Shown here: piece by piece, positions 1 through 64,000 of the stretch
Layout of the letters: each line of letters starts with the position of its first letter
Position numbering within the stretch: position 1 is the first letter of the stretch
Assembly: GCA_965209115.1 (NCBI GenBank)
Contig: CBDBQD010000001.1
Location: 1,122,071 to 1,186,070, forward strand
Reading direction: 5' to 3'
Origin: Acidimicrobiales bacterium
GTDB taxonomy: Bacteria > Actinomycetota > Acidimicrobiia > Acidimicrobiales > CATQHL01
DNA length: 64,000 nucleotides
Program-made: the position numbers and the translations under genes
The notes under the pieces: generated by a model
The model's input: only the letters and a program-made list of their open reading frames with translations
Told to the model about the DNA's origin: nothing
Database searches by the model: none

Positions 1-647
1 AGTTCGTGACTCTGGTCGGGCCGTCGGGTTGCGGGAAGTCCACGCTGCTGCGCATCGCCTCGGATCTCGACGGCGCGACGGGCGGATCCGTGCAGGTGGA
101 CCAGGATCGCATCGGGTACATCTTCCAGGACGCAACGCTGATGCCGTGGCGCACGGTGCTCGGCAATGTGGAGTTGCTGGGCGAGTTGCACGGCCACTCC
201 CGCGAGGAACGGCGCCGCCTGGCAAGGGCTGCCATCAGCACCGTCGGTCTCGACGGGTTCGAGGGTCACTATCCCAAGGCGCTCTCGGGCGGCATGCGCA
301 TGCGCGCCTCGATCGCCCGAACACTCACCCTGAACCCGCCGCTGTTCCTCTTCGACGAGCCCTTCGGGGCGCTCGATGAGATCACGCGCGAGCGTCTGAA
401 CGAGGAGACCCTCTCGCTGTTCATGCGCGAGCAGTTCGCGGCGCTGTTCATCACGCACTCCATCTACGAGGCCGTCTACCTCTCGACGCGGGTGCTGGTG
501 ATGTCGCCGCGGCCGGGGCGAATCGTGGCGAGCTTCGACGTTCCCTTCGATTATCCCCGTGCGCAGAAGCTGCGGTACGAAGCGAAGTTCGCGGAGCTGA
601 CAGGAGCCGTCTCGGCGGCGCTGCGCGGCTCCTTCGGCCACGACTGA
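1..647 (+). CDS. ABC transporter ATP-binding protein (NitT/TauT nitrate/sulfonate/taurine type), 5' end cut by the window edge
   Basis: Frame open from the window start. Walker A GPSGCGKST, signature LSGGMRMR, Walker B LFLFDEPFGALD. Stop at 645-647. Confidence 0.85.
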   Translation, partial: FVTLVGPSGCGKSTLLRIASDLDGATGGSVQVDQDRIGYIFQDATLMPWRTVLGNVELLGELHGHSREERRRLARAAISTVGLDGFEGHYPKALSGGMRMRASIARTLTLNPPLFLFDEPFGALDEITRERLNEETLSLFMREQFAALFITHSIYEAVYLSTRVLVMSPRPGRIVASFDVPFDYPRAQKLRYEAKFAELTGAVSAALRGSFGHD

Positions 648-674
648 CAGCGAACCCAGAGCGTCGCTGCAAGC

Positions 675-698
675 GGCATCCCTCGCCGCCGGGATGCC
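675..698 (+). terminator. GC hairpin downstream of the ABC ATPase gene (GGCATCCC-N8-GGGATGCC)
   Basis: Perfect 8-bp inverted repeat 28 nt after the stop. There is no U-tract, so terminator function is uncertain. Confidence 0.25.
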
Positions 699-728
699 AA
701 CCGACGATCATCCAAGCAGGAGGCAGGC

Positions 729-1880
729 ATGGAGACGGGCGTTTTCTTCTTCGGAGCGGTGGAGATGGACGACGCGGGGGCCGGCCCACCGGTGCCCACC
801 GACCGTCGCTACACCCAGCGGGAGATGTGGTACGCCTCCGAGCGCATGCTGGACATGGGTGTGGCCGCCGAGCAGGCCAACTTCGACGTGTTCTGGCTCA
901 CCGAGCACCACTTCCAGTACGAGGGCTACGAGGTGCTGCCGAACGCGCTGCTGTTCGGCGCCGTGCTGGCCGAGCGCACCGAGCGCATCAAGATCGGGGC
1001 GCTGTTCAACATCGTGCCGCAGTGGCACCCGCTGCGCCTCGCCGAGGACTTCGCCACCATGCACAACCTCTCGGGAGGTCGGGGGGTCCTGGGCGTCGGG
1101 CGGGGCACGGTGCCCCGCGAGGCCGAACCGCTCGGCACCTTCGTCGGCAGCTTCGACAACCCCGACAAGGCCGACGCCGACCGCATCAACCGGGAGATGT
1201 TCGACGAGGCCCTCGACGTGATCGTGGCAGCCTTCGAGAACGAGACGTTCGCCTACCACGGCAAGTACTACGACCTCCCGCCCGAGGGCATTCCCGACCG
1301 GGGCGGCACGGTGCAGCACCTCACCCTGGTGCCGCGGCCGCTGTATCCCTATGACATCTGGCAGGCCGTGACCTCGCCCCCCACGCTGGAGTACGTGCCT
1401 CGCCGCGGCTGGGGCGGGGTGTTCTGGCTGCGCAACCACAGCTTCATGGTCGACTGGTGGGGCCGCTTCGGCGAGCTCTACGAGAAGGAGCACGGCCGTG
1501 CCCTGGAGGCCGGCGAGAACCGCATGCTCGTGCTGAACGTGCGGGTGGCCGACACGTACGAGCAGGCGCTGGTCGACGCACGCGACGGCCACGACGAGTT
1601 CTGGAAGTTCCTCGGCCCCTACGGCTGGAGCCGCGGCTACATGGCCGCCGACGGGCGCCCGGCCGCACCCGGCCTGATCCCCACCCTCGAGGAGTCGTTG
1701 GACCAGAAGGTGTGGATCGTCGGAACGGCCGAGGACGTGGCCGAGGGGATCGCCGACTACGGCGAGCGACTCGGGGGCCTGCAGCACCTCACGCTGTTCC
1801 CCAACTTCCCCGGTGAGACCTACGACGAGGCGGCCGAGCACGTGCTGCGCATCGGCGAGGAGGTGCTCCCGCTGCTATAG
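729..1880 (+). CDS. LLM-class (luciferase-like) flavin-dependent oxidoreductase
   Basis: 383-aa ORF with AGGAGG 6 nt upstream of the ATG. FWLTEHHF and GRGVLGVGRG stretches are typical of luciferase-like monooxygenases. Confidence 0.85.
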   Translation: METGVFFFGAVEMDDAGAGPPVPTDRRYTQREMWYASERMLDMGVAAEQANFDVFWLTEHHFQYEGYEVLPNALLFGAVLAERTERIKIGALFNIVPQWHPLRLAEDFATMHNLSGGRGVLGVGRGTVPREAEPLGTFVGSFDNPDKADADRINREMFDEALDVIVAAFENETFAYHGKYYDLPPEGIPDRGGTVQHLTLVPRPLYPYDIWQAVTSPPTLEYVPRRGWGGVFWLRNHSFMVDWWGRFGELYEKEHGRALEAGENRMLVLNVRVADTYEQALVDARDGHDEFWKFLGPYGWSRGYMAADGRPAAPGLIPTLEESLDQKVWIVGTAEDVAEGIADYGERLGGLQHLTLFPNFPGETYDEAAEHVLRIGEEVLPLL

Positions 1881-1945
1881 CGGAACGCGGCGCGACCCCG
1901 GCGACGAGTTCGACTTATCGGCTTCCCGGTCCTCCCAAGGGTGGC

Positions 1946-1970
1946 TCGCCGGCTGGTGCAGAGCCGGCGA
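1946..1970. terminator. Hairpin between convergent genes (TCGCCGGCT-N7-AGCCGGCGA)
   Basis: Perfect 9-bp stem lying between the stop at 1880 (+) and the stop at 1973 (-). Confidence 0.3.
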
Positions 1971-1972
1971 CG

Positions 1973-2716
1973 CTAGTCGCCCGACGCCTCGTCGAGCAGT
2001 TGCGGATCCTCCTTGTAGATCCACGCGCCGAGGACGACGATCCAGACGGTCGTCAGCAGGAGGAATCCGGCGCCGATCTGCACCAGCGGGGCGTCGAGAT
2101 AGTGGTAGCCGGCGAAGCTCAGCGCCAGGGCAGCCAGTGAGGCCACGGCGATGCCGATGTGCGCGTTCCGGCGCCTGCCGGGTCCGAACCTGATCGCCAG
2201 AGCGGTTGCCAGCGCGAGGTATCCGGCGAAAGCCGTGACGAGTATCACGAAGTCGAATGCCACGTCGAGAACGTTCACGACCGTGGCGTACCCGTGGTAG
2301 TCCTGGTCGGCGATCCCCGGGGTTCGTCCGTACTTGATGACCTCCGTCATCGTCATGTCGCCCAGGGCTCCCGCGATGGCGGCGGCCGCGGCGATCGTGA
2401 TCGACAGCAGCCCGGTCCTCGCCAGCGCGTCGCCGGGGGAGCGGCGGAGACGGTTGGGCCAGAGTGCGACTATCCCTCCGAGCATCAGAATGTGCCCGAT
2501 GACGTAGCCGGCTGCGGTGACGTGGGTCCACTCGTCGTGGTCGACCTTGGCGTAGAGCCGATCGTCCATGAACGTCTCGAGGTCGGCACTGGGTGTCGCG
2601 GCGGCGACCACCCCCTGACCAGGCGCGAGCACGCCCGAGATGAAGGCCAGGAGCATGCCGGTCATGAGCATCAACCCGCACAACTTGTACGAGTTCAGTG
2701 ACTTCAAGTACTTCAT
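1973..2716 (-). CDS. Multi-pass membrane protein of unknown function (C-terminus ...WIYKEDPQLLDEASGD)
   Basis: Start set at the internal ATG (MKYLKSLNSY...), which has GAGGG 8 nt upstream. Several hydrophobic segments. No family recognised. Confidence 0.6.
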   Translation of the reverse strand: MKYLKSLNSYKLCGLMLMTGMLLAFISGVLAPGQGVVAAATPSADLETFMDDRLYAKVDHDEWTHVTAAGYVIGHILMLGGIVALWPNRLRRSPGDALARTGLLSITIAAAAAIAGALGDMTMTEVIKYGRTPGIADQDYHGYATVVNVLDVAFDFVILVTAFAGYLALATALAIRFGPGRRRNAHIGIAVASLAALALSFAGYHYLDAPLVQIGAGFLLLTTVWIVVLGAWIYKEDPQLLDEASGD

Positions 2717-2840
2717 TCCGCTAACCCTCAGCTTGGCATGAGTCGGCTTGGTCCCGTCGTCCCGATGCGGTGAGGGAGCGAATCCCCCAATCTTGACGAG
2801 AAGCTTACACGGCCGGCTGGTGCCGCCGGGGCATTCGCGG

Positions 2841-2975
2841 TCAGCCAACGAGTTCGGCGTCCTCCTTGTAGATCCACAGGCCGAGAGCGATCAGCCAGGC
2901 GGTGATGGGGAAGATGGCGAGCGAGCTGACGGCGGCCAACACATCGACACCTTCGGCGTTGATGCCGATAAGCAT
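2841..2975 (-). pseudogene. 44-codon fragment paralogous to the C-terminus of the 1973-2716 membrane protein
   Basis: MLIGINAEGVDVLAAVSSLAIFPITAWLIALGLWIYKEDAELVG ends with the same WIYKED motif. The 18-bp string TCCTCCTTGTAGATCCAC is identical at about 2009 and 2861. Confidence 0.3.
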
Positions 2976-3056
2976 CACCGGCAGCGCCGCGCCCGGTGTG
3001 GTGCACGCCGGGCGCTCTACGATCGTGGCCGTCAGCGGCGCCGACGATTGCGTGCG

Positions 3057-4256
3057 ATGAGTGACGAACTGCTGCGCCGGATCGTGACCGATCCCGGTGT
3101 GATCGCCGACCCCTACCCGCTGCTGCGGGAACTGCGGGAAACCTCGCCGGTGCACAAGCTCGGCTTCGCCGATTACTGGATCCTGACGCGCTTCGAGGAC
3201 TGCCGGTCCGTGCTACGCGACCAGCGGCTCGGCAACCCCGGCCCGGGCGACCTGGTGCCGTCGCTGCGAGGCGCTTCGAGCCGCGACGCCGGCGGAGATC
3301 GGTCGATGCTGTTCCTGAACCCTCCCGACCACACCCGCATCCGCTCCCTGGTGAGCCGTGCGTTCACCCCCCGGCGCGTCGGGCAGCTCCGAGCGTCCAT
3401 CGAGGCCATGACGGCCGAGTTGCTCGACGATCTTGCCGCAGGCGGTGGGGGCGATCTGATGGCCCGGCTGGCGTTCCCGCTGCCTGCGAACGTCATCAGC
3501 GAACTCGTCGGCATTCCCCGGAGCGAGCGCGACTGGCTGCGGCCGCTGATTCTCGACCTTGCCGCCACGCTGGAGCCGGGACGCGGCACCGAGGATGCCG
3601 AACGGGCCCGGGTCTCACGCAACAAGGTCCGCGACTACCTCGAGGATCTGATCGACCGGCGGCGCGCCGAGCCGGCCGATGACCTGCTGTCGGGGATGAT
3701 CGCGGCCGCCGACGGCACCGACAGGCTCACGCAGGGCGAGATGGTAATGAGCGTGATCCTGATCTACGGCGCAGGGTTCGAGACCACGACGAACCTCATC
3801 GGCAACATGGTGCTCACCCTGCTCCGTAGTCCCGACCAGTTCACCCGCCTGCGTGCCGACCGGTCGCTCGTGCCGGCCACGGTGGAGGAGGTGCTGCGCT
3901 ACGAGCCGCCCGTCCAGGTCGACAGCAGGTACGCGTTCGAGGACGTCGAGATCGCAGGCCACGTCGTGCAGAAGGGTTCCGTCGTGATGACGCTGCTGGG
4001 GGCGGCCAACCGGGACCCGGCGGTCATCGAGGATCCCGATCGCTTCGACGTGGGCCGAAGCGAGATCCCGCTGCTGTCGTTCTCCTCGGGCATCCACTAT
4101 TGCCTCGGGGCCTCGCTGGCTCGCCTCGAGGCGCAGGTGGTGCTGGCCGGGCTGCTCGACAGGTTCTCGACTTGGACGCTCTTGGAGCAATCCCCGCCCT
4201 GGAAGCCCCGCCTGACCCTGCGGGGCCTGGCCCGGCTGCCGCTGGCCCTGTCGTAG
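3057..4256 (+). CDS. Cytochrome P450
   Basis: ExxR motif (EEVLRYEPP) and heme loop FSSGIHYCLGASLA. Start taken at ATG 3057 (MSDELLRRIV...); the upstream extension of the ORF looks non-coding. Confidence 0.9.
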   Translation: MSDELLRRIVTDPGVIADPYPLLRELRETSPVHKLGFADYWILTRFEDCRSVLRDQRLGNPGPGDLVPSLRGASSRDAGGDRSMLFLNPPDHTRIRSLVSRAFTPRRVGQLRASIEAMTAELLDDLAAGGGGDLMARLAFPLPANVISELVGIPRSERDWLRPLILDLAATLEPGRGTEDAERARVSRNKVRDYLEDLIDRRRAEPADDLLSGMIAAADGTDRLTQGEMVMSVILIYGAGFETTTNLIGNMVLTLLRSPDQFTRLRADRSLVPATVEEVLRYEPPVQVDSRYAFEDVEIAGHVVQKGSVVMTLLGAANRDPAVIEDPDRFDVGRSEIPLLSFSSGIHYCLGASLARLEAQVVLAGLLDRFSTWTLLEQSPPWKPRLTLRGLARLPLALS

Positions 4257-4271
4257 TCCCGCGCGGCCCTC

Positions 4272-5174
4272 TCAGATCAGCGACTGGCGCACGTCGAAGC
4301 GGCGCATCAGCGTGTCGCCGATGTAGTTGACCGCCATGAGGGTGCAGAACATCACGATGGCCGGGTAGATCGTCAGGTGCGGAGCGTCTGCGAGCTTGCC
4401 CTTGGCGACCGCCAGGATGCCGCCCCAGGTGATGGCAGGCGAAGGCACGCTCTTGCCGATGAAGCTGAGTCCGCCCTCGCCCACGATCACCAGGCCCAGG
4501 CCCAGGAAGGTGAACGCCACCACGATGGGAATCAGGTTGGGCAGCACTTCGCGGAACAGCAGCCGGGACGTACGCGCCCCCATGCAACGCGCCGCGGTCA
4601 CGAACTCCCGCTCGCGGAAGCGCAGTGTCTGCGCCCTGACGATGCGCGCCACGGCGCGCGCGGCCAGGATCGTGACCGCGATGATGACGTTGCGGGTGTT
4701 CTGCTCGAGCACCGTGACGATGAACAGGGCCAGGATCAGCGCCGGCAGCGACAGCAGGATGTTGATCACGGCGCTGAGGGCCGTGTCGACCCATCCGCCG
4801 AAGAAGCCGGCCAGCAGCCCCATCAGCCCGCCGACGAGGATCCCGACCGCGACGGCGATCGCCGCGATCAGCAACGAGAGGCGACCTCCCCAGACAACCC
4901 GGGCGAACATGTCGCGGCCCAACTCGTCGGTGCCGAACCAGTGTGACCGCCCGACTCCCTGCAGCACGTCCCGGGAGTAGCCGTCGGGGTCGGCGAGAAA
5001 CCCCAGCACCGGAGCGAACAAGACGAAGAAGACCAGTGCCGCCAGCCAGATGGCCGCCAGCCAGAAGCCCAGCGGCTGCTCGGCCAGTCGCGGGCGGCCG
5101 GCGCCCCCGCCGCGGGCCTTTCGTCCCCGCAGGACGGCGAGGCTGTCGCGGCCCGGCAAGGCCGGGACCCTCAT
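4272..5174 (-). CDS. ABC transporter permease, peptide/nickel family (DppC/OppC-like)
   Basis: N-terminal TM segment, HWFGTDELGRD, and EAA-loop region FVTAARCMGARTSRLLFREVLPN. Its ATG overlaps the upstream stop (ATGA). Confidence 0.9.
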   Translation of the reverse strand: MRVPALPGRDSLAVLRGRKARGGGAGRPRLAEQPLGFWLAAIWLAALVFFVLFAPVLGFLADPDGYSRDVLQGVGRSHWFGTDELGRDMFARVVWGGRLSLLIAAIAVAVGILVGGLMGLLAGFFGGWVDTALSAVINILLSLPALILALFIVTVLEQNTRNVIIAVTILAARAVARIVRAQTLRFREREFVTAARCMGARTSRLLFREVLPNLIPIVVAFTFLGLGLVIVGEGGLSFIGKSVPSPAITWGGILAVAKGKLADAPHLTIYPAIVMFCTLMAVNYIGDTLMRRFDVRQSLI

Positions 5175-6139
5175 CGGTTCCGCACCCTGACGCGAGGATC
5201 CAGCAGCGGGTAGGTGGCGTCCACGAGCATGTTCGCGGCCACGAACGCCGCCGCGATGAGGGCGACCAGAGTCTGAACCACCAGGAAGTCCTGGTTGAAC
5301 ACGGCCGAGATGAGATAGGTGCCGACGCCGTCGAGGTCGAAGATGATCTCCACAACCAGAGCGCCGTTGATGAGCTGCGCGGTGTTGAGCCCGGCGACGG
5401 TCACCACCGTGAAGCTCGACGGTCGCAGCACGTGACGCAACAGGATCCACCAGCGGGGCAGCCCCTTGGCTCGGGCCGCCTCCACGTAGTCCTCCTGCAG
5501 CGTGGTTATCACGTCGCTGCGCAGCAGCCGCAGCAGGAACGGCATGATGCCGGCGGTGAGCGTGACCACCGGCAGCACCAGCGACTTCCAGTGCGCCAGG
5601 AGCCCGGCCGTGGGGCTGACGTAGCCGCCCAGGTCGAACCACCCCAGCTTGGCGGCGAAGATCAGCGCCAGCACAACACCCAACACGAACGACGGCAGCG
5701 CCAGCAGCGAGAACGCCCCACCGGTGAGCAGGCGGTCCACCCACGTGTCTCGCCGGACCGCGCTCAGCATCCCCAGCGGGACCGAGATGACGACACTCAG
5801 GACGGTCGTGTACAGCACCAGCCAGACGGTTACCGGGGCCTTGTCGCGCAGGCTCTCGGTCACCTCGATTCCGTTGCGGTAGGACTCGCCGAGATCGCCG
5901 GTGAGCATGTTTCCGAGCCAGGCGCCGTACTGCGCGAACAGGCCGCGGTCGAGTTCCAGGCGCTCGCGGCACTCCGCCAGGAGTTCCTCCGTGGCGCCCG
6001 TGCCCACCGAGAGGAAGCACGGATCACTGGGCAGCAGGCTGAGCATCCAGTAGGTGACGAAGGTGACGACGAGCACCACCACCGCCGTCTGTACGAGCCT
6101 GCCGGCGAGTCGCCGCAGGACCGCCGGCGGCGTCGCCAT
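5171..6139 (-). CDS. ABC transporter permease, peptide/nickel family (DppB/OppB-like)
   Basis: Start at MATPPAVLRRLAGRLV. YVEAARAKGLPRWWILLRHVLRPS is an EAA loop. Six predicted TM segments. Confidence 0.9.
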   Translation of the reverse strand: MATPPAVLRRLAGRLVQTAVVVLVVTFVTYWMLSLLPSDPCFLSVGTGATEELLAECRERLELDRGLFAQYGAWLGNMLTGDLGESYRNGIEVTESLRDKAPVTVWLVLYTTVLSVVISVPLGMLSAVRRDTWVDRLLTGGAFSLLALPSFVLGVVLALIFAAKLGWFDLGGYVSPTAGLLAHWKSLVLPVVTLTAGIMPFLLRLLRSDVITTLQEDYVEAARAKGLPRWWILLRHVLRPSSFTVVTVAGLNTAQLINGALVVEIIFDLDGVGTYLISAVFNQDFLVVQTLVALIAAAFVAANMLVDATYPLLDPRVRVRNR

Positions 6140-6180
6140 GCCGCTGAGGCTCGAACCCCTGGCAGGCGTCGCGGTGCGGG

Positions 6181-8058
6181 TCACTCGTCCAGCCAGGTCT
6201 CGGTCAGGAACGTCCGACCTTCCACCATGTTCAGCACGGGGCGGCCGTCCGGGGGCGGCAGCGTGATCCAGCCCAGGTTCTGGATCTCGTGGTGGTGGGG
6301 GATGAGCCAGCGCACCCAGTGCAGCCAGATGTTGTGCACGCCGCCGGCGAGGGCGCGGTTGACCTCCTCGGCGATCCGGCGCAACTCCTCGCGGTCGTCG
6401 GTGAGCGTGGCGCTCGCGAGGGCGGCGTCGATTTCCGGGTTGTTGATGCGCCCCATGTTGATGGCAATGAATCCCGTGTACGCCGAATCCCACCAGACGC
6501 GCTCGTTCTGGACGGTGGCGCCGTTGTGGTTCCGCCAGACGGCAGCCTGGAAGTTCCCCATGACGGCATTGAGGATCAGCGTTCCCTGATCGAGTTGCTG
6601 GATCTGCACGTCGATGCCGCAGTCGGCCCACATCTGGGCGAGCAGTTCCGCGCCGGTCCGGTAGTGGGCATCGGGAGTCGTGCCGAGGGTGATCGTGCCC
6701 GGATCTCCGATTTCGGCCCACAGCGCCCGACCCGCCTCGAGGTCGTAGCCCGGGAACCCGGTGTCGGGGAGGTAGCCGGGGGTGTTGGGGGCGAACGGGC
6801 CGTTGGCGATGTCGAACTCGCCGGCGGTGCGCAGCAGGTTGTAGGTCTCGTGGTCGGTGCAGTGAGCCAGCGCCTGCCGGGCGCGGATGTCGTCGAACGG
6901 CGCCCTGGCGTTGTTGAGCATCACGTAGAGGGTCTGGAGGAGGCTCTGCTCCTCGATGGTCCTGAAGTTCTCCCGGTAGTGCTCGAAGTCCAGGCCCAAG
7001 TCGTAGTGCGTCACTGTGATGTCACCGGTGTCCAGCGCCAGCCTGCGAGCGTCCGGCTCGACGTACGGGCGGTACACGATGCGATCCAGGTAGGGCAGGG
7101 TGCGGCCCTCGGCATCGGTCCGCCAGTAGTTCGGGTTGCGGTCCACGACGAGCTCGGCGTCGGGAATCCACGACTTGAAGACGAAGGGACCGGTACCGAC
7201 GGGATTGGCCGCCCCGTCGGGATCGTCGTGCTGGCTGGGGGCAGCGAGGTAGCCCATCTGACCGGTCATGCCGGCCGGCAGGCCGGCGAACGGGGCGTTG
7301 CTGTGGAAGTCCAGGGTGAGGTCGTCGATCACCTCCCAACCCTCCACGCGGTCGAACAACTGCTGGGCGAGAGGATTCGACATGACGCCCTGGAAGTGCC
7401 GGGCCAGAGCGTGGGCGTCGGCGGGTGTGCCGTCGTGGAACGAGATGCCCGGGCGCATTTTGAACGTCCAGGTGGTGAAGTCCTCGTTGGCCTCGAAGGA
7501 TTCCAGCAGGTACGGCCGGGGTGTCCCGGTCTCGTCCTCGATGACCAGCGGATCGAAGACCGCTCGCATCACGGCATGGCACGACACGGCACACTGGGTC
7601 GTCGTCGGGTTCCAGCCGTCGGGGGTCTCCGCCTCCACACCGAAGACGATCGTGCCGCCGTAGGCGGGCCCGGAGGTGGGCTCGGGTGCCGCCACGGGGG
7701 CGGGTGGCGGGGGCGGCGGATCACTCGGCGGGGGCGCTGCTTCCTCCGATGCCGGAGGGGGTGCCTCGGGCGGCGCGGCGGGCGCATCCGGTGCTGCCGA
7801 CGGCGCCTCGGGTGACGCCGGCGGGGTGTCGGGCACTGCTGCGGGTGCCTCGGGCGGCGCGGCGGGCGCATCGGGTGCTGCCGGTGGTGCCTCTGGCTCG
7901 GTTGGGGCCAGCGCCTCCGTGGCGTCGGTGGCCTGCGGGGCGGGTGCAAGGCTCGTGGGCGTGTCCTCGCCGCCTCCTCCGCACGCCGAGGCGATCAGCA
8001 GGACTGTGGCGGCCGTGGCGACGAGTCGGCGGACGCCATCCCTTGTGGTGCTGCGCAT
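6181..8058 (-). CDS. ABC substrate-binding lipoprotein, family 5 (peptide/nickel type), paralog 1
   Basis: Lipobox LLIASAC followed by a tether of about 95 aa rich in Pro/Ala, then a family-5 SBP body. GAGGGAGAGAGG lies upstream of the ATG. Confidence 0.9.
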   Translation of the reverse strand: MRSTTRDGVRRLVATAATVLLIASACGGGGEDTPTSLAPAPQATDATEALAPTEPEAPPAAPDAPAAPPEAPAAVPDTPPASPEAPSAAPDAPAAPPEAPPPASEEAAPPPSDPPPPPPAPVAAPEPTSGPAYGGTIVFGVEAETPDGWNPTTTQCAVSCHAVMRAVFDPLVIEDETGTPRPYLLESFEANEDFTTWTFKMRPGISFHDGTPADAHALARHFQGVMSNPLAQQLFDRVEGWEVIDDLTLDFHSNAPFAGLPAGMTGQMGYLAAPSQHDDPDGAANPVGTGPFVFKSWIPDAELVVDRNPNYWRTDAEGRTLPYLDRIVYRPYVEPDARRLALDTGDITVTHYDLGLDFEHYRENFRTIEEQSLLQTLYVMLNNARAPFDDIRARQALAHCTDHETYNLLRTAGEFDIANGPFAPNTPGYLPDTGFPGYDLEAGRALWAEIGDPGTITLGTTPDAHYRTGAELLAQMWADCGIDVQIQQLDQGTLILNAVMGNFQAAVWRNHNGATVQNERVWWDSAYTGFIAINMGRINNPEIDAALASATLTDDREELRRIAEEVNRALAGGVHNIWLHWVRWLIPHHHEIQNLGWITLPPPDGRPVLNMVEGRTFLTETWLDE

Positions 8059-8071
8059 TGCCTCTCTCCCT

Positions 8072-9910
8072 CTAGTCGAGCCAGGTCTCGGTCAGGAATG
8101 CCCGTCCGCGCAGGATGTTGAGAAGCTCGCCGCCGTCGGGCAGCGTGATCCGGGCGAGGTTCTTGACTTCCGGGCGATGGGGCAGGATCCAGCGCACCCA
8201 GTGCAGCCAGATGTTGTGGACCCCGTCGGCGAGGGCCCGGTTCACGTCCTCGGCGATCCGGCGCAACTCGTCGCGATCCGTCGTGACGGTGGCCCTGTCC
8301 AGAGCCGCGTCGAGGGGCTCACTCACGATGCGCCCCAGATTCAGGGCCAGACCGGTGGTGAAGTTGGAGTGCCACCAGACCCGCTCGCTGGCCAGGCTGA
8401 TCCCGTCGTGGTTCCGCCACAGGTTCACCTGGAAGTTCCCCATGACCGCGTTGCGAATCAGGGCGCCCTGGTCGAGTTGGCTGATCCGGACCTCGAGGCC
8501 GCAGTCCGCCCACATCTGGGCGAGCAGTTCCGCCGATGTCCGTTCGAATGGCTCGTTCGTGGTGCCGAGCGCGATGGCTCCGGGGTCCGGTAGCTGCGCC
8601 CAGAGGGCGCGACCGGCCTCGAGATCGAAAGCGGGGAATCCGGTGTCGGCCAGGTGGCCGGGTGTATACGGGGAGAAAGGCCCGTTGGCGATATCGAAGT
8701 TGCCCCCGGTTCGGAGCAGGTTGTAGGTCTCGTGGTCGGTGCAGTGGGCCAGTGCCCGTCGGGCATCGAGGTCGTCGAAGGGCGGCGCACCATTGTTGAG
8801 CAGCAGATGGTGCGTCTGCAGGAAGCTGCGCTCCTCCACCGTGTTGAAGTTCTCCCGGTAGTGGTCGAAATCCAGGCCGATGTCGGAATGGGTGACGTGA
8901 ATGTCGCCGAGTTGCAGAGCCACCTTCCGGGAGTCGGACTCGATGATGGGCCGGAACACGATCCGATCCAAGTAGGGAACGGTGCGGCCGGCGGCATCGG
9001 TCCGCCAGTATTCGGCGTTGCGCTCCACGACCAGTTCCTGATCGGGAATCCACGACTTGAACACGAAGGGGCCCGTGCCGACCGGATTGGCCGCGCCGTC
9101 GGGGTTGGCGTACTGGCTCGGGGCGGCCAGGTAGCCCAGTTGGCCGGTCAGGCCGCCGGGCAGGCCGGCGAACGAGACCTCGGAGTAGAGCACCAGCGTC
9201 AGATCGTCGATCACTTCCCAGCCCGTGAGCCGCCGCAGGGTCTGACCCGGAAGGGCGCCACTCAGCAGATTCTGGAAGTGGGTGGCAAGGGCGGCCGCGT
9301 TCGCAGGGGTGCCGTCGTGGAAGGTGATGCCGGGGCGCATCCTGAACGTCCAGACGGTGAAGTCCTCATTGGCCTCGAAGGACTCCAGCAGGTAGGGCTG
9401 CAGTTCGCCGTCGGTGTCGGTGATGGTCAGCGGATCGAAGACGGCGCGCATGATGGTGTGACACGACACGGCGCAGGACTGGGTTGCCGGATTCCAGCCG
9501 CCGGGCGTCTCGGCCTCGAGGCCAACGAACAGCGTTCCCCCGTAGACGGGTTCCGTGGTCGGCTCCGGCGCTGCCACCGGGGCCGGCGGCGGGGGTGGTG
9601 GGTCGCTCGGCGGCTGAGGCTCGGCCGCGGCCGGCGTGGGCGGTGGGTCGGGGTCGGCCGGTGGATTGGCGGGCTCGGGTGGTTCGCTCGGCGGCTGAGG
9701 CTCGGCCGCGGCCGGCGCGGGCGGTGGGTCGGGGTCGGCCGGCGGAGCGGTGGGCGCCGGCGGTGCGCCGGATTCCGGAGCCGGGCCGTCAGCCGGAACA
9801 GTCGGAGCCGGTGGGTCGTCCTGGCCGCCGCAGGCCGCGGCGAGGAGGAGCACGATGGCCGCTGCGGCGAGCAGGCGGAGGCTCGTTTGCTTTGGCACGC
9901 GTGGTCCCAA
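8072..9910 (-). CDS. ABC substrate-binding lipoprotein, family 5, paralog 2
   Basis: Lipobox LLLAAAC and a Pro-rich tether. The body is collinear with paralogs 1 and 3 (for example ...GRAFLTETWLD at the C-terminus). Start is TTG 9910 or GTG 9898. Confidence 0.85.
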   Translation of the reverse strand: MGPRVPKQTSLRLLAAAAIVLLLAAACGGQDDPPAPTVPADGPAPESGAPPAPTAPPADPDPPPAPAAAEPQPPSEPPEPANPPADPDPPPTPAAAEPQPPSDPPPPPPAPVAAPEPTTEPVYGGTLFVGLEAETPGGWNPATQSCAVSCHTIMRAVFDPLTITDTDGELQPYLLESFEANEDFTVWTFRMRPGITFHDGTPANAAALATHFQNLLSGALPGQTLRRLTGWEVIDDLTLVLYSEVSFAGLPGGLTGQLGYLAAPSQYANPDGAANPVGTGPFVFKSWIPDQELVVERNAEYWRTDAAGRTVPYLDRIVFRPIIESDSRKVALQLGDIHVTHSDIGLDFDHYRENFNTVEERSFLQTHHLLLNNGAPPFDDLDARRALAHCTDHETYNLLRTGGNFDIANGPFSPYTPGHLADTGFPAFDLEAGRALWAQLPDPGAIALGTTNEPFERTSAELLAQMWADCGLEVRISQLDQGALIRNAVMGNFQVNLWRNHDGISLASERVWWHSNFTTGLALNLGRIVSEPLDAALDRATVTTDRDELRRIAEDVNRALADGVHNIWLHWVRWILPHRPEVKNLARITLPDGGELLNILRGRAFLTETWLD

Positions 9911-10013
9911 TGATCCATTCCACCCGGGCGTCGGTGCTGACTGACTGTCCTTCGAGCACGATCAGTATTTCACGTCCATCCCGTGGAGGGGTGACGATCC
10001 CGCGCCTGGTCGG

Positions 10014-11864
10014 CTACTCGGTCCAGGTCTCGGTGACGAACGCCCGTCCTTCGATGAGGTTGAGGATCTCGCGCCCGTCGGGAAGTGTCAGCAGCGCCAG
10101 GTTTTGGACGTGGTCCTGATGTGGCAGCATCCAGAGCGACCAGTTCAGCCAGACGTTGTAGACGCCCGCGGCGAAGACCCGGTTGATCTCCTCGGCGAGT
10201 GCTCGCAACTCGTCGAGGTCGGTGGTCCGGGCGGCTGCATCCAGTGCCGCGTCGAGCGCGGGATCCACGATTCGTCCGAAGTTGACGGCCAGACCGGCGG
10301 CGTACTCCGAATGCCACCAAGTGCGCTCGTTCTCGAGGCTGGCGCCGTTGTGGTTCCGCCACAGGAACGTCTGGAAGAGCCCGAAGACGGCGTTGGTGAT
10401 GAGGGTTCCCTGGTCCACCTGGGTGATCTGGGTGTCGATGCCGCAGTCGTTCCACATCTGTGAGATCAGCTCGGTGGTCGTCCGGTTGAAGGAGTCGTTC
10501 GTCGTGCCGAGTTCCACCACGCCCGGATTGTCCAGCTGGCTCCAGAGGGCACGTCCTGTGTCGGGGTCGAAGGTGGGGAACCCGGAGTCGGCGAGGTAGC
10601 CGGGCGTGTTCGGCCCGAAGGGGCCGTTGGCGATGGGAGTGTTGCCGCCGACTCGCAGAAGGTTGTAGGTCTCGTAGTCGGTGCAGTGGGCCACCGCCTG
10701 CCGGGCGCGAATGTCGTTGAAGGGCGGGTTGGCGGCGTTCAGCATCATGTAGGTGGTCTGGAAGTAGCTTCCCTCCTCCACCACCTTGTAGCGCTCCCTG
10801 TACTCGTTCGCCTTGAGGGCGGAGTTGATGTGATGGACGTCCAGGTCGCCCGACGCCAGGGCCAGATCGCGGGTCTCCTGGTCGGGGATGGGGCGGAACA
10901 CCACGCGGTCGAGATACGGGAGTCGGCGTCCTTCGGCGTCGGTCTTCCAGTAGTTGGGGTTGCGGTCCGCCACCAACTCCCTGTCGGGCGTCCAGGACGT
11001 GAAGATGAAGGGACCGGTGCCGACCGGCCTGATGGCCCCGTCGGGGTCGGCGTACTGGCTCGGCGCGGGCAGGTAGCCCAACTGGCCGGTCAGCAGCGCG
11101 GGCAGACCGGCGAGGGGACCGGCGGTTCGCACTTCCACGGTCAGGTCGTCGATCACCTCCCAGCTCTCCCAGCGGCGCACGATCAGGCCGGTGAGGGTTC
11201 CCCCCTTCAGATTGTCGAAGTGGACGGCGAGGGCGGCGCCGTCGGCCGGCGTGCCGTCGTGGAACGTGATGCCGGGCCGCATCTTGAGCGTCCAGACGGT
11301 GAAGTCCTCGTTGGCCTCGAAGGACTCGAGCAGGAAGGGCTCGGGTGCACCGGACGGGCCTTCGATCGTGAGCGGGTCGAAGATAGCGCGCATCACGGTG
11401 TGGCAGGCCACGGCGCACTGCGTGGTCGCCGGATTCCAGCCCTGGCCGGTCTCAGCCTCCAGGCCGAACACCAGCGTTCCCCCGTAGACCGGCTCGGCGA
11501 CGGGCTCGGGTGCTGCCACCGGCGCGGGTGGGGGCGGTGCCGGCGGGTCGTCCGCTGCCGGCGGTGGTGCGGGCGGGTCGCCGGGGGCCGGTGGCGGTGC
11601 CGGCGGGTCGCCGGGTGCGGGTGGCGGTGGGGGCGGGCCGTCTGCTGCCGGCGGCGGTGGGGGCGGGTCGCCGGGTGCGGGAGGCGGTGGGGGCGGGTCG
11701 CCGGGCGCGGGCGGTGCCGGAACCCCGACGGTCTCGGTCACCGGCGCCGCAACGTCTCCAGAGTCCCCCCCGCAGGCGGCGGCCACGAGGATAACGATCA
11801 GCGCCACCGCCGGCAGGCGTCGGGTCCGGCGCCTGCGAGCGTTACGCAGCGAAGTGGTCGTCAT
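10014..11864 (-). CDS. ABC substrate-binding lipoprotein, family 5, paralog 3
   Basis: Start at ATG 11864 (MTTTSLRNARRRRTRRLPAVALIVILVAAAC) with GGAAGGGGGAG upstream. PAPGDPPxPP-type tether. Confidence 0.85.
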   Translation of the reverse strand: MTTTSLRNARRRRTRRLPAVALIVILVAAACGGDSGDVAAPVTETVGVPAPPAPGDPPPPPPAPGDPPPPPPAADGPPPPPPAPGDPPAPPPAPGDPPAPPPAADDPPAPPPPAPVAAPEPVAEPVYGGTLVFGLEAETGQGWNPATTQCAVACHTVMRAIFDPLTIEGPSGAPEPFLLESFEANEDFTVWTLKMRPGITFHDGTPADGAALAVHFDNLKGGTLTGLIVRRWESWEVIDDLTVEVRTAGPLAGLPALLTGQLGYLPAPSQYADPDGAIRPVGTGPFIFTSWTPDRELVADRNPNYWKTDAEGRRLPYLDRVVFRPIPDQETRDLALASGDLDVHHINSALKANEYRERYKVVEEGSYFQTTYMMLNAANPPFNDIRARQAVAHCTDYETYNLLRVGGNTPIANGPFGPNTPGYLADSGFPTFDPDTGRALWSQLDNPGVVELGTTNDSFNRTTTELISQMWNDCGIDTQITQVDQGTLITNAVFGLFQTFLWRNHNGASLENERTWWHSEYAAGLAVNFGRIVDPALDAALDAAARTTDLDELRALAEEINRVFAAGVYNVWLNWSLWMLPHQDHVQNLALLTLPDGREILNLIEGRAFVTETWTE

Positions 11865-12007
11865 GCTCCCCCTTCCGGTCCGGCCGCGGCGGGTCCACCC
11901 ACGACGGGCCGCGGCCCGGCTGACCGTCGTCTCCCCGATGCTAGCTAGTCGCCCGGTGCCGAGCTTGGTAGGCACCCGTCTCGAGCGGGGCACATTTCTT
12001 GGGGCAG

Positions 12008-12032
12008 GTTTTGTGGCCCTACTCCACAAAAC
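12008..12032. promoter_or_regulatory. Perfect AT-rich inverted repeat GTTTTGTGG-N7-CCACAAAAC upstream of the SBP operon
   Basis: 9-bp arms in the 240-bp gap between the ligase stop (12105) and the SBP3 start (11864). No U-tract, so it looks like an operator. Confidence 0.3.
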
Positions 12033-12104
12033 TCGGCCAAGAAAGGTGGCTCGGCCTGATTCCTGTCGGTTGCCGGGGTTCCCCAGCCGTCAGGAGAACG
12101 GCGG

Positions 12105-13769
12105 TCAGGTCGCTGCGGGGCCGGTGGCGTCGCGGCGAGCGGCGAGGGCGGCGCCGCGTTCGATGAGTTCGCTGCGCAAGACCTTGCCCATGTGGTTCCG
12201 GGGAAGCTCGGCGACGGGGTGGAGCCGCTTCGGCACCTTGTAGGCGCTGAGGTTCCGGCGCGCCCAGCGGCGCAGTTCGTCGGGATCGAAGCCGGCCGAG
12301 CTGACCACGAAGGCCGTGACCTCCTCGCCCCAGCGCGTCGACGGCACTCCCGCCACGGCCACGGCGTCGACGGCGGGGTGGCCGGCCAGCGCCTCCTCCA
12401 CCTCGGTCGGATGCACGTTCATGCCGCCGGTGATGATGATGTCCTTGAGACGCCCGACGATGGTGACCGCCCCTGTGGCCGGGTCGGCTTCGGCCTGATC
12501 GCCGGTGGCGAACCAGTCACTTTCGGCGAGGGGTGCTTGCCCGGCGTAGCCGCCGAAGAGTTGCGGACCGCGGACCGATAGTTCGCCGGTTGCCTCGTCG
12601 ATGCTGATCTCGACCCCCGGCAGCGGGAAGCCCACGCCGCCGGGCCGGCGCGCTCCGTCGTGGAGGTTCGAGATGTTCAGCCCCGACTCGGTTGTGCCGT
12701 AGCGCTCCAACGGCGGCATGCCCAAGGTGTTCTGGATCCGTTCGAAGAGGGCCGCCGGCAGAGGCGCCGAGCCGGAGATCGCCAGACGCAGCGCGGGCGC
12801 CTGCACCGTGGGGTGGGTGGCGACGATGCGTTCCCATATGGCGGGAACGGCCAGGAGGATCGAGGCGCTGCGCCGTTTCGCCTCGTCGATGAGCTGTTCG
12901 GGGTCGAATCGTGAAAGGCAGTGGAGGGACGACCCCGACAGCACCGAGGCGTGCAGGGCGCCGAGACCGTGCTGGTGGTGCATCGGCAGGGCGTGCACCA
13001 CGACGTCGCGGCGCATCCAGCGCCAAGCCGACATGACGCCGCGGATCGAGGCCTGCACGTCGCCGTGGCGCAGCGGCGCCATCTTGGGTTCGCCGGTCGT
13101 GCCGGAGGTGAACGCGCCGATCGCCACGTCGCCGCTGCGGGGCAGCCGCGCCAGCGGCACGCCAGTGGTGCCGGTGGCGGCGGCCGGCAGCCCGACCGGC
13201 AGGTGCAGGACGCCGCCGGTGCCGCGCCCGTCGGGCCGTTCCCGCACCGGGTCGCCGCCGGCCGTCGAGCCGTGTGACGACTCGGCGATCTCCTCGGCGA
13301 GGTCGTCGACCAGGAGATCCGAGACGGTGTCGGTCGCCTGACCGCCGGTGATCGCCGCGGCGGCCTCCGCCCGGACCATCCGGGCGCGCAGCTCGGTGGC
13401 GGTGGCGTCGGGGCCCGAGAGCACCACCGGCGAGCGCAGGGTGAGCAGTGCCAGGTAGCAGCGGATGAAGTCGAGCGAGTTGGGTGCCGCCAGCAGGCTG
13501 GCCGACCCCTCCCTGACACCCAGCGACGCCAGATGCGAGGCCAGGGCGTCCACCTGGCGGGCGAGGACCGCCAAGCTCACCTGCTGGTCGTCCACGCCGA
13601 TGAGGGTGCGCTCGCCGCCGGCGTAGGCCCGCCGTCGCAGCGCCCGCGGCAACGAACCGCCCCGCAGCCTGCGGGCCAACTCCCGGCGGTCCACCAGCGG
13701 CGGGAGCCTCGGGTCGTGCAGCCTCCAGGCGCGCGCCGTGGCCTCGTCCACAGGTTCCGTCGGCGCCAT
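12105..13769 (-). CDS. AMP-dependent synthetase/ligase (acyl-CoA synthetase family)
   Basis: AMP-binding motif FTSGTTGEPK. Start set at MAPTEPVDE, 7 bp after the upstream crotonase stop. Confidence 0.85.
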   Translation of the reverse strand: MAPTEPVDEATARAWRLHDPRLPPLVDRRELARRLRGGSLPRALRRRAYAGGERTLIGVDDQQVSLAVLARQVDALASHLASLGVREGSASLLAAPNSLDFIRCYLALLTLRSPVVLSGPDATATELRARMVRAEAAAAITGGQATDTVSDLLVDDLAEEIAESSHGSTAGGDPVRERPDGRGTGGVLHLPVGLPAAATGTTGVPLARLPRSGDVAIGAFTSGTTGEPKMAPLRHGDVQASIRGVMSAWRWMRRDVVVHALPMHHQHGLGALHASVLSGSSLHCLSRFDPEQLIDEAKRRSASILLAVPAIWERIVATHPTVQAPALRLAISGSAPLPAALFERIQNTLGMPPLERYGTTESGLNISNLHDGARRPGGVGFPLPGVEISIDEATGELSVRGPQLFGGYAGQAPLAESDWFATGDQAEADPATGAVTIVGRLKDIIITGGMNVHPTEVEEALAGHPAVDAVAVAGVPSTRWGEEVTAFVVSSAGFDPDELRRWARRNLSAYKVPKRLHPVAELPRNHMGKVLRSELIERGAALAARRDATGPAAT

Positions 13770-13776
13770 TCCGGCT

Positions 13777-14583
13777 CTACCGCTGGAGGCCTTCGAGGCT
13801 GCCTGTCCAGTTCTCACGGTTCCCGGTCCGCTCGCGCTCCAGCGGTTCGTGGAGGTCGGCGTTCAGGAGCTCCTTGAGGCGGGCGCGGGCCTCGGGATGG
13901 GTGCGGGTGATCTCGGCGAGCAGTTCCTCCCGCCTGGGGGTGGCGATCCCCAGCCGGATGGCCTCCGGCGCGTCCACCCGGCGCGTCGTGAGGCACATGT
14001 CGGCCGCCGCGTGGCGCCCGGCGATGTGAACCAGTGCCCACGCACCGACGGCCAAGCCGTGCCCGGCGCCCGCGAAGCGGAACCAGGCCTCGGACGTGGC
14101 CATGCAGACGTCGGCGGCGAGGCACAGTTGGGCGCCCCCGCCCACGGCCGCACCGGCGACATCGGCCACGAAGATGACAGGCGACTCGAGCATTCGCTGG
14201 TACGTGGCGTAGAGCCGGTCCGACACGAGGGCCCGCTCGGCGTCGGGCAGGGTGAGGTCGGCGCCGGAGCAGAACACCCCGTCGAGCGAGGAGCGGATCA
14301 CGAGCGCCGCGTCCTGCCGTGCCTCGGCGCGATCGATGGCCTCGTGCAGCCTGACCAGGAAGGCATCGTCGACGGCGTTGCGACGCTTCTCGTCGGACAT
14401 CAGGAACTCGGAACAACCGTCGGGGATCGGTCGTCGGACCCCCGGGGTGGGTGCGGGCCGAGGCCCGGTCCGCCGTCGCCGCCGTGGCTTCGGAGGCAGC
14501 GGCATCCCCTGAGCCCCAAAGGCCCCGGAATAGTCCCGTGGGTCAACGGGTGCGCCCCAGTCGGGATTGCGGCGACCGATCAT
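13777..14583 (-). CDS. Enoyl-CoA hydratase/isomerase (crotonase) family protein, start uncertain
   Basis: FCSGADL and GGGAQLCLAADV motifs. Starting at ATG 14400 would delete the first crotonase strand (CSEFLMSDEKRRNAV), so ATG 14583 is preferred. Confidence 0.7.
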   Translation of the reverse strand: MIGRRNPDWGAPVDPRDYSGAFGAQGMPLPPKPRRRRRTGPRPAPTPGVRRPIPDGCSEFLMSDEKRRNAVDDAFLVRLHEAIDRAEARQDAALVIRSSLDGVFCSGADLTLPDAERALVSDRLYATYQRMLESPVIFVADVAGAAVGGGAQLCLAADVCMATSEAWFRFAGAGHGLAVGAWALVHIAGRHAAADMCLTTRRVDAPEAIRLGIATPRREELLAEITRTHPEARARLKELLNADLHEPLERERTGNRENWTGSLEGLQR

Positions 14584-14628
14584 GTGGTTCACGATAGATG
14601 ACGTGCCGGCGGTCCTCGACGCCTGGAG

Positions 14629-15543
14629 GTGATGGCAGTGGCGACTGAATCCGAGACGTCCACGCTGGCGGTCAAGACCGCTGACGGGGTGGCGCTGCAC
14701 ACAGAAGCAGTCGGCAGCGGCGATCCGATCCTGTTCATCCATGAGTTCGCCGGCGACCATCGCACCTGGGAGCCGCAGATGCGGCGGTTCTCACGCAGTC
14801 ACCGCTGCATCACCTACGGCGCGCGCGGCTATCCCCCGTCCGAGGTTCCGCCCGATCCCGCCGCGTACTCCCAGCAGCACGCCGTCGGCGACGCCGTCGC
14901 GGTGCTTGACGCCCATTCGGTCACCGAGGCGCACGTTGTCGGGATCTCCATGGGAGGTTTCGCCGGGCTGCACCTCGCCATGCAGCATCCGGAGCGTGTC
15001 AGGTCGGTGGTCGCGGCGGGCACGGGTTACGGCGCCCGCCCCACCGAAGTTGACCGCTTCCGCTGGGAGTGTGATGCCATCGCGGAGGTGATCGAGACCG
15101 CGGGAATCGCTGCGTTCGCCGAGCAGTACATGTCCGGGCCGTCGCGGGTGCAACTGCAGAACAAAGATCACCGCGCCTGGCAGGAGTACACCAGGTGGGT
15201 GAGCGAGCATTCGGCGGAAGGCTCGGCCGCCACGATGCGCGGCGTGCAGCGGGAAAGGCCGTCGCTGTACGCCCTGGAGGCTGAACTGGCGGCGATCGCG
15301 GCCCCGGTGCTCGTTCTGGCCGGCGACGAGGACGACGGCTGCCTGGAGACGAGCGTGTGGCTGAAGAGGGTGGTCCCGACGTCCGGCCTCGCCGTCCTCC
15401 CCAAGTCGGGGCACACGCTGAACGTCGAGGAGCCGGATCTTGTGAACACGCTCATCGCGGACTTTCTGCACCGGGTCGAGGCCGGCGTTTGGGGACCGCG
15501 AGATCCGCGCGCCGATCCGGGAGCCATCACCGGCTTCTCGTGA
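14629..15543 (+). CDS. Alpha/beta hydrolase
   Basis: Nucleophile elbow GISMGG and an HEFAGDH oxyanion region. Start is GTG 14629, ATG 14632 or GTG 14638. Confidence 0.85.
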   Translation: MMAVATESETSTLAVKTADGVALHTEAVGSGDPILFIHEFAGDHRTWEPQMRRFSRSHRCITYGARGYPPSEVPPDPAAYSQQHAVGDAVAVLDAHSVTEAHVVGISMGGFAGLHLAMQHPERVRSVVAAGTGYGARPTEVDRFRWECDAIAEVIETAGIAAFAEQYMSGPSRVQLQNKDHRAWQEYTRWVSEHSAEGSAATMRGVQRERPSLYALEAELAAIAAPVLVLAGDEDDGCLETSVWLKRVVPTSGLAVLPKSGHTLNVEEPDLVNTLIADFLHRVEAGVWGPRDPRADPGAITGFS

Positions 15544-15574
15544 GGCCGTCCAGGCGGGGGTGTGACATCATTTC

Positions 15575-16402
15575 GTGCAGGATGACGAATCAGGGAGAGC
15601 GCCCGTGGACCTACAACTGACCGACAAGGCCGCCATCATCACCGGCGGGAGCATGGGTATCGGCAAGGCCGTCGCCGAGGGGCTGGCCGCCGAGGGTTGC
15701 GATGTCGCCATCGTGGCTCGGGGGCAGGAGTTGCTGGAGGATGTGGCGGCGGACATCGCCGCGGCCAGCGGCAGGCGCTGCCTCCCGCTGGTGGGCGACA
15801 TGAGCAGCACTGAGGACGCCAACCGGGTGGTGGATGCCGCCGCCGAGGCGTTCGGCGGGCTGGACATCTGCGTGCCGAACGCAGGCAGCTCGCCCGGCGG
15901 GCTCCTCGAGGAGCTGACCGACGACCAGTGGAACGCCAGCCTCCAGCTCAAGTTCATGGGCCACGTGCGGACGGTGCGCGCCGCGGTGCCGCACCTGCGA
16001 GCCCGCGGCGGGGGCTCCATCGTCATGGTGGTCGGGAACGACGGTCTCAAGCCCTCGTACTGGGAGATGACCGCCGGCGTCGCCAATGCCGCCGACATCA
16101 ACTTCGCCTCCTCGGTTGCCGAGCAGTACGGCCGCATCGGCATCCGCTGCAACACCGTCAACCCCGGGCCTGTGGCGACCACCCGTTGGGACTACTTGGA
16201 GGAGGCCATGGCCCGCGACAAGAAGATAAGCCGGGAGCGGGCCCACGAGATCACCATCGACAGCCTGCCGCTGGGGACGATCTGCACGGCCCAGCAGGTG
16301 GCGGACGTGGTCGTCTTCCTGGCCTCACCACGCGGCGGCTACGTCAACGGCGCGCACATCCTCCTGGACGGAGGCCAGCGCAAGGCGCTGATGGACGTCT
16401 GA
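15575..16402 (+). CDS. SDR family oxidoreductase
   Basis: Rossmann motif TGGSMGIGKA; length typical of an SDR. Confidence 0.85.
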   Translation: MQDDESGRAPVDLQLTDKAAIITGGSMGIGKAVAEGLAAEGCDVAIVARGQELLEDVAADIAAASGRRCLPLVGDMSSTEDANRVVDAAAEAFGGLDICVPNAGSSPGGLLEELTDDQWNASLQLKFMGHVRTVRAAVPHLRARGGGSIVMVVGNDGLKPSYWEMTAGVANAADINFASSVAEQYGRIGIRCNTVNPGPVATTRWDYLEEAMARDKKISRERAHEITIDSLPLGTICTAQQVADVVVFLASPRGGYVNGAHILLDGGQRKALMDV

Positions 16403-16414
16403 GCCAAGCTCGGA

Positions 16415-16525
16415 CCCGGATCCGTCATCCCGGCGGAAGGCCCCGTCATCCCGGCCTGCCCCGTCATCCCGGCCTGCCCCGTCATCCCGGCCTGCCCCGT
16501 CATCCCGGCGCAGGCCGGGATCCAT
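16415..16525 (+). repeat. Tandem array of 5 CCGTCATCCCGGC half-sites (period 18-20 bp) ending in the full hairpin CCCGGC-GCAG-GCCGGG + ATCCAT
   Basis: Read directly from the sequence. Begins 13 bp after the SDR stop. Same architecture as 52607-52677. Confidence 0.9.
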
Positions 16526-16591
16526 GCTTGCCAACGGCTGGGTTGCTTCCTCCCAGCGCCGAGATCGAAACTGCCCGTCCGCTGCGGAGGC

Positions 16592-17275
16592 CTACGCCGA
16601 TCGCTTGTCCCGCCGCGCCCAGATACGGTCGATGTACGCCACCGCCTCGGGTGTCTTGCAGGAGGTCTCGCCGTGGTCCACGGCGACGGGGCCGATCCGC
16701 CGGGCGGAGGCGGTCGCGCTCTCCCGCAGTGACTCGTTGCGGCCGCCGATGGCGATGAGGGCGCCGTTCATGCAGTGACGGACCCGGTTGGCGGCCGTCG
16801 CGATGCCGGATTCGATGCTCTCGAGTCGCATCTCGAAGTACCCGTCAGGCAAACCCTTGCCGGCGAGGGCCTGTTGCGCCACGAGGGTCCAGCCGGCCGC
16901 GACCAGCCACTCGCCGTCATCGGCGGTCCAGTCCTCCGCGCAGCCGTCCAGGAACGGCGTGCGGGCGACGAACGCGGCCATCTCGTCGATCAGGACATAG
17001 TTGCCGAGGTCCGCAACCCAGGCCTCGATCTCGGACCGCCCGGCCTGCGCCGGGTCGGCGACGGCAAGAGCCAGCACGCGGGCGTCGTGGTTCCCGCTCG
17101 CCCACAGCGCCCTTGCCAGGTCGTGATCGGGCCCGAGCTTCTTCCCCATCTTGCGGAGGTGGGCGAAGCTGACGCCGAACATCGGCTCGTTCACGCCGTG
17201 ACGGGCGTAGACCTTGCGGTTCTGGGCCGTGCCCAGCGCCTCCAACTCCGCCAACACGCGGCCGGGATCGCTCAT
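16592..17275 (-). CDS. DNA alkylation repair protein (AlkD-like HEAT-repeat family)
   Basis: Start at MSDPGRVLAELEALG. NRKVYARHGV...FGVSFAHLRKMGKKLG...LARALWASGNHDARVLA resembles the DNA-alkylation-repair family. Confidence 0.6.
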   Translation of the reverse strand: MSDPGRVLAELEALGTAQNRKVYARHGVNEPMFGVSFAHLRKMGKKLGPDHDLARALWASGNHDARVLALAVADPAQAGRSEIEAWVADLGNYVLIDEMAAFVARTPFLDGCAEDWTADDGEWLVAAGWTLVAQQALAGKGLPDGYFEMRLESIESGIATAANRVRHCMNGALIAIGGRNESLRESATASARRIGPVAVDHGETSCKTPEAVAYIDRIWARRDKRSA

Positions 17276-17627
17276 CGCCGATGCCGCTCCTTCCGGGTGC
17301 GCCGTTTCGCGGCGTGTACCACTCGGTCCTGTGCAGACCTCTCGCCTGCGCACCAGGCACCACGATATGTGATCGCCCTGAGGCCGCCGCAGCCGAGCGG
17401 CGTACGTCTGCCGAGGCCGTGGCGGATCGGGCCGACGAGGACCCCCACGCCGAGCCGACCGTCCGCTACCTCATCGACCCGTTCCGCGACTACACCCTCC
17501 ACTTCGCCGAAGCCAAGATCACCCTCAACGTCGCCGACCTCCTCACCGCCGCCGGCCAGCCTTGCTGAGCGTCGCTCGGCACCGTCCCGCGGGTCGGCCG
17601 CCAGAAGCGCGGGCTATCCTTACATCG

Positions 17628-18710
17628 ATGGACAGTGTCTGCCCGCAGCGAGCGTGGGTGGAGGCGCTGCGCCCGGGTACGTTCTTCCGGACGCGCGACG
17701 TCCCTGGTCCGACGCGTGGCGCGGTGTCGACGTTCCTGAGCCGGGAGGCGTCCAAGCCCGCGGGTCGGGCCGTTTGCCGGCGGGTCGCGCCGAACCTGTA
17801 CTGGAAGCCCCGTCGTAACGAGCGTGGCGTGCCGATCGAGCCGGACTACCTGGCCCTTGCGGGGGCCATCGCCGGCCGCGGTCACGGGATGGCGGGCCAC
17901 GACGCCGGAATCGTCGCCGGGTGGCTGACGCACACCGTCTCGGCGACCGCGACGGTGGCTGTGGTGGGTGAGCCGAGCGTGCGCAGGCCGCTGCCGACGC
18001 TCCTCCTGCGGGCGCGGGCGAACACGCGCCGGCGCGCCCTCACTCCTCTCGAGGTCACGTATCTCGAAGCGATCGCCTCCTTCGACGAGTGTGCGGAGGT
18101 TGACTGGCCTGCCGCGCTGCGGATCACCGAACGGCAGGTCGGGCATCGCGGCCGGTTGCGCACACGGCTCATGCTGGCGGTCGCTGCGGCCGAGCGCGGT
18201 CCGGGCTCGCTCGGGCTGCGTGGACGACTGGGCGAGTTCTGCGACGTGGTCTCGGGCCTGCCGCCTCCGGCCGCACCGGTTCTGCCCCCGCCGCCGCGGC
18301 CGGTGTTGGATCGCCGCTTGGTGACCGCCGCCGATCTGCCGTCGTGGATGGCGGAGTCGCCCGGATCGCGCATCGGCGCGCTCTCCACGTTCGTCAACCA
18401 CTGGGCGCATTATCCGCACCATCGCGCCGCGTTGTGCGCCGCGCCGCCGCGGGGGGAGAACCGTCTGGATCTGGCGCGGATCGCCGCCACGGTGCACGCC
18501 CTCTGCGACAGGGACGCCGTCGAGGTTCCACACTGGGTGTGGGCGAACCGTTGGCACGAGGACGTCGCGGTGCACAGCGCCGGCACGGTCACCCCGGAAC
18601 TCCGGGAGATCGCGCCGGCCGCCTGTCGCCTTCACCGGGTCTGGTTCGCCGATGACCACATCATGTGCATCTCCGTCCACGGATTCTGGAACCGTCGGCA
18701 CGCCGCATGA
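17628..18710 (+). CDS. AbiEi-like winged-helix protein with an extra C-terminal domain of unknown function
   Basis: The N-terminus WVEALRPGTFFRTRDVPGPTRGAVSTFLSREASKPAGRAVCRRVAPNLYWKP has the AbiEi-antitoxin N-domain pattern. The last 150 aa or so are W/H-rich and unrecognised. Confidence 0.5.
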   Translation: MDSVCPQRAWVEALRPGTFFRTRDVPGPTRGAVSTFLSREASKPAGRAVCRRVAPNLYWKPRRNERGVPIEPDYLALAGAIAGRGHGMAGHDAGIVAGWLTHTVSATATVAVVGEPSVRRPLPTLLLRARANTRRRALTPLEVTYLEAIASFDECAEVDWPAALRITERQVGHRGRLRTRLMLAVAAAERGPGSLGLRGRLGEFCDVVSGLPPPAAPVLPPPPRPVLDRRLVTAADLPSWMAESPGSRIGALSTFVNHWAHYPHHRAALCAAPPRGENRLDLARIAATVHALCDRDAVEVPHWVWANRWHEDVAVHSAGTVTPELREIAPAACRLHRVWFADDHIMCISVHGFWNRRHAA

Positions 18711-19375
18711 CGGAAGTGAGGTTCACGCGCGACGAACTGCTCGCGCTGTTTGCCGCCGTCGATGAGCTTCTGCCGGAGGGCGATCCGCTCCGGGTTCCCG
18801 TCGGCGGCGCCGTGGCGATCATGGCGGTCCAGCCGGGGCGCGTATCCAGCGACGTGGACGTTTTCCTGCCCACGCTGCCGCCAGACCTGCGCCAGGCGGT
18901 CACCGCCGTGACCGAGCGCCATCGACTGCCCGAGGGATGGTTCAACACCACCGCCGGCGAGATGGGGCTTCCGCCGTTCGAGTTGGACGACGAGCCGTTC
19001 TTCGAGGGGAATCGGCTGGTGGTCGAAGTCGTCGATCCCACCTCGAAGCTCCTGCTCAAGCTCAACGCAGCACGGGCCAAGGACCGCGAAGACATTCTCG
19101 TACTGATGGAAGCGACAGGGTTCACCTCACAGGACGATCTGCTTCTGTTGATAGATGCGCACTTCGACGAGTATCCCGGGTCCAGCCTTGACCGCCTCTG
19201 GATGCAGGGAGTCGCCCGGGAAGCGGCGCTCGAGTTCCGGCGGCGGGCGTGGAATATCGAGGGCCCTGACGACACCGGCGGCGCGGCCCCAAGTCCTGTC
19301 GACGAGGAGGAGTTGCTGCGCCAATGGGGCCTCGAAGTCGATTCCCCGCCGGACGGACCTCAACCCGATCGGTGA
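18707..19375 (+). CDS. Nucleotidyltransferase-fold protein (minimal NTase; AbiEii/DUF6036-like)
   Basis: ATGA overlap with the upstream gene. VGGAVAIMAVQPGRVSSDVDVF matches the G-x-x...S-x-D-x-D NTase motif. KLLLKLNAARAKDREDILVL is a helix typical of these NTases. Confidence 0.5.
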   Translation: MTEVRFTRDELLALFAAVDELLPEGDPLRVPVGGAVAIMAVQPGRVSSDVDVFLPTLPPDLRQAVTAVTERHRLPEGWFNTTAGEMGLPPFELDDEPFFEGNRLVVEVVDPTSKLLLKLNAARAKDREDILVLMEATGFTSQDDLLLLIDAHFDEYPGSSLDRLWMQGVAREAALEFRRRAWNIEGPDDTGGAAPSPVDEEELLRQWGLEVDSPPDGPQPDR

Positions 19376-19661
19376 CCGATGCAGCGGGTGTGTCTGCTGG
19401 TCAGCGAGGGTTGTCGGCGTCGGCGGGGAGGATGCGCAGGGGACGGCCGCTGAACGACCGCCGTGCCGCAGTTCGACAGGACATGAGGCATCGCATAAGG
19501 CTGGGAGGCCTCGCGGGCGATGCTGATTGATCTCGAGATGAGGAGCCGCATCCGAGACTTGGTAGGGGGAATTCGGAAGGCCGGGATCGAGTTCGCGTTT
19601 GAGCGAGACGCAGGACATGATAAGGCAGATTCGCGTGATGGGGTTGGTACGGTGAGCGGCC

Positions 19662-20528
19662 GTGGCTGGGTATCGGCCGAAGCTGATTGAGGTGGCGCTG
19701 CCTCTGGCCGCGATCAATGCGGAGGCGGCTCGGGAGAAGTCGATACGGCACGGGCACCCGTCGACATTGCATCTGTGGTGGGCTCGGCGGCCGTTGGCGG
19801 CGGCCCGGGCGGTGATCTGGGCTTCGCTGGTGGACGATCCGTCCGGGGACGAGTCGCTGACCGCTGCCGAGCAGGACGCTGAGCGGGCTCGGCTGTTCGG
19901 CATTCTCACGCAGCTCGTGCAGTGGGAGAACTCGAACAACCCGGACGTGCTGCCGGCGGCTCGGGCCGAGATCGACCGGTGCTTCCCGGATGGGCCGCCG
20001 GCGGTCCTGGACCCGTTCGCCGGGGGCGGTGCGCACGATGCAGCAGGGCAGCATCGCCCCGGTCGACATGGCACAGTCGACAATCGGGCCGGGGATGAAG
20101 GTGTTCTCCCGCTACAGCAAGGTCGTGGAGGCCGCCGAGTCGGCGATGTCGGTGTCGACGGCTCTGGCGATCATCAACGACGTGCTGGGCGGGATCCTCG
20201 ATGGGGCGGAGGCCGAACTCGACGCCCCGACGCGGTTCGCGCTGACTTGGTACTCGCAGTACGGCTACGAAACCGCGCCGTCGGGTGACGCCGACATCCT
20301 GGCTCGGGCCAAGGGCACGTCACTGGAGGGGATCGAGGAGGCAGGCATCGGCCAGAGGCTCGTGCCGGTCAGACTCGCCTCTACGAGCGTTCGGAGCTGG
20401 CCGAGGGTTGGTCGCCGGCGAGCGACAACGGCTGGGCCGCCGAGGCCGGCACCTACAACGCCCTCATCGCCGCCTGGCCTGCCCTGCGGGCCGCCGACTC
20501 GGTCCCCGAGGCCCCCACGCTCCTCTAA
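19662..20528 (+). pseudogene. DUF1156-type DNA methyltransferase remnant (large internal deletion plus frameshifts)
   Basis: N-terminus [45 protein letters not shown]...DPFAGGG, then a jump at about 20031-20055 into the C-terminal region ([21 protein letters not shown]...) in another frame. A third frame ends ...LYERSELAEGW...TLL*. Confidence 0.7.
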
Positions 20529-20613
20529 TGCACCTGTTCGGGCAGGTGAGAACGTCGGGCCGCTGCCCGGATCGAGATCATCGGTCGGTCGGGCTGACCT
20601 ATTCGCGCACACT

Positions 20614-20993
20614 CTAGTCCCAGCGGACGAGGATCGGCCCTCCGCGTCCCAGGCTGCCCACCAGTGCGGCGAAATCACCGGTGTCCGCCGTGAGAATGTC
20701 ATCGGCAAGCTGTGTTGCGAGCACCACGAGGTGCGCGTCCACCACATCGGTACCGCCGGACCTCCGGAGCAGGCCGCCAACTCGTGTCGCGTCGGCATGC
20801 TCAAACGGGTGCACATCCACGGATCGGAGGAACCGGCCGAGCCGGACCTGTTGAGGAGGGCTTCGCAGGACCTGTGCCACGACTGGAGCGCTCGTTCGAA
20901 GCGGCTCCCCTCGTGCGACGGCCTGATTTACGACCGCAGAGACCTCGGCCTCACCGCGGTCTACGCGATCAGCGGTCCCGCGTCGAGGATCAC
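20614..20993 (-). pseudogene. PIN-domain toxin (VapC-like) with an N-terminal frameshift
   Basis: The GTG overlaps the antitoxin stop (GTGA). It reads VILDAGPLIA, then an in-frame TAG at 20961-20963. The rest of the PIN domain (VDRGEAEV...DVVDAHLVVLA...ILTADTGDF) is in the -1 frame. Confidence 0.6.
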
Positions 20994-21223
20994 CTATTGA
21001 AGTAGCGGCGCCCCGCCTCGGCGACCGCTTCGGGATCGGGATGTCCGAACTCCTCGATCCATTCCTGTTCGAACTCGCGAAGCGCCTGCCGCCGGCGGCT
21101 GTGGGCTGCGAGCAGTCGGAGGCCTTCCCGGACCGCAGCTGACTGGCTGCCGAACTCCGCGGCCAACTCCTCAAGCAGCCGGGAATCGTCGCCGTTCAGT
21201 CGGATCGTGGTGGCCTTGGCCAT
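20990..21223 (-). CDS. Ribbon-helix-helix (CopG-like) antitoxin
   Basis: 77 aa. MAKATTIRLNGDDSRLLEELAAEFG fits a beta-strand followed by a helix, the RHH pattern. It lies directly upstream of the PIN gene. Confidence 0.7.
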   Translation of the reverse strand: MAKATTIRLNGDDSRLLEELAAEFGSQSAAVREGLRLLAAHSRRRQALREFEQEWIEEFGHPDPEAVAEAGRRYFNR

Positions 21224-21351
21224 GGCTCCAGGATACTTGGATGTGACGTTGCGAGACTACGCGGCCCCGCTCGGGCGGGCGCTGTCGCAGGGGCGGTCAT
21301 AGTGTCTGCGGCGCGGCCTCGCCGCTGCCTCAGGAGGTTCGCCGCATCGTC

Positions 21352-22582
21352 ATGAGCAACAGCGAGCGCGTCGGGCGGGCGCTGCCGGCGGCGGCGGGGA
21401 GGGCGGCAGCGGTGGGCAGCGCCTTCCCGGTGGTGACTTCGACACGCAGTTCACGTTCGCGCAGGCGCTGACCGAGGCCGCGGCGGCGGTGCCGAACGTG
21501 GTGGTGCTGGTGACGGTCCCGGCGTCGGACATCGAGGCGGGCGGCGACCGGGGGCGCACGGCGTTGGAGCGGCTGAAGAACGTGGTGACCCGCACGGCGG
21601 CGCAGTGGCAGCCGGCGTCGCCGGACGAGTCGTTCGAGATCGTGCGGCGGCGGCTGTTCGATCCGGTGCCGGCGGAGCGGGCGAGGGTGCGCGACGGGGT
21701 CGTCCGGGCGTTCAGCGAGATGTACCGGGACCGGCCCGGCGATTTCCCGTCGGGCGCCGGCGAGGTCGACTACCGCAAGCGGATGGAGCTGTCGTACCCC
21801 CTGCACCCCGAACTGTTCGACCGGCTGTTCGGGGACTGGTCGGCGCTGGACCGCTTCCAGCGCACCCGGGGGGTGCTGCGGCTCATGGCGCTGGCGATCT
21901 CGCAGCTCTGGCAGCGCGGCGACCGGTCGCTGCTGATCATGCCCTCCAGCCTGCCCATGGACTCCGGCACGCTCGTGAGCGAGTTGAGGAAGTACCTGGA
22001 GGAGGGCTGGGACCCGGTCATCAAGGCCGATGTGGACGGCGCGAACTCCCTGCCGCTGCGCATCGACAACGAGACGCCGCACTTCGGGCGCCTGTCGGCC
22101 ACCCGGCGCGCCGCACGCACCGTCTACGTGGGCTCGGCGCCCCGGCCCGACGCCAAGCGGGGCGTGGACCTGCGCTCGGTGGTGCTGGGGTGCGCCCAGC
22201 CCGGCGAGCCGACCGGCCAGTTCGCCGACGCGCTGAAGCGGCTGTCGGGCGAGGCGACGCACCTGCGCACCTGTACGTGGACGGCAACCAGTACTGGTAC
22301 TCGCTGCAGCCCAACGTCACCCAGGTGCTGATCCCCACACAGAAGCCGGGCACCCCAGAGGTGGACTGGCAGACCGCCAGGGCGAGCACCGACGGCGACA
22401 TCGGCGCCCGCGTGAGTCGCAAGCTCGCCAGCAGCGAAGAACTGATCGCCCGCCTCGGCTCCGACCTCGAACTCTCCCTCGAACTCCGAGCCAACAAGCC
22501 CGACGGCTACGACGACGCCACCCAACGAATCGTCTCCGAGAACGCCGCCAACCTCGGCGCCACCGCAAGCGAGTTCGAGTAG
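21352..22582 (+). pseudogene. DUF499-type ATPase remnant (5' truncated, frameshifted, internally deleted)
   Basis: Lacks the Walker region. Carries FDTQFTFAQALTEAA...FEIVRRRLF...HPELFDRLF...TRGVLRLMA. Frameshifts at about 21428 and 22258-22273. The C-terminal ...IVSENAANLGATASEFE* follows shortly after YVDGNQYWYSLQPNVT. Confidence 0.7.
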
Positions 22583-22625
22583 GCGCCGGCGTCAATCGCA
22601 GACGCTGGCCGGTTCGCTGATCGTT

Positions 22626-22674
22626 GGATTCCGGCCCTGGATCGAGTCCGGGGCCGGCTCTGCGCCGGAATGAC
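22626..22674. repeat. REP-like compound element GGATTCCGGCC-N27-GCCGGAATGAC
   Basis: Read directly. Near-identical to 24424-24472 and related to 25787-25837. Confidence 0.85.
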
Positions 22675-22698
22675 GTCGGGTTCGGCGTGCCGGAGCCA

Positions 22699-22821
22699 GT
22701 CGGAGACCGCGCGGCGGGGGATGCAGAGGGCGGGCGGTCCGGGAGGCGGGCTCGGCTCCTCGGCGGTCTCTGCCGCCGGCGAACCGGACGTGGCGGCACC
22801 TTCGGGTAGCCGCGGGCCGCC
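22699..22821 (-). pseudogene. 3'-terminal fragment of a YHYH-lipoprotein gene
   Basis: GGPRLPEGAATSGSPAAETAEEPSPPPGPPALCIPRRAVSD parallels the C-terminus of the intact gene (GGPQLPEGAVTSGSPAAQTADD...PPALCLPRLGVCD). Confidence 0.6.
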
Positions 22822-22948
22822 GGCCGGTATTGCTGTCGTCGAGGAGTTCCGACGCAGCGGCCGAGGCATCGACGACCGATGGCCGGGGCCGTCCTCGCGG
22901 GAACTCGACGCTCTGAGCCGCGTGGATTCGACATCCTGCACTCCTCAC

Positions 22949-22985
22949 GGGTGCAAATCGTAGGTAGCACTTACGGATCGCACCC
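22949..22985. promoter_or_regulatory. Imperfect palindrome GGGTGCAAATCGTAGGT-AGC-ACTTACGGATCGCACCC upstream of the ATPase gene
   Basis: 13 of 17 arm positions pair. Low-GC patch ending 19 bp before GTG 23004. Confidence 0.3.
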
Positions 22986-23003
22986 ACGAGGTAGGATGCG
23001 GGA

Positions 23004-24224
23004 GTGATCGAGCGCGAGATAACACCGCATCTGGTGCGCCTGTTCGGGCAGTATCCGTTCGTGACGGTGACCGGACCGCGCCAGTCCGGCAAGACCACAC
23101 TGTGCCGCTCAGCGTTCGGCGAGTTGGCGTACGCGAACCTCGAGGATCCTCAGGTGCGCGCCTATGCGGAGCGTGACCCGCGCGGCTTCTTGGCGGAGTT
23201 CCCCGACGGCGCGGTCCTCGACGAGGTCCATCGCGTGCCGGACCTGCTGTCGTACCTGATGGTGCTGGGCGATGAAGCGGGCCGGCCCGGCATGTTCGTG
23301 CTGACCGGCAGTGAGCAGTTCGGCCTGACAGGGGCGGTGAGCCAGTCACTCGCCGGCCGCACGGCACTGCTGCGGCTGTTGCCGTTCTCGCTGGCCGAGT
23401 GCCGCCGGGCCGGCGCCTCCGGACGGATCGAGGAAATCCTCTACGACGGCTGCTACCCGCGGATCCACGATCGGGGCCTCAACCCCACCGAGGCGCTCGG
23501 CGCCTACTGGGAGACCTATGTCGAGCGCGACGCGCGCCGGATCGGGCGGATCCGCAACCTCAGCCAGTTCCGGGACTTCGCCGGCCTGTGCGCGGGCCGC
23601 GTCGGCCAGCTGCTCAACCTGACGAGTCTCGGCGGCGACGCCGGTGTGTCGCACCCCACAGCGGCCGAATGGATCGCCGTCCTCGAGGCCAGCGACATCG
23701 TCTTCCGGCTCCGGCCCCACCACGCCAACACCCGCAAGCGCCTCACGCGCTCGCCGAAGCTCTACTTCCATGACGTCGGCCTGGCCGCCTACCTGTTGGG
23801 GATCAGCGATCCGGACCAGCTGGTCCGCCACCCCCTGCGCGGCGCCCTGTTCGAGAACGCGGCCATTGTGGAGGCCGTCAAGCACCGCTACAACAGGGGC
23901 ACCACCGCGTTCCTTCCCGACATCGCCTTCTACCGGGACCACAAGGGGTTCGAGGTCGACCTGCTCTACCCGACGGGCGACGGGCTTGCCGCCATCGAGA
24001 TCAAGTCCGGCCGCACTGTCGCCTCGGACTGGTTCGCCGGCCCCGCCCGGCTCGCGGGCACCCTGCCGGGAATCACCGCGCAGGCCGTCGTGTACGGCGG
24101 CACGGAGCGCCAGCACCGCACCGCTGGCGACGTCGTGCCGCTCGGGCAGTTCGCGGAGTTCCTGGCCAACCTGGACGTGCCGTCCTCGCATCTCGCACCA
24201 GACGGCCTCGACCTCCTGCCCTGA
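23004..24224 (+). CDS. AAA-family ATPase with DUF4143 C-terminal domain (AAA_14/DUF4143 type)
   Basis: Walker A GPRQSGKTTL and Walker B AVLDEVH. LTGSEQF...LAGRTALLRLLPFSLAE is typical of this family. GAGGTAGGA lies upstream of the GTG. Confidence 0.85.
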   Translation: MIEREITPHLVRLFGQYPFVTVTGPRQSGKTTLCRSAFGELAYANLEDPQVRAYAERDPRGFLAEFPDGAVLDEVHRVPDLLSYLMVLGDEAGRPGMFVLTGSEQFGLTGAVSQSLAGRTALLRLLPFSLAECRRAGASGRIEEILYDGCYPRIHDRGLNPTEALGAYWETYVERDARRIGRIRNLSQFRDFAGLCAGRVGQLLNLTSLGGDAGVSHPTAAEWIAVLEASDIVFRLRPHHANTRKRLTRSPKLYFHDVGLAAYLLGISDPDQLVRHPLRGALFENAAIVEAVKHRYNRGTTAFLPDIAFYRDHKGFEVDLLYPTGDGLAAIEIKSGRTVASDWFAGPARLAGTLPGITAQAVVYGGTERQHRTAGDVVPLGQFAEFLANLDVPSSHLAPDGLDLLP

Positions 24225-24235
24225 TCGTTCGTCCG

Positions 24236-24381
24236 GATCGTCGTCGCCGAGAGCAAGATCACTCTCACCGTCGCCGACATCCATGTGCGAAGTCGGCCGT
24301 GGTGCCGTTTTTGCCTCCTCCGCGTTGAATCGTCTCGGAGACCGCCTCCAACCTCGGCGCCCCGCAAGCGAGTTCGAGTAG
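24236..24381 (+). pseudogene. Second, more degraded DUF499 3'-end remnant
   Basis: Reads ...KITLTVADI... and then, across frames, IVSETASNLGA / ASEFE*. This parallels ...IVSENAANLGATASEFE* at 22527-22582. Confidence 0.45.
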
Positions 24382-24655
24382 GCCTGGCGGCAGTCGCAGA
24401 TGCTGGCCGGTTCGCTGATCGTTGGATTCCGGCCCCGGATCGAGTCCGGGGCAGGCTCTGCGCCGGAATGACGTCGGGTGGGGCGCGCCGGCGTCAGTCG
24501 CAGACGCCGAGGCGGGGGAGGCAGAGGGCGGGCGGTTCGGGCGGTCGGGTGGGTGGTTCGGACGGTGAGGTCGGTGCCTTGGCGGGATCGTCGGCGGTCT
24601 GCGCCGCCGGCGAACCGGACGTGACGGCGCCCTCGGGGAGTTGCGGGCCACCGGC
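24327..24655. repeat. Right copy of the approximately 300-bp direct repeat
   Basis: See 22527-22825. By eye, identity is roughly 80-90% with several indels. Confidence 0.85.
24424..24472. repeat. REP-like compound element
   Basis: GGATTCCGGCCCCGGATCGAGTCCGGGGCAGGCTCTGCGCCGGAATGAC. Confidence 0.85.
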
Positions 24656-25783
24656 GTGCGGGTCGCCGGGGCGCAGCTCGCCGCGGAACCAGGGGCCGAG
24701 GATGTAAGGGAAGGTGTCGGTGAAGCTGCCGTCGCCGTTCTGGATGCGGGTGACGTGGTAGTGGTAGCCCAGGTCGTCGTGGGAATGTCCGTTGAAAGCA
24801 TCGAGGGCGTGCGGCGCCCCGTCGTCGAGGCCGATGTCGAACCAGTAGTCCTCGAAGAATGCGCCCGCAGGGACCTCCGCGGTGGTGGGTCCGGGGGCAG
24901 GCGCCGGCACCACGCCGCCGGCGGGGTCCAGCGAATCGGCCAGGCGGCAGGTCCGGCGGCCGGCTTCGGCGCACCCTGTCGCCGATCCCGCCGTGTCGTA
25001 GTCCCGGAGCCGCCAGGAGCTGCGCGCCAGGAGTTCCAGGTCGGCCCAGGGGCCGTGCACCGGGTAGCCGTCGGCGGCGAAGCCGTAGACGGGGGAGTGC
25101 CGGGCGCCGTCGTCGCCGAGGTGCAGCGCCAGGCACTCCGGGTAGACGTGCGGTGAGGACTCGTCGGCCGCCGGCCCGGCACAGGAGAACCCGTCGTCGC
25201 CCACCGCGCCGGGCGCCACCGTGCGCCAGACGCCCTCGCCGCGGTAGGTCCCGCCGTTGCTCCAGTTGGCGATGGGGGCGCCGGTCACCCACAGGCCGAT
25301 CGGGGCCCGCCCGGTGGCTGTCGGTGCCGTTGCCGGGGACGGTTCGAGGGGGAACAAGCCCGCCGTCACCTCCCCGCTGCCCGCTTCCCTCGCCACCCGA
25401 ACCGCCACGTAGAGCTCGGCGTCGATCCGCAGCACCTCCAGCGCTGTCGCCCGCACCGCCACCTCCGTCGGCGCCGGCGGCTCGGGAGTGCCTTCCAGCA
25501 CGATGAAGTCGCCGGTGTCGATGGGCTCGTAGTCCTCCCGCAGGTCGAAATGGTGGTTGCGGCGCCACCACGGCGCCGCCGGCTCGCCTCCGAAGCCCGC
25601 CAGGGCGTCGGCGGGAACGAGCCAGGCGGTCAGCAGAGGCCCGCCGGTCGCCGGGTCGCTGAGGGCAGAAGGCCCCGAGGCCGCGGCGCAGCCGGCGGCC
25701 GCCACCATCCCGACGACGGCGAGCGCTCGCGTCAGACGGGCCAGCGAGTCACGGGACCGCTGTGATGCGGGTCTCATCTCCAT
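24494..25783 (-). CDS. YHYH-domain lipoprotein
   Basis: Lipobox VAAAGC. HSHDDLGYHYHVT motif near the C-terminus, followed by a Pro-rich tail ending CLPRLGVCD. Confidence 0.75.
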   Translation of the reverse strand: MEMRPASQRSRDSLARLTRALAVVGMVAAAGCAAASGPSALSDPATGGPLLTAWLVPADALAGFGGEPAAPWWRRNHHFDLREDYEPIDTGDFIVLEGTPEPPAPTEVAVRATALEVLRIDAELYVAVRVAREAGSGEVTAGLFPLEPSPATAPTATGRAPIGLWVTGAPIANWSNGGTYRGEGVWRTVAPGAVGDDGFSCAGPAADESSPHVYPECLALHLGDDGARHSPVYGFAADGYPVHGPWADLELLARSSWRLRDYDTAGSATGCAEAGRRTCRLADSLDPAGGVVPAPAPGPTTAEVPAGAFFEDYWFDIGLDDGAPHALDAFNGHSHDDLGYHYHVTRIQNGDGSFTDTFPYILGPWFRGELRPGDPHAGGPQLPEGAVTSGSPAAQTADDPAKAPTSPSEPPTRPPEPPALCLPRLGVCD

Positions 25784-25786
25784 AGT

Positions 25787-25837
25787 CTGGATTCCGGCCC
25801 CGGATCGAGTCTGGATTCCGGCTTTCGCCGGAATGAC
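25787..25837. repeat. REP-like compound element containing the full hairpin GGATTCCGGC-TTTC-GCCGGAATGAC
   Basis: Read directly. Lies between the YHYH gene start and the stop of the glutamate-synthase-family gene. Confidence 0.85.
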
Positions 25838-25859
25838 GGGTGTTCATGGCTTGGAATTA

Positions 25860-27389
25860 TCAGTCGGTGGTGCTCACCAATCCGCGCATGCTCTGGCCGG
25901 CGAGTTCCGCCTGTTCGGTGCTGAGGGTGTCGAGATCGGGTGGGTAGCGGTAATGCTGGCAGAGGTCCACCCTCTTCGCCGGTTCCTCATACAGCAACTC
26001 CAGCGCGGTCGGCGGGACCAGCGCCGGATGAGCCACCCCGCAGGCGTGGGCCAGCTGCAGCAGTTCGGCCCGCAGGCTCATGATGTAGTTGGCGCAGCGC
26101 ACCGACTTGAGCGCCGGATCCAGGCCACGCGTCAACCAGCGGCTGTGGGTGGTGATGCCGGTGGGGCAGCGCCCGGTGTGACAGCGCTGGGTCTGGACGC
26201 AGCCGATCGCCAGCAGCGCCTCGCGCCCCACGTTCAGGAGATCGGCGCCCATGTTCATGGCCGCTAGGCCCTCGGCGCCGAATCCCAGCTTGCCGCCGCC
26301 GACGAAGGTCACCTTGTGGTGCAGGTCGTGGCCGGCGAAGGTGAGGTACACCCGGGCGAATCCCCGCCGGAAGGGCAGCGCCACGTTGTTGGTGAACACC
26401 AGCGGCCCCGCGCCGGTGCCGCCCTCGCCGCCGTCCACGTTGACGAAGTCGGGGCCCTCACCCCGCTCGGCCATGCGGCGGGCCAGCTCGTCCCAGAATC
26501 GGGCGCCGCCGACGGCGGACTTGATGCCCACCGGCAGGCCGGTCGTGTCGGCGAGCAGCTCGGTGAAGTCGATGAGGCCGTCCACGTCGCCGAAGGCGCT
26601 GTGCGCGTTGGGGCTCTTCACCGTCTTGCCGACCGGCACGCCTCTGGCGGCGGCGATCTCCGGTGTCACCTTCACGCCGGGCAGCATGCCGCCGAGGCCG
26701 GGCTTGGCCCCCTGGCTGAGCTTGACCTCGATGGCCCGGACCGGCGCCCCGGCGACGGTCTCAGCCAGCCTCGGCAGGCTGAAGGTGCCGTCGGGGTTGC
26801 GGCAGCCGAAATAGCCGGTGCCTATCTGGTAGATGAGCTCGCCGCCGTTGCGGTGGAAGTTGGAGATGCCGCCCTCGCCGGTGTTGTGCAGGCAGCCGGC
26901 GAGCCGCGCGCCGATGTTCAGGGCCTCAACCGCCGGGCCGCTGAGCGAGCCGTAGCTCATCCCCGAGATGTTCACGACCGACGCCGGCCGGAAACGTCCC
27001 GGGCGGTCCCGCCAGGCGCCCAACTCCTTGGCGCACGGCAGCGTGGCCGCCTCATCGATCCCCTCGGTGTGCGGGAAGGCGGCGTGCTTGATGATGAGGT
27101 AGCCGGTCCGGTCAACGTCCTGGTCGGTCCCGAAGCCGAAGTTGGGGTTCTGGCGCTTGGCCGAGGCGTAGACCCAGCGGCGCTGCGCCCGGTCGAAGGG
27201 CCGCTCCTCGTCGTTGCTGGCGACGATGTACTGGCGCAGTTCGGGGCCGATGCTCTCCAGCAGGTAGCGGAGATGTCCGATGATCGGGAAGTTGGCCAGG
27301 ATGGTGTGCCGGCGCTGCACCACGTCGTGGACAGCCACCGCCAGCAGGAACCCCCCGATGACGATCACGGCGATGAGCCAGCCGGCCAT
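25860..27389 (-). CDS. FMN-binding glutamate synthase family protein (GltB domain-2-like), N-terminal TM anchor
   Basis: Start at MAGWLIAVIVIGGF. NVDGGEGGTGAGP and GLGGMLPG motifs. Confidence 0.85.
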   Translation of the reverse strand: MAGWLIAVIVIGGFLLAVAVHDVVQRRHTILANFPIIGHLRYLLESIGPELRQYIVASNDEERPFDRAQRRWVYASAKRQNPNFGFGTDQDVDRTGYLIIKHAAFPHTEGIDEAATLPCAKELGAWRDRPGRFRPASVVNISGMSYGSLSGPAVEALNIGARLAGCLHNTGEGGISNFHRNGGELIYQIGTGYFGCRNPDGTFSLPRLAETVAGAPVRAIEVKLSQGAKPGLGGMLPGVKVTPEIAAARGVPVGKTVKSPNAHSAFGDVDGLIDFTELLADTTGLPVGIKSAVGGARFWDELARRMAERGEGPDFVNVDGGEGGTGAGPLVFTNNVALPFRRGFARVYLTFAGHDLHHKVTFVGGGKLGFGAEGLAAMNMGADLLNVGREALLAIGCVQTQRCHTGRCPTGITTHSRWLTRGLDPALKSVRCANYIMSLRAELLQLAHACGVAHPALVPPTALELLYEEPAKRVDLCQHYRYPPDLDTLSTEQAELAGQSMRGLVSTTD

Positions 27390-27440
27390 GTCTCTCACGC
27401 TAGTGAGCCGTTCCTCCACCTTGGCGCGCTCGCCGGTCTG

Positions 27441-27522
27441 GTCCGGTCGGGGCCGGGGCGCCGTTCGCTCTTTCGACTCCCGAGTCGTCGCGAATCGGCC
27501 CCCGGTCCCCTCCCTCGGTTGT
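27441..27522. repeat. Modular C-rich element: GTCCGGTCGGGGCC ... TCGTCGCGAATCGG ... GTCCCCTCCCTCGGTTGT
   Basis: The same modules recur at 33883-33995. Located in a divergent intergenic region. Confidence 0.7.
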
Positions 27523-27616
27523 GTGGTCACTCCTGTCGGCGCGGCGGCTGGTGCCGAATCACGCGGCACCGCGGGCATCTACACTCAGCCGCCGGCCGAC
27601 CGGAGGGAGCGAGACG

Positions 27617-29395
27617 ATGACCGACAACGCTCTGCCAGCTGACGAGCAGACCACCAGCGAGGTGCGCGACGGGATGCGCATCGACTGGGACGTGCCCATC
27701 CCGATGGACGACGGCCTGGTGCTGCGTGCCGACGTGTACCGCCCCGACGACGCCGGGCGCTACCCGGTGCTGCTCTCCTACGGCCCCTACGCCAAGGGAC
27801 TGGCGTTCCAGGAGGGTTATCCCAGCGCCTGGAACCGGATGGCCGAAGAGCATCCCGACGTGGTCGCCGGCTCCACGAACAAGTACCAGAACTGGGAGGT
27901 CTGCGACCCCGAGAAATGGGTGCCCGACGGCTACGTGTGCCTGCGGATCGACGCCAGGGGCTGCGGCCGCTCGCCCGGCTACATCGATCACTTCTCGCCT
28001 CGGGAGACCCAGGACCTCTACGACTCCATCGAGTGGGCGGCCGTCCAACCCTGGAGCGACGGCAAGATCGGGCTCTCGGGGGTCTCGTACTACGCCATGA
28101 ACCAGTGGGCGGTGGCCTCCCGCCAGCCGCCGCACCTCGCGGCCATGATCCCCTGGGAGGGCGCCGCGGAGTGGTACCGGGACTCCACCCATCACGGCGG
28201 CATGGTCAGCACCTTCTGGGACAACTGGTACGACATGCAGGTCAAGACCGTGCAGCACGGCCTGGGGACCCGGGGTTCGGTCAACCCCAACACGGGGGAG
28301 CTGACCTCGGGGCCTCCCACGCTCAGCGACGAGGAGCTGGCCGCCAACCGCTGCGCCTTCGGGGACGACATCCTGGCGCATCCCTTCGACGACCAGTACC
28401 ACGCCGACCGCTCGCCGGTCTGGGACAAGGTGGTGGTGCCGTTCCTGTCCTCGGCCAACTGGGGCGGCCAGGGTCTGCACCCGCGGGGGAACTTCGAGGC
28501 CTACACCCGCTCGGCGTCGCCGGAGCGCTGGCTGGAGGTGCACGGCATCGAGCACTGGACCGAGTACTACACCGACTACGGCGTGACGCTCCAGAAGCGG
28601 TTCTTCGGGCACTTCCTGAAGGGGGCCGACACCGGTTGGGACAGCCAGCAGCGGGTGTTGCTGCAGGTGCGCCACGTGGACCGCTTCGTGGAGCGGGCCG
28701 AGGACGACTGGCCGATCCCGCGCACCGACTGGCAGCGCTGGGGCCTGCACGCCGACGGCACCCTGCGCCGCAACAAGGAGCAGTGCGCCCGCGCCGGCGA
28801 GTTGAGCTACGAGGCCACCGGCGACGGGCTGACGTTCCTCACGACGCCACTGGCGGCAGAGACCGAGATCACCGGCCCGCTGGCGGCCAAGCTGTTCGTG
28901 TCATCCTCCACGGCTGACGCCGACCTGTTCGCAGTGTTCCGGGTGTTCGACCCCGACGGCGACGAGGTCACCTTCATGGGGGCGATCGACCCGCACACGC
29001 CGATCGCCCAAGGCTGGCTGCGGGCGAGCCATCGCAAACTCGATGCCGAACTGTCGCTGCCGTGGCGCCCCTACCACACGCACCTCGAGGCGGACCACCA
29101 GCCGCTGGTGCCCGGCGAGGTCTGCGAGTTGGACATCGAGATCTGGCCGACGTGCATCGTGGTGCCGGCGGGCTACCGCATCGGCTTCAGCGTGCGCGGG
29201 CGCGACTACGAGTACGGCGGCGACACATCGGGGCTGATGCTCTCCAACTTCAAGAACGAACTGCGCGGCTGCGGGCCGTTCCTGCACAACGACCCCCGCG
29301 ACCGCCCGCCGGAGATCTTCGAGAACGAGGTGACCCTGCACTTCGGGCCCGACCGCCCGAACCACGTCCTGGTCCCGGTCATCCCCCGGGCCTGA
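27617..29395 (+). CDS. CocE/NonD family hydrolase (S15 X-Pro dipeptidyl-peptidase-like)
   Basis: Start at ATG 27617 with GGAGGGAG upstream. YPVLLSYGPYAKG, the nucleophile region GLSGVSYYA, and a C-terminal beta-sandwich region. Confidence 0.85.
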   Translation: MTDNALPADEQTTSEVRDGMRIDWDVPIPMDDGLVLRADVYRPDDAGRYPVLLSYGPYAKGLAFQEGYPSAWNRMAEEHPDVVAGSTNKYQNWEVCDPEKWVPDGYVCLRIDARGCGRSPGYIDHFSPRETQDLYDSIEWAAVQPWSDGKIGLSGVSYYAMNQWAVASRQPPHLAAMIPWEGAAEWYRDSTHHGGMVSTFWDNWYDMQVKTVQHGLGTRGSVNPNTGELTSGPPTLSDEELAANRCAFGDDILAHPFDDQYHADRSPVWDKVVVPFLSSANWGGQGLHPRGNFEAYTRSASPERWLEVHGIEHWTEYYTDYGVTLQKRFFGHFLKGADTGWDSQQRVLLQVRHVDRFVERAEDDWPIPRTDWQRWGLHADGTLRRNKEQCARAGELSYEATGDGLTFLTTPLAAETEITGPLAAKLFVSSSTADADLFAVFRVFDPDGDEVTFMGAIDPHTPIAQGWLRASHRKLDAELSLPWRPYHTHLEADHQPLVPGEVCELDIEIWPTCIVVPAGYRIGFSVRGRDYEYGGDTSGLMLSNFKNELRGCGPFLHNDPRDRPPEIFENEVTLHFGPDRPNHVLVPVIPRA

Positions 29396-29462
29396 GGCGG
29401 CGGCCCATAGTTCCCTGTGCTATGACTCCAGCAGGCAAGGCGGATCCTGGGAGGTAGGACAG

Positions 29463-29774
29463 GTGTCGAACGAGGTGCGCAAGGACAGCTATGCCGTTGG
29501 CACGGTGGTGATCCACCGTGCCAACGCGATCGGAATCGTCGCCGCGGGCGTGATCAACGCCCTGGGTGCCGCGGCGCTGAGTCTGATCAGCGCCATGGGA
29601 CTGGTCACCGTCGGCGGCGTGAACTCGATCGGCATCGTGGCGCTCGGCGGGGTGAACTCGATCGGGTTGGTGGCGGTCGGCGGGGTGAACTCGGTCGGCG
29701 TCGTCGCCATCGGCGGCTTGAACGCCGTGGGCCTCGTCGCCATCGGCGGCGGCAACGTCACCAGCATGCTGTAG
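29463..29774 (+). CDS. Small hydrophobic protein built from seven 11-residue repeats ([VIL]-N-[SA]-x-G-x-V-A-x-G-G)
   Basis: GTG start with GGGAGG about 9 nt upstream. 103 aa. 33-bp DNA periodicity at about 29590-29750. No family recognised. Confidence 0.55.
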   Translation: MSNEVRKDSYAVGTVVIHRANAIGIVAAGVINALGAAALSLISAMGLVTVGGVNSIGIVALGGVNSIGLVAVGGVNSVGVVAIGGLNAVGLVAIGGGNVTSML

Positions 29775-29806
29775 CCCGCGGGCCGGCCCCGCCGGCCGGG
29801 CGCCCC

Positions 29807-30481
29807 TCAGCCGTCGCCGAAGCGGGCCGCGAACCAGGCCTTGGCGCGCACCAACTCGGGGGCGCTGCTGCTGAGGCGCTCCGCCCAGGCCCCTTCCGGT
29901 TGCTCCACCGGGCCGGCCTCGACGGCCACCCGGCAGCGCTCCTCCAGGTACCACAGGCGCGTGGCGGCCTCCAGCAGGTCGTCACCCACAGCCACTCCGC
30001 CGTTGGCCAGCAGCAGCATCGACTTGTTGTCCTCCAGCGTGGCCGCCATGCGGTCACCCGATTCGAGCGTGGTGATGAGCGCCAGGTCACCGTGGACGGG
30101 GACCGTCTCGCCTGCCAGGCCACCCATGCCGTGCAGCAGCGGGACCGGCTCGCCGCGCACGCCCCAGGCCGCCATGGCGGCGCCGTGGCCCCGGCAGATC
30201 GCCCCCACGTCGGGACGCGCCCGGTAGATCCCGGCGTGGATGACGATCTCCAGCGGCTTGCCGGCGGGGGCGTCGATCGCTTTGCCCTCGTCGTCGCAGG
30301 TGAGGACCTCCTCAGCGGTGTGTGCGAGCAGCGGCGCGGTGGAGCTCATCAGGAACCCGCCCCCGGCCAGCCGCGCCGACGCATGGCCGAATCCCTCCAC
30401 CAGCCGCGCCGCCGCCATCATCCGGGCCGTCGCCGCCACCTCCGCCTTGAGCCGATCGATCTCGCTAAGCATGGCTCGCAT
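29807..30481 (-). CDS. Class II aldolase/adducin family protein
   Basis: HAGIYRARPDVGAICRGHG, the typical H...H metal-site region. Start is ATG 30481 or 30472. Confidence 0.8.
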   Translation of the reverse strand: MRAMLSEIDRLKAEVAATARMMAAARLVEGFGHASARLAGGGFLMSSTAPLLAHTAEEVLTCDDEGKAIDAPAGKPLEIVIHAGIYRARPDVGAICRGHGAAMAAWGVRGEPVPLLHGMGGLAGETVPVHGDLALITTLESGDRMAATLEDNKSMLLLANGGVAVGDDLLEAATRLWYLEERCRVAVEAGPVEQPEGAWAERLSSSAPELVRAKAWFAARFGDG

Positions 30482-30697
30482 CCTCTCTCGTTCGCCCTTC
30501 GGCCCGCCGTACCTCCGACGCGTCGCCGAGATTCTGCCAGGAAGCGCTGCCCCACGGGCGCGCCGAGTGGCGCACCACCGCCTGACCAACTCGTCGGCGC
30601 ACAGATCGCGCGAGTCAGGCCCTGAAATTCGCGCAGGTTATGATGTGCAAAACGCGCATCTTAGACTCTCCAGAATGCGTAGGAAGGAGTTTCGACG

Positions 30698-32050
30698 TTG
30701 CGCAGGCCGAATGCCCAGCGGCGCCGGCCGCCTGACGTGACCGATCCGACCCGCGCTCGAGGGCGCGGTGCCAGACTCTCGGTCGAGCTGCCGGTGCTCA
30801 CCTCGGCGGCACCCGGCGGGACCGACGCGTACATCCCCCGGTTCGTGGACACCCACCTCGAGCAAGCCCTGTCGAGGTCGGGCGCGGTGGAACTGCGCGG
30901 CCCGCGCGGCGTCGGCAAGACCACCACCGCCCTGCAGGTCGCGCGCACAGTCTTCGCCTGCCAGAACGCCGACACCGCGGCCGCCATCCGCCAGGATCCG
31001 CGCTCGGCTCTGCTCGGACAGCGCACTCCCGTGCTGATCGACGAGTGGCAGGAGGTGCCCGAGGTGCTTTGGGCGGTGAAGGAGCACCTCGACACGTCGA
31101 ACGATCCTGGGCGGTTCATCATCACGGGGTCACTTCGTGGCCACCAGGGGGAGCAGTCGCCGCTCACGGGGCGGGCCGAGGCGATCGACATGTTCCCGTT
31201 CAGCGTGGCCGAGCGCCGCGGTGTTCGGACAGCGCCGCTCGCGGAGAGGTTGTTCGATGTCCACGACATCGAGGTCGGCGACACCGACCTCGGCATCAAC
31301 GACTACGTCGCCATCGCTCTGGAGAGCGGCTACCCGAACACGATGAGCGAAGTCGATCCGGGGGCGCGTGCGGCTCGGCTGCGCAACCGGATCGACGGAA
31401 CTGTCAACGTGGACGGCCTCGTCGGCCGGCACGACCGATCGAAGCTGGCCGACTTCGTCGCCGCCTACGCGCTGCACTCCGGCGGTGTCGTCCCCCTGCA
31501 GCGACTCTGCGACGACGTGGGCATCTCCCCCAACACCGGTCGGGCGTACGAGGCCTTACTGTCGAGGACCTACCTCGTGGCCGACGCCCCGTCGTTCCAC
31601 CATAACCGCATAAGTCACCTGCGCCGGTCGCCCAAGCGCCTGCTGGTGGACGCCGGTCTGCTCGCCGCGGCCTGGGGCGTGGGCGCCGACGTCATCTCCC
31701 GCAGCGCCGATCTGCGTGGGCGGTTGCTCGAGACGTTCGTGGCGGCGCAACTTCGTGCCGGCGCCCTTGCCTCCAGTGTGCGATACAGCCTCGGGCATCT
31801 CCGCCGCAACGGGCGCGAAGTGGACTTCGTGCTGGACGGCGGTGTCCGTGGCGTCGTGGCCGTGGAGGTGAAGGCGGGCATCCACGGCGGCCGCAAGGAG
31901 GCGAGGCATCTCTTCTGGCTCCGGGACCAACTCGGGGACTCCTTCGCCGGGGGCGTGGTTCTACACACCGGGCGCCGCCCCCCGCACCCCCTGGACGGCG
32001 CGCCGACGGGCCGCATCTGGTCGGTGCCGGTCTCCGTCCTCTGGGCCTGA
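30698..32050 (+). CDS. AAA-family ATPase with DUF4143 C-terminal domain (second copy)
   Basis: TTG start with AGGAAGGAG 8 nt upstream. Walker A GPRGVGKTTTA, Walker B VLIDEWQ, and ITGSLRG...LTGRAEAIDMFPFSVAE. Confidence 0.8.
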   Translation: MRRPNAQRRRPPDVTDPTRARGRGARLSVELPVLTSAAPGGTDAYIPRFVDTHLEQALSRSGAVELRGPRGVGKTTTALQVARTVFACQNADTAAAIRQDPRSALLGQRTPVLIDEWQEVPEVLWAVKEHLDTSNDPGRFIITGSLRGHQGEQSPLTGRAEAIDMFPFSVAERRGVRTAPLAERLFDVHDIEVGDTDLGINDYVAIALESGYPNTMSEVDPGARAARLRNRIDGTVNVDGLVGRHDRSKLADFVAAYALHSGGVVPLQRLCDDVGISPNTGRAYEALLSRTYLVADAPSFHHNRISHLRRSPKRLLVDAGLLAAAWGVGADVISRSADLRGRLLETFVAAQLRAGALASSVRYSLGHLRRNGREVDFVLDGGVRGVVAVEVKAGIHGGRKEARHLFWLRDQLGDSFAGGVVLHTGRRPPHPLDGAPTGRIWSVPVSVLWA

Positions 32051-32198
32051 ACTTGCCGGGCGCCTCGGTGCTGCCACGCCCCGGGGTGAGCAGGATCCCG
32101 TGGACCTCGCGGATGAGCCGGTTCGACAGTGGGAAGCCGTCCTCTCGCAGCCGCTTCAGCCCGTGCTCCAAGGCCGCCAGGTAGTCGGATTCCGCAGC
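32046..32198 (-). pseudogene. Fic/DOC family gene fragment (about 50 codons upstream of the Fic core)
   Basis: SDYLAALEHGLKRLREDGFPLSNRLIREVHGILLTPGRGSTEAPGKFR. Homology stops at the PGxFR motif, exactly at the stop codon of the ATPase gene. Confidence 0.5.
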
Positions 32199-32235
32199 CG
32201 GATTCCGGGGAACTGAGACTTCAGGCCCGACTCTT
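32199..32235 (+). repeat. 37-bp repeat CGGATTCCGGGGAACTGAGACTTCAGGCCCGACTCTT, copy 1
   Basis: Identical to 36897-36933, in the same orientation. Confidence 0.9.
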
Positions 32236-32257
32236 GGTCGTCTGGTCTCTTGTGGGG

Positions 32258-32638
32258 TCAGGCGGGGTGGTAGCGGGTGATCTCGATCATGTTGCCCCAC
32301 GGGTCGCGGAAGAAGATCTGCCGGTCGGCGGCCGGCGAGTCAGGCAACTCCCACCACTCCACGTCCGCCTCGGTGAGTTCGTCGGTCATCTCCTCGAGGT
32401 CGTCGACGAGGAACGCCAGATGCCCGTCGTTGGGTCGCAACTCGGGGTTGCCGCTCCGCGTGAAGCCACCGGTCGTGAGATGGACCGGCGTGCCGCCGGC
32501 GTCGAACCAGGCGCCGGGGAACCCGAAGTCCGGTCGGGGCAGCGGCTCCAATCCCAGCAGGTCACCGTAGAACCACACCGCCTTGTCGATGTCGCCCACG
32601 CAGAGGCTGCCGTGATCCAACTTCGTCAGCTTCGCCAT
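32258..32638 (-). CDS. VOC family protein (glyoxalase/bleomycin-resistance/dioxygenase fold)
   Basis: 126 aa. The KLDHGSLCVGDIDKAVWFYGDLLG ... HLAFLVDD ... FFRDPWGNMIEI pattern. Confidence 0.85.
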   Translation of the reverse strand: MAKLTKLDHGSLCVGDIDKAVWFYGDLLGLEPLPRPDFGFPGAWFDAGGTPVHLTTGGFTRSGNPELRPNDGHLAFLVDDLEEMTDELTEADVEWWELPDSPAADRQIFFRDPWGNMIEITRYHPA

Positions 32639-32657
32639 GATCTCCTCCTGGTCTGGA

Positions 32658-33842
32658 TCACTCGAACTCGATCGTCTTCGCGGGCAGGCCGAGAGCGAGC
32701 TTGCCCACGGTCTCCAGGCAGCGCTCGTTGGCCGGCGGCATGACCAGTCCCGCCATGGCGTCGCGCAGGTAGCGCTCCATGGGCTGGGAGCGGTGCAGGC
32801 CCCGGCCGCCCAGCAGCCGCATGCCCTGGGTGGTGATGTCGTGCGCCGCCTCGGTGGCGAGGTACTTGGCCTGGTTCAACACGTAGGCCAACGCCTCGGG
32901 CTCGAGTTCGCCGCTGAGGTAGCCCAACGTGTCGCGGGCCCGGCGGGCGCCCTCGAGTTGCATCGACAGGCGGCCGATCTCCTGCCAGGTGAGGGGATCC
33001 TCGCTGCGCGGCGGGCTGCCGTCGGAGCGCGGTGCGCGCATGGCGTTGACGCAGTACTCGAACGCCGCCTCGGCGATGCCGATGTAGACGGCGGTGTACC
33101 CCACCGACCAGATGCTCATGTTCTGGCCGAGGATGGCCCCGACCTCGCCGACCACGTCGTCGGGTTCGATGCGGACGTTCCGGAAGTCGATGGAGTTGGA
33201 GGCCGTCGCCCGCATGCCGATGGTGTTCCAGTCGTCCAGGATCACGATGCCGTCCCGGTCGGTGGGGATCAGCACCGTCAGCAGCCCGTCGGCGAGGCTC
33301 TCGGCGCCCTCGAGGAAGCTCCAGGTGAAGTAGTAGGTGGCGCCGGTGGAGAGCGAGCAGAAGATCTTCCGCCCGGTCAGCCGGTAGCCGTCGCCGTCGC
33401 GCTCGATGTGGGTCCGGACCTTGCCCTTGTGGCGGAACGAGATGCCCGGCTCGCTGGTGATGGACGAGAAGACGGCGCCGTCGGTCACCACCTCGCCGAA
33501 GTAGCGCTCCTGCTGCGCGGGCGTGGCGATGTACCGCAGGAAGTACAGGATCGCCGAGTGCATGTTGAACGTGAGCCCCGTGCTGGCGCAGCCCTGGGCG
33601 ATCTTGCCCAGCACAGTGGCGTAGGTGAACGAGTCGGCGCCGATGCCTCCGAAGCTCTCGGGAACCATCAGCGCCAGTAGGCCGCTGGCGCGTAGGTCGT
33701 CGTAGTTCTCGAACGGGAACCTGTTCTCGGCGTCCAGCATCGCGGCCCGGGGGGCGAAGGCGTCTCGCCCCAACTCCTCGGCGATGTCCACCCACTTGCG
33801 GTGGCGCTCGGGCACCTTGAACGGGGACACCTTGGGTTCCAT
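32658..33842 (-). CDS. Acyl-CoA dehydrogenase family protein
   Basis: 394 aa with N-terminal alpha, middle beta and C-terminal alpha domains. SSITSEPG and the C-terminal LGGRGL...YLRDA region. Confidence 0.9.
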   Translation of the reverse strand: MEPKVSPFKVPERHRKWVDIAEELGRDAFAPRAAMLDAENRFPFENYDDLRASGLLALMVPESFGGIGADSFTYATVLGKIAQGCASTGLTFNMHSAILYFLRYIATPAQQERYFGEVVTDGAVFSSITSEPGISFRHKGKVRTHIERDGDGYRLTGRKIFCSLSTGATYYFTWSFLEGAESLADGLLTVLIPTDRDGIVILDDWNTIGMRATASNSIDFRNVRIEPDDVVGEVGAILGQNMSIWSVGYTAVYIGIAEAAFEYCVNAMRAPRSDGSPPRSEDPLTWQEIGRLSMQLEGARRARDTLGYLSGELEPEALAYVLNQAKYLATEAAHDITTQGMRLLGGRGLHRSQPMERYLRDAMAGLVMPPANERCLETVGKLALGLPAKTIEFE

Positions 33843-33882
33843 GCCCCAATCCTAACGACGGCCGGCGCGCCCTTGCCCCGGC

Positions 33883-33995
33883 GTCCCCTCCCTCGGTTGT
33901 TCGCGGCTGTCCGGTCGGGGCCGCCGACGGGCGTCGGCGGATCGTCGGGCGAAATCGCTCCGCCGGCCGTCCCCCCGGGCGTCCCCTCCCTCGGT
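33883..33995. repeat. Modular C-rich element, second locus (GTCCCCTCCCTCGGTTGT, GTCCGGTCGGGGCC, TCGTCGGGCGAAATCG, GTCCCCTCCCTCGGT)
   Basis: An 18-bp and a 14-bp string are identical to those at 27505-27522 and 27441-27454. Confidence 0.7.
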
Positions 33996-33998
33996 CCG

Positions 33999-34021
33999 CT
34001 GCGTCAGGCGTCCTGACGCAG
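33999..34021. promoter_or_regulatory. Perfect hairpin/palindrome CTGCGTCAGG-CGT-CCTGACGCAG
   Basis: 10-bp arms in the divergent ACAD/vWA intergenic region. Confidence 0.35.
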
Positions 34022-34047
34022 CCTTGCGGGTGCCGGGTTCCTCCGAC

Positions 34048-34074
34048 GTCATTCCGGCGTAGGCCGGAATCCAG
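34048..34074. repeat. REP-like hairpin GTCATTCCGGC-GTAG-GCCGGAATCCAG
   Basis: Read directly. Opposite orientation to the copies at 22.6, 24.4 and 25.8 kb. Confidence 0.85.
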
Positions 34075-34169
34075 TCTCCGGTGCGGCCGGCCGGGAACTT
34101 TCCGCCCCGGCGCGGCGTCGGAGGGGTGATCGAACGCGCAGGGCGCGTGCAAACGAAGGAGGAGCGATC

Positions 34170-36077
34170 ATGCAACAGTTCGACTCGAAACGCCGGATCT
34201 CGACGGCGACGCGGTTGAGGATCGGCGCCGTGGTGGTGGCCAGCCTGCTGGTGACCGCCTGCGCGGCCGACGACGGCGCCACAGCTCCGGCCGCCTCGGC
34301 TCCGGTGCCCGCACCGGCTCCGGCGCCCGCACCCGAGCCCGCGCCGCAGCCACCGCGGGTCGCTGCGCCGCAACCGGCGCCGGCGACGGCGCCGGCGGCA
34401 GAGGCGGACGCGGCCGCGATGCCGCCACCGGCGATGGCGACGGCGCCGGCGGCAGAGGCGGACGCGGCCGACGACTCCGGCTCGCTCCCCGTGGCGGCGC
34501 CTCCCGCCGCGGCGGCGGAGGGCGGTCTGGCCGAGGCGCAGGCCGCCGCCGACGCCGCGCGGAGCGCGTCCGCCCCGCCGCGCGCACCGGAGGCCGCGCC
34601 CGACAGGACCCGGGCGTCGGAGAAATCGGCCTGGGGTTCGGTCGAGCCGACCCGGCCGGGGGAGTGCTGGGGATGCTCGTCCAACATCTTCAGGGACTAC
34701 GGCGTGAACCCGTTCGTGGACGCGCTCCGCGATCCGCTGTCGACCTTCGCCCTCGACGTGGACACTGCCTCCTACGTGGTGACGCGCAACTACCTGGAAG
34801 GGGGCTCGCTGCCGCCGATGGAGGCCGTGCGTGTGGAGGAGTTCGTCAACTACTTCGACGGTGGCTACGAGCCGGAGTGGGACGAATTCGCCATCCACGT
34901 GGAGGCGGCGCCGTCACCGTTCTCCCGTGACGGATACGTGCTGATGCGAGTCGGCGTGCGGGCGCCCGACGTGCTGGCCGACGTCGTGATCCCCGACAGC
35001 GTGATCGTGGTGATGGACCGCTCGGGTTCCATGGGCGAGCAGGCCGGCTACGGCGGCGAATGGCTCGATCGCATCGAACTGGCGCACGAGGCCGTGGACC
35101 TGCTGCTGGACGGCCTGCCGGACGGCACCCGCGTCGGCATCGTGGCCTATGACGACCGGGTCGCCACCGTGGTCGAACCCTCCGACGTGGCCGGCAACCG
35201 GGACTGGATGATGCGCCGGATCCGCGACGAGGTCTACCCGAGGGGCAGCACCAACGCCGGGGCCGGCCTGGAGCGCGGTTTCGACCTGGCACTGGACGAG
35301 GCCCGCCGGGGACGGGACGTGCTGGTGATGCTGCTCTCCGACGGCGTGGCCAACGTGGGCGCCACCCGCACCGAGGAGATCCTCCGGGACATCGGCGACC
35401 GCGGCGACATCGGCCTGACCACGATCGGCGTGGGGCTCGGGCCGTTCAACGACGTGCTCATGGAACAACTCGCCAATTCGGCCGACGGCACCTACCACTA
35501 CATCGACAGCACCCACGAGGCGCGTCGCATCTTCGGCTCCAACATCGTGAGCCTGCTGGCGCTGGCCGCGCGGGACGCCAAGATCCAGGTGGAGTTCAAC
35601 CCCGACACGGTGCTCTCGTACCGGCTGCTGGGCTTCGAGAACCGCGATGTGGCCGACGAGGACTTCCGCGACAACACCGTGGACGCCGGTGAGGTGGGTC
35701 TCGGCCAGAGTTCCACCGCCCTGTACGAACTGGAGCTGGCCGGTCGCTCTCGAGACCGGAGCAGCCGGGACTGGCTGGCGACCGCCACCCTGCGCTACCA
35801 GCGGCCCCGCCGGGGCTCGATCACCGAGATCGAGCAGAGCGTCACCGGCGCCGACATCGCCCGCTCGTTCGCCTCGGCAAGCCCGCACTTCCGCCTGGCG
35901 GCTGTGGCGGCGGAGTTCGCCGAGGTGTTGCGGCGCAGCCCGTTCGTGGAATACCGGGACGCCGACATGGCGGTGCTGGTTGACGAGGCCTGGTACGCCT
36001 CCGACGACCTGCGCCGAAACCGCGACGCCGAGGAACTGGCCGAGCTGATCGAGGACGCCCGCCGCCTGACCCGCTAG
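34170..36077 (+). CDS. von Willebrand factor type A domain lipoprotein (YfbK-like vWA protein)
   Basis: Lipobox LLVTAC and an Ala/Pro-rich region of about 120 aa. FALDVDTASY...VRVEEFVNYF N-domain. MIDAS motif VVMDRSGSMG. Confidence 0.85.
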   Translation: MQQFDSKRRISTATRLRIGAVVVASLLVTACAADDGATAPAASAPVPAPAPAPAPEPAPQPPRVAAPQPAPATAPAAEADAAAMPPPAMATAPAAEADAADDSGSLPVAAPPAAAAEGGLAEAQAAADAARSASAPPRAPEAAPDRTRASEKSAWGSVEPTRPGECWGCSSNIFRDYGVNPFVDALRDPLSTFALDVDTASYVVTRNYLEGGSLPPMEAVRVEEFVNYFDGGYEPEWDEFAIHVEAAPSPFSRDGYVLMRVGVRAPDVLADVVIPDSVIVVMDRSGSMGEQAGYGGEWLDRIELAHEAVDLLLDGLPDGTRVGIVAYDDRVATVVEPSDVAGNRDWMMRRIRDEVYPRGSTNAGAGLERGFDLALDEARRGRDVLVMLLSDGVANVGATRTEEILRDIGDRGDIGLTTIGVGLGPFNDVLMEQLANSADGTYHYIDSTHEARRIFGSNIVSLLALAARDAKIQVEFNPDTVLSYRLLGFENRDVADEDFRDNTVDAGEVGLGQSSTALYELELAGRSRDRSSRDWLATATLRYQRPRRGSITEIEQSVTGADIARSFASASPHFRLAAVAAEFAEVLRRSPFVEYRDADMAVLVDEAWYASDDLRRNRDAEELAELIEDARRLTR

Positions 36078-36278
36078 ACGGCCGCACCGGCCGCAGGAGG
36101 CTGCGGCGACGCCTCAACCCGCAAATCTGTTCCCGTCGATGCACGACGCCAAGGCGGAACTTCGAGAAGCGACACTTCACCCGGTCGTGCGGGCTCGGCT
36201 GCGGTATCCTGCAACCAATCGAGGTGCCTCGATAGGCAACTCCTTGAAACATCAGGTTATGTGCGCTCGAGGTGTGAG

Positions 36279-36836
36279 ATGACCGCAACATCAACTAAAC
36301 TGGTGACAGCAGATGAACTCTTGCTGCTCTACAGCCAGGGTGTACGAGGCGAGTTGATCAGGGGGGTGCTGACCGAGGTGACGCCGGTGGGGCAGGAGCA
36401 CGGCGAGATCGTCACGAACCTCGTACTCGCGCTCGGAAACTTCGTCAAGCCCCGCGGGCTGGGGCGGCTGACGGCCTCCGACGCGGGCGTCTGGCTGGAG
36501 CGTGACCCCGACACGGTGCGCGAGCCGGACATCGCCTTCTTCTCCGCGGCGCGGATGCCGCCGGGGGTCCGCGTCACCGGCTATTCCGAGATCGCTCCGG
36601 ACCTCGTCGTGGAGATCGTCTCGCCGGGCGACAGCCGCCGGGAGGTCCGCGACAAGGCGCGGATGTGGCTCAGCCACGGTGTTCGCCTGGTGTGGGTGGT
36701 GCATCCCGGCACGCGCACCGTAGACGTGCACCGCCCCGGCGAACCGGTGGTGACGCTCGCCGCCGGCGGCGCCCTCGACGGCGCCGACGTACTTCCCGGC
36801 TTCTCCTGTCCCCTCAGCGCAGCCTTCGACACATAG
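36279..36836 (+). CDS. Uma2 family endonuclease (DUF820)
   Basis: GELIRGVL...PVGQEHGEI...REPDIAFF...APDLVVEIVSPGD...VLPGF pattern. An alternative upstream start exists at 36261. Confidence 0.8.
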   Translation: MTATSTKLVTADELLLLYSQGVRGELIRGVLTEVTPVGQEHGEIVTNLVLALGNFVKPRGLGRLTASDAGVWLERDPDTVREPDIAFFSAARMPPGVRVTGYSEIAPDLVVEIVSPGDSRREVRDKARMWLSHGVRLVWVVHPGTRTVDVHRPGEPVVTLAAGGALDGADVLPGFSCPLSAAFDT

Positions 36837-36896
36837 CCGCAGTGCCGCCGCGCGGGGCACCCTCATCCGGCCGCGGCTGACACATCTCACCTCACT

Positions 36897-36933
36897 CGGA
36901 TTCCGGGGAACTGAGACTTCAGGCCCGACTCTT
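36897..36933 (+). repeat. 37-bp repeat, copy 2
   Basis: Identical to 32199-32235. Confidence 0.9.
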
Positions 36934-36966
36934 ATTCGTCCCGTTGTCGCAACTGGAGTGCTTTTC

Positions 36967-37722
36967 TCAGTCCGACCAGCCGTACCATCCGCTCTGCCAG
37001 GTCTTGCCGGGCGGGTTGCTTGCGGCGTCGTGGTGGAAGCATCCCCAATGCCCCGCCGCGAAGCAGGCGTCTTTCGTGCCGTAGGGACCGCCGTTCGCGT
37101 CGCTCGGCAGGTTCGTCTCCGGCAGTGTGGGTTCGGGATCGGGGTCCCAGCTGGCCTGCTCTGCGACCAAGTCCGCGGTGGTGGGGTATAGCTGCTCGCC
37201 GGTGCTGGTCCAGCTGAGGCTCTCGCCGGCGCCGTCGGGCCACAGGTCGCCGGGCTGGGTGGTCGTCGTCGGCGGGACGTAGGCGCCCAGGGTGGCCTCC
37301 CAGTGCACTGTGCCGGCGGTGATCCTGATCGTGTCGTACCCGCCACTGCGGAGTTCTCCCTGGTTGACCCACACCTCCCACGCCGATCCGAACCAGTACA
37401 TCATCACCGAACTGTCACAGAACCGCCAACGGCGGCCGGCGCTGCAGCTGACTGCGGTGTGGCTTCCGGCGGTCGATGCGCGCACCGAGATCGTGTCGCT
37501 GTCGCTCGTTCCGCTGACCGTCAGCTCGCAGTAGCCCCGGCCCGTGAGCTGGTTCGGGCTGCCGCCGGTCGGGCATGGGGTTCCGTACTTGTCCAGCCCG
37601 CTGAACGTCACCGTCTGGGCGTGGGCCGGGGCGACGAGTATCGCAGCCAGTGGAACCGCCGCCAGTGCGACCGCGGCCAGTGCCGCCACGAACGCCCGTC
37701 TCCTGTGCCTCCCCCGATTCAT
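36967..37722 (-). CDS. Secreted protein of unknown function with a Tat-like signal peptide
   Basis: MNRGRHRRRAFVAALAAVALAAVPLAAILVAPAHA-QT. Cys- and Trp-rich mature part (251 aa in total). No family recognised. Confidence 0.6.
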   Translation of the reverse strand: MNRGRHRRRAFVAALAAVALAAVPLAAILVAPAHAQTVTFSGLDKYGTPCPTGGSPNQLTGRGYCELTVSGTSDSDTISVRASTAGSHTAVSCSAGRRWRFCDSSVMMYWFGSAWEVWVNQGELRSGGYDTIRITAGTVHWEATLGAYVPPTTTTQPGDLWPDGAGESLSWTSTGEQLYPTTADLVAEQASWDPDPEPTLPETNLPSDANGGPYGTKDACFAAGHWGCFHHDAASNPPGKTWQSGWYGWSD

Positions 37723-38221
37723 GTCGAAACCCCTCCCGTGGTGCTGCTCCAGACCTGTTGAGTTCCGCAGGCACGTCCCCGTCGCCGATGCGAGAGGCCG
37801 CATCCGTAACTCGCACCACCATATGCCCGATCGCGGGCGGTAAAGGGGGTCAACCAATTCGCTGCGCCTGCGCCGTCTCGCCGAGCTGCTATGCCCGATC
37901 GCGGGGTGTCGACCCTCGTCTCGGAGCCGATCGGGCGCGTCCTCCACAGGTGCCGCTAGGTCCGGCGACGCGCACGGCGCCTGTCCCCTTCGGTCCTCGT
38001 CGGCGAGGGCGTCGTGGCGCTCGGCGGGGCGGGTGGCCGCCGACTCGTACGCCTCGGCGGTGTTGCGGTACGTGCCGAGCCACTTGTCGAGGGGGACAGT
38101 GAGCTTGCCGTCGTTGCCCTCGAAGTAGCGGAGGTGCAGCCAGTGGAAGTCGTCGCCCACCGGCAGTCTCCCCGTGACGGTCTTGCCCGGGAAGCCGGTG
38201 TGGCCGTGTGCGGACGCCAGG

Positions 38222-39976
38222 TCAGCCTGGGGGCGACAGTCGTTCGCGCAGCTCGCGCTTGAGGAACTTGCCGTTGGCGTTGCGGGGCAGCGGCTCGTCC
38301 AGGAACCAGACGTGGCGGGGGTGCTTGAAGCGTGCCAGCCTGCCAGCGAGATGGGCGGTGAGGTCGTTCGCTGTCAGCGAGGCGCCGGACCCCAGCACAA
38401 CGGCTGCCGCGACCTCCTCGCCGAGGCGGTCGTCGGGCACGCCGAACACGGCCACCTCGGCGATCTCGTCGAGTTCGTGCAGGGCGGCCTCCACCTCGGC
38501 GCAGTGGACGTTCTCGCCGCCGCGGATGACGACGTCCTTGGCCCGATCCTTGATGTGGATCCAGCCGTCGGCGTCGATCTCGGCGATGTCGCCGGTGCGG
38601 AACCAGCCGTCGACGATGGCTTCGGCGGTGGCTTCGGGCTGGTTGAGGTAGCCCTTGATGACGTTCGGGCCGCGCAGCAGCAACTCGCCCTGCCTGCCGG
38701 TCGCCAACTCGCCGCCGTCGGCGTCGACCACCTTGGCCTCCATGCACGGCACCACCGGTCCGACCGACGCCGGCTTCGCCACGTAGTACTCGCTGCCGAT
38801 TGCCGTGGCGATACCGGTCGTCTCGGTGAGCCCGTAGCCGGTGACCGGCTCACCGTGCCGGAGGGAGGTGTCGATGCGGACGACCAGATCGGGTTGCAGC
38901 GCGGCCCCGCCGCCGCCCATGGAGCGCAGCGAGGAGGTGTCGGTTCGGCCCCAGGCGGGATGCCGCAGCAGTTCCCGGGACAGTGCCGGCACGCCGGTGA
39001 ACGTGGTAACGCGCTCGCGCTCGATGATGCGCAGGGCCTCGGCGGGATCCCAGTGGTGCATGAGAACCAGCCGGCCGCCCGTCGCCGTGACGGGGTGCAG
39101 GACACACGTGCAGCCGGTCACGTGGAACAGCGGCACCGGCAGCAGCGCCACCCGCGGGCCGGGATCCTCGCCGGTTCGTGGCAGACCCTGCACGGCCAGC
39201 CGGCGGGCGCGCGCCGCGTTGCCGCAGTGCCGGACGAAGGCCAGATTGAGCAGGTTGTGGATCGAACCCCGGTGCGTGGTCTGCGCCCCCTTGGGCGGGC
39301 CGGTGGTGCCCGAGGTGTAGAAGATGCCGACATCGTCGTCGGGTTCGATCTCGGCCGCGGGCAGTCTCGCGGGTGCGCCGGCGACGTCGACCACGTCGTC
39401 CCACCGGGAGGCCCCAACAGGCAGGTTGCCGTCGTGGCGTGTGACGATGAGAGCCAAGGTTCCGGCACTCGAGGACAGGCGCTCCAGGCGTTCGCCGTCG
39501 ACGATCGCCACCGCCGGAGAGGAGTCGCGTAGCGCGAACTCCAACTCGGGTCCTGTCCACCACGAGTTCATGGCCACCGCGGCGGCGCCCAGCGACGTGA
39601 TCGCCCAGTACGACAGGACCCACTCCGGATAGTTCCGCATGGCGATCGCCACGCGGTCGCCGCGACCCACGCTGTGGCCGTCGCGCAGGTGATGTGCCAG
39701 CGACCGCACCCGGGCAGCGGCATCCCCGTAGCTGTAGCGCTCGGTGCCGTAGACGAGGTACTCGGCGTCGCCCTTGGCCCCCGCCAATTCCCAGATCACC
39801 CGCATGTTGGGCGGTGCGCGGTCGAATATCCGCGTCGGTATGCCGAGCACGTCGCGCACCGTCCAGGCGAAGGGGGCGCCGGGAGAGGTCAGCTCGGCGT
39901 AGGCGCGGTTGAAGTCGGCGGTCAGGGCATCCGAAACGGAATCCCCGGTCCCGAACGCTTCCTCGACCCCGGTCAC
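38222..39976 (-). CDS. AMP-binding acyl-CoA synthetase (long-chain-fatty-acid-CoA ligase-like)
   Basis: IFYTSGTTGPPKGA motif; 584 aa. Confidence 0.85.
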   Translation of the reverse strand: MTGVEEAFGTGDSVSDALTADFNRAYAELTSPGAPFAWTVRDVLGIPTRIFDRAPPNMRVIWELAGAKGDAEYLVYGTERYSYGDAAARVRSLAHHLRDGHSVGRGDRVAIAMRNYPEWVLSYWAITSLGAAAVAMNSWWTGPELEFALRDSSPAVAIVDGERLERLSSSAGTLALIVTRHDGNLPVGASRWDDVVDVAGAPARLPAAEIEPDDDVGIFYTSGTTGPPKGAQTTHRGSIHNLLNLAFVRHCGNAARARRLAVQGLPRTGEDPGPRVALLPVPLFHVTGCTCVLHPVTATGGRLVLMHHWDPAEALRIIERERVTTFTGVPALSRELLRHPAWGRTDTSSLRSMGGGGAALQPDLVVRIDTSLRHGEPVTGYGLTETTGIATAIGSEYYVAKPASVGPVVPCMEAKVVDADGGELATGRQGELLLRGPNVIKGYLNQPEATAEAIVDGWFRTGDIAEIDADGWIHIKDRAKDVVIRGGENVHCAEVEAALHELDEIAEVAVFGVPDDRLGEEVAAAVVLGSGASLTANDLTAHLAGRLARFKHPRHVWFLDEPLPRNANGKFLKRELRERLSPPG

Positions 39977-40036
39977 GGCTGCGATCCTACGATTACCACC
40001 GGGAAGCCATCAGGATTCGATCGAGGAGGTCGGGAC

Positions 40037-40804
40037 ATGAGCGAGCGACGACTCGAGGGCCGGCGCTGCCTGGTGACCGGAGCCGCCGGTGGGCAGGGCG
40101 CCGCCGTGAGCCGCAGGTTCGCGGCCGAGGGGGCCTCGGTGGCTGTGACCGACCTCCACGATGACGGCGTGCAGGAGCTCGCCGCCGAACTGCGCGACGG
40201 CGGCGCCACCGCGGTCGGCGTCGCCGCAGACGCGCGCGACGAGGCGCAGGTGGCCGGCGTCGTGGAGGTCGCCGTTGGATCTCTCGGCGGGTTGGACGTG
40301 CTGTACAACAACGCCGGCGTCCTGTTGCTCGACGACGACCGCCCGAGCGAGGACCTGGAACTCGACACCTGGAACAAGGTGCTGGCCATCAACGCCACCG
40401 GGATGTTCCTGTTCTGCAAGCACGCCCTGCGCCCGTTGCTCGACGCGGCCCCCGGGTCGGTGATCCTGAACGTCGGCTCGGCTGCCTCGTACCGCGGTGA
40501 TCCCCACTTCCACGCCTACGCCGCCGCCAAAGGGGCACTGCTGTCCTACACGGCGTCGCTGGCGCAGTGTTACGGGCCGCGCGGGTTGCGTGCCAACCTG
40601 ATCTGTCCCGGATTCATCGAGACGCCCATGATCGAGTCTCTGCTCACCGACGAGGACCTCGTGGCAGCGGTCACCGGCGCCACGGCGCTACGGCGCATGG
40701 GCCGGCCGGAGGAGATCGCCGCCTACGCCGCCTTCCTGGCCTCCGACGACGCCTCGTTCGTAACCGACGCCGTTGTCACGGTGCACGGCGGATTCGTCAA
40801 GTAG
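40037..40804 (+). CDS. SDR family oxidoreductase
   Basis: GAGGAGG upstream of the ATG. VTGAAGGQGAA, and catalytic YAAAKGAL. Confidence 0.85.
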   Translation: MSERRLEGRRCLVTGAAGGQGAAVSRRFAAEGASVAVTDLHDDGVQELAAELRDGGATAVGVAADARDEAQVAGVVEVAVGSLGGLDVLYNNAGVLLLDDDRPSEDLELDTWNKVLAINATGMFLFCKHALRPLLDAAPGSVILNVGSAASYRGDPHFHAYAAAKGALLSYTASLAQCYGPRGLRANLICPGFIETPMIESLLTDEDLVAAVTGATALRRMGRPEEIAAYAAFLASDDASFVTDAVVTVHGGFVK

Positions 40805-41354
40805 GAGGGTACGGAAGCGGCGCGACGGGGAGCACGCCGGGCATGTCGACGAAGCCGGGCAGGCGTTGGACACGCTCGGCCCACCGCCGGAGGGCGGGAT
40901 AGTCCTCGTGTGAGATCCCTCCCTCCCCGGAGAGGGCGACGTCGGGGCAGACGGCGATGTCGGCGACCGTGGCGATGCACGGCCCGCAGGCGCCTTGCTC
41001 GCAGGACGACGGCAGGTCGACTCCGGCGTTCCGCAGGCCGTCGAGCAGCGACATGCCGCCGGCGATCAGCACCGTCCTGGCCGCGTCCCGCCGGAGGGGG
41101 AAGTTGTTGCAGGGCTCGGAGAGGTCCAGGAGGTCGCCGACCTTGACGCTGTCATGCATGTACCGCGATCCGCCGCCGGCCGAGCAGGCGGCTCCGGACC
41201 ACGTGGCGCGGCACCAGTCGGCACCGGCGGCGACATCCCTGTCGAGCAGCTTGGTCCGCATGGTCTCGCCTGCGCGGAGATCGTCGAGGATCGCCACGGG
41301 ATGCCAGAGATCCAGGATCGCCGGACCGGGCTCCTGCGGAGCCGATGCATTCAT
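40797..41354 (-). pseudogene. Mosaic ORF joining fragments of a Rieske oxygenase, a PDR/VanB-type reductase (FAD/NAD part and 2Fe-2S part) and a GST C-terminal domain
   Basis: LWHPVAILDDLRAGETMRTKLL (Rieske N-terminus); GGGSRYMHDSVKVGDLLDLSEPCNNFPLRRDAARTVLIAGG (reductase); LLDGLRNAGVDLPSSCEQGACGPCIATV (ferredoxin C-x4-C-x2-C); ADIAVCP...DYPALRRWAERVQRLPGF (GST-C). Every domain core is missing. Confidence 0.5.
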
Positions 41355-41364
41355 GTCGTCCGTC

Positions 41365-43125
41365 CTACCAGCCGCTGATCCAGCCCTCCAAGAGGCCGCG
41401 AGGCTCGGTTTCCTCCTCGCCGGGGCGGTGCCGCAGCACGTCGAAATCGGCTCCGGCGTCGGCCTGCAGCACATGGTCCAGGTAGATGCTGCCGTAGCCA
41501 CGGCGATAGGGGCGATCGGGGAGCGGGCGCTGCGCGAGGCGCCGGCTGATCTCCTGCGGTGCCACGCACAGGTCGAGCCGCCGGGCGCCCACGTCGAGGA
41601 GGATCTCATCGCCGTCGTTCACGGCTCCCAGCGGTCCCCCGACGGCGCTCTCGGGGGCGGTGTGCAGCACGACGGTTCCGTAGCCCGTACCGCTCATGCG
41701 TGCGTCTGAGATGCGCACCATGTCGGCTACCCCCTGCGCCAGCAGCTTGCGAGGGATGGGCAGCATCCCCCACTCGGGCATGCCGGGCGCCCCCTTCGGA
41801 CCGGCGCCACGCAGCACGAGCACGGTGTCGGCCACCACCGGCAGGTCGGGATCGTCGATGCGGTCCAGGAGATCGTCGATGCCCTCGAACACCAGAGCCG
41901 GCCCCCGATGCCGGAGCAGGCCTTCGGTGGCGGCGCTCACCTTGATGACCGCGCCGTCAGGGGCGAGCGAGCCGCGCAGCACCGCCAGCCCACCTGCCGG
42001 CTGCAGCGGCGCGTCCAGTGGGCGGAGCACGTCCCGATCCCAGACCTCGGCGCTCGCGATGTTCTCCCCCATGGTCCGACCCGTCACTGTGCGAGCGTCG
42101 AGGTGAAGCAGGGGCGCCAACTCGCCGAGCAGCGCGGTGACGCCACCCGCCCGCTGCAGGTCCTCGAACAGGTACTCGCCCGCCGGCTGGATGTTGGTGA
42201 GCACGGGGGTGCGGGCGGCGATCCGGTCGAACCGGTCCAGCGGCAGATCCACGCCGAGGCGTCCCGCCAGGGCGATGAGGTGCAGCACGGCGTTCGTGGA
42301 TCCCGCGACCGCCGCCAGAGCCGTCACGGCGTTCTCGAGAGCCTCGAGTGTGAGGATGTCGGCGGGTCGCAGTCCCTCCTTCGCGATCTCGACGGCACGG
42401 CGCCCGGTCTCCTCGGCGAGAGCACCCCGGCGGGCATCGGTGGCGGGGACGGCCGCTGAGCCGGGGAGAGACATGCCGAGCGCCTCGGTGAGGGTGGCCA
42501 TGGTGGAGGCGGTGCCCATCTCGCTGCAGTGGCCGACGCCGGGGCGCGTGGCGGCCTCCAACTCGGCGTACTCGCCGGCTGACATGCGCCCCGCCCGCAG
42601 GTCGTCGGTGTAGCGCCAGATGTCGGTGCCGGCCCCGATGCGCCGCCCCCGGAAGTTGCCCGGCTGCATGGGGCCGCCGGTCAGTGCGATGGCAGGTACG
42701 CCGGCGCTGGCGGCGCCCATGAGTTGCGCCGGGACGGTCTTGTCGCAGCCTCCCACCAGCACCACCGCGTCGAGCGGGCTGGAGCGGATCATCTCCTCGA
42801 TGTCCATCGACATGAGGTTGCGATACAGCATCGTGGTGGGCTTCGTCAGCATCTCGCTGAGCGAGATCGTGGGGAACTCCAGTGCCAGCCCGCCCGCGGC
42901 CTGCACGCCGCGCTTGACCGCCGCCACGAGCGTGTCGAAATGGAGGTTGCAGTTCACCAACTCGGAGTGCGAGTTGGCGATACCGATCACCGGTCGGCCC
43001 GAGACGGCGACGTCCGAGAGTCCTTCTGATCGGAGCGCCGTGCGGTGCAGGAAGCCGAAGAGATCCTTCGGCGCGAACCATCGGCTGCTGCGCAGCATCA
43101 CCGGCGCTTCCCGGCTGGCGGTCAT
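41365..43125 (-). CDS. IlvD/Edd family dehydratase (dihydroxy-acid or sugar-acid dehydratase)
   Basis: VLVGGCDKTVPAQLMGA and the N-terminal LRSSRWF... pattern. 586 aa. Confidence 0.9.
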   Translation of the reverse strand: MTASREAPVMLRSSRWFAPKDLFGFLHRTALRSEGLSDVAVSGRPVIGIANSHSELVNCNLHFDTLVAAVKRGVQAAGGLALEFPTISLSEMLTKPTTMLYRNLMSMDIEEMIRSSPLDAVVLVGGCDKTVPAQLMGAASAGVPAIALTGGPMQPGNFRGRRIGAGTDIWRYTDDLRAGRMSAGEYAELEAATRPGVGHCSEMGTASTMATLTEALGMSLPGSAAVPATDARRGALAEETGRRAVEIAKEGLRPADILTLEALENAVTALAAVAGSTNAVLHLIALAGRLGVDLPLDRFDRIAARTPVLTNIQPAGEYLFEDLQRAGGVTALLGELAPLLHLDARTVTGRTMGENIASAEVWDRDVLRPLDAPLQPAGGLAVLRGSLAPDGAVIKVSAATEGLLRHRGPALVFEGIDDLLDRIDDPDLPVVADTVLVLRGAGPKGAPGMPEWGMLPIPRKLLAQGVADMVRISDARMSGTGYGTVVLHTAPESAVGGPLGAVNDGDEILLDVGARRLDLCVAPQEISRRLAQRPLPDRPYRRGYGSIYLDHVLQADAGADFDVLRHRPGEEETEPRGLLEGWISGW

Positions 43126-43203
43126 CGGACGCTCACGCTAGAACATTCGGGTCACGGGGGATCGCTGTCCGTCTCTCCGGGATCGGCGGAGGAGGTTCGG
43201 AGC

Positions 43204-43983
43204 GTGTCGGAGGACCCGATCGGCAGGCTTGCCGGCAAGATCAGCATCGTCACCGGTGCCGGGCGCGGCATCGGTCACGCCATCGCCACGCGGTTCGGCG
43301 CCGAGGGGGCGATCGTGGTGGCCGCCAATCGCAACGAGCGCGAGGGTGAGGCCGTCGTGGCCGAGATCGCCGCCGCCGGGGGCGAAGCCGTGTTCGTGCG
43401 CACCGACATCCGTTGCCTCGAGGACTGCGAGCGGCTGGTGGCGGAGACCGAAGCCCGTTTCGGACGCATCGACGTGCTCTGCAACAACGCGGGGGTGGGG
43501 ATCCTGCGGTCGGTCGAGGACACGTCGCTCGACGAGTACGACTACATCATGGACACGAACGTGCGGGGGGCCTTCTGGCTGACCAAGCACGCCGTCGGGG
43601 GCATGGCTGGGCGGGGGTCGGGCTCGATCATCAATCTGGCCTCGGTGGCCAGCTTCGTGGGCTTCGAGAACGACGCCGCCTACTGCGCCTCGAAGGGCGC
43701 GCTCCTGATGCTCACGCGCCAGGTGGCGCTGGAGTACGCGGCGGCTGGGGTGCGCGTGAACGCCATCTGCCCCGGCTTCATCGAGACGCCGGAGATGCAC
43801 CACTACTGCGAGCAGCAGCCCGACCCGGAGGCGGCCCTCGCCGCCTGCCACGCCGCCCATCCCATGGGCAGGGTCGGCCAACCCCACGAGGTCGCCGCTG
43901 CCGCCGTGTTCCTGGCCGCCGACGAGTCCTCCTTCGTGACCGGCGCCTCGCTCGTGGTCGACGGCGGTCTGCTGATCCGCTAG
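43204..43983 (+). CDS. SDR family oxidoreductase
   Basis: GTG start with GGAGGAGG upstream. VTGAGRGIGHA, and YCASKGAL. Confidence 0.85.
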   Translation: MSEDPIGRLAGKISIVTGAGRGIGHAIATRFGAEGAIVVAANRNEREGEAVVAEIAAAGGEAVFVRTDIRCLEDCERLVAETEARFGRIDVLCNNAGVGILRSVEDTSLDEYDYIMDTNVRGAFWLTKHAVGGMAGRGSGSIINLASVASFVGFENDAAYCASKGALLMLTRQVALEYAAAGVRVNAICPGFIETPEMHHYCEQQPDPEAALAACHAAHPMGRVGQPHEVAAAAVFLAADESSFVTGASLVVDGGLLIR

Positions 43984-44187
43984 GCACCCTCGATCGCCCG
44001 AGTCCGGCGGCCCTGATCTGTCGGCCTGCCTCTCGAACGGGTCGCTCAGCGGCGGGCGGTGCGGTCGACGCGACCTGCTGCAGGAGCAGGTCCAGCAGCC
44101 AAGGTCCGCTCCCCTTGAGGGGACTACAGTGAGCGCACCCATCGAGGTCGATCACCGATCTCGGCCGTCTGTTCTCGAGGGGGGAAC

Positions 44188-45765
44188 ATGAGACGAAAAC
44201 TGTCCCTGCTAGTCGCGTTGCTTGCCGTATTCGGTCTAGTGGCGGCCGCCTGTGGAGCCGATGACGACGATTCCGCAGCAGCGCCGCCACCGCCGCCGGC
44301 AGCAGAACCGGAGGCGCCGCCTCCGCCGCCCGCAGACGAACCACCGCCGCCTCCACCGGCTGACGAGCCGCCTCCGCCGCCTCCACCCGCGGACGACATG
44401 GACGAGGACATGGGCGAGGACACGCCCGCCACGCGGGCCATCGCCGGCATCAAGGCGCTGAACCTGCCGCCGGACACCACGATCACGGTGTTCACCGAGG
44501 ACCTGTCGATCCTGGGACCGGAGGTCACCAAGGACGCCTTCGAGGCCCAGTCCGGCATCAAGCTGGACATCCAGAAGGCGCCGTTCGGGGAGTACGCGTC
44601 CAAGATCCTCGCCGACGCAGCCACCCAGGCCGGCACGTTCGATGTCGTCCTCGTCGAGACGAACCGGCTCGGCGACCTGGACAACGCCGGCTACCTGGTC
44701 GACGTGACCGAATGGGTGGAGAAGTACGACCCGGACATCGAGGACTTCATCTTCCCGATCAGCCACACCGCCTCGCAGTACAACGGGCGCTACGTGGGTC
44801 TGCCCACCGACGGCGACGTGTTCATCTTCTACTACCGCAAGGACCTGCTGGAGGATCCCGCCGAGCAGGCGGCCTTCCAGGAGCAGTACGGCCGTGAGCT
44901 GACCGTGCCGGTGAGTTACGACGAGTACATGGAGGTGCTGGAGTTCTTCACCCGTCCCGAGGACAACCTGTACGGCGCCGCCGAGTGGCGCATCACCGCC
45001 GTCAACTACTGGTGGTTCTGGCAGCGACTCTGGTCAGGTGGAGGCACCTACTTCAACGACGACATGTCGGCCACCGTCAACAGCCCGGCAGGCGTGCAGG
45101 CGCTCGAGGACATGATCGCCATGGAAGCCGTCATGTCGCCCGACGCCCTCAGCTACGGCTACGTGGAGACGGTGGAGGCCATGACCAGCGGCACTGCCTT
45201 CTCCAACATCACCTGGCCGGCGGCGGGCAAGAACGCCAACGACCCGGAGACCTCCTCCACCGTCGGCGCCTGGGGCTACGCCACCGTGCCCGGTTATGTC
45301 GTGAATGGAGAGGTCAACCAGAGGTCCATGTCGGCGCCCGGCTACACGATCCTCGTGTCGAACTACGCCGACGTCAACAAGGAGGCCGCCTACCTCTACA
45401 CGCAGTGGTTCACCAGCCCGGAGAACCTCATCCAGGCCAACCAGAACCTGGGTGGCAACACGGACGTGGTGCGCGCCTCCATCTTCGCCGACCCGTCGAT
45501 GGCAGAACTCTTCCCGGGCGCGGATGAGTACCTGGACGCCCAGAAGGCGAATCTGGCCCAGGCCGTTCCCGACCCGGTGCTGCCCGGCTACGGCGAGTAC
45601 GCCCAGGCGCTCGAGATCGAGCTCTCCAACGCCCTCACCGGCCAGAAGTCGCCCCAGGAGGCCCTGGACGACGCCGCCGAGGCGTGGGACGAGATCACCG
45701 ACAGCTACGGGCGCGAGGAGCAACTGCAGGTCTGGCAGAACTTCCTGGCTTCGATCGCCGGCTAG
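44188..45765 (+). CDS. Sugar-type ABC substrate-binding lipoprotein (family 1)
   Basis: Lipobox LVAAAC followed by a Pro-rich acidic tether (PPPPPADEPPPPPPADEPPPPPPPADD), then an SBP body. It heads the permease genes. Confidence 0.85.
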   Translation: MRRKLSLLVALLAVFGLVAAACGADDDDSAAAPPPPPAAEPEAPPPPPADEPPPPPPADEPPPPPPPADDMDEDMGEDTPATRAIAGIKALNLPPDTTITVFTEDLSILGPEVTKDAFEAQSGIKLDIQKAPFGEYASKILADAATQAGTFDVVLVETNRLGDLDNAGYLVDVTEWVEKYDPDIEDFIFPISHTASQYNGRYVGLPTDGDVFIFYYRKDLLEDPAEQAAFQEQYGRELTVPVSYDEYMEVLEFFTRPEDNLYGAAEWRITAVNYWWFWQRLWSGGGTYFNDDMSATVNSPAGVQALEDMIAMEAVMSPDALSYGYVETVEAMTSGTAFSNITWPAAGKNANDPETSSTVGAWGYATVPGYVVNGEVNQRSMSAPGYTILVSNYADVNKEAAYLYTQWFTSPENLIQANQNLGGNTDVVRASIFADPSMAELFPGADEYLDAQKANLAQAVPDPVLPGYGEYAQALEIELSNALTGQKSPQEALDDAAEAWDEITDSYGREEQLQVWQNFLASIAG

Positions 45766-45900
45766 GCCATCGAACCGGGATCCGCTGCTCCAGCGGCGCC
45801 GGCTGACGCAGCCGCACCCCCGGGCCCTGCGGGGCTCGGGGGTCGGCGCGCCCGGCGCCGCAGCCGGGCCCTGCGGCGGCCGCGCAGCCGCTGGCTCTTC

Positions 45901-46740
45901 GTGGCGCCGGCGGTGCTGCTCCTGCTGGGGCTCACCGCCTACCCCTTCGGGTACGCCGTCTACATCAGCCTGCACACCTGGAAGGTCACGCGCCCCGCGC
46001 GACCTTTCATCGGCTTCGACAACTTCCGGGAGTTGCTCTTCGACGACGAGCGGTTCATCAACTCCATCGAGCAGACGCTGATCATCGCCTCCTCGGCGCT
46101 CGTGCTGGAGTTCCTGTTCGGCCTGGTCATGGCGCTGCTGTTCTGGACGGCCTACCAGCGGGTCCGCTGGGTGGCCACCGGGATCCTGGTCCCCATGATG
46201 ATCGCCCCGGTGGTGGTGGGCTTCACCGCCCGCATGGCGTTCAACAACAGCTTCGGGTTCCTGAACCAGATCCTGAGCCTGCTGTGGCCGGGCGACGTCA
46301 ACATCCAATGGCTCAGCGCCCCGACGCTGGCGCCCGTCGTGATCATCCTCGCCGACACCTGGCAGTGGGGCCCGTTCATGTTCCTGATCCTGCTGGCCGG
46401 GCTGCTCGCCACCGAGGGCGACCAACTCGAGGCGGCGGTGGTGGACGGCGCCAGGGGGTTCCGGCTCTTCTGGCACGTGGTGCTGCCGTCGATCAAGCCG
46501 ATCCTCCTGATCGCCCTCGTGTTGCGCGGGCTGGACCTGCTGCGGACCTTCGACCTGGTGGCGCTGGCGACGCGTGGCGGACCGGGCATCAATTCCGAGA
46601 CGATCACGTATTACATCTACAACCTCTCCTTCAAGTTCTTCGACCTCGGTAAGGGCGCGGCGGCCGCGCTGCTGATGCTCGGCGGGCTCAGCATCGTGGT
46701 GTTCTTCGCCGTGCGCTCGGTCGTGAGGGCTGCCCGATGA
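45901..46740 (+). CDS. Sugar ABC transporter permease (MalF/UgpA-like), start uncertain
   Basis: EAA loop LEAAVVDGARGFRLFWHVVLPSI. The frame is open upstream (RSRWLF) but contains no canonical start before GTG 45901. Confidence 0.85.
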   Translation: MAPAVLLLLGLTAYPFGYAVYISLHTWKVTRPARPFIGFDNFRELLFDDERFINSIEQTLIIASSALVLEFLFGLVMALLFWTAYQRVRWVATGILVPMMIAPVVVGFTARMAFNNSFGFLNQILSLLWPGDVNIQWLSAPTLAPVVIILADTWQWGPFMFLILLAGLLATEGDQLEAAVVDGARGFRLFWHVVLPSIKPILLIALVLRGLDLLRTFDLVALATRGGPGINSETITYYIYNLSFKFFDLGKGAAAALLMLGGLSIVVFFAVRSVVRAAR

Positions 46741-47591
46741 GCCGGGTCCGCACCCGCCGCTCGCCGCTGCGCCGCGCCGGCACCAACACCGGCCTCACCG
46801 CCGCGCTGCTGCTGGCGCTGTTGCTGGCGCTGCTTCCGGTCGTGTGGGTGGTGCTCACGTCGTTCAAGCCGGAGGCGGAGTGGGTATCCGACCCGCCGGT
46901 CTGGATACCCGGCGATTGGACGACCGCCAGCTATTCGCAGATGTGGACCGCCGACGACGGCGCCGGCGCGCTGTGGAACAGCCTCATCATCGTGGGAATC
47001 GCCACGGTGGCGGCCGTGACGATCGGTTCGCTGGCGGCCTACAGCTTCTCGCGTTTCCGCACGGGCGGGCGCCACATCGTGACGTGGATCCTGTCGATCA
47101 AGTTCCTGCCACCGGTGGTGTTCGCCGTGCCGCTGCTGATCATGTTCACCGACGTCGGGCTGTACGACTCGTACCGGGGCCTGATCCTGCTGTACACGGC
47201 ATTCCAGTTGCCGTTCGTGGTGTGGTTGATGAAGGGGTTCTTCGACGAGATCCCCCTGGAGATCGAGGAATCGGCGCGCGTGGACGGCTGCTCGTGGTTC
47301 TCGATCTTCACGCGGTTCGCGCTTCCACTGAGCGCGCCCGGACTGGCCGCCACCACGCTGCTGACGTTCATCTTCGGTTGGAGCGAGTATTTCGTGCCGC
47401 TGGTGTTCGCCAGCCACGAGCACTTCACGGTTCCCGTGCAACTGTCGGCCTACTTCAGCGAGGCCGTGGGCCTGGAATGGGGGCCACAGGCCGCCCTCAG
47501 CGTCGTGGGGGTGCTGCCGGTCGTGCTGCTGGCGCTGGTGATCCAGAAGTACCTGATCCGTGGTATGACCTTCGGCGCGGTGAAGGGATAG
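46737..47591 (+). CDS. Sugar ABC transporter permease (MalG/UgpE-like)
   Basis: ATGA overlap with the previous gene. EAA loop IEESARVDGCSWFSIFTRFALPL. Confidence 0.9.
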   Translation: MSRVRTRRSPLRRAGTNTGLTAALLLALLLALLPVVWVVLTSFKPEAEWVSDPPVWIPGDWTTASYSQMWTADDGAGALWNSLIIVGIATVAAVTIGSLAAYSFSRFRTGGRHIVTWILSIKFLPPVVFAVPLLIMFTDVGLYDSYRGLILLYTAFQLPFVVWLMKGFFDEIPLEIEESARVDGCSWFSIFTRFALPLSAPGLAATTLLTFIFGWSEYFVPLVFASHEHFTVPVQLSAYFSEAVGLEWGPQAALSVVGVLPVVLLALVIQKYLIRGMTFGAVKG

Positions 47592-47645
47592 GCGGAACCG
47601 TCCGAGGCAGGACGACTGGGCATCGAAGACGGGAGACGGTCACGA

Positions 47646-47861
47646 ATGGCGATACAGGTCAAGCAGGAGTTCCCCCACTGCGAGCGGTGCGGGATCATGA
47701 TCCACGACCGTCAGCGGCGCATCGAAGCCGACGGCGGCGGGCGCGATCCGCTGGTCTACTGCTCGGAGATCTGCCGCGACGAGTACGTCGAGATGAACGG
47801 CCTGGCCGACAGGGGCAGCTGGGTGACCGGCGCCGGCGCCGGCATCGGCCGGAGGAGGTGA
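47646..47861 (+). CDS. 71-aa Cys4 protein with TRASH/zinc-ribbon-like spacing (C-x2-C-x23-C-x3-C)
   Basis: GGGAGA upstream of the ATG and high GC3. HCERCG...LVYCSEICRDEY. It ends 7 bp before the hydantoinase A start. Confidence 0.55.
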   Translation: MAIQVKQEFPHCERCGIMIHDRQRRIEADGGGRDPLVYCSEICRDEYVEMNGLADRGSWVTGAGAGIGRRR

Positions 47862-47868
47862 CGCAGCG

Positions 47869-49908
47869 GTGGCTGTTCGCATGGGAATCGACATAGGCGG
47901 GACGTTCACCGACCTGGCGCTGTTCGACGAGGAGTCGGGTCACGTACGGGTCACCAAGGCGGCCAGCACCCCGGGAGAACCCCACCGGGCCGTGAACGAC
48001 GTCATCGGCCGAGCCGCGATCGACAACGGCACGATCCGCGACCTGGTGCACGGCACCACCGTGGCGACCAACGCGCTGCTGGAGCGCAAGCACCAGCTGC
48101 CGGGCTTGATCACCACGCGGGGTTTCAGCGACATGGTGTTCATCCAGCGCATGAACCGCAAGCACCACTACGACCTGCAGTGGGACAAACCCATCCCGTT
48201 CGCGGAGCGGCGGCACTGCCTCGAGGTGGACGAGCGCTGCAACTACAAGGGGGAGATCATCGAGCCCCTGGACGAGGAGGGCGCGCGGGAGGCGGCCCGG
48301 CGGTTGCGCGGCGAGGGGCTCTCGGACATCGCCGTCTGCTTCCTGTTCTCCTACGTGAACCCCGCCAACGAGTTGCGCATGCGGGAGATCATCGCCGAGG
48401 AGTACCCGGGTGCGCGGGTCTCGCTGAGCCACGAGGTGTATCCCCGCTGGCGGGAGTACGACCGGATGAGCACGACGCTCGCCGACGCCTTCCTGAAGAC
48501 CCTCGTCGGCGAGTACATCGAGGACGTGGCCTCCGGCCTGGCGCCAATCGGCGTGGACGCCAACTTCCTGATGATGAAGTCCAACGGCGGTCTCGTGGAT
48601 CACAGGGCGGCGTCGGCCAAGCCGGTGGACCTGCTGGTGTCGGGGCCGGTCGGCGGCGTGCTGAGCGCTCTGTACTTCGGGAGCCTCGTGGGGCGGGAGA
48701 ACCTCATCTCGATGGACATGGGGGGCACCAGCTTCGACGTGAGCCTCATCGAAGGAGGCGAGGCCAACCGCACCGCCGAGTTCGAGATCGAATGGGGGCT
48801 CCCGGTGTACGCGCCGATGGTGGACGTGCGCACCATCGGGGCGGGCGGCGGCTCGGTGGCCTGGATCGACAAGGGCGGCCTGCTGCGGGTGGGGCCGCGC
48901 TCGGCGGGCGCCAACCCCGGACCGGCCTGCTACCGGCGCGGCGGCACCGAGGCCACCGTCACCGACGCCAACGTGGCGCTGGGACGCATCAACCCCGACA
49001 GCTTCTTCGGAGGCGAGATGCAGTTGGACGCGGCGGCGGCGCGCGCCGCCCTCGGAAGGCTGGGCGACGAACTGGACATGACGCCCGAGGAGGTGGCCAC
49101 GGCGGTGGTGGATCTCGTGGACTTCAACATGGTCAACGCCATCCGGCTGGTGTCCATCGACCGGGGCCTGGACCCGCGGGACTTCACGCTCGTCTCCTTC
49201 GGGGGCGCCTGCTCGCTGCACGCCAACGCCCTGGCCCGGATCATCGGGGCGCGCGATGTCCTCGTGCCGGTCTACCAGGGGGTGTTCTCGGCCTTCGGTC
49301 TGATGACGGCCGACATGCGGGTGGACGAGTCGGTGACCACCAGCTTCCGCTCGGATCTGGTGGACTTCGAGCGCGCCACCGGGTTGGTGCAGCGCCTGCG
49401 CGACACGGCGCTGCAGCGGATCGCCACCGAGGGTTACACCGGCACGCCGGTGCTGGAGCCGACGGTGGAGATGCGCTACAGCGGCCAGAACTACGGCACC
49501 TCGGTCCTGCTGTCCCTGGCCGACTGGGCCTTCGGTCCGGAGAACCTCGCCGAGACGATCGACCGGTTCGAGTCCGAGCACCGCCGGCTGTACGGCTACG
49601 ACATCCCCGGCGAGATCGTGGAGTTGGTGCTGTTCACCATGACAGCGGTCGGGGTGAACGAGAACCCCGGCCTGGCCCCGCTCTCGCCCGGCGGGTCCGC
49701 CGCGCCGATCGACGAGCGGCCGGTCTACTTCAGCGAGGCCGGCTGGGTGCCGACGAAGATCTACCGCCGCGAGCAGTTGCCGCCGGACGCCGAGTTGGTC
49801 GGGCCCGCCGTCATCGAGGAGGCCATGTCCACCACCCTCGTGCATCCCGGCGAGCGGGTGGACGTCGACGACTACGGCAACCTGTTGATCCACGTGGCGC
49901 CGGCCTGA
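47869..49908 (+). CDS. Hydantoinase/oxoprolinase family protein, A-type (HyuA-like)
   Basis: N-terminal MGIDIGGTFTD and a second ATPase-fold motif DMGGTSFDV. 679 aa. Confidence 0.9.
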   Translation: MAVRMGIDIGGTFTDLALFDEESGHVRVTKAASTPGEPHRAVNDVIGRAAIDNGTIRDLVHGTTVATNALLERKHQLPGLITTRGFSDMVFIQRMNRKHHYDLQWDKPIPFAERRHCLEVDERCNYKGEIIEPLDEEGAREAARRLRGEGLSDIAVCFLFSYVNPANELRMREIIAEEYPGARVSLSHEVYPRWREYDRMSTTLADAFLKTLVGEYIEDVASGLAPIGVDANFLMMKSNGGLVDHRAASAKPVDLLVSGPVGGVLSALYFGSLVGRENLISMDMGGTSFDVSLIEGGEANRTAEFEIEWGLPVYAPMVDVRTIGAGGGSVAWIDKGGLLRVGPRSAGANPGPACYRRGGTEATVTDANVALGRINPDSFFGGEMQLDAAAARAALGRLGDELDMTPEEVATAVVDLVDFNMVNAIRLVSIDRGLDPRDFTLVSFGGACSLHANALARIIGARDVLVPVYQGVFSAFGLMTADMRVDESVTTSFRSDLVDFERATGLVQRLRDTALQRIATEGYTGTPVLEPTVEMRYSGQNYGTSVLLSLADWAFGPENLAETIDRFESEHRRLYGYDIPGEIVELVLFTMTAVGVNENPGLAPLSPGGSAAPIDERPVYFSEAGWVPTKIYRREQLPPDAELVGPAVIEEAMSTTLVHPGERVDVDDYGNLLIHVAPA

Positions 49909-49969
49909 GCCCGCGCGACCGAGACATCCCGAACAATCACAACGAGACGACACGACCTAGGAGCCAACC

Positions 49970-51796
49970 GTGACACAGACACTTCCCGCTCCCGAGGGCA
50001 CCGCCGGAGAGGCGCCCGCGCCCGCCATCGACGAGGTGGATCAGATCACCCTGCAGGTGGCCAACAACTTCCTCGTCACGACCGCGCGCGAGATGGGCAT
50101 CGCCATGCGCAACACGGCCTACTCGCCGCTGTTCAACGAGGGTCTGGACTTCTCCTGCGCCATCTTCGACGCCGGCGGCGAGATGATCGCGCAGGCCGAG
50201 TTCTGCCCCGCGCAGCTCGGCGCCATCCTCTTCGTCGTCGAGTGGACGATCAACGAGGTCGGCACCGAGAACTTCAACCCCGAGGACGTGGTGTTCCACA
50301 ACGACCCGTTCCGGGGCGGCTGCCACCTGCCGGAGTACTGCGTGATCAAGCCGGTGTTCTACGACGACGAGTTGGTGGGCTTCGTGTCCTGCATCGGGCA
50401 CATGACCGAGGTGGGTGGCAAGGTGCCCGGCGGCTTCGCCGGCGACGCCACCGAGGTGTTCCAGGAGGGGCTGCGCATCCCGCCGCTGAAGATCGTGGAC
50501 CGCGGCGAGGACGTGGAGGCCATCTGGAACATCATCATGGCCAACGTCCGCACGCCGCGGATGTCCTACGGCGACCTGAAGTCGATGATCGGGTCGCTGT
50601 ACGTGGGGGAGCGGCGGGTGCTGGAACTCGTCGACAAGCACGGTCCGGAGCGGTTCGCGGTCCTCGGCAGGGCCATCAAGGACTACTCCGAGCGCCGCAT
50701 GCGCGCCGAGATCTCCGAGATGCCCGACGGCGTCTACGACTTCTCCGACATCGTCATCGACAACGACGGCGTGACCGAGGAGTCCTCGCTGCTGCAGGTG
50801 CGGGTCACCATCGCCGGAGACAGCATGACCGTGGACTACACCGGCAGCGGCGAGCAGCGGCTGGGACCGGTGAACTGCACCTACGGCGTCACGGCGTCGG
50901 CCACCTACAACGCCTTGCTGCACCTCACCGACCACTCCATCCCGTCCAACCACGGGTGCTTCCGGCCCGTGCGCATCATCGCCCCGTACGGGACCATCGT
51001 GAACGTGGCGTATCCGGGCGCCAGCGTGGGCGGCAACTCCGAGATTCACCCGCACCTGGTGATGGCCATCTACGGAGCGCTGGCCGACGCCCTGCCCGAG
51101 CGGGTGTCGGCGCACGACGGCGGCACCTCGGCACTGGTCGGCATCGGCGGCCACCACCCCGACACGGGTGAGATCTTCGCCAACCTCACCAACGAGGGCT
51201 GTGGCTGGGGTGGCCGCGCCACCAAGGACGGTAACAGTGCTTGCTGCATCCCCAACGGCAACTGCGCCCTGCAGCCCGTGGAGATCCTGGAGACCCGCTA
51301 CCCGATCCTGCACGAGGCGCTCGCCATCCACGAGGGCTCAGCGGGCGCCGGCCGCAACCGCGGCGGGTTCGGCTACTACCGCCAGTTCAGGGTGCTCGGC
51401 GACTACCTGCGGGTCTCGTGCTTCATCGAGAAGGAGAAGACCCGCCCGTGGGGGCTATTCGACGGTGATTCCGGCAAGACCGCCGCCATGTTGGTGCAGC
51501 GCAGCAGCGACGAGGACTGGACCACGTTCACCGAGGCGTTCGGAGTGGCCTGCAACGGGAAGTTCTCCGACGTGCGCCTGCAGGCGGGCGACCGGATCCG
51601 CACCGTGACCTCCGGAGGCGGCGGCTATGGAGACCCGCTGGACCGGGACACGGATCGCGTGGCCGAAGACGTCCGCCAGGGGTTCATCAGCCCTGCCATG
51701 GCTGCGGAGGAGTACGGCGTGGTCTGCGCCGCCGACGGGAGCGTGGACGAGTCGGCGACCGCCGCACTCCGGACGGAGTTGCGGACGGGCTCGTGA
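49970..51796 (+). CDS. Hydantoinase B/oxoprolinase family protein (HyuB-like)
   Basis: AGGAG 6 nt upstream of the GTG. 608 aa with typical HyuB regions (NDPFRGGCHLPE, GGGGYGDPLDRD). Confidence 0.9.
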   Translation: MTQTLPAPEGTAGEAPAPAIDEVDQITLQVANNFLVTTAREMGIAMRNTAYSPLFNEGLDFSCAIFDAGGEMIAQAEFCPAQLGAILFVVEWTINEVGTENFNPEDVVFHNDPFRGGCHLPEYCVIKPVFYDDELVGFVSCIGHMTEVGGKVPGGFAGDATEVFQEGLRIPPLKIVDRGEDVEAIWNIIMANVRTPRMSYGDLKSMIGSLYVGERRVLELVDKHGPERFAVLGRAIKDYSERRMRAEISEMPDGVYDFSDIVIDNDGVTEESSLLQVRVTIAGDSMTVDYTGSGEQRLGPVNCTYGVTASATYNALLHLTDHSIPSNHGCFRPVRIIAPYGTIVNVAYPGASVGGNSEIHPHLVMAIYGALADALPERVSAHDGGTSALVGIGGHHPDTGEIFANLTNEGCGWGGRATKDGNSACCIPNGNCALQPVEILETRYPILHEALAIHEGSAGAGRNRGGFGYYRQFRVLGDYLRVSCFIEKEKTRPWGLFDGDSGKTAAMLVQRSSDEDWTTFTEAFGVACNGKFSDVRLQAGDRIRTVTSGGGGYGDPLDRDTDRVAEDVRQGFISPAMAAEEYGVVCAADGSVDESATAALRTELRTGS

Positions 51797-52554
51797 GCGG
51801 CGACCGGGTCGCCCTGGTGACCGGGGCGAGCAGGGGCATCGGCCGGGCCATCGCTGAGGCATTGGCGAACGCCGGGTACGCCGTCGGCATTTGCGCTCGT
51901 TTGGAGGGAATCGGCGAAGTGGCCGCCGAGCTGCGCGAGGCCGGGGCGACCGCGGAGTCTTGGCGGGTCGATGTCACCGACTCCCTGGGGCTGAGGCGCT
52001 TCGTCGACGGAGCGGCCGAGCGGTTCGGCCGCATCGACGTGCTCGTGAACAACGCCGGCATGAATCGTGCCGGCTACATCCGCGAGGTGTTTGCGAACGA
52101 GGTCGACGCCATGTTCGCCGTCAATGCGCGCGCCCCGCTGGTGGCCATGCAGGCGGTCGTTCCACACATGGCCGCGGCCGGCGGCGGGCGCATCGTCAAC
52201 ATCGCCTCGTGGGTGGCGCGCTCACCCCGGCCCGGGTTCGTGGCGTACTCGGCCTCCAAGGCCGCTCTGGTGGCGCTGACCCAAGGTGCGGCTCTGGAGT
52301 TCGCCGACAGCGCCATCACGGTCAATGCGGTCTGTCCCGGCAACGTTCTCACCGACATCTGGGAGACGTGCATCGCCGGCACGTCGCTCGAGGACGGCAC
52401 CGACGTCGAGACGCTGTACGCCGAGTCCGTCGCCGCCCAGCCCATCAAGCGAGGCGTGACCGCCGGGGAGGTCGCCGGGGCCGTGCTGTTCCTGTGCAGC
52501 GACGCGGCGGCGAGCATCACCGGCGAGGCCCTGACCGTGGCAAGCGGGCTCTGA
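51793..52554 (+). CDS. SDR family oxidoreductase (FabG-like)
   Basis: GTGA overlap with HyuB. VTGASRGIGRA, and YSASKAAL. Confidence 0.85.
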   Translation: MSGDRVALVTGASRGIGRAIAEALANAGYAVGICARLEGIGEVAAELREAGATAESWRVDVTDSLGLRRFVDGAAERFGRIDVLVNNAGMNRAGYIREVFANEVDAMFAVNARAPLVAMQAVVPHMAAAGGGRIVNIASWVARSPRPGFVAYSASKAALVALTQGAALEFADSAITVNAVCPGNVLTDIWETCIAGTSLEDGTDVETLYAESVAAQPIKRGVTAGEVAGAVLFLCSDAAASITGEALTVASGL

Positions 52555-52606
52555 GCCGGCTGGGCGGGGATTCCGGAAGGCTGCCGAGTGAAGCCGCGAA
52601 CTGTTT

Positions 52607-52677
52607 CCGTCATCCCGGCGGAGGCCCCCGTCATCCCGGCGAAGGCCCCCGTCATCCCGGCGAAGGCCGGGATCCAT
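52607..52677 (+). repeat. Tandem array of 3 CCGTCATCCCGGCG half-sites (period 21 bp) ending in the full hairpin CCCGGC-GAAG-GCCGGG + ATCCAT
   Basis: Read directly. Lies 53 bp after the SDR stop. Same architecture as 16415-16525. Confidence 0.9.
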
Positions 52678-52747
52678 TGGCCGGCGGTCCGTGCCGCATT
52701 GCTGACGGCTGTTCCGGCGCGGATCCGATCGAGGGGGAGGAGCACTC

Positions 52748-54781
52748 GTGTCGAATGATCGACCCACAACGCTGATCGGGGTGACGTCCGGCTTCGGTCG
52801 ACTCACCTTCGACCCGGACACGGGAAGCGTCGAGGTCGAAGGGCTCGGCGCGCTGGACGTCGGGGTGTCGGTGAACGGGTCCCGGCTGCGCCACGTGCGC
52901 ACCGAGACGCCGATCCAGAGCCCGCTGATGGGTCGCATCGTCCAGCACCTCGCCGGGGACGGTGTGACGGCGCGCCTGTGCTGGGACGCCCACACCACCG
53001 GGAATCTCCACCTGTACGTCAGCGTCTGCGCCGATCGCTCGCTCCGACTCGACAGCGTCGAGATGCCCCGGGTGGCGCTGGGCTCCGGTGCCACCGGCGC
53101 GGCGGTCGACCGCGCTGACGCTTCGGGGGTGTTGCTGGGGGATTCCACCGTCGTCGGCGTGGCGGTCAAGAAGTACCCGTGGCTCGCCTCCTGGAACGAT
53201 GTGGGCGCCCATGGCCATCGCACGCTCGCCGACAGCGTGCTCGCGGCCGGCCCCGATGGTGACGCACTGGCTGTGACGACGGCGTTCCCGGTCGAGATGT
53301 CGGCCGGCCAGACCCTGGAGGCAGGCATCTTCCTGCGTCTCGGGCCCGCCGACAGCGAGGAGTTCCGTTCCGCGCTGCGTCACGAGGTGCGCTACGACCA
53401 CCGTGACGAGGTCCGGTACATTCCCGAAGGCGAGTTCGCCGAGCAGCGGGTCTGGGAGATCGAGGATCGCTGGCTGGGGCCGCCGATCACCGAGGGCGCC
53501 CTGCATCGTCCCTACGACCAGCTCATCACCCGGCCGCTCGGTTTGAACGTGCTGGCTCGCCGCCGCTTCACTTGGAGCAACGAGGACTTCTCTCTCTGGC
53601 GCCTCACCGGCAAGGAGCACTACCGCGACTCGGGAATCAAGAAGGCGTTCGCTCTGATCGACACGCAGAACCGCCACGGGGGCTGGTACGAGGGGGTCGA
53701 ATTCATGAACCTCCCACCGAAGCATCACCACATGTACGACACCTACATCTCGGGCATGTTCCTGCTCGACGCCTACGACGCCACCGGCTACGACGGTTTC
53801 CTGCAGGCGGCCGAGCGGGCCGTGCACTTCTGGGTGTCGAACCCGCCGCCTGCCAACGGCCACGTGGAGGTTGCCGACGGGGCCTGGTGGTACCGCTGGG
53901 GCGGCTACATCAACGAGTTCGGCTACACCGACGAGCGCTGCGTCCTGAACACCCACTCCGGCGCCACCGCCTTCCTGGCCATGTACGCAGAGCGGACCGG
54001 CGACCCGGACGCCCGCCGCGGTGCCGAGGCCGGCCTGAAGGCGATGCGCTGGGGCTTGGAGCGGGGCATCCAGCGCGGTGACGGTCAGTTCCTCTACTGC
54101 CTCAGCCAGATCGACCCCACACTGGAGCGTCCGGGCGACCCGCCGTACATCAGGCTCGACTTGGTGCCGCAGATCGAGGACGTCTACACGGTGGCGTCCA
54201 GCTACAGGCTGATGATGGCGCTGCGCAGCATCCCCGATCCGGTCGTCACCGCCGCCATCGGGCGGGCCCTGGACTACTGGTGGGTGGGCCACCGTGCCGG
54301 AACGGTCTATACGTACCGCGCCTACTCGGCCATCGCCTTCGGCGTGGCTGCGGGGGAGATCGACATGCGTTACGCCATGGCGCTGCCGGAGATCCTGCGC
54401 GACCGCGAGCAGTTCACGTCCATGCAGCGCGGCCTGTCCTCGTTCATCGCCCCGCACGGGTTGCCGATGCCCTACGTCCGGGCGCGCGGGCGGCCCGGCC
54501 GGTTCGTCGAGCCGGTCTTCGTGCGCCGCCGCCGCGGCGAGTGCCTGTTCGCGCTGGTCAACACCGAGCAGCCGATGCGCAACATCCCCATCGAGGTCGG
54601 CCTGCCTGCGGGCATCTCGCTGCGGGGCGCCTCACTCATCGACCCCGCGGCTGCCCCCATCACCGAGGTTCCGACATCCTGGGTATCCGGAGGCGAGCGG
54701 ACCGCCATCGTGGGCGTGGAGGAGCTGCAGGAGTTCGCCTTGGTGGTCGTGCGCCTGGAACTCGACGAGCCCGATGGCTGA
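52748..54781 (+). CDS. Large uncharacterised protein, possibly alpha/alpha-toroid (glucuronyl C5-epimerase / heparinase-like C-terminal half)
   Basis: GGGGGAGGAG upstream of the GTG. 677 aa with a strong coding signal. The only weak family hint is RCVLNTHSGATAFLAMYAERTGDPDA. Confidence 0.6.
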   Translation: MSNDRPTTLIGVTSGFGRLTFDPDTGSVEVEGLGALDVGVSVNGSRLRHVRTETPIQSPLMGRIVQHLAGDGVTARLCWDAHTTGNLHLYVSVCADRSLRLDSVEMPRVALGSGATGAAVDRADASGVLLGDSTVVGVAVKKYPWLASWNDVGAHGHRTLADSVLAAGPDGDALAVTTAFPVEMSAGQTLEAGIFLRLGPADSEEFRSALRHEVRYDHRDEVRYIPEGEFAEQRVWEIEDRWLGPPITEGALHRPYDQLITRPLGLNVLARRRFTWSNEDFSLWRLTGKEHYRDSGIKKAFALIDTQNRHGGWYEGVEFMNLPPKHHHMYDTYISGMFLLDAYDATGYDGFLQAAERAVHFWVSNPPPANGHVEVADGAWWYRWGGYINEFGYTDERCVLNTHSGATAFLAMYAERTGDPDARRGAEAGLKAMRWGLERGIQRGDGQFLYCLSQIDPTLERPGDPPYIRLDLVPQIEDVYTVASSYRLMMALRSIPDPVVTAAIGRALDYWWVGHRAGTVYTYRAYSAIAFGVAAGEIDMRYAMALPEILRDREQFTSMQRGLSSFIAPHGLPMPYVRARGRPGRFVEPVFVRRRRGECLFALVNTEQPMRNIPIEVGLPAGISLRGASLIDPAAAPITEVPTSWVSGGERTAIVGVEELQEFALVVVRLELDEPDG

Positions 54782-55841
54782 CGCATCCACCGCAGCGGGC
54801 TCGGCGTCCGGGGGAGCCGTGGTCGTCGCAGGAGCCTCCTTCCCCAGCCTCGAGGTCGAGCGCTCGTTCCTGGAGCCGCTGGGCTGCACTGTCGTCGACA
54901 AGCGCTTCGCCGCCGACCCCGAGGTGCTGGAGGTCTGCCGGGAAGCGGTGGCGGTGATGACCGACTACTTCGTCTGCGACGCGGCGCGCATCGCCACCTT
55001 CGAGCGCTGCAAGGTGATCTGCCAGTACGGCGCCGGCCTGAACCAGGTGGACGTGGCGGCCGCCACGGCCGCGGGCATCTACGTCACCCACACCCCCGAC
55101 TACTGCAGCGAGGAGCTCGGCGACCACACGATGGCGCTGATCCTGGCCTCGATGCGGCGCATCGTGCGCTTCGACCGGAACATCCGGGCCGGACGCTGGG
55201 ACTACAACGACGGTATGCCGATGCGCCGCCTGGCGAACTGCACCCTCGGGCTCGTGGGCTTCGGCAGGGCGGCGCGGGCGGTGGCGGTGCGTGCCCAGGG
55301 GTTCGGGATGACGGTCATCGCGCACGATCCGCTCGTCGATGACACCACGTTCGCGGCCGCCGGTGTGGCGCGCGCCGGCGAACTCGCCGACCTGCTGGCC
55401 ACCGCGGAGGTGGTCAGTGTCCACGTCCCGCTCGTGCAGTCCACGCGGCACCTCATCGGCGCCGAGCAGTTGGCCCTGCTGCGCGATGGGACGTTCCTCG
55501 TGAACACATCCCGTGGCGGGGTCATCGATCAGCGGGCCCTGCACGCCGAGCTGGCCACGGGGCGACTGGGCGGGGTCGGCCTCGACGTGCTCGAGCAGGA
55601 GCCGCCGGCCACCGACGAACCCCTCCTGTCGTGCGAGGATGCCGTGCTCACACCCCATACCGCGTTCCTGTCGGTCGAATCGCTGGAACTCGTGCAGACA
55701 CGCGCCGGCTCCGAGGTGGCGCGCGTGCTCACCGGCGAGGCGCCGGTCTACGGCGTGAACGTCGCGGGCGTCCGCGACGGCAGGACCGGCGACGGAGCAG
55801 CAGGCCCCGACGACGTGGCTCTATTCTGGCGAGAGAACTGA
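54774..55841 (+). CDS. D-isomer-specific 2-hydroxyacid dehydrogenase family protein
   Basis: 8-nt overlap with the previous gene. NAD motif GLVGFGRAARAVA, plus NTSRG, DVLEQEP and TPHTAF. Confidence 0.85.
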   Translation: MADASTAAGSASGGAVVVAGASFPSLEVERSFLEPLGCTVVDKRFAADPEVLEVCREAVAVMTDYFVCDAARIATFERCKVICQYGAGLNQVDVAAATAAGIYVTHTPDYCSEELGDHTMALILASMRRIVRFDRNIRAGRWDYNDGMPMRRLANCTLGLVGFGRAARAVAVRAQGFGMTVIAHDPLVDDTTFAAAGVARAGELADLLATAEVVSVHVPLVQSTRHLIGAEQLALLRDGTFLVNTSRGGVIDQRALHAELATGRLGGVGLDVLEQEPPATDEPLLSCEDAVLTPHTAFLSVESLELVQTRAGSEVARVLTGEAPVYGVNVAGVRDGRTGDGAAGPDDVALFWREN

Positions 55842-55854
55842 TCTGGAGAACGCA

Positions 55855-57021
55855 ATGGGCGCAATCACCCTTGACCACTGCACGAAGGTGTACCCGAACG
55901 GGGTGCGCGCCGTGGACGACCTGTCGTTGCAGATCAACGACGGCGAGTTCATGGTTCTCGTGGGCCCGTCGGGCTGCGGCAAGTCCACGATGTTGCGCAT
56001 GATCGCCGGGCTGGAGGAGGTCACCGAGGGGACCATCACCATTGGGGATCGGGACGTGACCGATCTGGCGCCGCCCGAGCGCGACATCGCCATGGTGTTC
56101 CAGAACTACGCCCTCTACCCGCACATGTCGGTGCGGGAGAACCTCGGCTTCGGGTTGCGGATGCGCAAGGTCTCCAAGGCTCAGCGCGCCGAGCAGGTGA
56201 ACGCCGTGGCGCGGACGCTGGGCCTCGGCGAGTTGCTGGATCGCAAGCCGGCGGCACTCTCCGGCGGGCAGCGCCAGCGGGTGGCGATGGGGCGGGCAAT
56301 GGTCCGTGAGCCCGCGGCCTTCCTGATGGACGAGCCGCTGTCGAATCTCGACGCCAAGTTGCGGGTGGCGATGCGCTCGGAGTTGGTGCGCCTGCACGGC
56401 CGGTTGCAGACCACGTCGCTGTTCGTGACCCACGACCAGACCGAGGCGATGACGTTGGGCCAGCGGGTGGCGGTGCTGCGGGACGGGGTGTTGCAGCAGT
56501 GCGACACGCCCCAGCAGCTCTTCAGCGACCCCGTGAACCTGTTCGTGGGCGCCTTCATCGGCTCGCCGAGCATGAACTTCGTGGAGGCCGCCGTCGCCGG
56601 TGACAGTGTCGTCTTCCCCGGCCTGCAGATGCCTCTGCCAGCCGATTCACCGCTGCGGAGCCAGGAGCGGTCTGTGATCCTGGGCATCCGACCCACCGAC
56701 TTCGCCCACAGCGACGACGCGGCGACAGACCTGCCGCGGATGCGGGTGGTGCCCTCGGTGGTGGAGGAGTTGGGCGCCGAGACCTATGTGGTGTTCACCA
56801 TCGAGGCTCCCCGCGTCGACACCGAGGCGACGCGCGCCGCCGCGGAGGCCGAACGCACCGACGAGATGACGCTGCTGGCCGACGAGGAGGGGGCGGTCTT
56901 CACCGCCCGCATCGACCCGCGCCGCGCTCCCCGCGTCGGCGAACCCTTGGAACTGGCCGTCGACAGCGAGCGGGTCCACTTCTTCGACCCGGACACCGGC
57001 GACGCCATTCGCGCCACCTAG
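55855..57021 (+). CDS. Sugar ABC transporter ATP-binding protein (MalK/UgpC/MsiK-like)
   Basis: GPSGCGKST, LSGGQRQRVA and FLMDEPLSNLD, plus a C-terminal regulatory (TOBE-like) domain. Confidence 0.9.
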   Translation: MGAITLDHCTKVYPNGVRAVDDLSLQINDGEFMVLVGPSGCGKSTMLRMIAGLEEVTEGTITIGDRDVTDLAPPERDIAMVFQNYALYPHMSVRENLGFGLRMRKVSKAQRAEQVNAVARTLGLGELLDRKPAALSGGQRQRVAMGRAMVREPAAFLMDEPLSNLDAKLRVAMRSELVRLHGRLQTTSLFVTHDQTEAMTLGQRVAVLRDGVLQQCDTPQQLFSDPVNLFVGAFIGSPSMNFVEAAVAGDSVVFPGLQMPLPADSPLRSQERSVILGIRPTDFAHSDDAATDLPRMRVVPSVVEELGAETYVVFTIEAPRVDTEATRAAAEAERTDEMTLLADEEGAVFTARIDPRRAPRVGEPLELAVDSERVHFFDPDTGDAIRAT

Positions 57022-57062
57022 CGCCGGCTTCCGTGGTGACGCCCCGGCCAACCGGGGACCGG

Positions 57063-57980
57063 TCAGAAGTCGGGTTCTCGTAGTTCGGCGTAGCCGGCCT
57101 CGGCTTCGAGGGAGCGGCGCCGCCACAGGCCGCCCAGCCAGACGGCGAAGATGGTGAGGACGAACGGGATCATCAGCACGAACTCACGCGGCACGCGCTC
57201 GGTGATGTTGATCTGTGACTGGATGCCGATGGCGTCCGCGAACCCGAAGAACAGCCCGGCGAATGCCGCGCCGATGGGGTGCCAGGCGCCGAAGATGACC
57301 GCCACGAAGGCGATGAAGCCCCGCCCGTTGGTCATGTTCTCGGTGAAGTTGCGGAGCGCGCCGACCGAGAGTTCTGCACCGCCGAGGGCGCACAGCGCGC
57401 CGCCGATGAGCAGTGCCTGCAGCCGCACCATCGATGGGTTCACGCCGGCCGAGCGGGCCGCGAAGGGATACTCGCCCACCGCGGCGAGGCGGAGCCCGAA
57501 ACGGCTCCGGCGCAGCACCACCCAGGCGGCGAGCACGATCACCGGCGTGATCCAGACGAAGATGGAGTGCTCGGAGATGATGACGCCGGCCCCCGAAGTG
57601 CTCCCCGTGACGGGTCGCGGCAGCACGACGTCGGTGAACAGCGAGCCGCGCACGTCGAAGATGGCCCCCAAGGCGTAGGCCGTGCCCCCTAAGCCGATGG
57701 ATGTGAGCCCCAATCCGGCGATGATGACGTTGGCGCCCAGCGGACCGATCACCCACCAGTACAGCGCCGAGAGCAGCAGGCAAACGCCGATGGCGGCCAG
57801 CACCCCGAGTTCCACCGAGCCGGTCGTGTCACCCACGGCCACGGTGGCGAAGGCGCCCGCGATCATCAGTCCCTCCAGCCCCAGGTGGAAGATGCCGGCG
57901 CGGAAGGCGAACACGCCGGCCATGGCGACCAGCACCAGCGGGGCCGCCGAGCGCAGCGTGGTGGCCAGGATCTGTTCCAT
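57063..57980 (-). CDS. ABC transporter permease (BMP/nucleoside-type system, second permease)
   Basis: Start at MEQILATTLRSAAPLVLVAMAG with an ATGA overlap to the upstream gene. Polytopic membrane protein. Confidence 0.85.
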   Translation of the reverse strand: MEQILATTLRSAAPLVLVAMAGVFAFRAGIFHLGLEGLMIAGAFATVAVGDTTGSVELGVLAAIGVCLLLSALYWWVIGPLGANVIIAGLGLTSIGLGGTAYALGAIFDVRGSLFTDVVLPRPVTGSTSGAGVIISEHSIFVWITPVIVLAAWVVLRRSRFGLRLAAVGEYPFAARSAGVNPSMVRLQALLIGGALCALGGAELSVGALRNFTENMTNGRGFIAFVAVIFGAWHPIGAAFAGLFFGFADAIGIQSQINITERVPREFVLMIPFVLTIFAVWLGGLWRRRSLEAEAGYAELREPDF

Positions 57981-59023
57981 CAGCCCGCCTGGGCCTCGGC
58001 CTGTGCGGCCCGTCGCCGCCGCACGGCCCGGAACTTGATGGTGACCAGGAAGGCCACCATGCCGTGCAGCAGCACCAGGGCGGGCGGCGGCAGGTCGGTC
58101 ACGATCGGCAGGAACAGGATGGCCGCCTGCAGGCCGCCGAAGAAGATGGCGGCCACCACCGTGCCCCACACGTTCAACAGGCCGACGAGTGCCACCACGA
58201 CGGCGGTGAAGCCGACCTCGGGCGAGAACCCGGTGACCAGCCGCGCCGCCGGGCCGTAGAGCTCCACGGCGCCGGCCAGCCCGGCCAGCGCTCCCGACAG
58301 GGCGAAGGCACCCAGGCCCACGCGGCGTACGTTGATACCCTGCCAGCGGGCCATCGTGGCGTTGCGTCCCACCAGCGTCATGGTGAGCCCGAAGCGGGTG
58401 CGCTCCAGCACCAGCCAGACGAGCACCGTGACGCCCGCCACCAACAGCAGCACGGTGAGCGACACGCCCGAGCCGCCGGTGAGGCGGAAAGCCTCGGGGA
58501 TGCGCTCGCTGGCAGCGGTCTGGCCGGTGCCCTGCGGGTTGCGCATCGGCCCGGCGGTCAGGTACTGCAGCACCAGAGCGCCGATGAAGCTCATCATCAG
58601 CGTGGTGAGCACCTCGTCGGTCCCGAAACGCACCCGCAGCCAGCCCGGGAACAGCGACCACAGCACCCCGGCGAGCATCGCGGCGAGCGTCCCGCAGAGG
58701 ATCACCAGCCCGGCCGGGCCCTCGCGCCAACCCAGCGAGATGGCCAGCGCCGAGCAGGCCCCCATGTAGAACTGCCCCTGGCCGCCGATGTTGAAGAACC
58801 CGGCCCGGAAGCCGATCACCACGCCGAGCGCGATCAGCAGCAGCGGGATCGCCCAGCGGATCGACGAGGTGGACGCTCCGGTGGCGGTGATGGCGCCCTG
58901 GATGATCCCCGAGAGGACGTCGCCCACGCTGTAGCCGCTGACCCGCAGGATCAGCGCGGTGATCAGGAACGACACGACGACGAGGACCACTGTCGAGGCG
59001 GCGCGCCGCAGCCCGCTGGTCAT
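57980..59023 (-). CDS. ABC transporter permease (BMP/nucleoside-type system, first permease)
   Basis: 347 aa, polytopic. FNIGGQGQFYMGA motif. Confidence 0.85.
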   Translation of the reverse strand: MTSGLRRAASTVVLVVVSFLITALILRVSGYSVGDVLSGIIQGAITATGASTSSIRWAIPLLLIALGVVIGFRAGFFNIGGQGQFYMGACSALAISLGWREGPAGLVILCGTLAAMLAGVLWSLFPGWLRVRFGTDEVLTTLMMSFIGALVLQYLTAGPMRNPQGTGQTAASERIPEAFRLTGGSGVSLTVLLLVAGVTVLVWLVLERTRFGLTMTLVGRNATMARWQGINVRRVGLGAFALSGALAGLAGAVELYGPAARLVTGFSPEVGFTAVVVALVGLLNVWGTVVAAIFFGGLQAAILFLPIVTDLPPPALVLLHGMVAFLVTIKFRAVRRRRAAQAEAQAG

Positions 59024-59092
59024 CGCACGGCCCCTGTCATGACCTCACCGGCGACGTCGGCGCCGCGCCGGCGGCCCTCAGTTGGCCGCCGG

Positions 59093-60754
59093 TCATCGCA
59101 CAGCCCCGGTCATGGCATCACCAACCGCTCGCCGGTCGTACGGCCCGTCGAATCGGGCGACGATCTGTCCGCCGTACATCACCAGCAGCCGATCGGACAG
59201 CTCGAACAGCTCGTCGAGGTCCGAGGAGATCAGCAGCACGCCGGCGCCGGCGTCGCGCAGGCCCCGCAGCGAGCGACGCACGAACTCGGTGGCGGCGAAG
59301 TCCAGGCCGCGGGTCGGCTGCGCGGCCACCAGCGCCTCCAGCCCCGAGTCCAGTTCGCGGGAGAGGATCAACCGCTGAATGTTCCCTCCGGAGAGGCTCT
59401 CGGCGGGTTGGGTGACGTTGTCGTAGCGCACCCGCCAGCGGTCCATCGCCTGGGTCGCCTGCCACTTGTACTGGCGTAGCGAGATCAGCGGGCTGCGCCG
59501 CTGCCACCAGTCGTTGAGAAGTCGCGCCATCTGCCGCGGACCGCGGTCAGACGACCCGGGCGAATGGACTGCATGCACCCATCCGCGGCGAGGCGGATAA
59601 AGGGTTTCCAGCCCTTCTCGACCGATTAGACGCAGCGCCGACTGGTTCAGCCACAGCGGCGCGCTCTGGCTGACGCCCTCCGTGTTGCGGTCGAAGGGCA
59701 CCAGGCGCAATCCCCGCATCCGCCGCCGCGCAGGTGCCGCGGCGGTCATCTCGTCGCCGTCGATGTGGATGGATCCCTCGCTGAGCGGGCTCAGGCCCGC
59801 GATCACCGACACGAGGCTGCGCTGCCCGTTGCCCTCCACGCCGGCGACCCCGACGATCTCGCCTGCCTCAACCCGGAGGTCTACGCCGCTCAGACCCGGT
59901 TCGAAGGCCGACTCACCGCTCGATACGCCCGCCAATTCGAGGAGCGTCTCCTGGTCGTGGGCTATAGCCCGCACGCCGACTTCGTCGTCGGCGTGATCCG
60001 CCGGGCCGACGATCGCGTCGCTGAGGCGACCTTGAGACACTTCGGACATCTCGGCGGGGCCCAGTACCAGTTCGCCGTCGCGCAGCACGCTGACGGTGTC
60101 GGCCACCGCCGCAACCTCGCGGAGCTTGTGCAGGACGACGAGGACCGTGACGCCGCTGTCGCGCAGGTGCCGCAGCCGCTCGAAGAGCGCGTCGGTGGCC
60201 ACCGGCGTCAACAGGGCCGTGGGCTCGTCCAGCAGCAGCACGGACGCCTCCGTGGCCAGGGCGCGGACGATCTCGAGGGACTGGCGGGCCTCGACGGGCA
60301 GGTCGCGGATGCGCGTCGACAGCGCGGCGGTCCCGCCGATCTCGGCCACGTCGTCGCGCCAACGTTGCTGGAGGTCGCCGCGGCGGTAGACGGCGCGGCC
60401 CCCCGGCCGGGCCGCGGTCAGCTCAAGAGCCTCCGCCACGGTGAAGGAGGGCGGCAGCGAGAAGTGCTGGTGCACCATCGCCAGGCCGGCGGCCTTGGCG
60501 GCGCTCACGTCGCCCGGCGGGATCTCCTTCCCGGCGATGTGGACGTCGCCGGTGTCGGGCACCTGCAGGCCGCCAAGCACTTTGGCGAGGGTGGTCTTGC
60601 CGGCACCGTTCTGGCCGACGAGGGCGTGGATGCGCCCGGGCGCCAACTCCAGGCTGACGCCGTGCAGCGCCCGGACGGCGCCGAAGGAGACGCCGAGCGA
60701 CCGGCAGCGAACCGCCGGGGCCCCGGCGGGAGCCGGTCCGCTCGGCGCCGTCAT
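59093..60754 (-). CDS. ABC transporter ATP-binding protein with two fused ATPase domains
   Basis: Start at MTAPSGPAPAG. First Walker A GQNGAGKTTL. Second-domain signature LSGGNIQR followed by AAQPTRGLD. Confidence 0.85.
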   Translation of the reverse strand: MTAPSGPAPAGAPAVRCRSLGVSFGAVRALHGVSLELAPGRIHALVGQNGAGKTTLAKVLGGLQVPDTGDVHIAGKEIPPGDVSAAKAAGLAMVHQHFSLPPSFTVAEALELTAARPGGRAVYRRGDLQQRWRDDVAEIGGTAALSTRIRDLPVEARQSLEIVRALATEASVLLLDEPTALLTPVATDALFERLRHLRDSGVTVLVVLHKLREVAAVADTVSVLRDGELVLGPAEMSEVSQGRLSDAIVGPADHADDEVGVRAIAHDQETLLELAGVSSGESAFEPGLSGVDLRVEAGEIVGVAGVEGNGQRSLVSVIAGLSPLSEGSIHIDGDEMTAAAPARRRMRGLRLVPFDRNTEGVSQSAPLWLNQSALRLIGREGLETLYPPRRGWVHAVHSPGSSDRGPRQMARLLNDWWQRRSPLISLRQYKWQATQAMDRWRVRYDNVTQPAESLSGGNIQRLILSRELDSGLEALVAAQPTRGLDFAATEFVRRSLRGLRDAGAGVLLISSDLDELFELSDRLLVMYGGQIVARFDGPYDRRAVGDAMTGAVR

Positions 60755-60773
60755 CGGTTGGAGATTAGTTCTC

Positions 60774-61943
60774 TCAGAGTTCGGGGTTGAAGGGGACCTC
60801 CAGCGACCCGTCCTTGATGGCCGAGCGTGCCGCATCGACCTCGCCGAGCGTGGCGTTGATGATGTCCACCATCTCGGCTGGCCCGCTCTCGAGGAAGTTG
60901 GGGCTGACGACGAGGTCCACCCCGCCCTCGGCCACACCGGCCCCGACGTAGCCGGGGGTGTAGTCGTCGCTGATTGCGTGCTCCACCTGGGCGTGGAGAA
61001 TTTCGGCCCAGTACAGCAGAACGCCGGCGATCACGTTCGGGCTGTCGAAGTAGTTCACCGAGCCGCCGATCACGTAGCCGCCCTTCTCCTCGGCGGCCTG
61101 GATGACGCCGAGGTCGGTGGCCGCGGCGTCGGTCATGATGATGTCCACGCCGCCGTCGTACAGCGCCGCACCCAGCTCGCGTCCCTTGGCGGGATCCTCG
61201 AAGGAGTCGGCGAAGGCGGCCTCACCGGTGATGGCGGAGTTCTTGGTCTGCGCCGCCGCCACGAAGGCGTTGTAGTCGGCGTTCAGCGGCGGGATGGACA
61301 CACCGCCCACGAAGCCGACCTTGCCCGTGGTGTTGAGCGCCCCGGCCAGGATGCCGGCCAGATAGGTGCCCTTGTAGTAGTCGAACCCAATGGAGACCAG
61401 GTTGTCGATGCCGCCCTCGAACCCGAAGATGTGGATCCAGCGGGTGTCGGGGAAGTCGGGCGCCACGAGCGTGACGACCTCCTGCATGGGCGGGAACGTC
61501 ACGGCGATGATGTCGGTGCCCTGGTTGGCGAGGTTGCGCAGGATCGTCTCGAAGGTCGACGGGTCCGTCGCCTCGATGAAGGTGGTTTCGGCGCCGAAGT
61601 CGGCCTCCACCAGTCCCAGTCCTCGAACGAGGTCGTCGATGGGTCCCAGGTCGCCGGCGCGCTGGTTGGCCACGAGGGCGACCGTGAGCGGCTCCTCCGG
61701 TGCCGGTGCCGGTGCGGGCTCGGGCGGGGGCGGCGGCTCGGGCGCCGGTGCGGGCTCGGGCGCCGGTGCAGGCTCAGGTGGGGGCGGCGGCTCGGGTGCG
61801 GGCTCCGGCGAGGGTGCCGGTGCCGGAGCGGGTTCGGGAGCGGGCGCCGGTGCTGCGGTCGTCCCGCCGTCGTCCCCGCCGCAGGCTGCCGCAACCAGTG
61901 CGACGGCCACCAAGAGGGCCAAGAAAGTGCGTCGATGTCTCAT
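60774..61943 (-). CDS. BMP family (Med/PnrA-like) ABC substrate-binding lipoprotein
   Basis: GGGAGGA upstream of the ATG. Lipobox LVAAAC and an (E)PAP-repeat tether, then a BMP-family body. Confidence 0.85.
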   Translation of the reverse strand: MRHRRTFLALLVAVALVAAACGGDDGGTTAAPAPAPEPAPAPAPSPEPAPEPPPPPEPAPAPEPAPAPEPPPPPEPAPAPAPEEPLTVALVANQRAGDLGPIDDLVRGLGLVEADFGAETTFIEATDPSTFETILRNLANQGTDIIAVTFPPMQEVVTLVAPDFPDTRWIHIFGFEGGIDNLVSIGFDYYKGTYLAGILAGALNTTGKVGFVGGVSIPPLNADYNAFVAAAQTKNSAITGEAAFADSFEDPAKGRELGAALYDGGVDIIMTDAAATDLGVIQAAEEKGGYVIGGSVNYFDSPNVIAGVLLYWAEILHAQVEHAISDDYTPGYVGAGVAEGGVDLVVSPNFLESGPAEMVDIINATLGEVDAARSAIKDGSLEVPFNPEL

Positions 61944-62054
61944 CGGATCCTCCCTGTTCGACACGGTGTGTTCACGATAGTACAGATTTTCAATTCATAG
62001 AAGTGAAGCGGACTCGCCACAGACAGGGCAACTCACCGGGATCTGACGCTCATT

Positions 62055-62828
62055 TCAGCGTCCCCGCCAATGGGGGGCTCGCTTCTCGATGAAGGCCTGC
62101 ACACCCTCGTCCCCGTCCTCGGAGTTCAGCACCTCGATGAGCGCCGGGAGGTTGGCCATGCGGGCGTCGGCGGCGGTCATGTGGGCGGTGCGGCGGATGA
62201 TCTGCTTGATTGCCCGCAGCGAGAGCGGGGCGCAGGCCAGCAGGTTCTCCAGCCAGCGGTCGACCGTGGCGTCCAGGTCGGCAGCGGGGACCACCTCGTT
62301 GAGGAGGCCCAGCGCCAGCGCCTCGGTCGCGGTGAAACGGCGGCCGGTCAGCAGCACCTCCATGGCCCACTTGGCCGGCAACTGGCGCGCCAGCGAGACG
62401 ATCCCGCCGTCGAGGGGCAGGCGCCCCAGCCGCGGCTCGACGAAGCCCATCTCGGCGTTCTCCGAGGCCACCGCCAGGTCGCAACCCACCACCAGTTCCA
62501 GGCCGCCGCCGAGGGCGTAGCCGTTGACCCTGGCCAACACCGGCACGTCGAGGGATTCCCGCAACGTCAGGTGCCCGAAGCCGTCGGGGCGGGCCTGTAG
62601 CCAGTGGTCCATGCCGGTGCGGCCCTCGGCCTGCATGTCGTCGCCGGCGCAGAACGCCCGGTCGCCGGCGCCGGTGAGCACCACGACCCGCACCGAGCGA
62701 TCGGCCTCGATCGCCTCCCAGGCACGCCGCAGGTCCTCCTGGTGGGCCTCGTCGATGGCGTTCAGCCGCTCGGGGCGGTTGATGGTGACCCGGGCGACGT
62801 GGTCGCTGACACTCAGATCGATGCTCAC
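62055..62828 (-). CDS. Enoyl-CoA hydratase/isomerase family protein
   Basis: VARVTINRPERLNAI, FCAGDDM and GYALGGGLELVVGCD. Confidence 0.85.
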   Translation of the reverse strand: MSIDLSVSDHVARVTINRPERLNAIDEAHQEDLRRAWEAIEADRSVRVVVLTGAGDRAFCAGDDMQAEGRTGMDHWLQARPDGFGHLTLRESLDVPVLARVNGYALGGGLELVVGCDLAVASENAEMGFVEPRLGRLPLDGGIVSLARQLPAKWAMEVLLTGRRFTATEALALGLLNEVVPAADLDATVDRWLENLLACAPLSLRAIKQIIRRTAHMTAADARMANLPALIEVLNSEDGDEGVQAFIEKRAPHWRGR

Positions 62829-62859
62829 CGCGTCGCTCCTCGGACCCTCGGGTCGATGT

Positions 62860-64000
62860 TCATGCCAGCACCCCCGCGGCGGTCAGGGCCTCGATCCACT
62901 CGGGCGCGATGCCGTAGTCGGCCAGCGCCTCGGCGGCGCCCTCTCCGAGGCCGGGCGGCGGGCGGTGCGGCGTCGGCGGCGTGTCGGGCAGGTGCACCGG
63001 TGACGCCACCGACCGCAGCGGCGCCCGCCCGTTGCGGGGCATCTCGGTGATCATGGGCGCCGTGTGCGGATCCGACAGCGCCTCGGGGAGGGTCCGCACG
63101 GGGGCGCAGAGCACGTCGGCGGCCTCCAGTCGCTCGATCACCTCGGCGGTGCTGAAGCGCCCGATGGCATCGGTCAGCAGCGCCTGCAGGCGGCCCTTGT
63201 TGGCGGCCTGCGCCTCCATACCGGCGAAGTCCGGGTGCTCGGAGAGGTCCTCCAGACCCAGGGCCGCGCAGATGTCGCGCAGCGGATTCGGCTTGAAGGC
63301 GCCGACCAGCACGATCTCGCCGTCGCTGGTGGCGAACGTCCCCACCATCGGCATGCGCGCCCAGTTCAGGGTGGGGCGATCCATCAGCGCCATGGTGGCC
63401 TCGAGGATCTGCATCGCTAGCAGCGAGTCGTACAGCGACACCTCCACCCGCTGGCCGCGGCCGGTCCGCTGACGCTGCAGCAGGGCCATGAGGATGCCCT
63501 GCACCATGTTCATCCCGGCGGTGTAGTCGGCGAGGGAGATGGGATAGATGGCAGTGGGGTGATCTTCGTGGGCTTTGTGCGACATCGCTCCCGTCAGCGC
63601 CTGCGCCAGGATGTCCTGGCCGCCCTTGCGCACGTAGGCCCCCTTGCTGCCGAAGCCGGTGCCCTGCGCCCAGACGATGCGCGGGTTCAGGCCGGCCAGT
63701 CGCTCGTAGCCCAGCCCCAGGCGCTCCATGACCCCGGGTCGGTAGTTGTTGACCACCACGTCGGCGGTTCGCACGAGGTCGTCGATCAGCGCCAGGCCAT
63801 CGGGCGCACGCACGTCGATGACGAGGCTGCGCTTGTTGCGGTTCACGGCCCCGAAGGCGGGGTGCTGGGTGCCGTCGGGGTCGACGAGGGCGTGGCGGAA
63901 GATGTCGCCGGTGCCGGGCCGCTCGATCTTCAGCACGTCAGCGCCGTGGTCGGCCAGGAGTTGAGTCGCGACCGGGCCCATCATGATCTGGGAGAAGTCC
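62860..64000 (-). CDS. CoA transferase, family III (CaiB/BaiF-like), N-terminus beyond the window edge
   Basis: GADVLKIERPGTGD motif. The frame is still open at base 64000. Confidence 0.85.
   Translation of the reverse strand, partial: DFSQIMMGPVATQLLADHGADVLKIERPGTGDIFRHALVDPDGTQHPAFGAVNRNKRSLVIDVRAPDGLALIDDLVRTADVVVNNYRPGVMERLGLGYERLAGLNPRIVWAQGTGFGSKGAYVRKGGQDILAQALTGAMSHKAHEDHPTAIYPISLADYTAGMNMVQGILMALLQRQRTGRGQRVEVSLYDSLLAMQILEATMALMDRPTLNWARMPMVGTFATSDGEIVLVGAFKPNPLRDICAALGLEDLSEHPDFAGMEAQAANKGRLQALLTDAIGRFSTAEVIERLEAADVLCAPVRTLPEALSDPHTAPMITEMPRNGRAPLRSVASPVHLPDTPPTPHRPPPGLGEGAAEALADYGIAPEWIEALTAAGVLA

Follow-up and report, generated by a model that had tools for sequence, protein, structure and literature searches.

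The description of the three-part N7-demethylase NdmCDE is reportedly owed to Summers et al. in 2013. According to a review (PMC4408171), this enzyme of Pseudomonas putida CBB5 comprises the Rieske-less oxygenase NdmC, the Rieske-bearing reductase NdmD and the GST-like protein NdmE. The open reading frame (ORF) considered here derives from a cluster with the same components in the same gene order: an oxygenase with a VanA_C domain only, a reductase combining Rieske, FNR and plant-type Fer2 domains, and an adjacent GST-like gene. Judged by this three-part domain architecture and the gene order, the parent cluster is of the NdmCDE type. In contrast to the described system, the host is an Acidimicrobiia-type MAG, and the window (the whole 64-kb stretch of DNA that was analysed) holds fragments only, so that the system cannot work there. 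A comparison can also be drawn with PDR/VanB-type reductases (PDB 2pia, 7ylr), to which two pieces of the ORF (pieces 3 and 4 below) align, one over a stretch of the FAD/NAD module and the other over the part of the 2Fe-2S domain with the C-x4-C-x2-C motif. Unlike these enzymes, the ORF keeps only 42 + 34 residues; about 127 residues between them are gone, and neither the remainder of the FMN/NAD fold nor the fourth cysteine is present.

The closest parallels to the loss itself come from bacterial symbionts. In the leaf-nodule symbionts Ca. Burkholderia, both the intervals between microhomologies and the deletions in pseudogenes were described as biased towards 3n (PMC6054270), and for the symbiont Ca. 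Sodalis pierantonius slippage at G+C-rich repeats was described as deletogenic (PMC4948707). The locus shares with this pseudogene erosion the short G+C-rich direct or quasi-repeats flanking the deletions and an excess of 3n outcomes, for which the 3n periodicity of microhomologies accounts. The window organism is probably host-associated as well, and the gene sits in a module that relatives also lose. The published 3n bias, however, stems mainly from small deletions, whereas the window shows four large ones (380-940 nt) within one 3.3-kb operon, by which three genes were condensed to one start-to-stop ORF that passes gene callers.

The ORF is located on the minus strand. It spans 40797-41354 with 185 codons plus stop, in agreement with the initial annotation, which had also correctly placed its ATG 10 nt past the stop codon of an IlvD/Edd gene. 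The ORF and its two neighbours are as follows.

41365..43125, minus strand: IlvD/Edd-family dehydratase gene, intact upstream neighbour; 95.7% amino acid identity to the copy in the closest relative, L012.
40797..41354, minus strand: chimeric ORF, 185 codons plus stop, with native ATG and native 10-nt spacer after the IlvD stop; both ends colinear with the intact cluster of L012.
40037..40804, plus strand: short-chain dehydrogenase (SDR) gene, 255 aa, intact convergent downstream neighbour; 94% amino acid identity to the L012 copy.

The GC content of the window is 69.7%. In its NCBI record (MDE0194208.1) the ORF is named '2Fe-2S iron-sulfur cluster-binding protein', i.e. a ferredoxin annotation. 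Over 40300-41900, an Rfam search at E-values up to 1 gave no match and scans for promoters and terminators found none; within the 64-kb window no second copy of the oxygenase/reductase/GST cluster was found. An antisense gene was considered and rejected, as stop-poor high-GC DNA typically contains long ORFs like those on the plus strand at 40957-41709 and 40995-41378.

In L012, an intact three-gene cluster of 3.3 kb lies between the same IlvD and SDR genes at the exact position of the ORF, the gene order being SDR259, IlvD, oxygenase, reductase, GST, SDR255. The IlvD proteins of L012 and the window are 95.7% identical and the SDRs 94-95%, and both flanks of the ORF are contiguous into L012. 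L012 directly demonstrates the first alternative of the initial annotation, in which several deletions reduced an oxygenase/reductase/GST cluster to this residue. The genes of the intact cluster overlap or sit 6-10 nt apart; the co-oriented GST gene starts 6-10 nt past the reductase stop in L004, L011, L012, L015, L017 and the proteobacterial loci, and the three-gene module is conserved in the same order in many Proteobacteria. The L004 oxygenase (300 aa) contains only VanA_C (aa 110-284), with no Rieske match and no CxH/CxxH in its N-terminus, and the L004 reductase (587 aa) contains Rieske (aa 12-91), NAD_binding_1 (382-472) and Fer2 (509-578) domains. The solved structures nearest to the parent oxygenase are SxtT/SxtDIOX and NdmB/NdmA, and the PDB matches include NdmA, NdmB and an NdmD fragment. 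Split Rieske oxygenase modules of this ndmCDE-like kind occur widely among these MAGs and marine Proteobacteria, and they are repeatedly being lost.

The parentage of every piece of the ORF was established by blastn of the window segment 41500-40600 (reverse complement) against the intact loci L004, L011, L012, L015, L017 and L018. Against all six, the alignments resolve the ORF into the same five collinear pieces from three adjacent genes, with ends overlapping at each junction.

41228..41354, minus strand: piece 1, codons 1-42; N-terminus of the Rieske-less VanA_C (NdmC-like) oxygenase gene, native frame; blastn L004 10001-10127, 88%, and L012 5419-5550, 89%.
41174..41234, minus strand: piece 2, codons 41-60; codons 13-32 of the Rieske+FNR+Fer2 reductase (NdmD-like) gene; blastn L004 10926-10985, 88%, and L012 6354-6415, 90%.
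41053..41178, minus strand: piece 3, codons 60-101; FAD/NAD (FNR)-module stretch of the reductase, aa 346-387, native frame; blastn L004 11922-12049, 88%, and PDB alignments 2pia, 7ylr and 6kbh.
40965..41067, minus strand: piece 4, codons 97-130; plant-type Fer2 segment of the same reductase, aa 514-548, with the C-x4-C-x2-C motif present and the fourth Cys ligand absent; Pfam Fer2 positions 10-52 of 77 and blastn L004 12431-12533, 90%.
40797..40972, minus strand: piece 5, codons 128-185 plus stop; C-terminus of the GST-like (NdmE-like) gene, parent residues 161-214; blastn L012 8559-8938, 92.6%, contiguous into the SDR gene, and tblastn.

Piece 5 still ends in the native LPYPPT* and, as in the intact state, overlaps the convergent SDR gene by 8 nt. 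At the protein level, the N-terminus of the ORF is 80-89% identical to VanA_C oxygenases of 300 aa and the C-terminus up to 89-92% identical to GSTs of 214 aa; about 14%, 16% and 25% of the three parent proteins remain in the window. Pieces 1 and 3 are nearer to L004 and pieces 4 and 5 to L012, which makes a simple tree-based branch test unsafe. The pieces other than Fer2 are too short for profiles and were assigned via near-identical full-length relatives and the DNA alignment.

The four family assignments of the initial annotation all hold, given the Fer2 match in Pfam, the alignments to PDR-type structures and the protein matches to VanA_C oxygenases and GSTs. Its count of four pieces has to be raised to five, since pieces 1 and 3 are separated by a 20-codon piece from the reductase N-terminus. 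FNR and Fer2, counted separately among the four families, both come from one gene, leaving three source genes in all. A Rieske-oxygenase N-terminus had been proposed for the first piece; its oxygenase origin stands, but the parent subunit is itself without a Rieske cluster. Nor are the families unrelated, as together they make up a system of a known kind, the NdmCDE type.

None of the domains is complete, as had been noted from the start. In a Pfam search with the whole ORF, Fer2 (PF00111) alone was matched, significantly, with an E-value of 5.5e-8 and a score of 33.1 bits (cut-off 21); the match runs over aa 95-135 and covers positions 10-52 of the 77-position profile. There was no match to FAD_binding, NAD_binding, Rieske, VanA_C or GST. 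The NCBIfam matches of the whole ORF were to reductases and ferredoxins, all of them sub-threshold, and the PDR-type reductases 2pia, 7ylr and 6kbh align to aa 59-104. The segment of the plant-type Fer2 domain with the fourth Cys, beyond aa 548 of the parent reductase, was deleted, and this ligand is missing in six of seven alleles; position 136 is Cys in the window allele only and Phe in the others. An FNR-like reductase has a flavin-binding and a complete NAD-binding Rossmann domain, of which parent residues 346-387 are kept. Of a Rieske oxygenase alpha-subunit, with its Rieske CxH...CxxH and VanA_C iron-binding triad, the first 42 parent residues remain, and of a GST, with an N-terminal thioredoxin-like GSH-binding and a complete C-terminal helical domain, parent residues 161-214; the ORF qualifies as none of the three. 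The AlphaFold model had a mean pLDDT of 38 and a pTM of 0.32 with no confident fold, a weak test given an input alignment of seven near-identical sequences.

The junction sequences can be read directly from the overlapping alignments, as can a small lesion within piece 2.

41228..41234, minus strand: junction 1, microhomology GTCGCCG (7 nt); alignments overlap at q267-273; about 805 nt lost; in phase.
41216..41217, minus strand: 1-nt deletion, a one-base gap against all ten compared relatives that retain the stretch, in every alignment of piece 2.
41174..41178, minus strand: junction 2, microhomology CGGCG (5 nt, within a CGG repeat); 941-nt deletion; out of phase, offset by the 1-nt deletion.
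41053..41067, minus strand: junction 3, microhomology CGGCAT (6 nt perfect; 13/15 extended); overlap at q434-448; about 380 nt lost; in phase.
40965..40972, minus strand: junction 4, microhomology ACGGTC (6 nt, L012) or CCACGGTC (8 nt, L004); overlap at q529-536; about 600 nt lost; in phase.

At least three deletions had been postulated; there are four large ones (about 805, 941, 380 and 600 nt) plus the 1-nt deletion. Compared with L012, 3,320 nt were reduced to 558 nt, a total loss of about 2.76 kb. The statement that all junctions stay in frame is correct insofar as a single open frame results, but junction 2 is out of phase and is compensated by the 1-nt deletion, downstream of which codons 47-59 ('WCRATWSGAACSA'; window 41179-41216) are out of their native frame.

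Similar in-phase deletions recur elsewhere. In the reductase gene of L013, deletions of 372 and 360 nt arose independently of each other, both in frame and with 8-9 nt of microhomology, and in L043 an oxygenase-GST fusion was joined in phase via a 2,560-nt deletion with 9 nt of microhomology, its start codon being lost. Across lineages, 7 of 8 large deletions in this cluster are in phase (junctions 1, 3 and 4 of the window, the two of L013, that of L043 and that of P0107, the last called from protein sequence alone). These recurrent examples came from protein searches, which favour in-frame remnants.

In all likelihood, an ndmCDE-like operon decayed into this ORF, a young pseudogene relic. The ORF originates from genes that are intact at the same position in L012, and it carries the four deletions and the frameshifting 1-nt deletion as lesions. 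The ancestor would have been an NdmCDE-type three-gene operon between the IlvD dehydratase gene and the convergent SDR gene, encoding a non-haem-iron oxygenase that lacks a Rieske domain, a reductase whose FNR and plant-type Fer2 modules are preceded by an additional Rieske domain at the N-terminus, and a GST-like protein. Four deletions between short G+C-rich direct repeats (5-7 nt perfect, up to 13/15 imperfect), probably through replication slippage or microhomology-mediated end joining, then removed about 2.76 kb, either in succession or as one complex event. Three of the junctions join codons in the same phase and the fourth (941 nt) does not; a 1-nt deletion 40 nt upstream of the 941-nt junction, which it offsets, was fixed as well. 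Because most such repeats keep the phase and most frames contain few stop codons at 70% GC, a frame running from the native start to the GST stop is unremarkable. Since the native start and spacer were kept, the ORF may be transcribed and translated with IlvD. The product, if made, would be without any complete domain, and we infer that such a peptide has no function.

The open frame had been regarded as a feature expected only a few percent of the time and as a possible sign of a selected chimeric mini-protein. The absence of a stop codon is not unusual, as 45 of the 81 junction-phase combinations leave an ORF of at least 180 aa, and in the 69.7% GC window 18-28% of all 185-codon stretches in any frame contain no stop. 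A naive model puts native phase at every junction at 1.2%. Short repeats in codon-periodic DNA are, however, mostly in phase: in six intact clusters, of the identical k-mers separated by 300-1100 nt, the fraction in phase was 0.53 (k=6), 0.56 (k=7), 0.60 (k=8) and 0.62 (k=9), which raises the expectation to about 5-7%. With this microhomology phase bias counted, the null is several-fold higher than the few percent had suggested, and one junction is in any case out of phase; the in-frame state is too unremarkable for selection to be implied. The same numbers bear on the idea that the ORF is a pseudogene with a functionless final product, and yet decayed stepwise under selection for in-phase deletions, which avoid premature termination and polarity or decoupling effects on a still-useful reductase or GST. 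The overlapping or closely spaced genes of the intact cluster suggest translational coupling, and the 7 of 8 in-phase deletions across lineages agree with it. The measured bias of 0.55-0.62, however, already gives P of about 0.1-0.2 for such counts, and the protein matches by which the cases were found favour in-frame ones. The last deletion, moreover, took the GST N-terminus with nothing left to protect downstream on the strand, the next gene being convergent. We consider selected decay of this kind very unlikely.

The alleles of the ORF bear on the remaining explanations. The window and most of its relatives are metagenome assemblies, and a collapsed or chimeric contig, or another artefact of assembly or binning, comes to mind. 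The same junctions were nevertheless found in eight independently assembled contigs (NCBI, ENA, JGI and Logan; at least seven samples) that are 99.4-99.7% identical in nucleotides, differ by 0.3-0.6% point substitutions and are colinear up to 16.9 kb, and an artefact can practically be dismissed. A conserved family of small VanA-N/FNR/Fer2/GST-C proteins, named beforehand as one of the findings that would overturn the initial interpretation, has no support other than these near-identical alleles. In a search of 5.8 billion proteins, the full-length homologues were 7 sequences, all at least 98% identical, and the other matches covered at most 56% of the query and all came from the three parent families; such a family is hardly conceivable. 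A contig scan of species representatives returned none with the chimera itself. A new 185-aa product, for example a minimal Fe-S/redox peptide translated with IlvD and held under purifying selection, with the 1-nt deletion as a selected repair, could draw on the open frame, native ATG and native spacer in all six full-length alleles, on the exact offset of junction 2, which selection for an open frame would produce, on the retained C-x4-C-x2-C motif and on the Cys gained at position 136 in the window allele. Against it stand the lack of any complete domain and, in most alleles, of the fourth cluster ligand, as well as the low pLDDT. The ORF has 17.9 segregating sites per kb compared with 5.7-6.8 in the IlvD, SDR255 and AMP-ligase genes, a roughly 3-fold diversity near the synonymous-site level of the neighbour genes (10 sites observed versus 3.5 expected, P=0.003; nonsynonymous sites 6 versus 1.6, P=0.006), which points to relaxed constraint among the alleles. 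Residues invariant in six intact relatives were replaced in the window only, namely R82C (PRNNF), T125P (CGTC cluster loop), L135V and F136C; T125P is polymorphic among alleles, and H18Q also hits an otherwise invariant residue. The pN/pS of 0.53 did not differ significantly from the flanks on small counts (Fisher P=0.48), nor did the N:S ratios from flanks or intact relatives (P about 0.47), and the private substitutions against the six intact relatives (6 nonsynonymous to 2 synonymous) lie in the expected direction, not significantly. At an allele divergence of at most 0.6%, neutral stops or frameshifts are not yet expected, so that the alleles discriminate only weakly. The absence of homologues of this architecture beyond 98% identity, the expectation of an open in-phase state at about 5-7% or more without selection and the in-phase junction of the independent L043 relic, which has no start codon, argue likewise against a selected mini-protein, which is very improbable.

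It is similarly very doubtful that the relic is still translated by coupling to IlvD and that either the peptide gained a function, for example as a metal- or redox-active micro-protein with three or four cysteines, or in-phase deletion was actively favoured. If true, this would be gene birth by exon-shuffling-like deletion in a bacterial operon, caught in the act, and the locus would gain interest only if the peptide turned out to be produced and to serve the cell. As a young pseudogene relic, the ORF is a fully reconstructed example in which every breakpoint of a four-deletion, three-gene operon collapse is readable at base resolution against an intact relative. It illustrates why in-frame relics are common in high-GC, codon-periodic genomes: stops are infrequent there, and most microhomologies keep the phase. 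Gene callers and the NCBI pipeline accept the relic, and such relics can inflate protein catalogues and metabolic reconstructions of sponge-type Acidimicrobiia.

The chimeric ORF lies on the minus strand between a dehydratase gene and a convergent short-chain dehydrogenase gene, within a window of 69.7% G+C:

40797-41354, minus strand: chimeric ORF, 185 codons plus stop
41365-43125, minus strand: intact IlvD/Edd-family dehydratase gene (IlvD), Pfam ILVD_EDD_N and ILV_EDD_C
40037-40804, plus strand: short-chain dehydrogenase gene (SDR255), convergent to the chimeric ORF

Its ATG follows the IlvD stop by 10 nt, and its final 8 nt overlap the 3' end of SDR255. The single significant Pfam match was Fer2 at aa 95-135, covering profile positions 10-52 of 77. 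In PDB sequence searches, aa 59-104 resembled the flavin/NAD module of phthalate dioxygenase reductase-type proteins (2pia, 7ylr, 6kbh, 6laa), aa 94-135 aligned with plant-type ferredoxins and aa 129-171 aligned weakly with glutathione S-transferases (GSTs). As the initial annotation had stated, the ORF contains no complete domain; the fourth Fe-S ligand is gone. AlphaFold, run on the allele alignment, returned a mean pLDDT of 38 and a pTM of 0.32, scores that are consistent with the absence of a fold in the predicted product, although the test is weak. A scan of 40300-41900 revealed no Rfam families and no promoter-like or terminator-like sites. An antisense gene was also considered and rejected, the long antisense ORFs at this position being typical for the base composition of the window.

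A search of 5.8 billion proteins returned full-length proteins in three distinct sets, each with high identity to its own part of the ORF. Roughly the first quarter shared 80-89% identity with proteins of 297-303 aa carrying a VanA_C domain only, the middle matched PDR/VanB-type reductases and the last 29% shared up to 89% identity with GSTs of 214 aa. Full-length matches to the ORF itself were confined to one cluster of seven proteins with at least 98% identity, including the window's own; beyond it, no family with this architecture was present among the proteins searched. Together with blastn against relatives, the Pfam, PDB and protein searches bear out the four families named initially, with corrections.

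In relatives, the three parent genes adjoin. They encode a 300-aa oxygenase that carries VanA_C alone and no Rieske domain, a reductase of 587 aa (Rieske aa 12-91, NAD_binding 382-472, Fer2 509-578) and a GST-like protein of 215 aa. The intact module was located at L004:10001-13307 and L012:5419-8738, and also at loci L011, L015, L017, L018 and L019-L035. Its gene order is conserved in sponge-type Acidimicrobiia MAGs and recurs, with 45-56% identity, across many Alpha- and Gammaproteobacteria that are marine or rhizobial (L019-L035); the 64-kb window holds no second copy. NdmCDE of Pseudomonas putida CBB5 (PMC4408171) likewise combines an oxygenase that lacks a Rieske domain, a reductase that bears an additional one at its N-terminus and a GST-like protein. 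The parent trio shares this three-part architecture and, judged by it, is probably an NdmCDE-like split Rieske oxygenase. The closest solved structures to the parent oxygenase were SxtT/SxtDIOX and NdmB/NdmA. Given this architecture, the families joined in the ORF are not unrelated, as had been proposed, but parts of one known type of system.

The state before the deletions is preserved in L012, a locus of the sponge-type MAG COS4_bin_33 with the gene order of the window: SDR259 (a short-chain dehydrogenase gene, reverse), IlvD, oxygenase, reductase, GST and SDR255 (reverse). The encoded proteins are 95.7% (IlvD) and 94-95% (both dehydrogenases) identical to those of the window. Contiguity extends at one end from the last part of IlvD across the 10-nt spacer to the oxygenase start, and at the other from the GST tail ('LPYPPT*') to the overlapping dehydrogenase gene. 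The window thus corresponds to a locus of the L012 type after 3,320 nt had shrunk to 558 nt, and the synteny agrees with the earlier view of the ORF as the residue of an oxygenase/reductase/GST cluster. Start codon, spacer, stop and 8-nt overlap are native and not novel features of the relic.

Comparison of the region with six intact loci by blastn resolved five collinear pieces from three genes, where four pieces had been counted; the stitched structure was otherwise confirmed, with junctions now at base resolution.

Pieces of the chimeric ORF and direct repeats at its junctions
Piece 1: codons 1-42, from oxygenase aa 1-42
Piece 2: codons 41-60, from reductase aa 13-32
Piece 3: codons 60-101, from reductase aa 346-387
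Piece 4: codons 97-130, from reductase aa 514-548
Piece 5: codons 128-185, from GST aa 161 to the end
Junction 1: GTCGCCG, 7 nt
Junction 2: CGGCG, 5 nt, in a CGG run
Junction 3: CGGCAT, 6 nt perfect, 13/15 when extended
Junction 4: ACGGTC, 6 nt, 8 nt in L004

The lesions comprise four large deletions, each with a short direct repeat at its junction, and a 1-nt deletion inside piece 2 (41216/41217), present against every compared relative that retains this stretch. The latter places codons 47-59 ('WCRATWSGAACSA') out of their native frame. Junction 2, a 941-nt deletion, is itself out of phase, so that the two lesions cancel.

The initial annotation put the chance of stop-free, in-frame junctions at a few percent. 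Openness itself is common: when the junction phases were shifted in all 81 ways, an ORF of at least 180 aa persisted in 45, and 18-28% of 185-codon stretches in all frames of the window are stop-free. The ORF is therefore no more open than expected by chance. Native phase at all junctions has a joint probability of about 5-7% if 1/3 is granted to junction 2 plus the 1-nt deletion. Under a naive model the figure would be (1/3)^4 = 1.2%, a null that does not suit deletions mediated by repeats in codon-periodic DNA; pairs of identical k-mers separated by 300-1100 nt in six intact clusters fell in the same codon phase at rates of 53% (k=6), 56% (k=7), 60% (k=8) and 62% (k=9). Since the ORF was singled out post hoc for looking striking, the case against chance is weaker still. 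Published work describes the same 3n bias both for the spacing of microhomologies and for deletions in bacterial pseudogenes (PMC6054270), and deletogenic slippage at G+C-rich repeats is on record for a young symbiont (PMC4948707).

In independent assemblies (NCBI, ENA, JGI, Logan), eight alleles diverged from the window by 0.3-0.6% and showed no indels in the region. All junctions were common to the eight, which rules out an assembly artefact. The ORF carried 17.9 segregating sites per kb, against 5.7 in IlvD, 6.5 in SDR255 and 6.8 in the AMP-ligase gene (10 sites observed, 3.5 expected, P=0.003; nonsynonymous 6 and 1.6, P=0.006), and its overall diversity approximated that of synonymous sites in the neighbouring genes. 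Nine positions varied among seven protein alleles, with H18Q and, in the C-G-T-C cluster loop, T/P125 among the variants. Relative to six intact relatives, the window lineage had six nonsynonymous and two synonymous private changes, among them replacements of invariant residues (R82C in PRNNF, T125P, L135V, F136C). The N:S contrasts were not significant (P ~0.47), and the lack of new stops among the alleles is uninformative at such shallow divergence. A selected mini-protein, the alternative raised initially, is unlikely. The ORF is very probably a recent pseudogene relic of an ndmCDE-like operon, which four microhomology-mediated deletions and the 1-nt deletion would have produced and whose frame mutational phase bias and stop-poor composition would have kept open.

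A 397-aa ORF without a Pfam family (36967-38160, minus strand), flanked by the AMP-ligase gene and a Uma2-family gene, showed the highest polymorphism of any gene in the neighbourhood. It had 19.3 segregating sites per kb, with 19 nonsynonymous and four synonymous variants in five alleles, and is either fast-evolving or no real gene.

The parent cluster decays independently elsewhere, again mostly in phase, in a sample that was found via protein matches and is thus skewed to in-frame remnants. Two deletions of 372 and 360 nt, both in frame (microhomology 8 and 9 nt), have shortened the reductase at L013:8483-9514 to 343 aa. At L043:4736-5368, a locus of the common gene order, oxygenase codons ~41-206 are fused in phase to GST codon 169 onward across a deletion of 2,560 nt whose junction shows microhomology of 9 nt; the start codon of this 140-aa ORF (P0054) was deleted. 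In another protein, P0107, the Rieske domain is joined directly to Fer2 and the FNR module is missing. Reductase genes are frameshifted at L003:457-2224 and L005:6759-9176, the latter locus also with a degraded GST; in the long-read assemblies all these lesions could be sequencing errors.

The usual gene order in relatives (L003, L005, L011, L015, L017) is cluster, SDR259 (reverse), SDR255 (reverse), IlvD and AMP-ligase, whereas in the window (40037-45765) and L012 the cluster stands between IlvD and SDR255, with the AMP-ligase gene last. At L004:9735-10004, right upstream of the oxygenase gene, a remnant of IlvD persists (aa 1-80 and the final eight codons), and L012 has an additional GST C-terminal relic upstream of SDR259. 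These orders and leftover relics suggest that the block was duplicated or rearranged long ago. Downstream of the GST gene in L004 (13437-16258), SDR259 is interrupted by an insertion that carries a PIN-domain toxin with a small partner ORF and a SWIM/DUF6880 protein, with dehydrogenase 3' relics on either side.

Transcription and translation of the relic together with IlvD may persist, with no sign of function. Gene calling picked it up in every assembly, and NCBI lists it as '2Fe-2S iron-sulfur cluster-binding protein' (MDE0194208.1 in GCA_028819945.1), an annotation pitfall that exemplifies how a pseudogene relic gets into protein databases. Rather than a new kind of element, it is a neat and fully reconstructed case of a known process.
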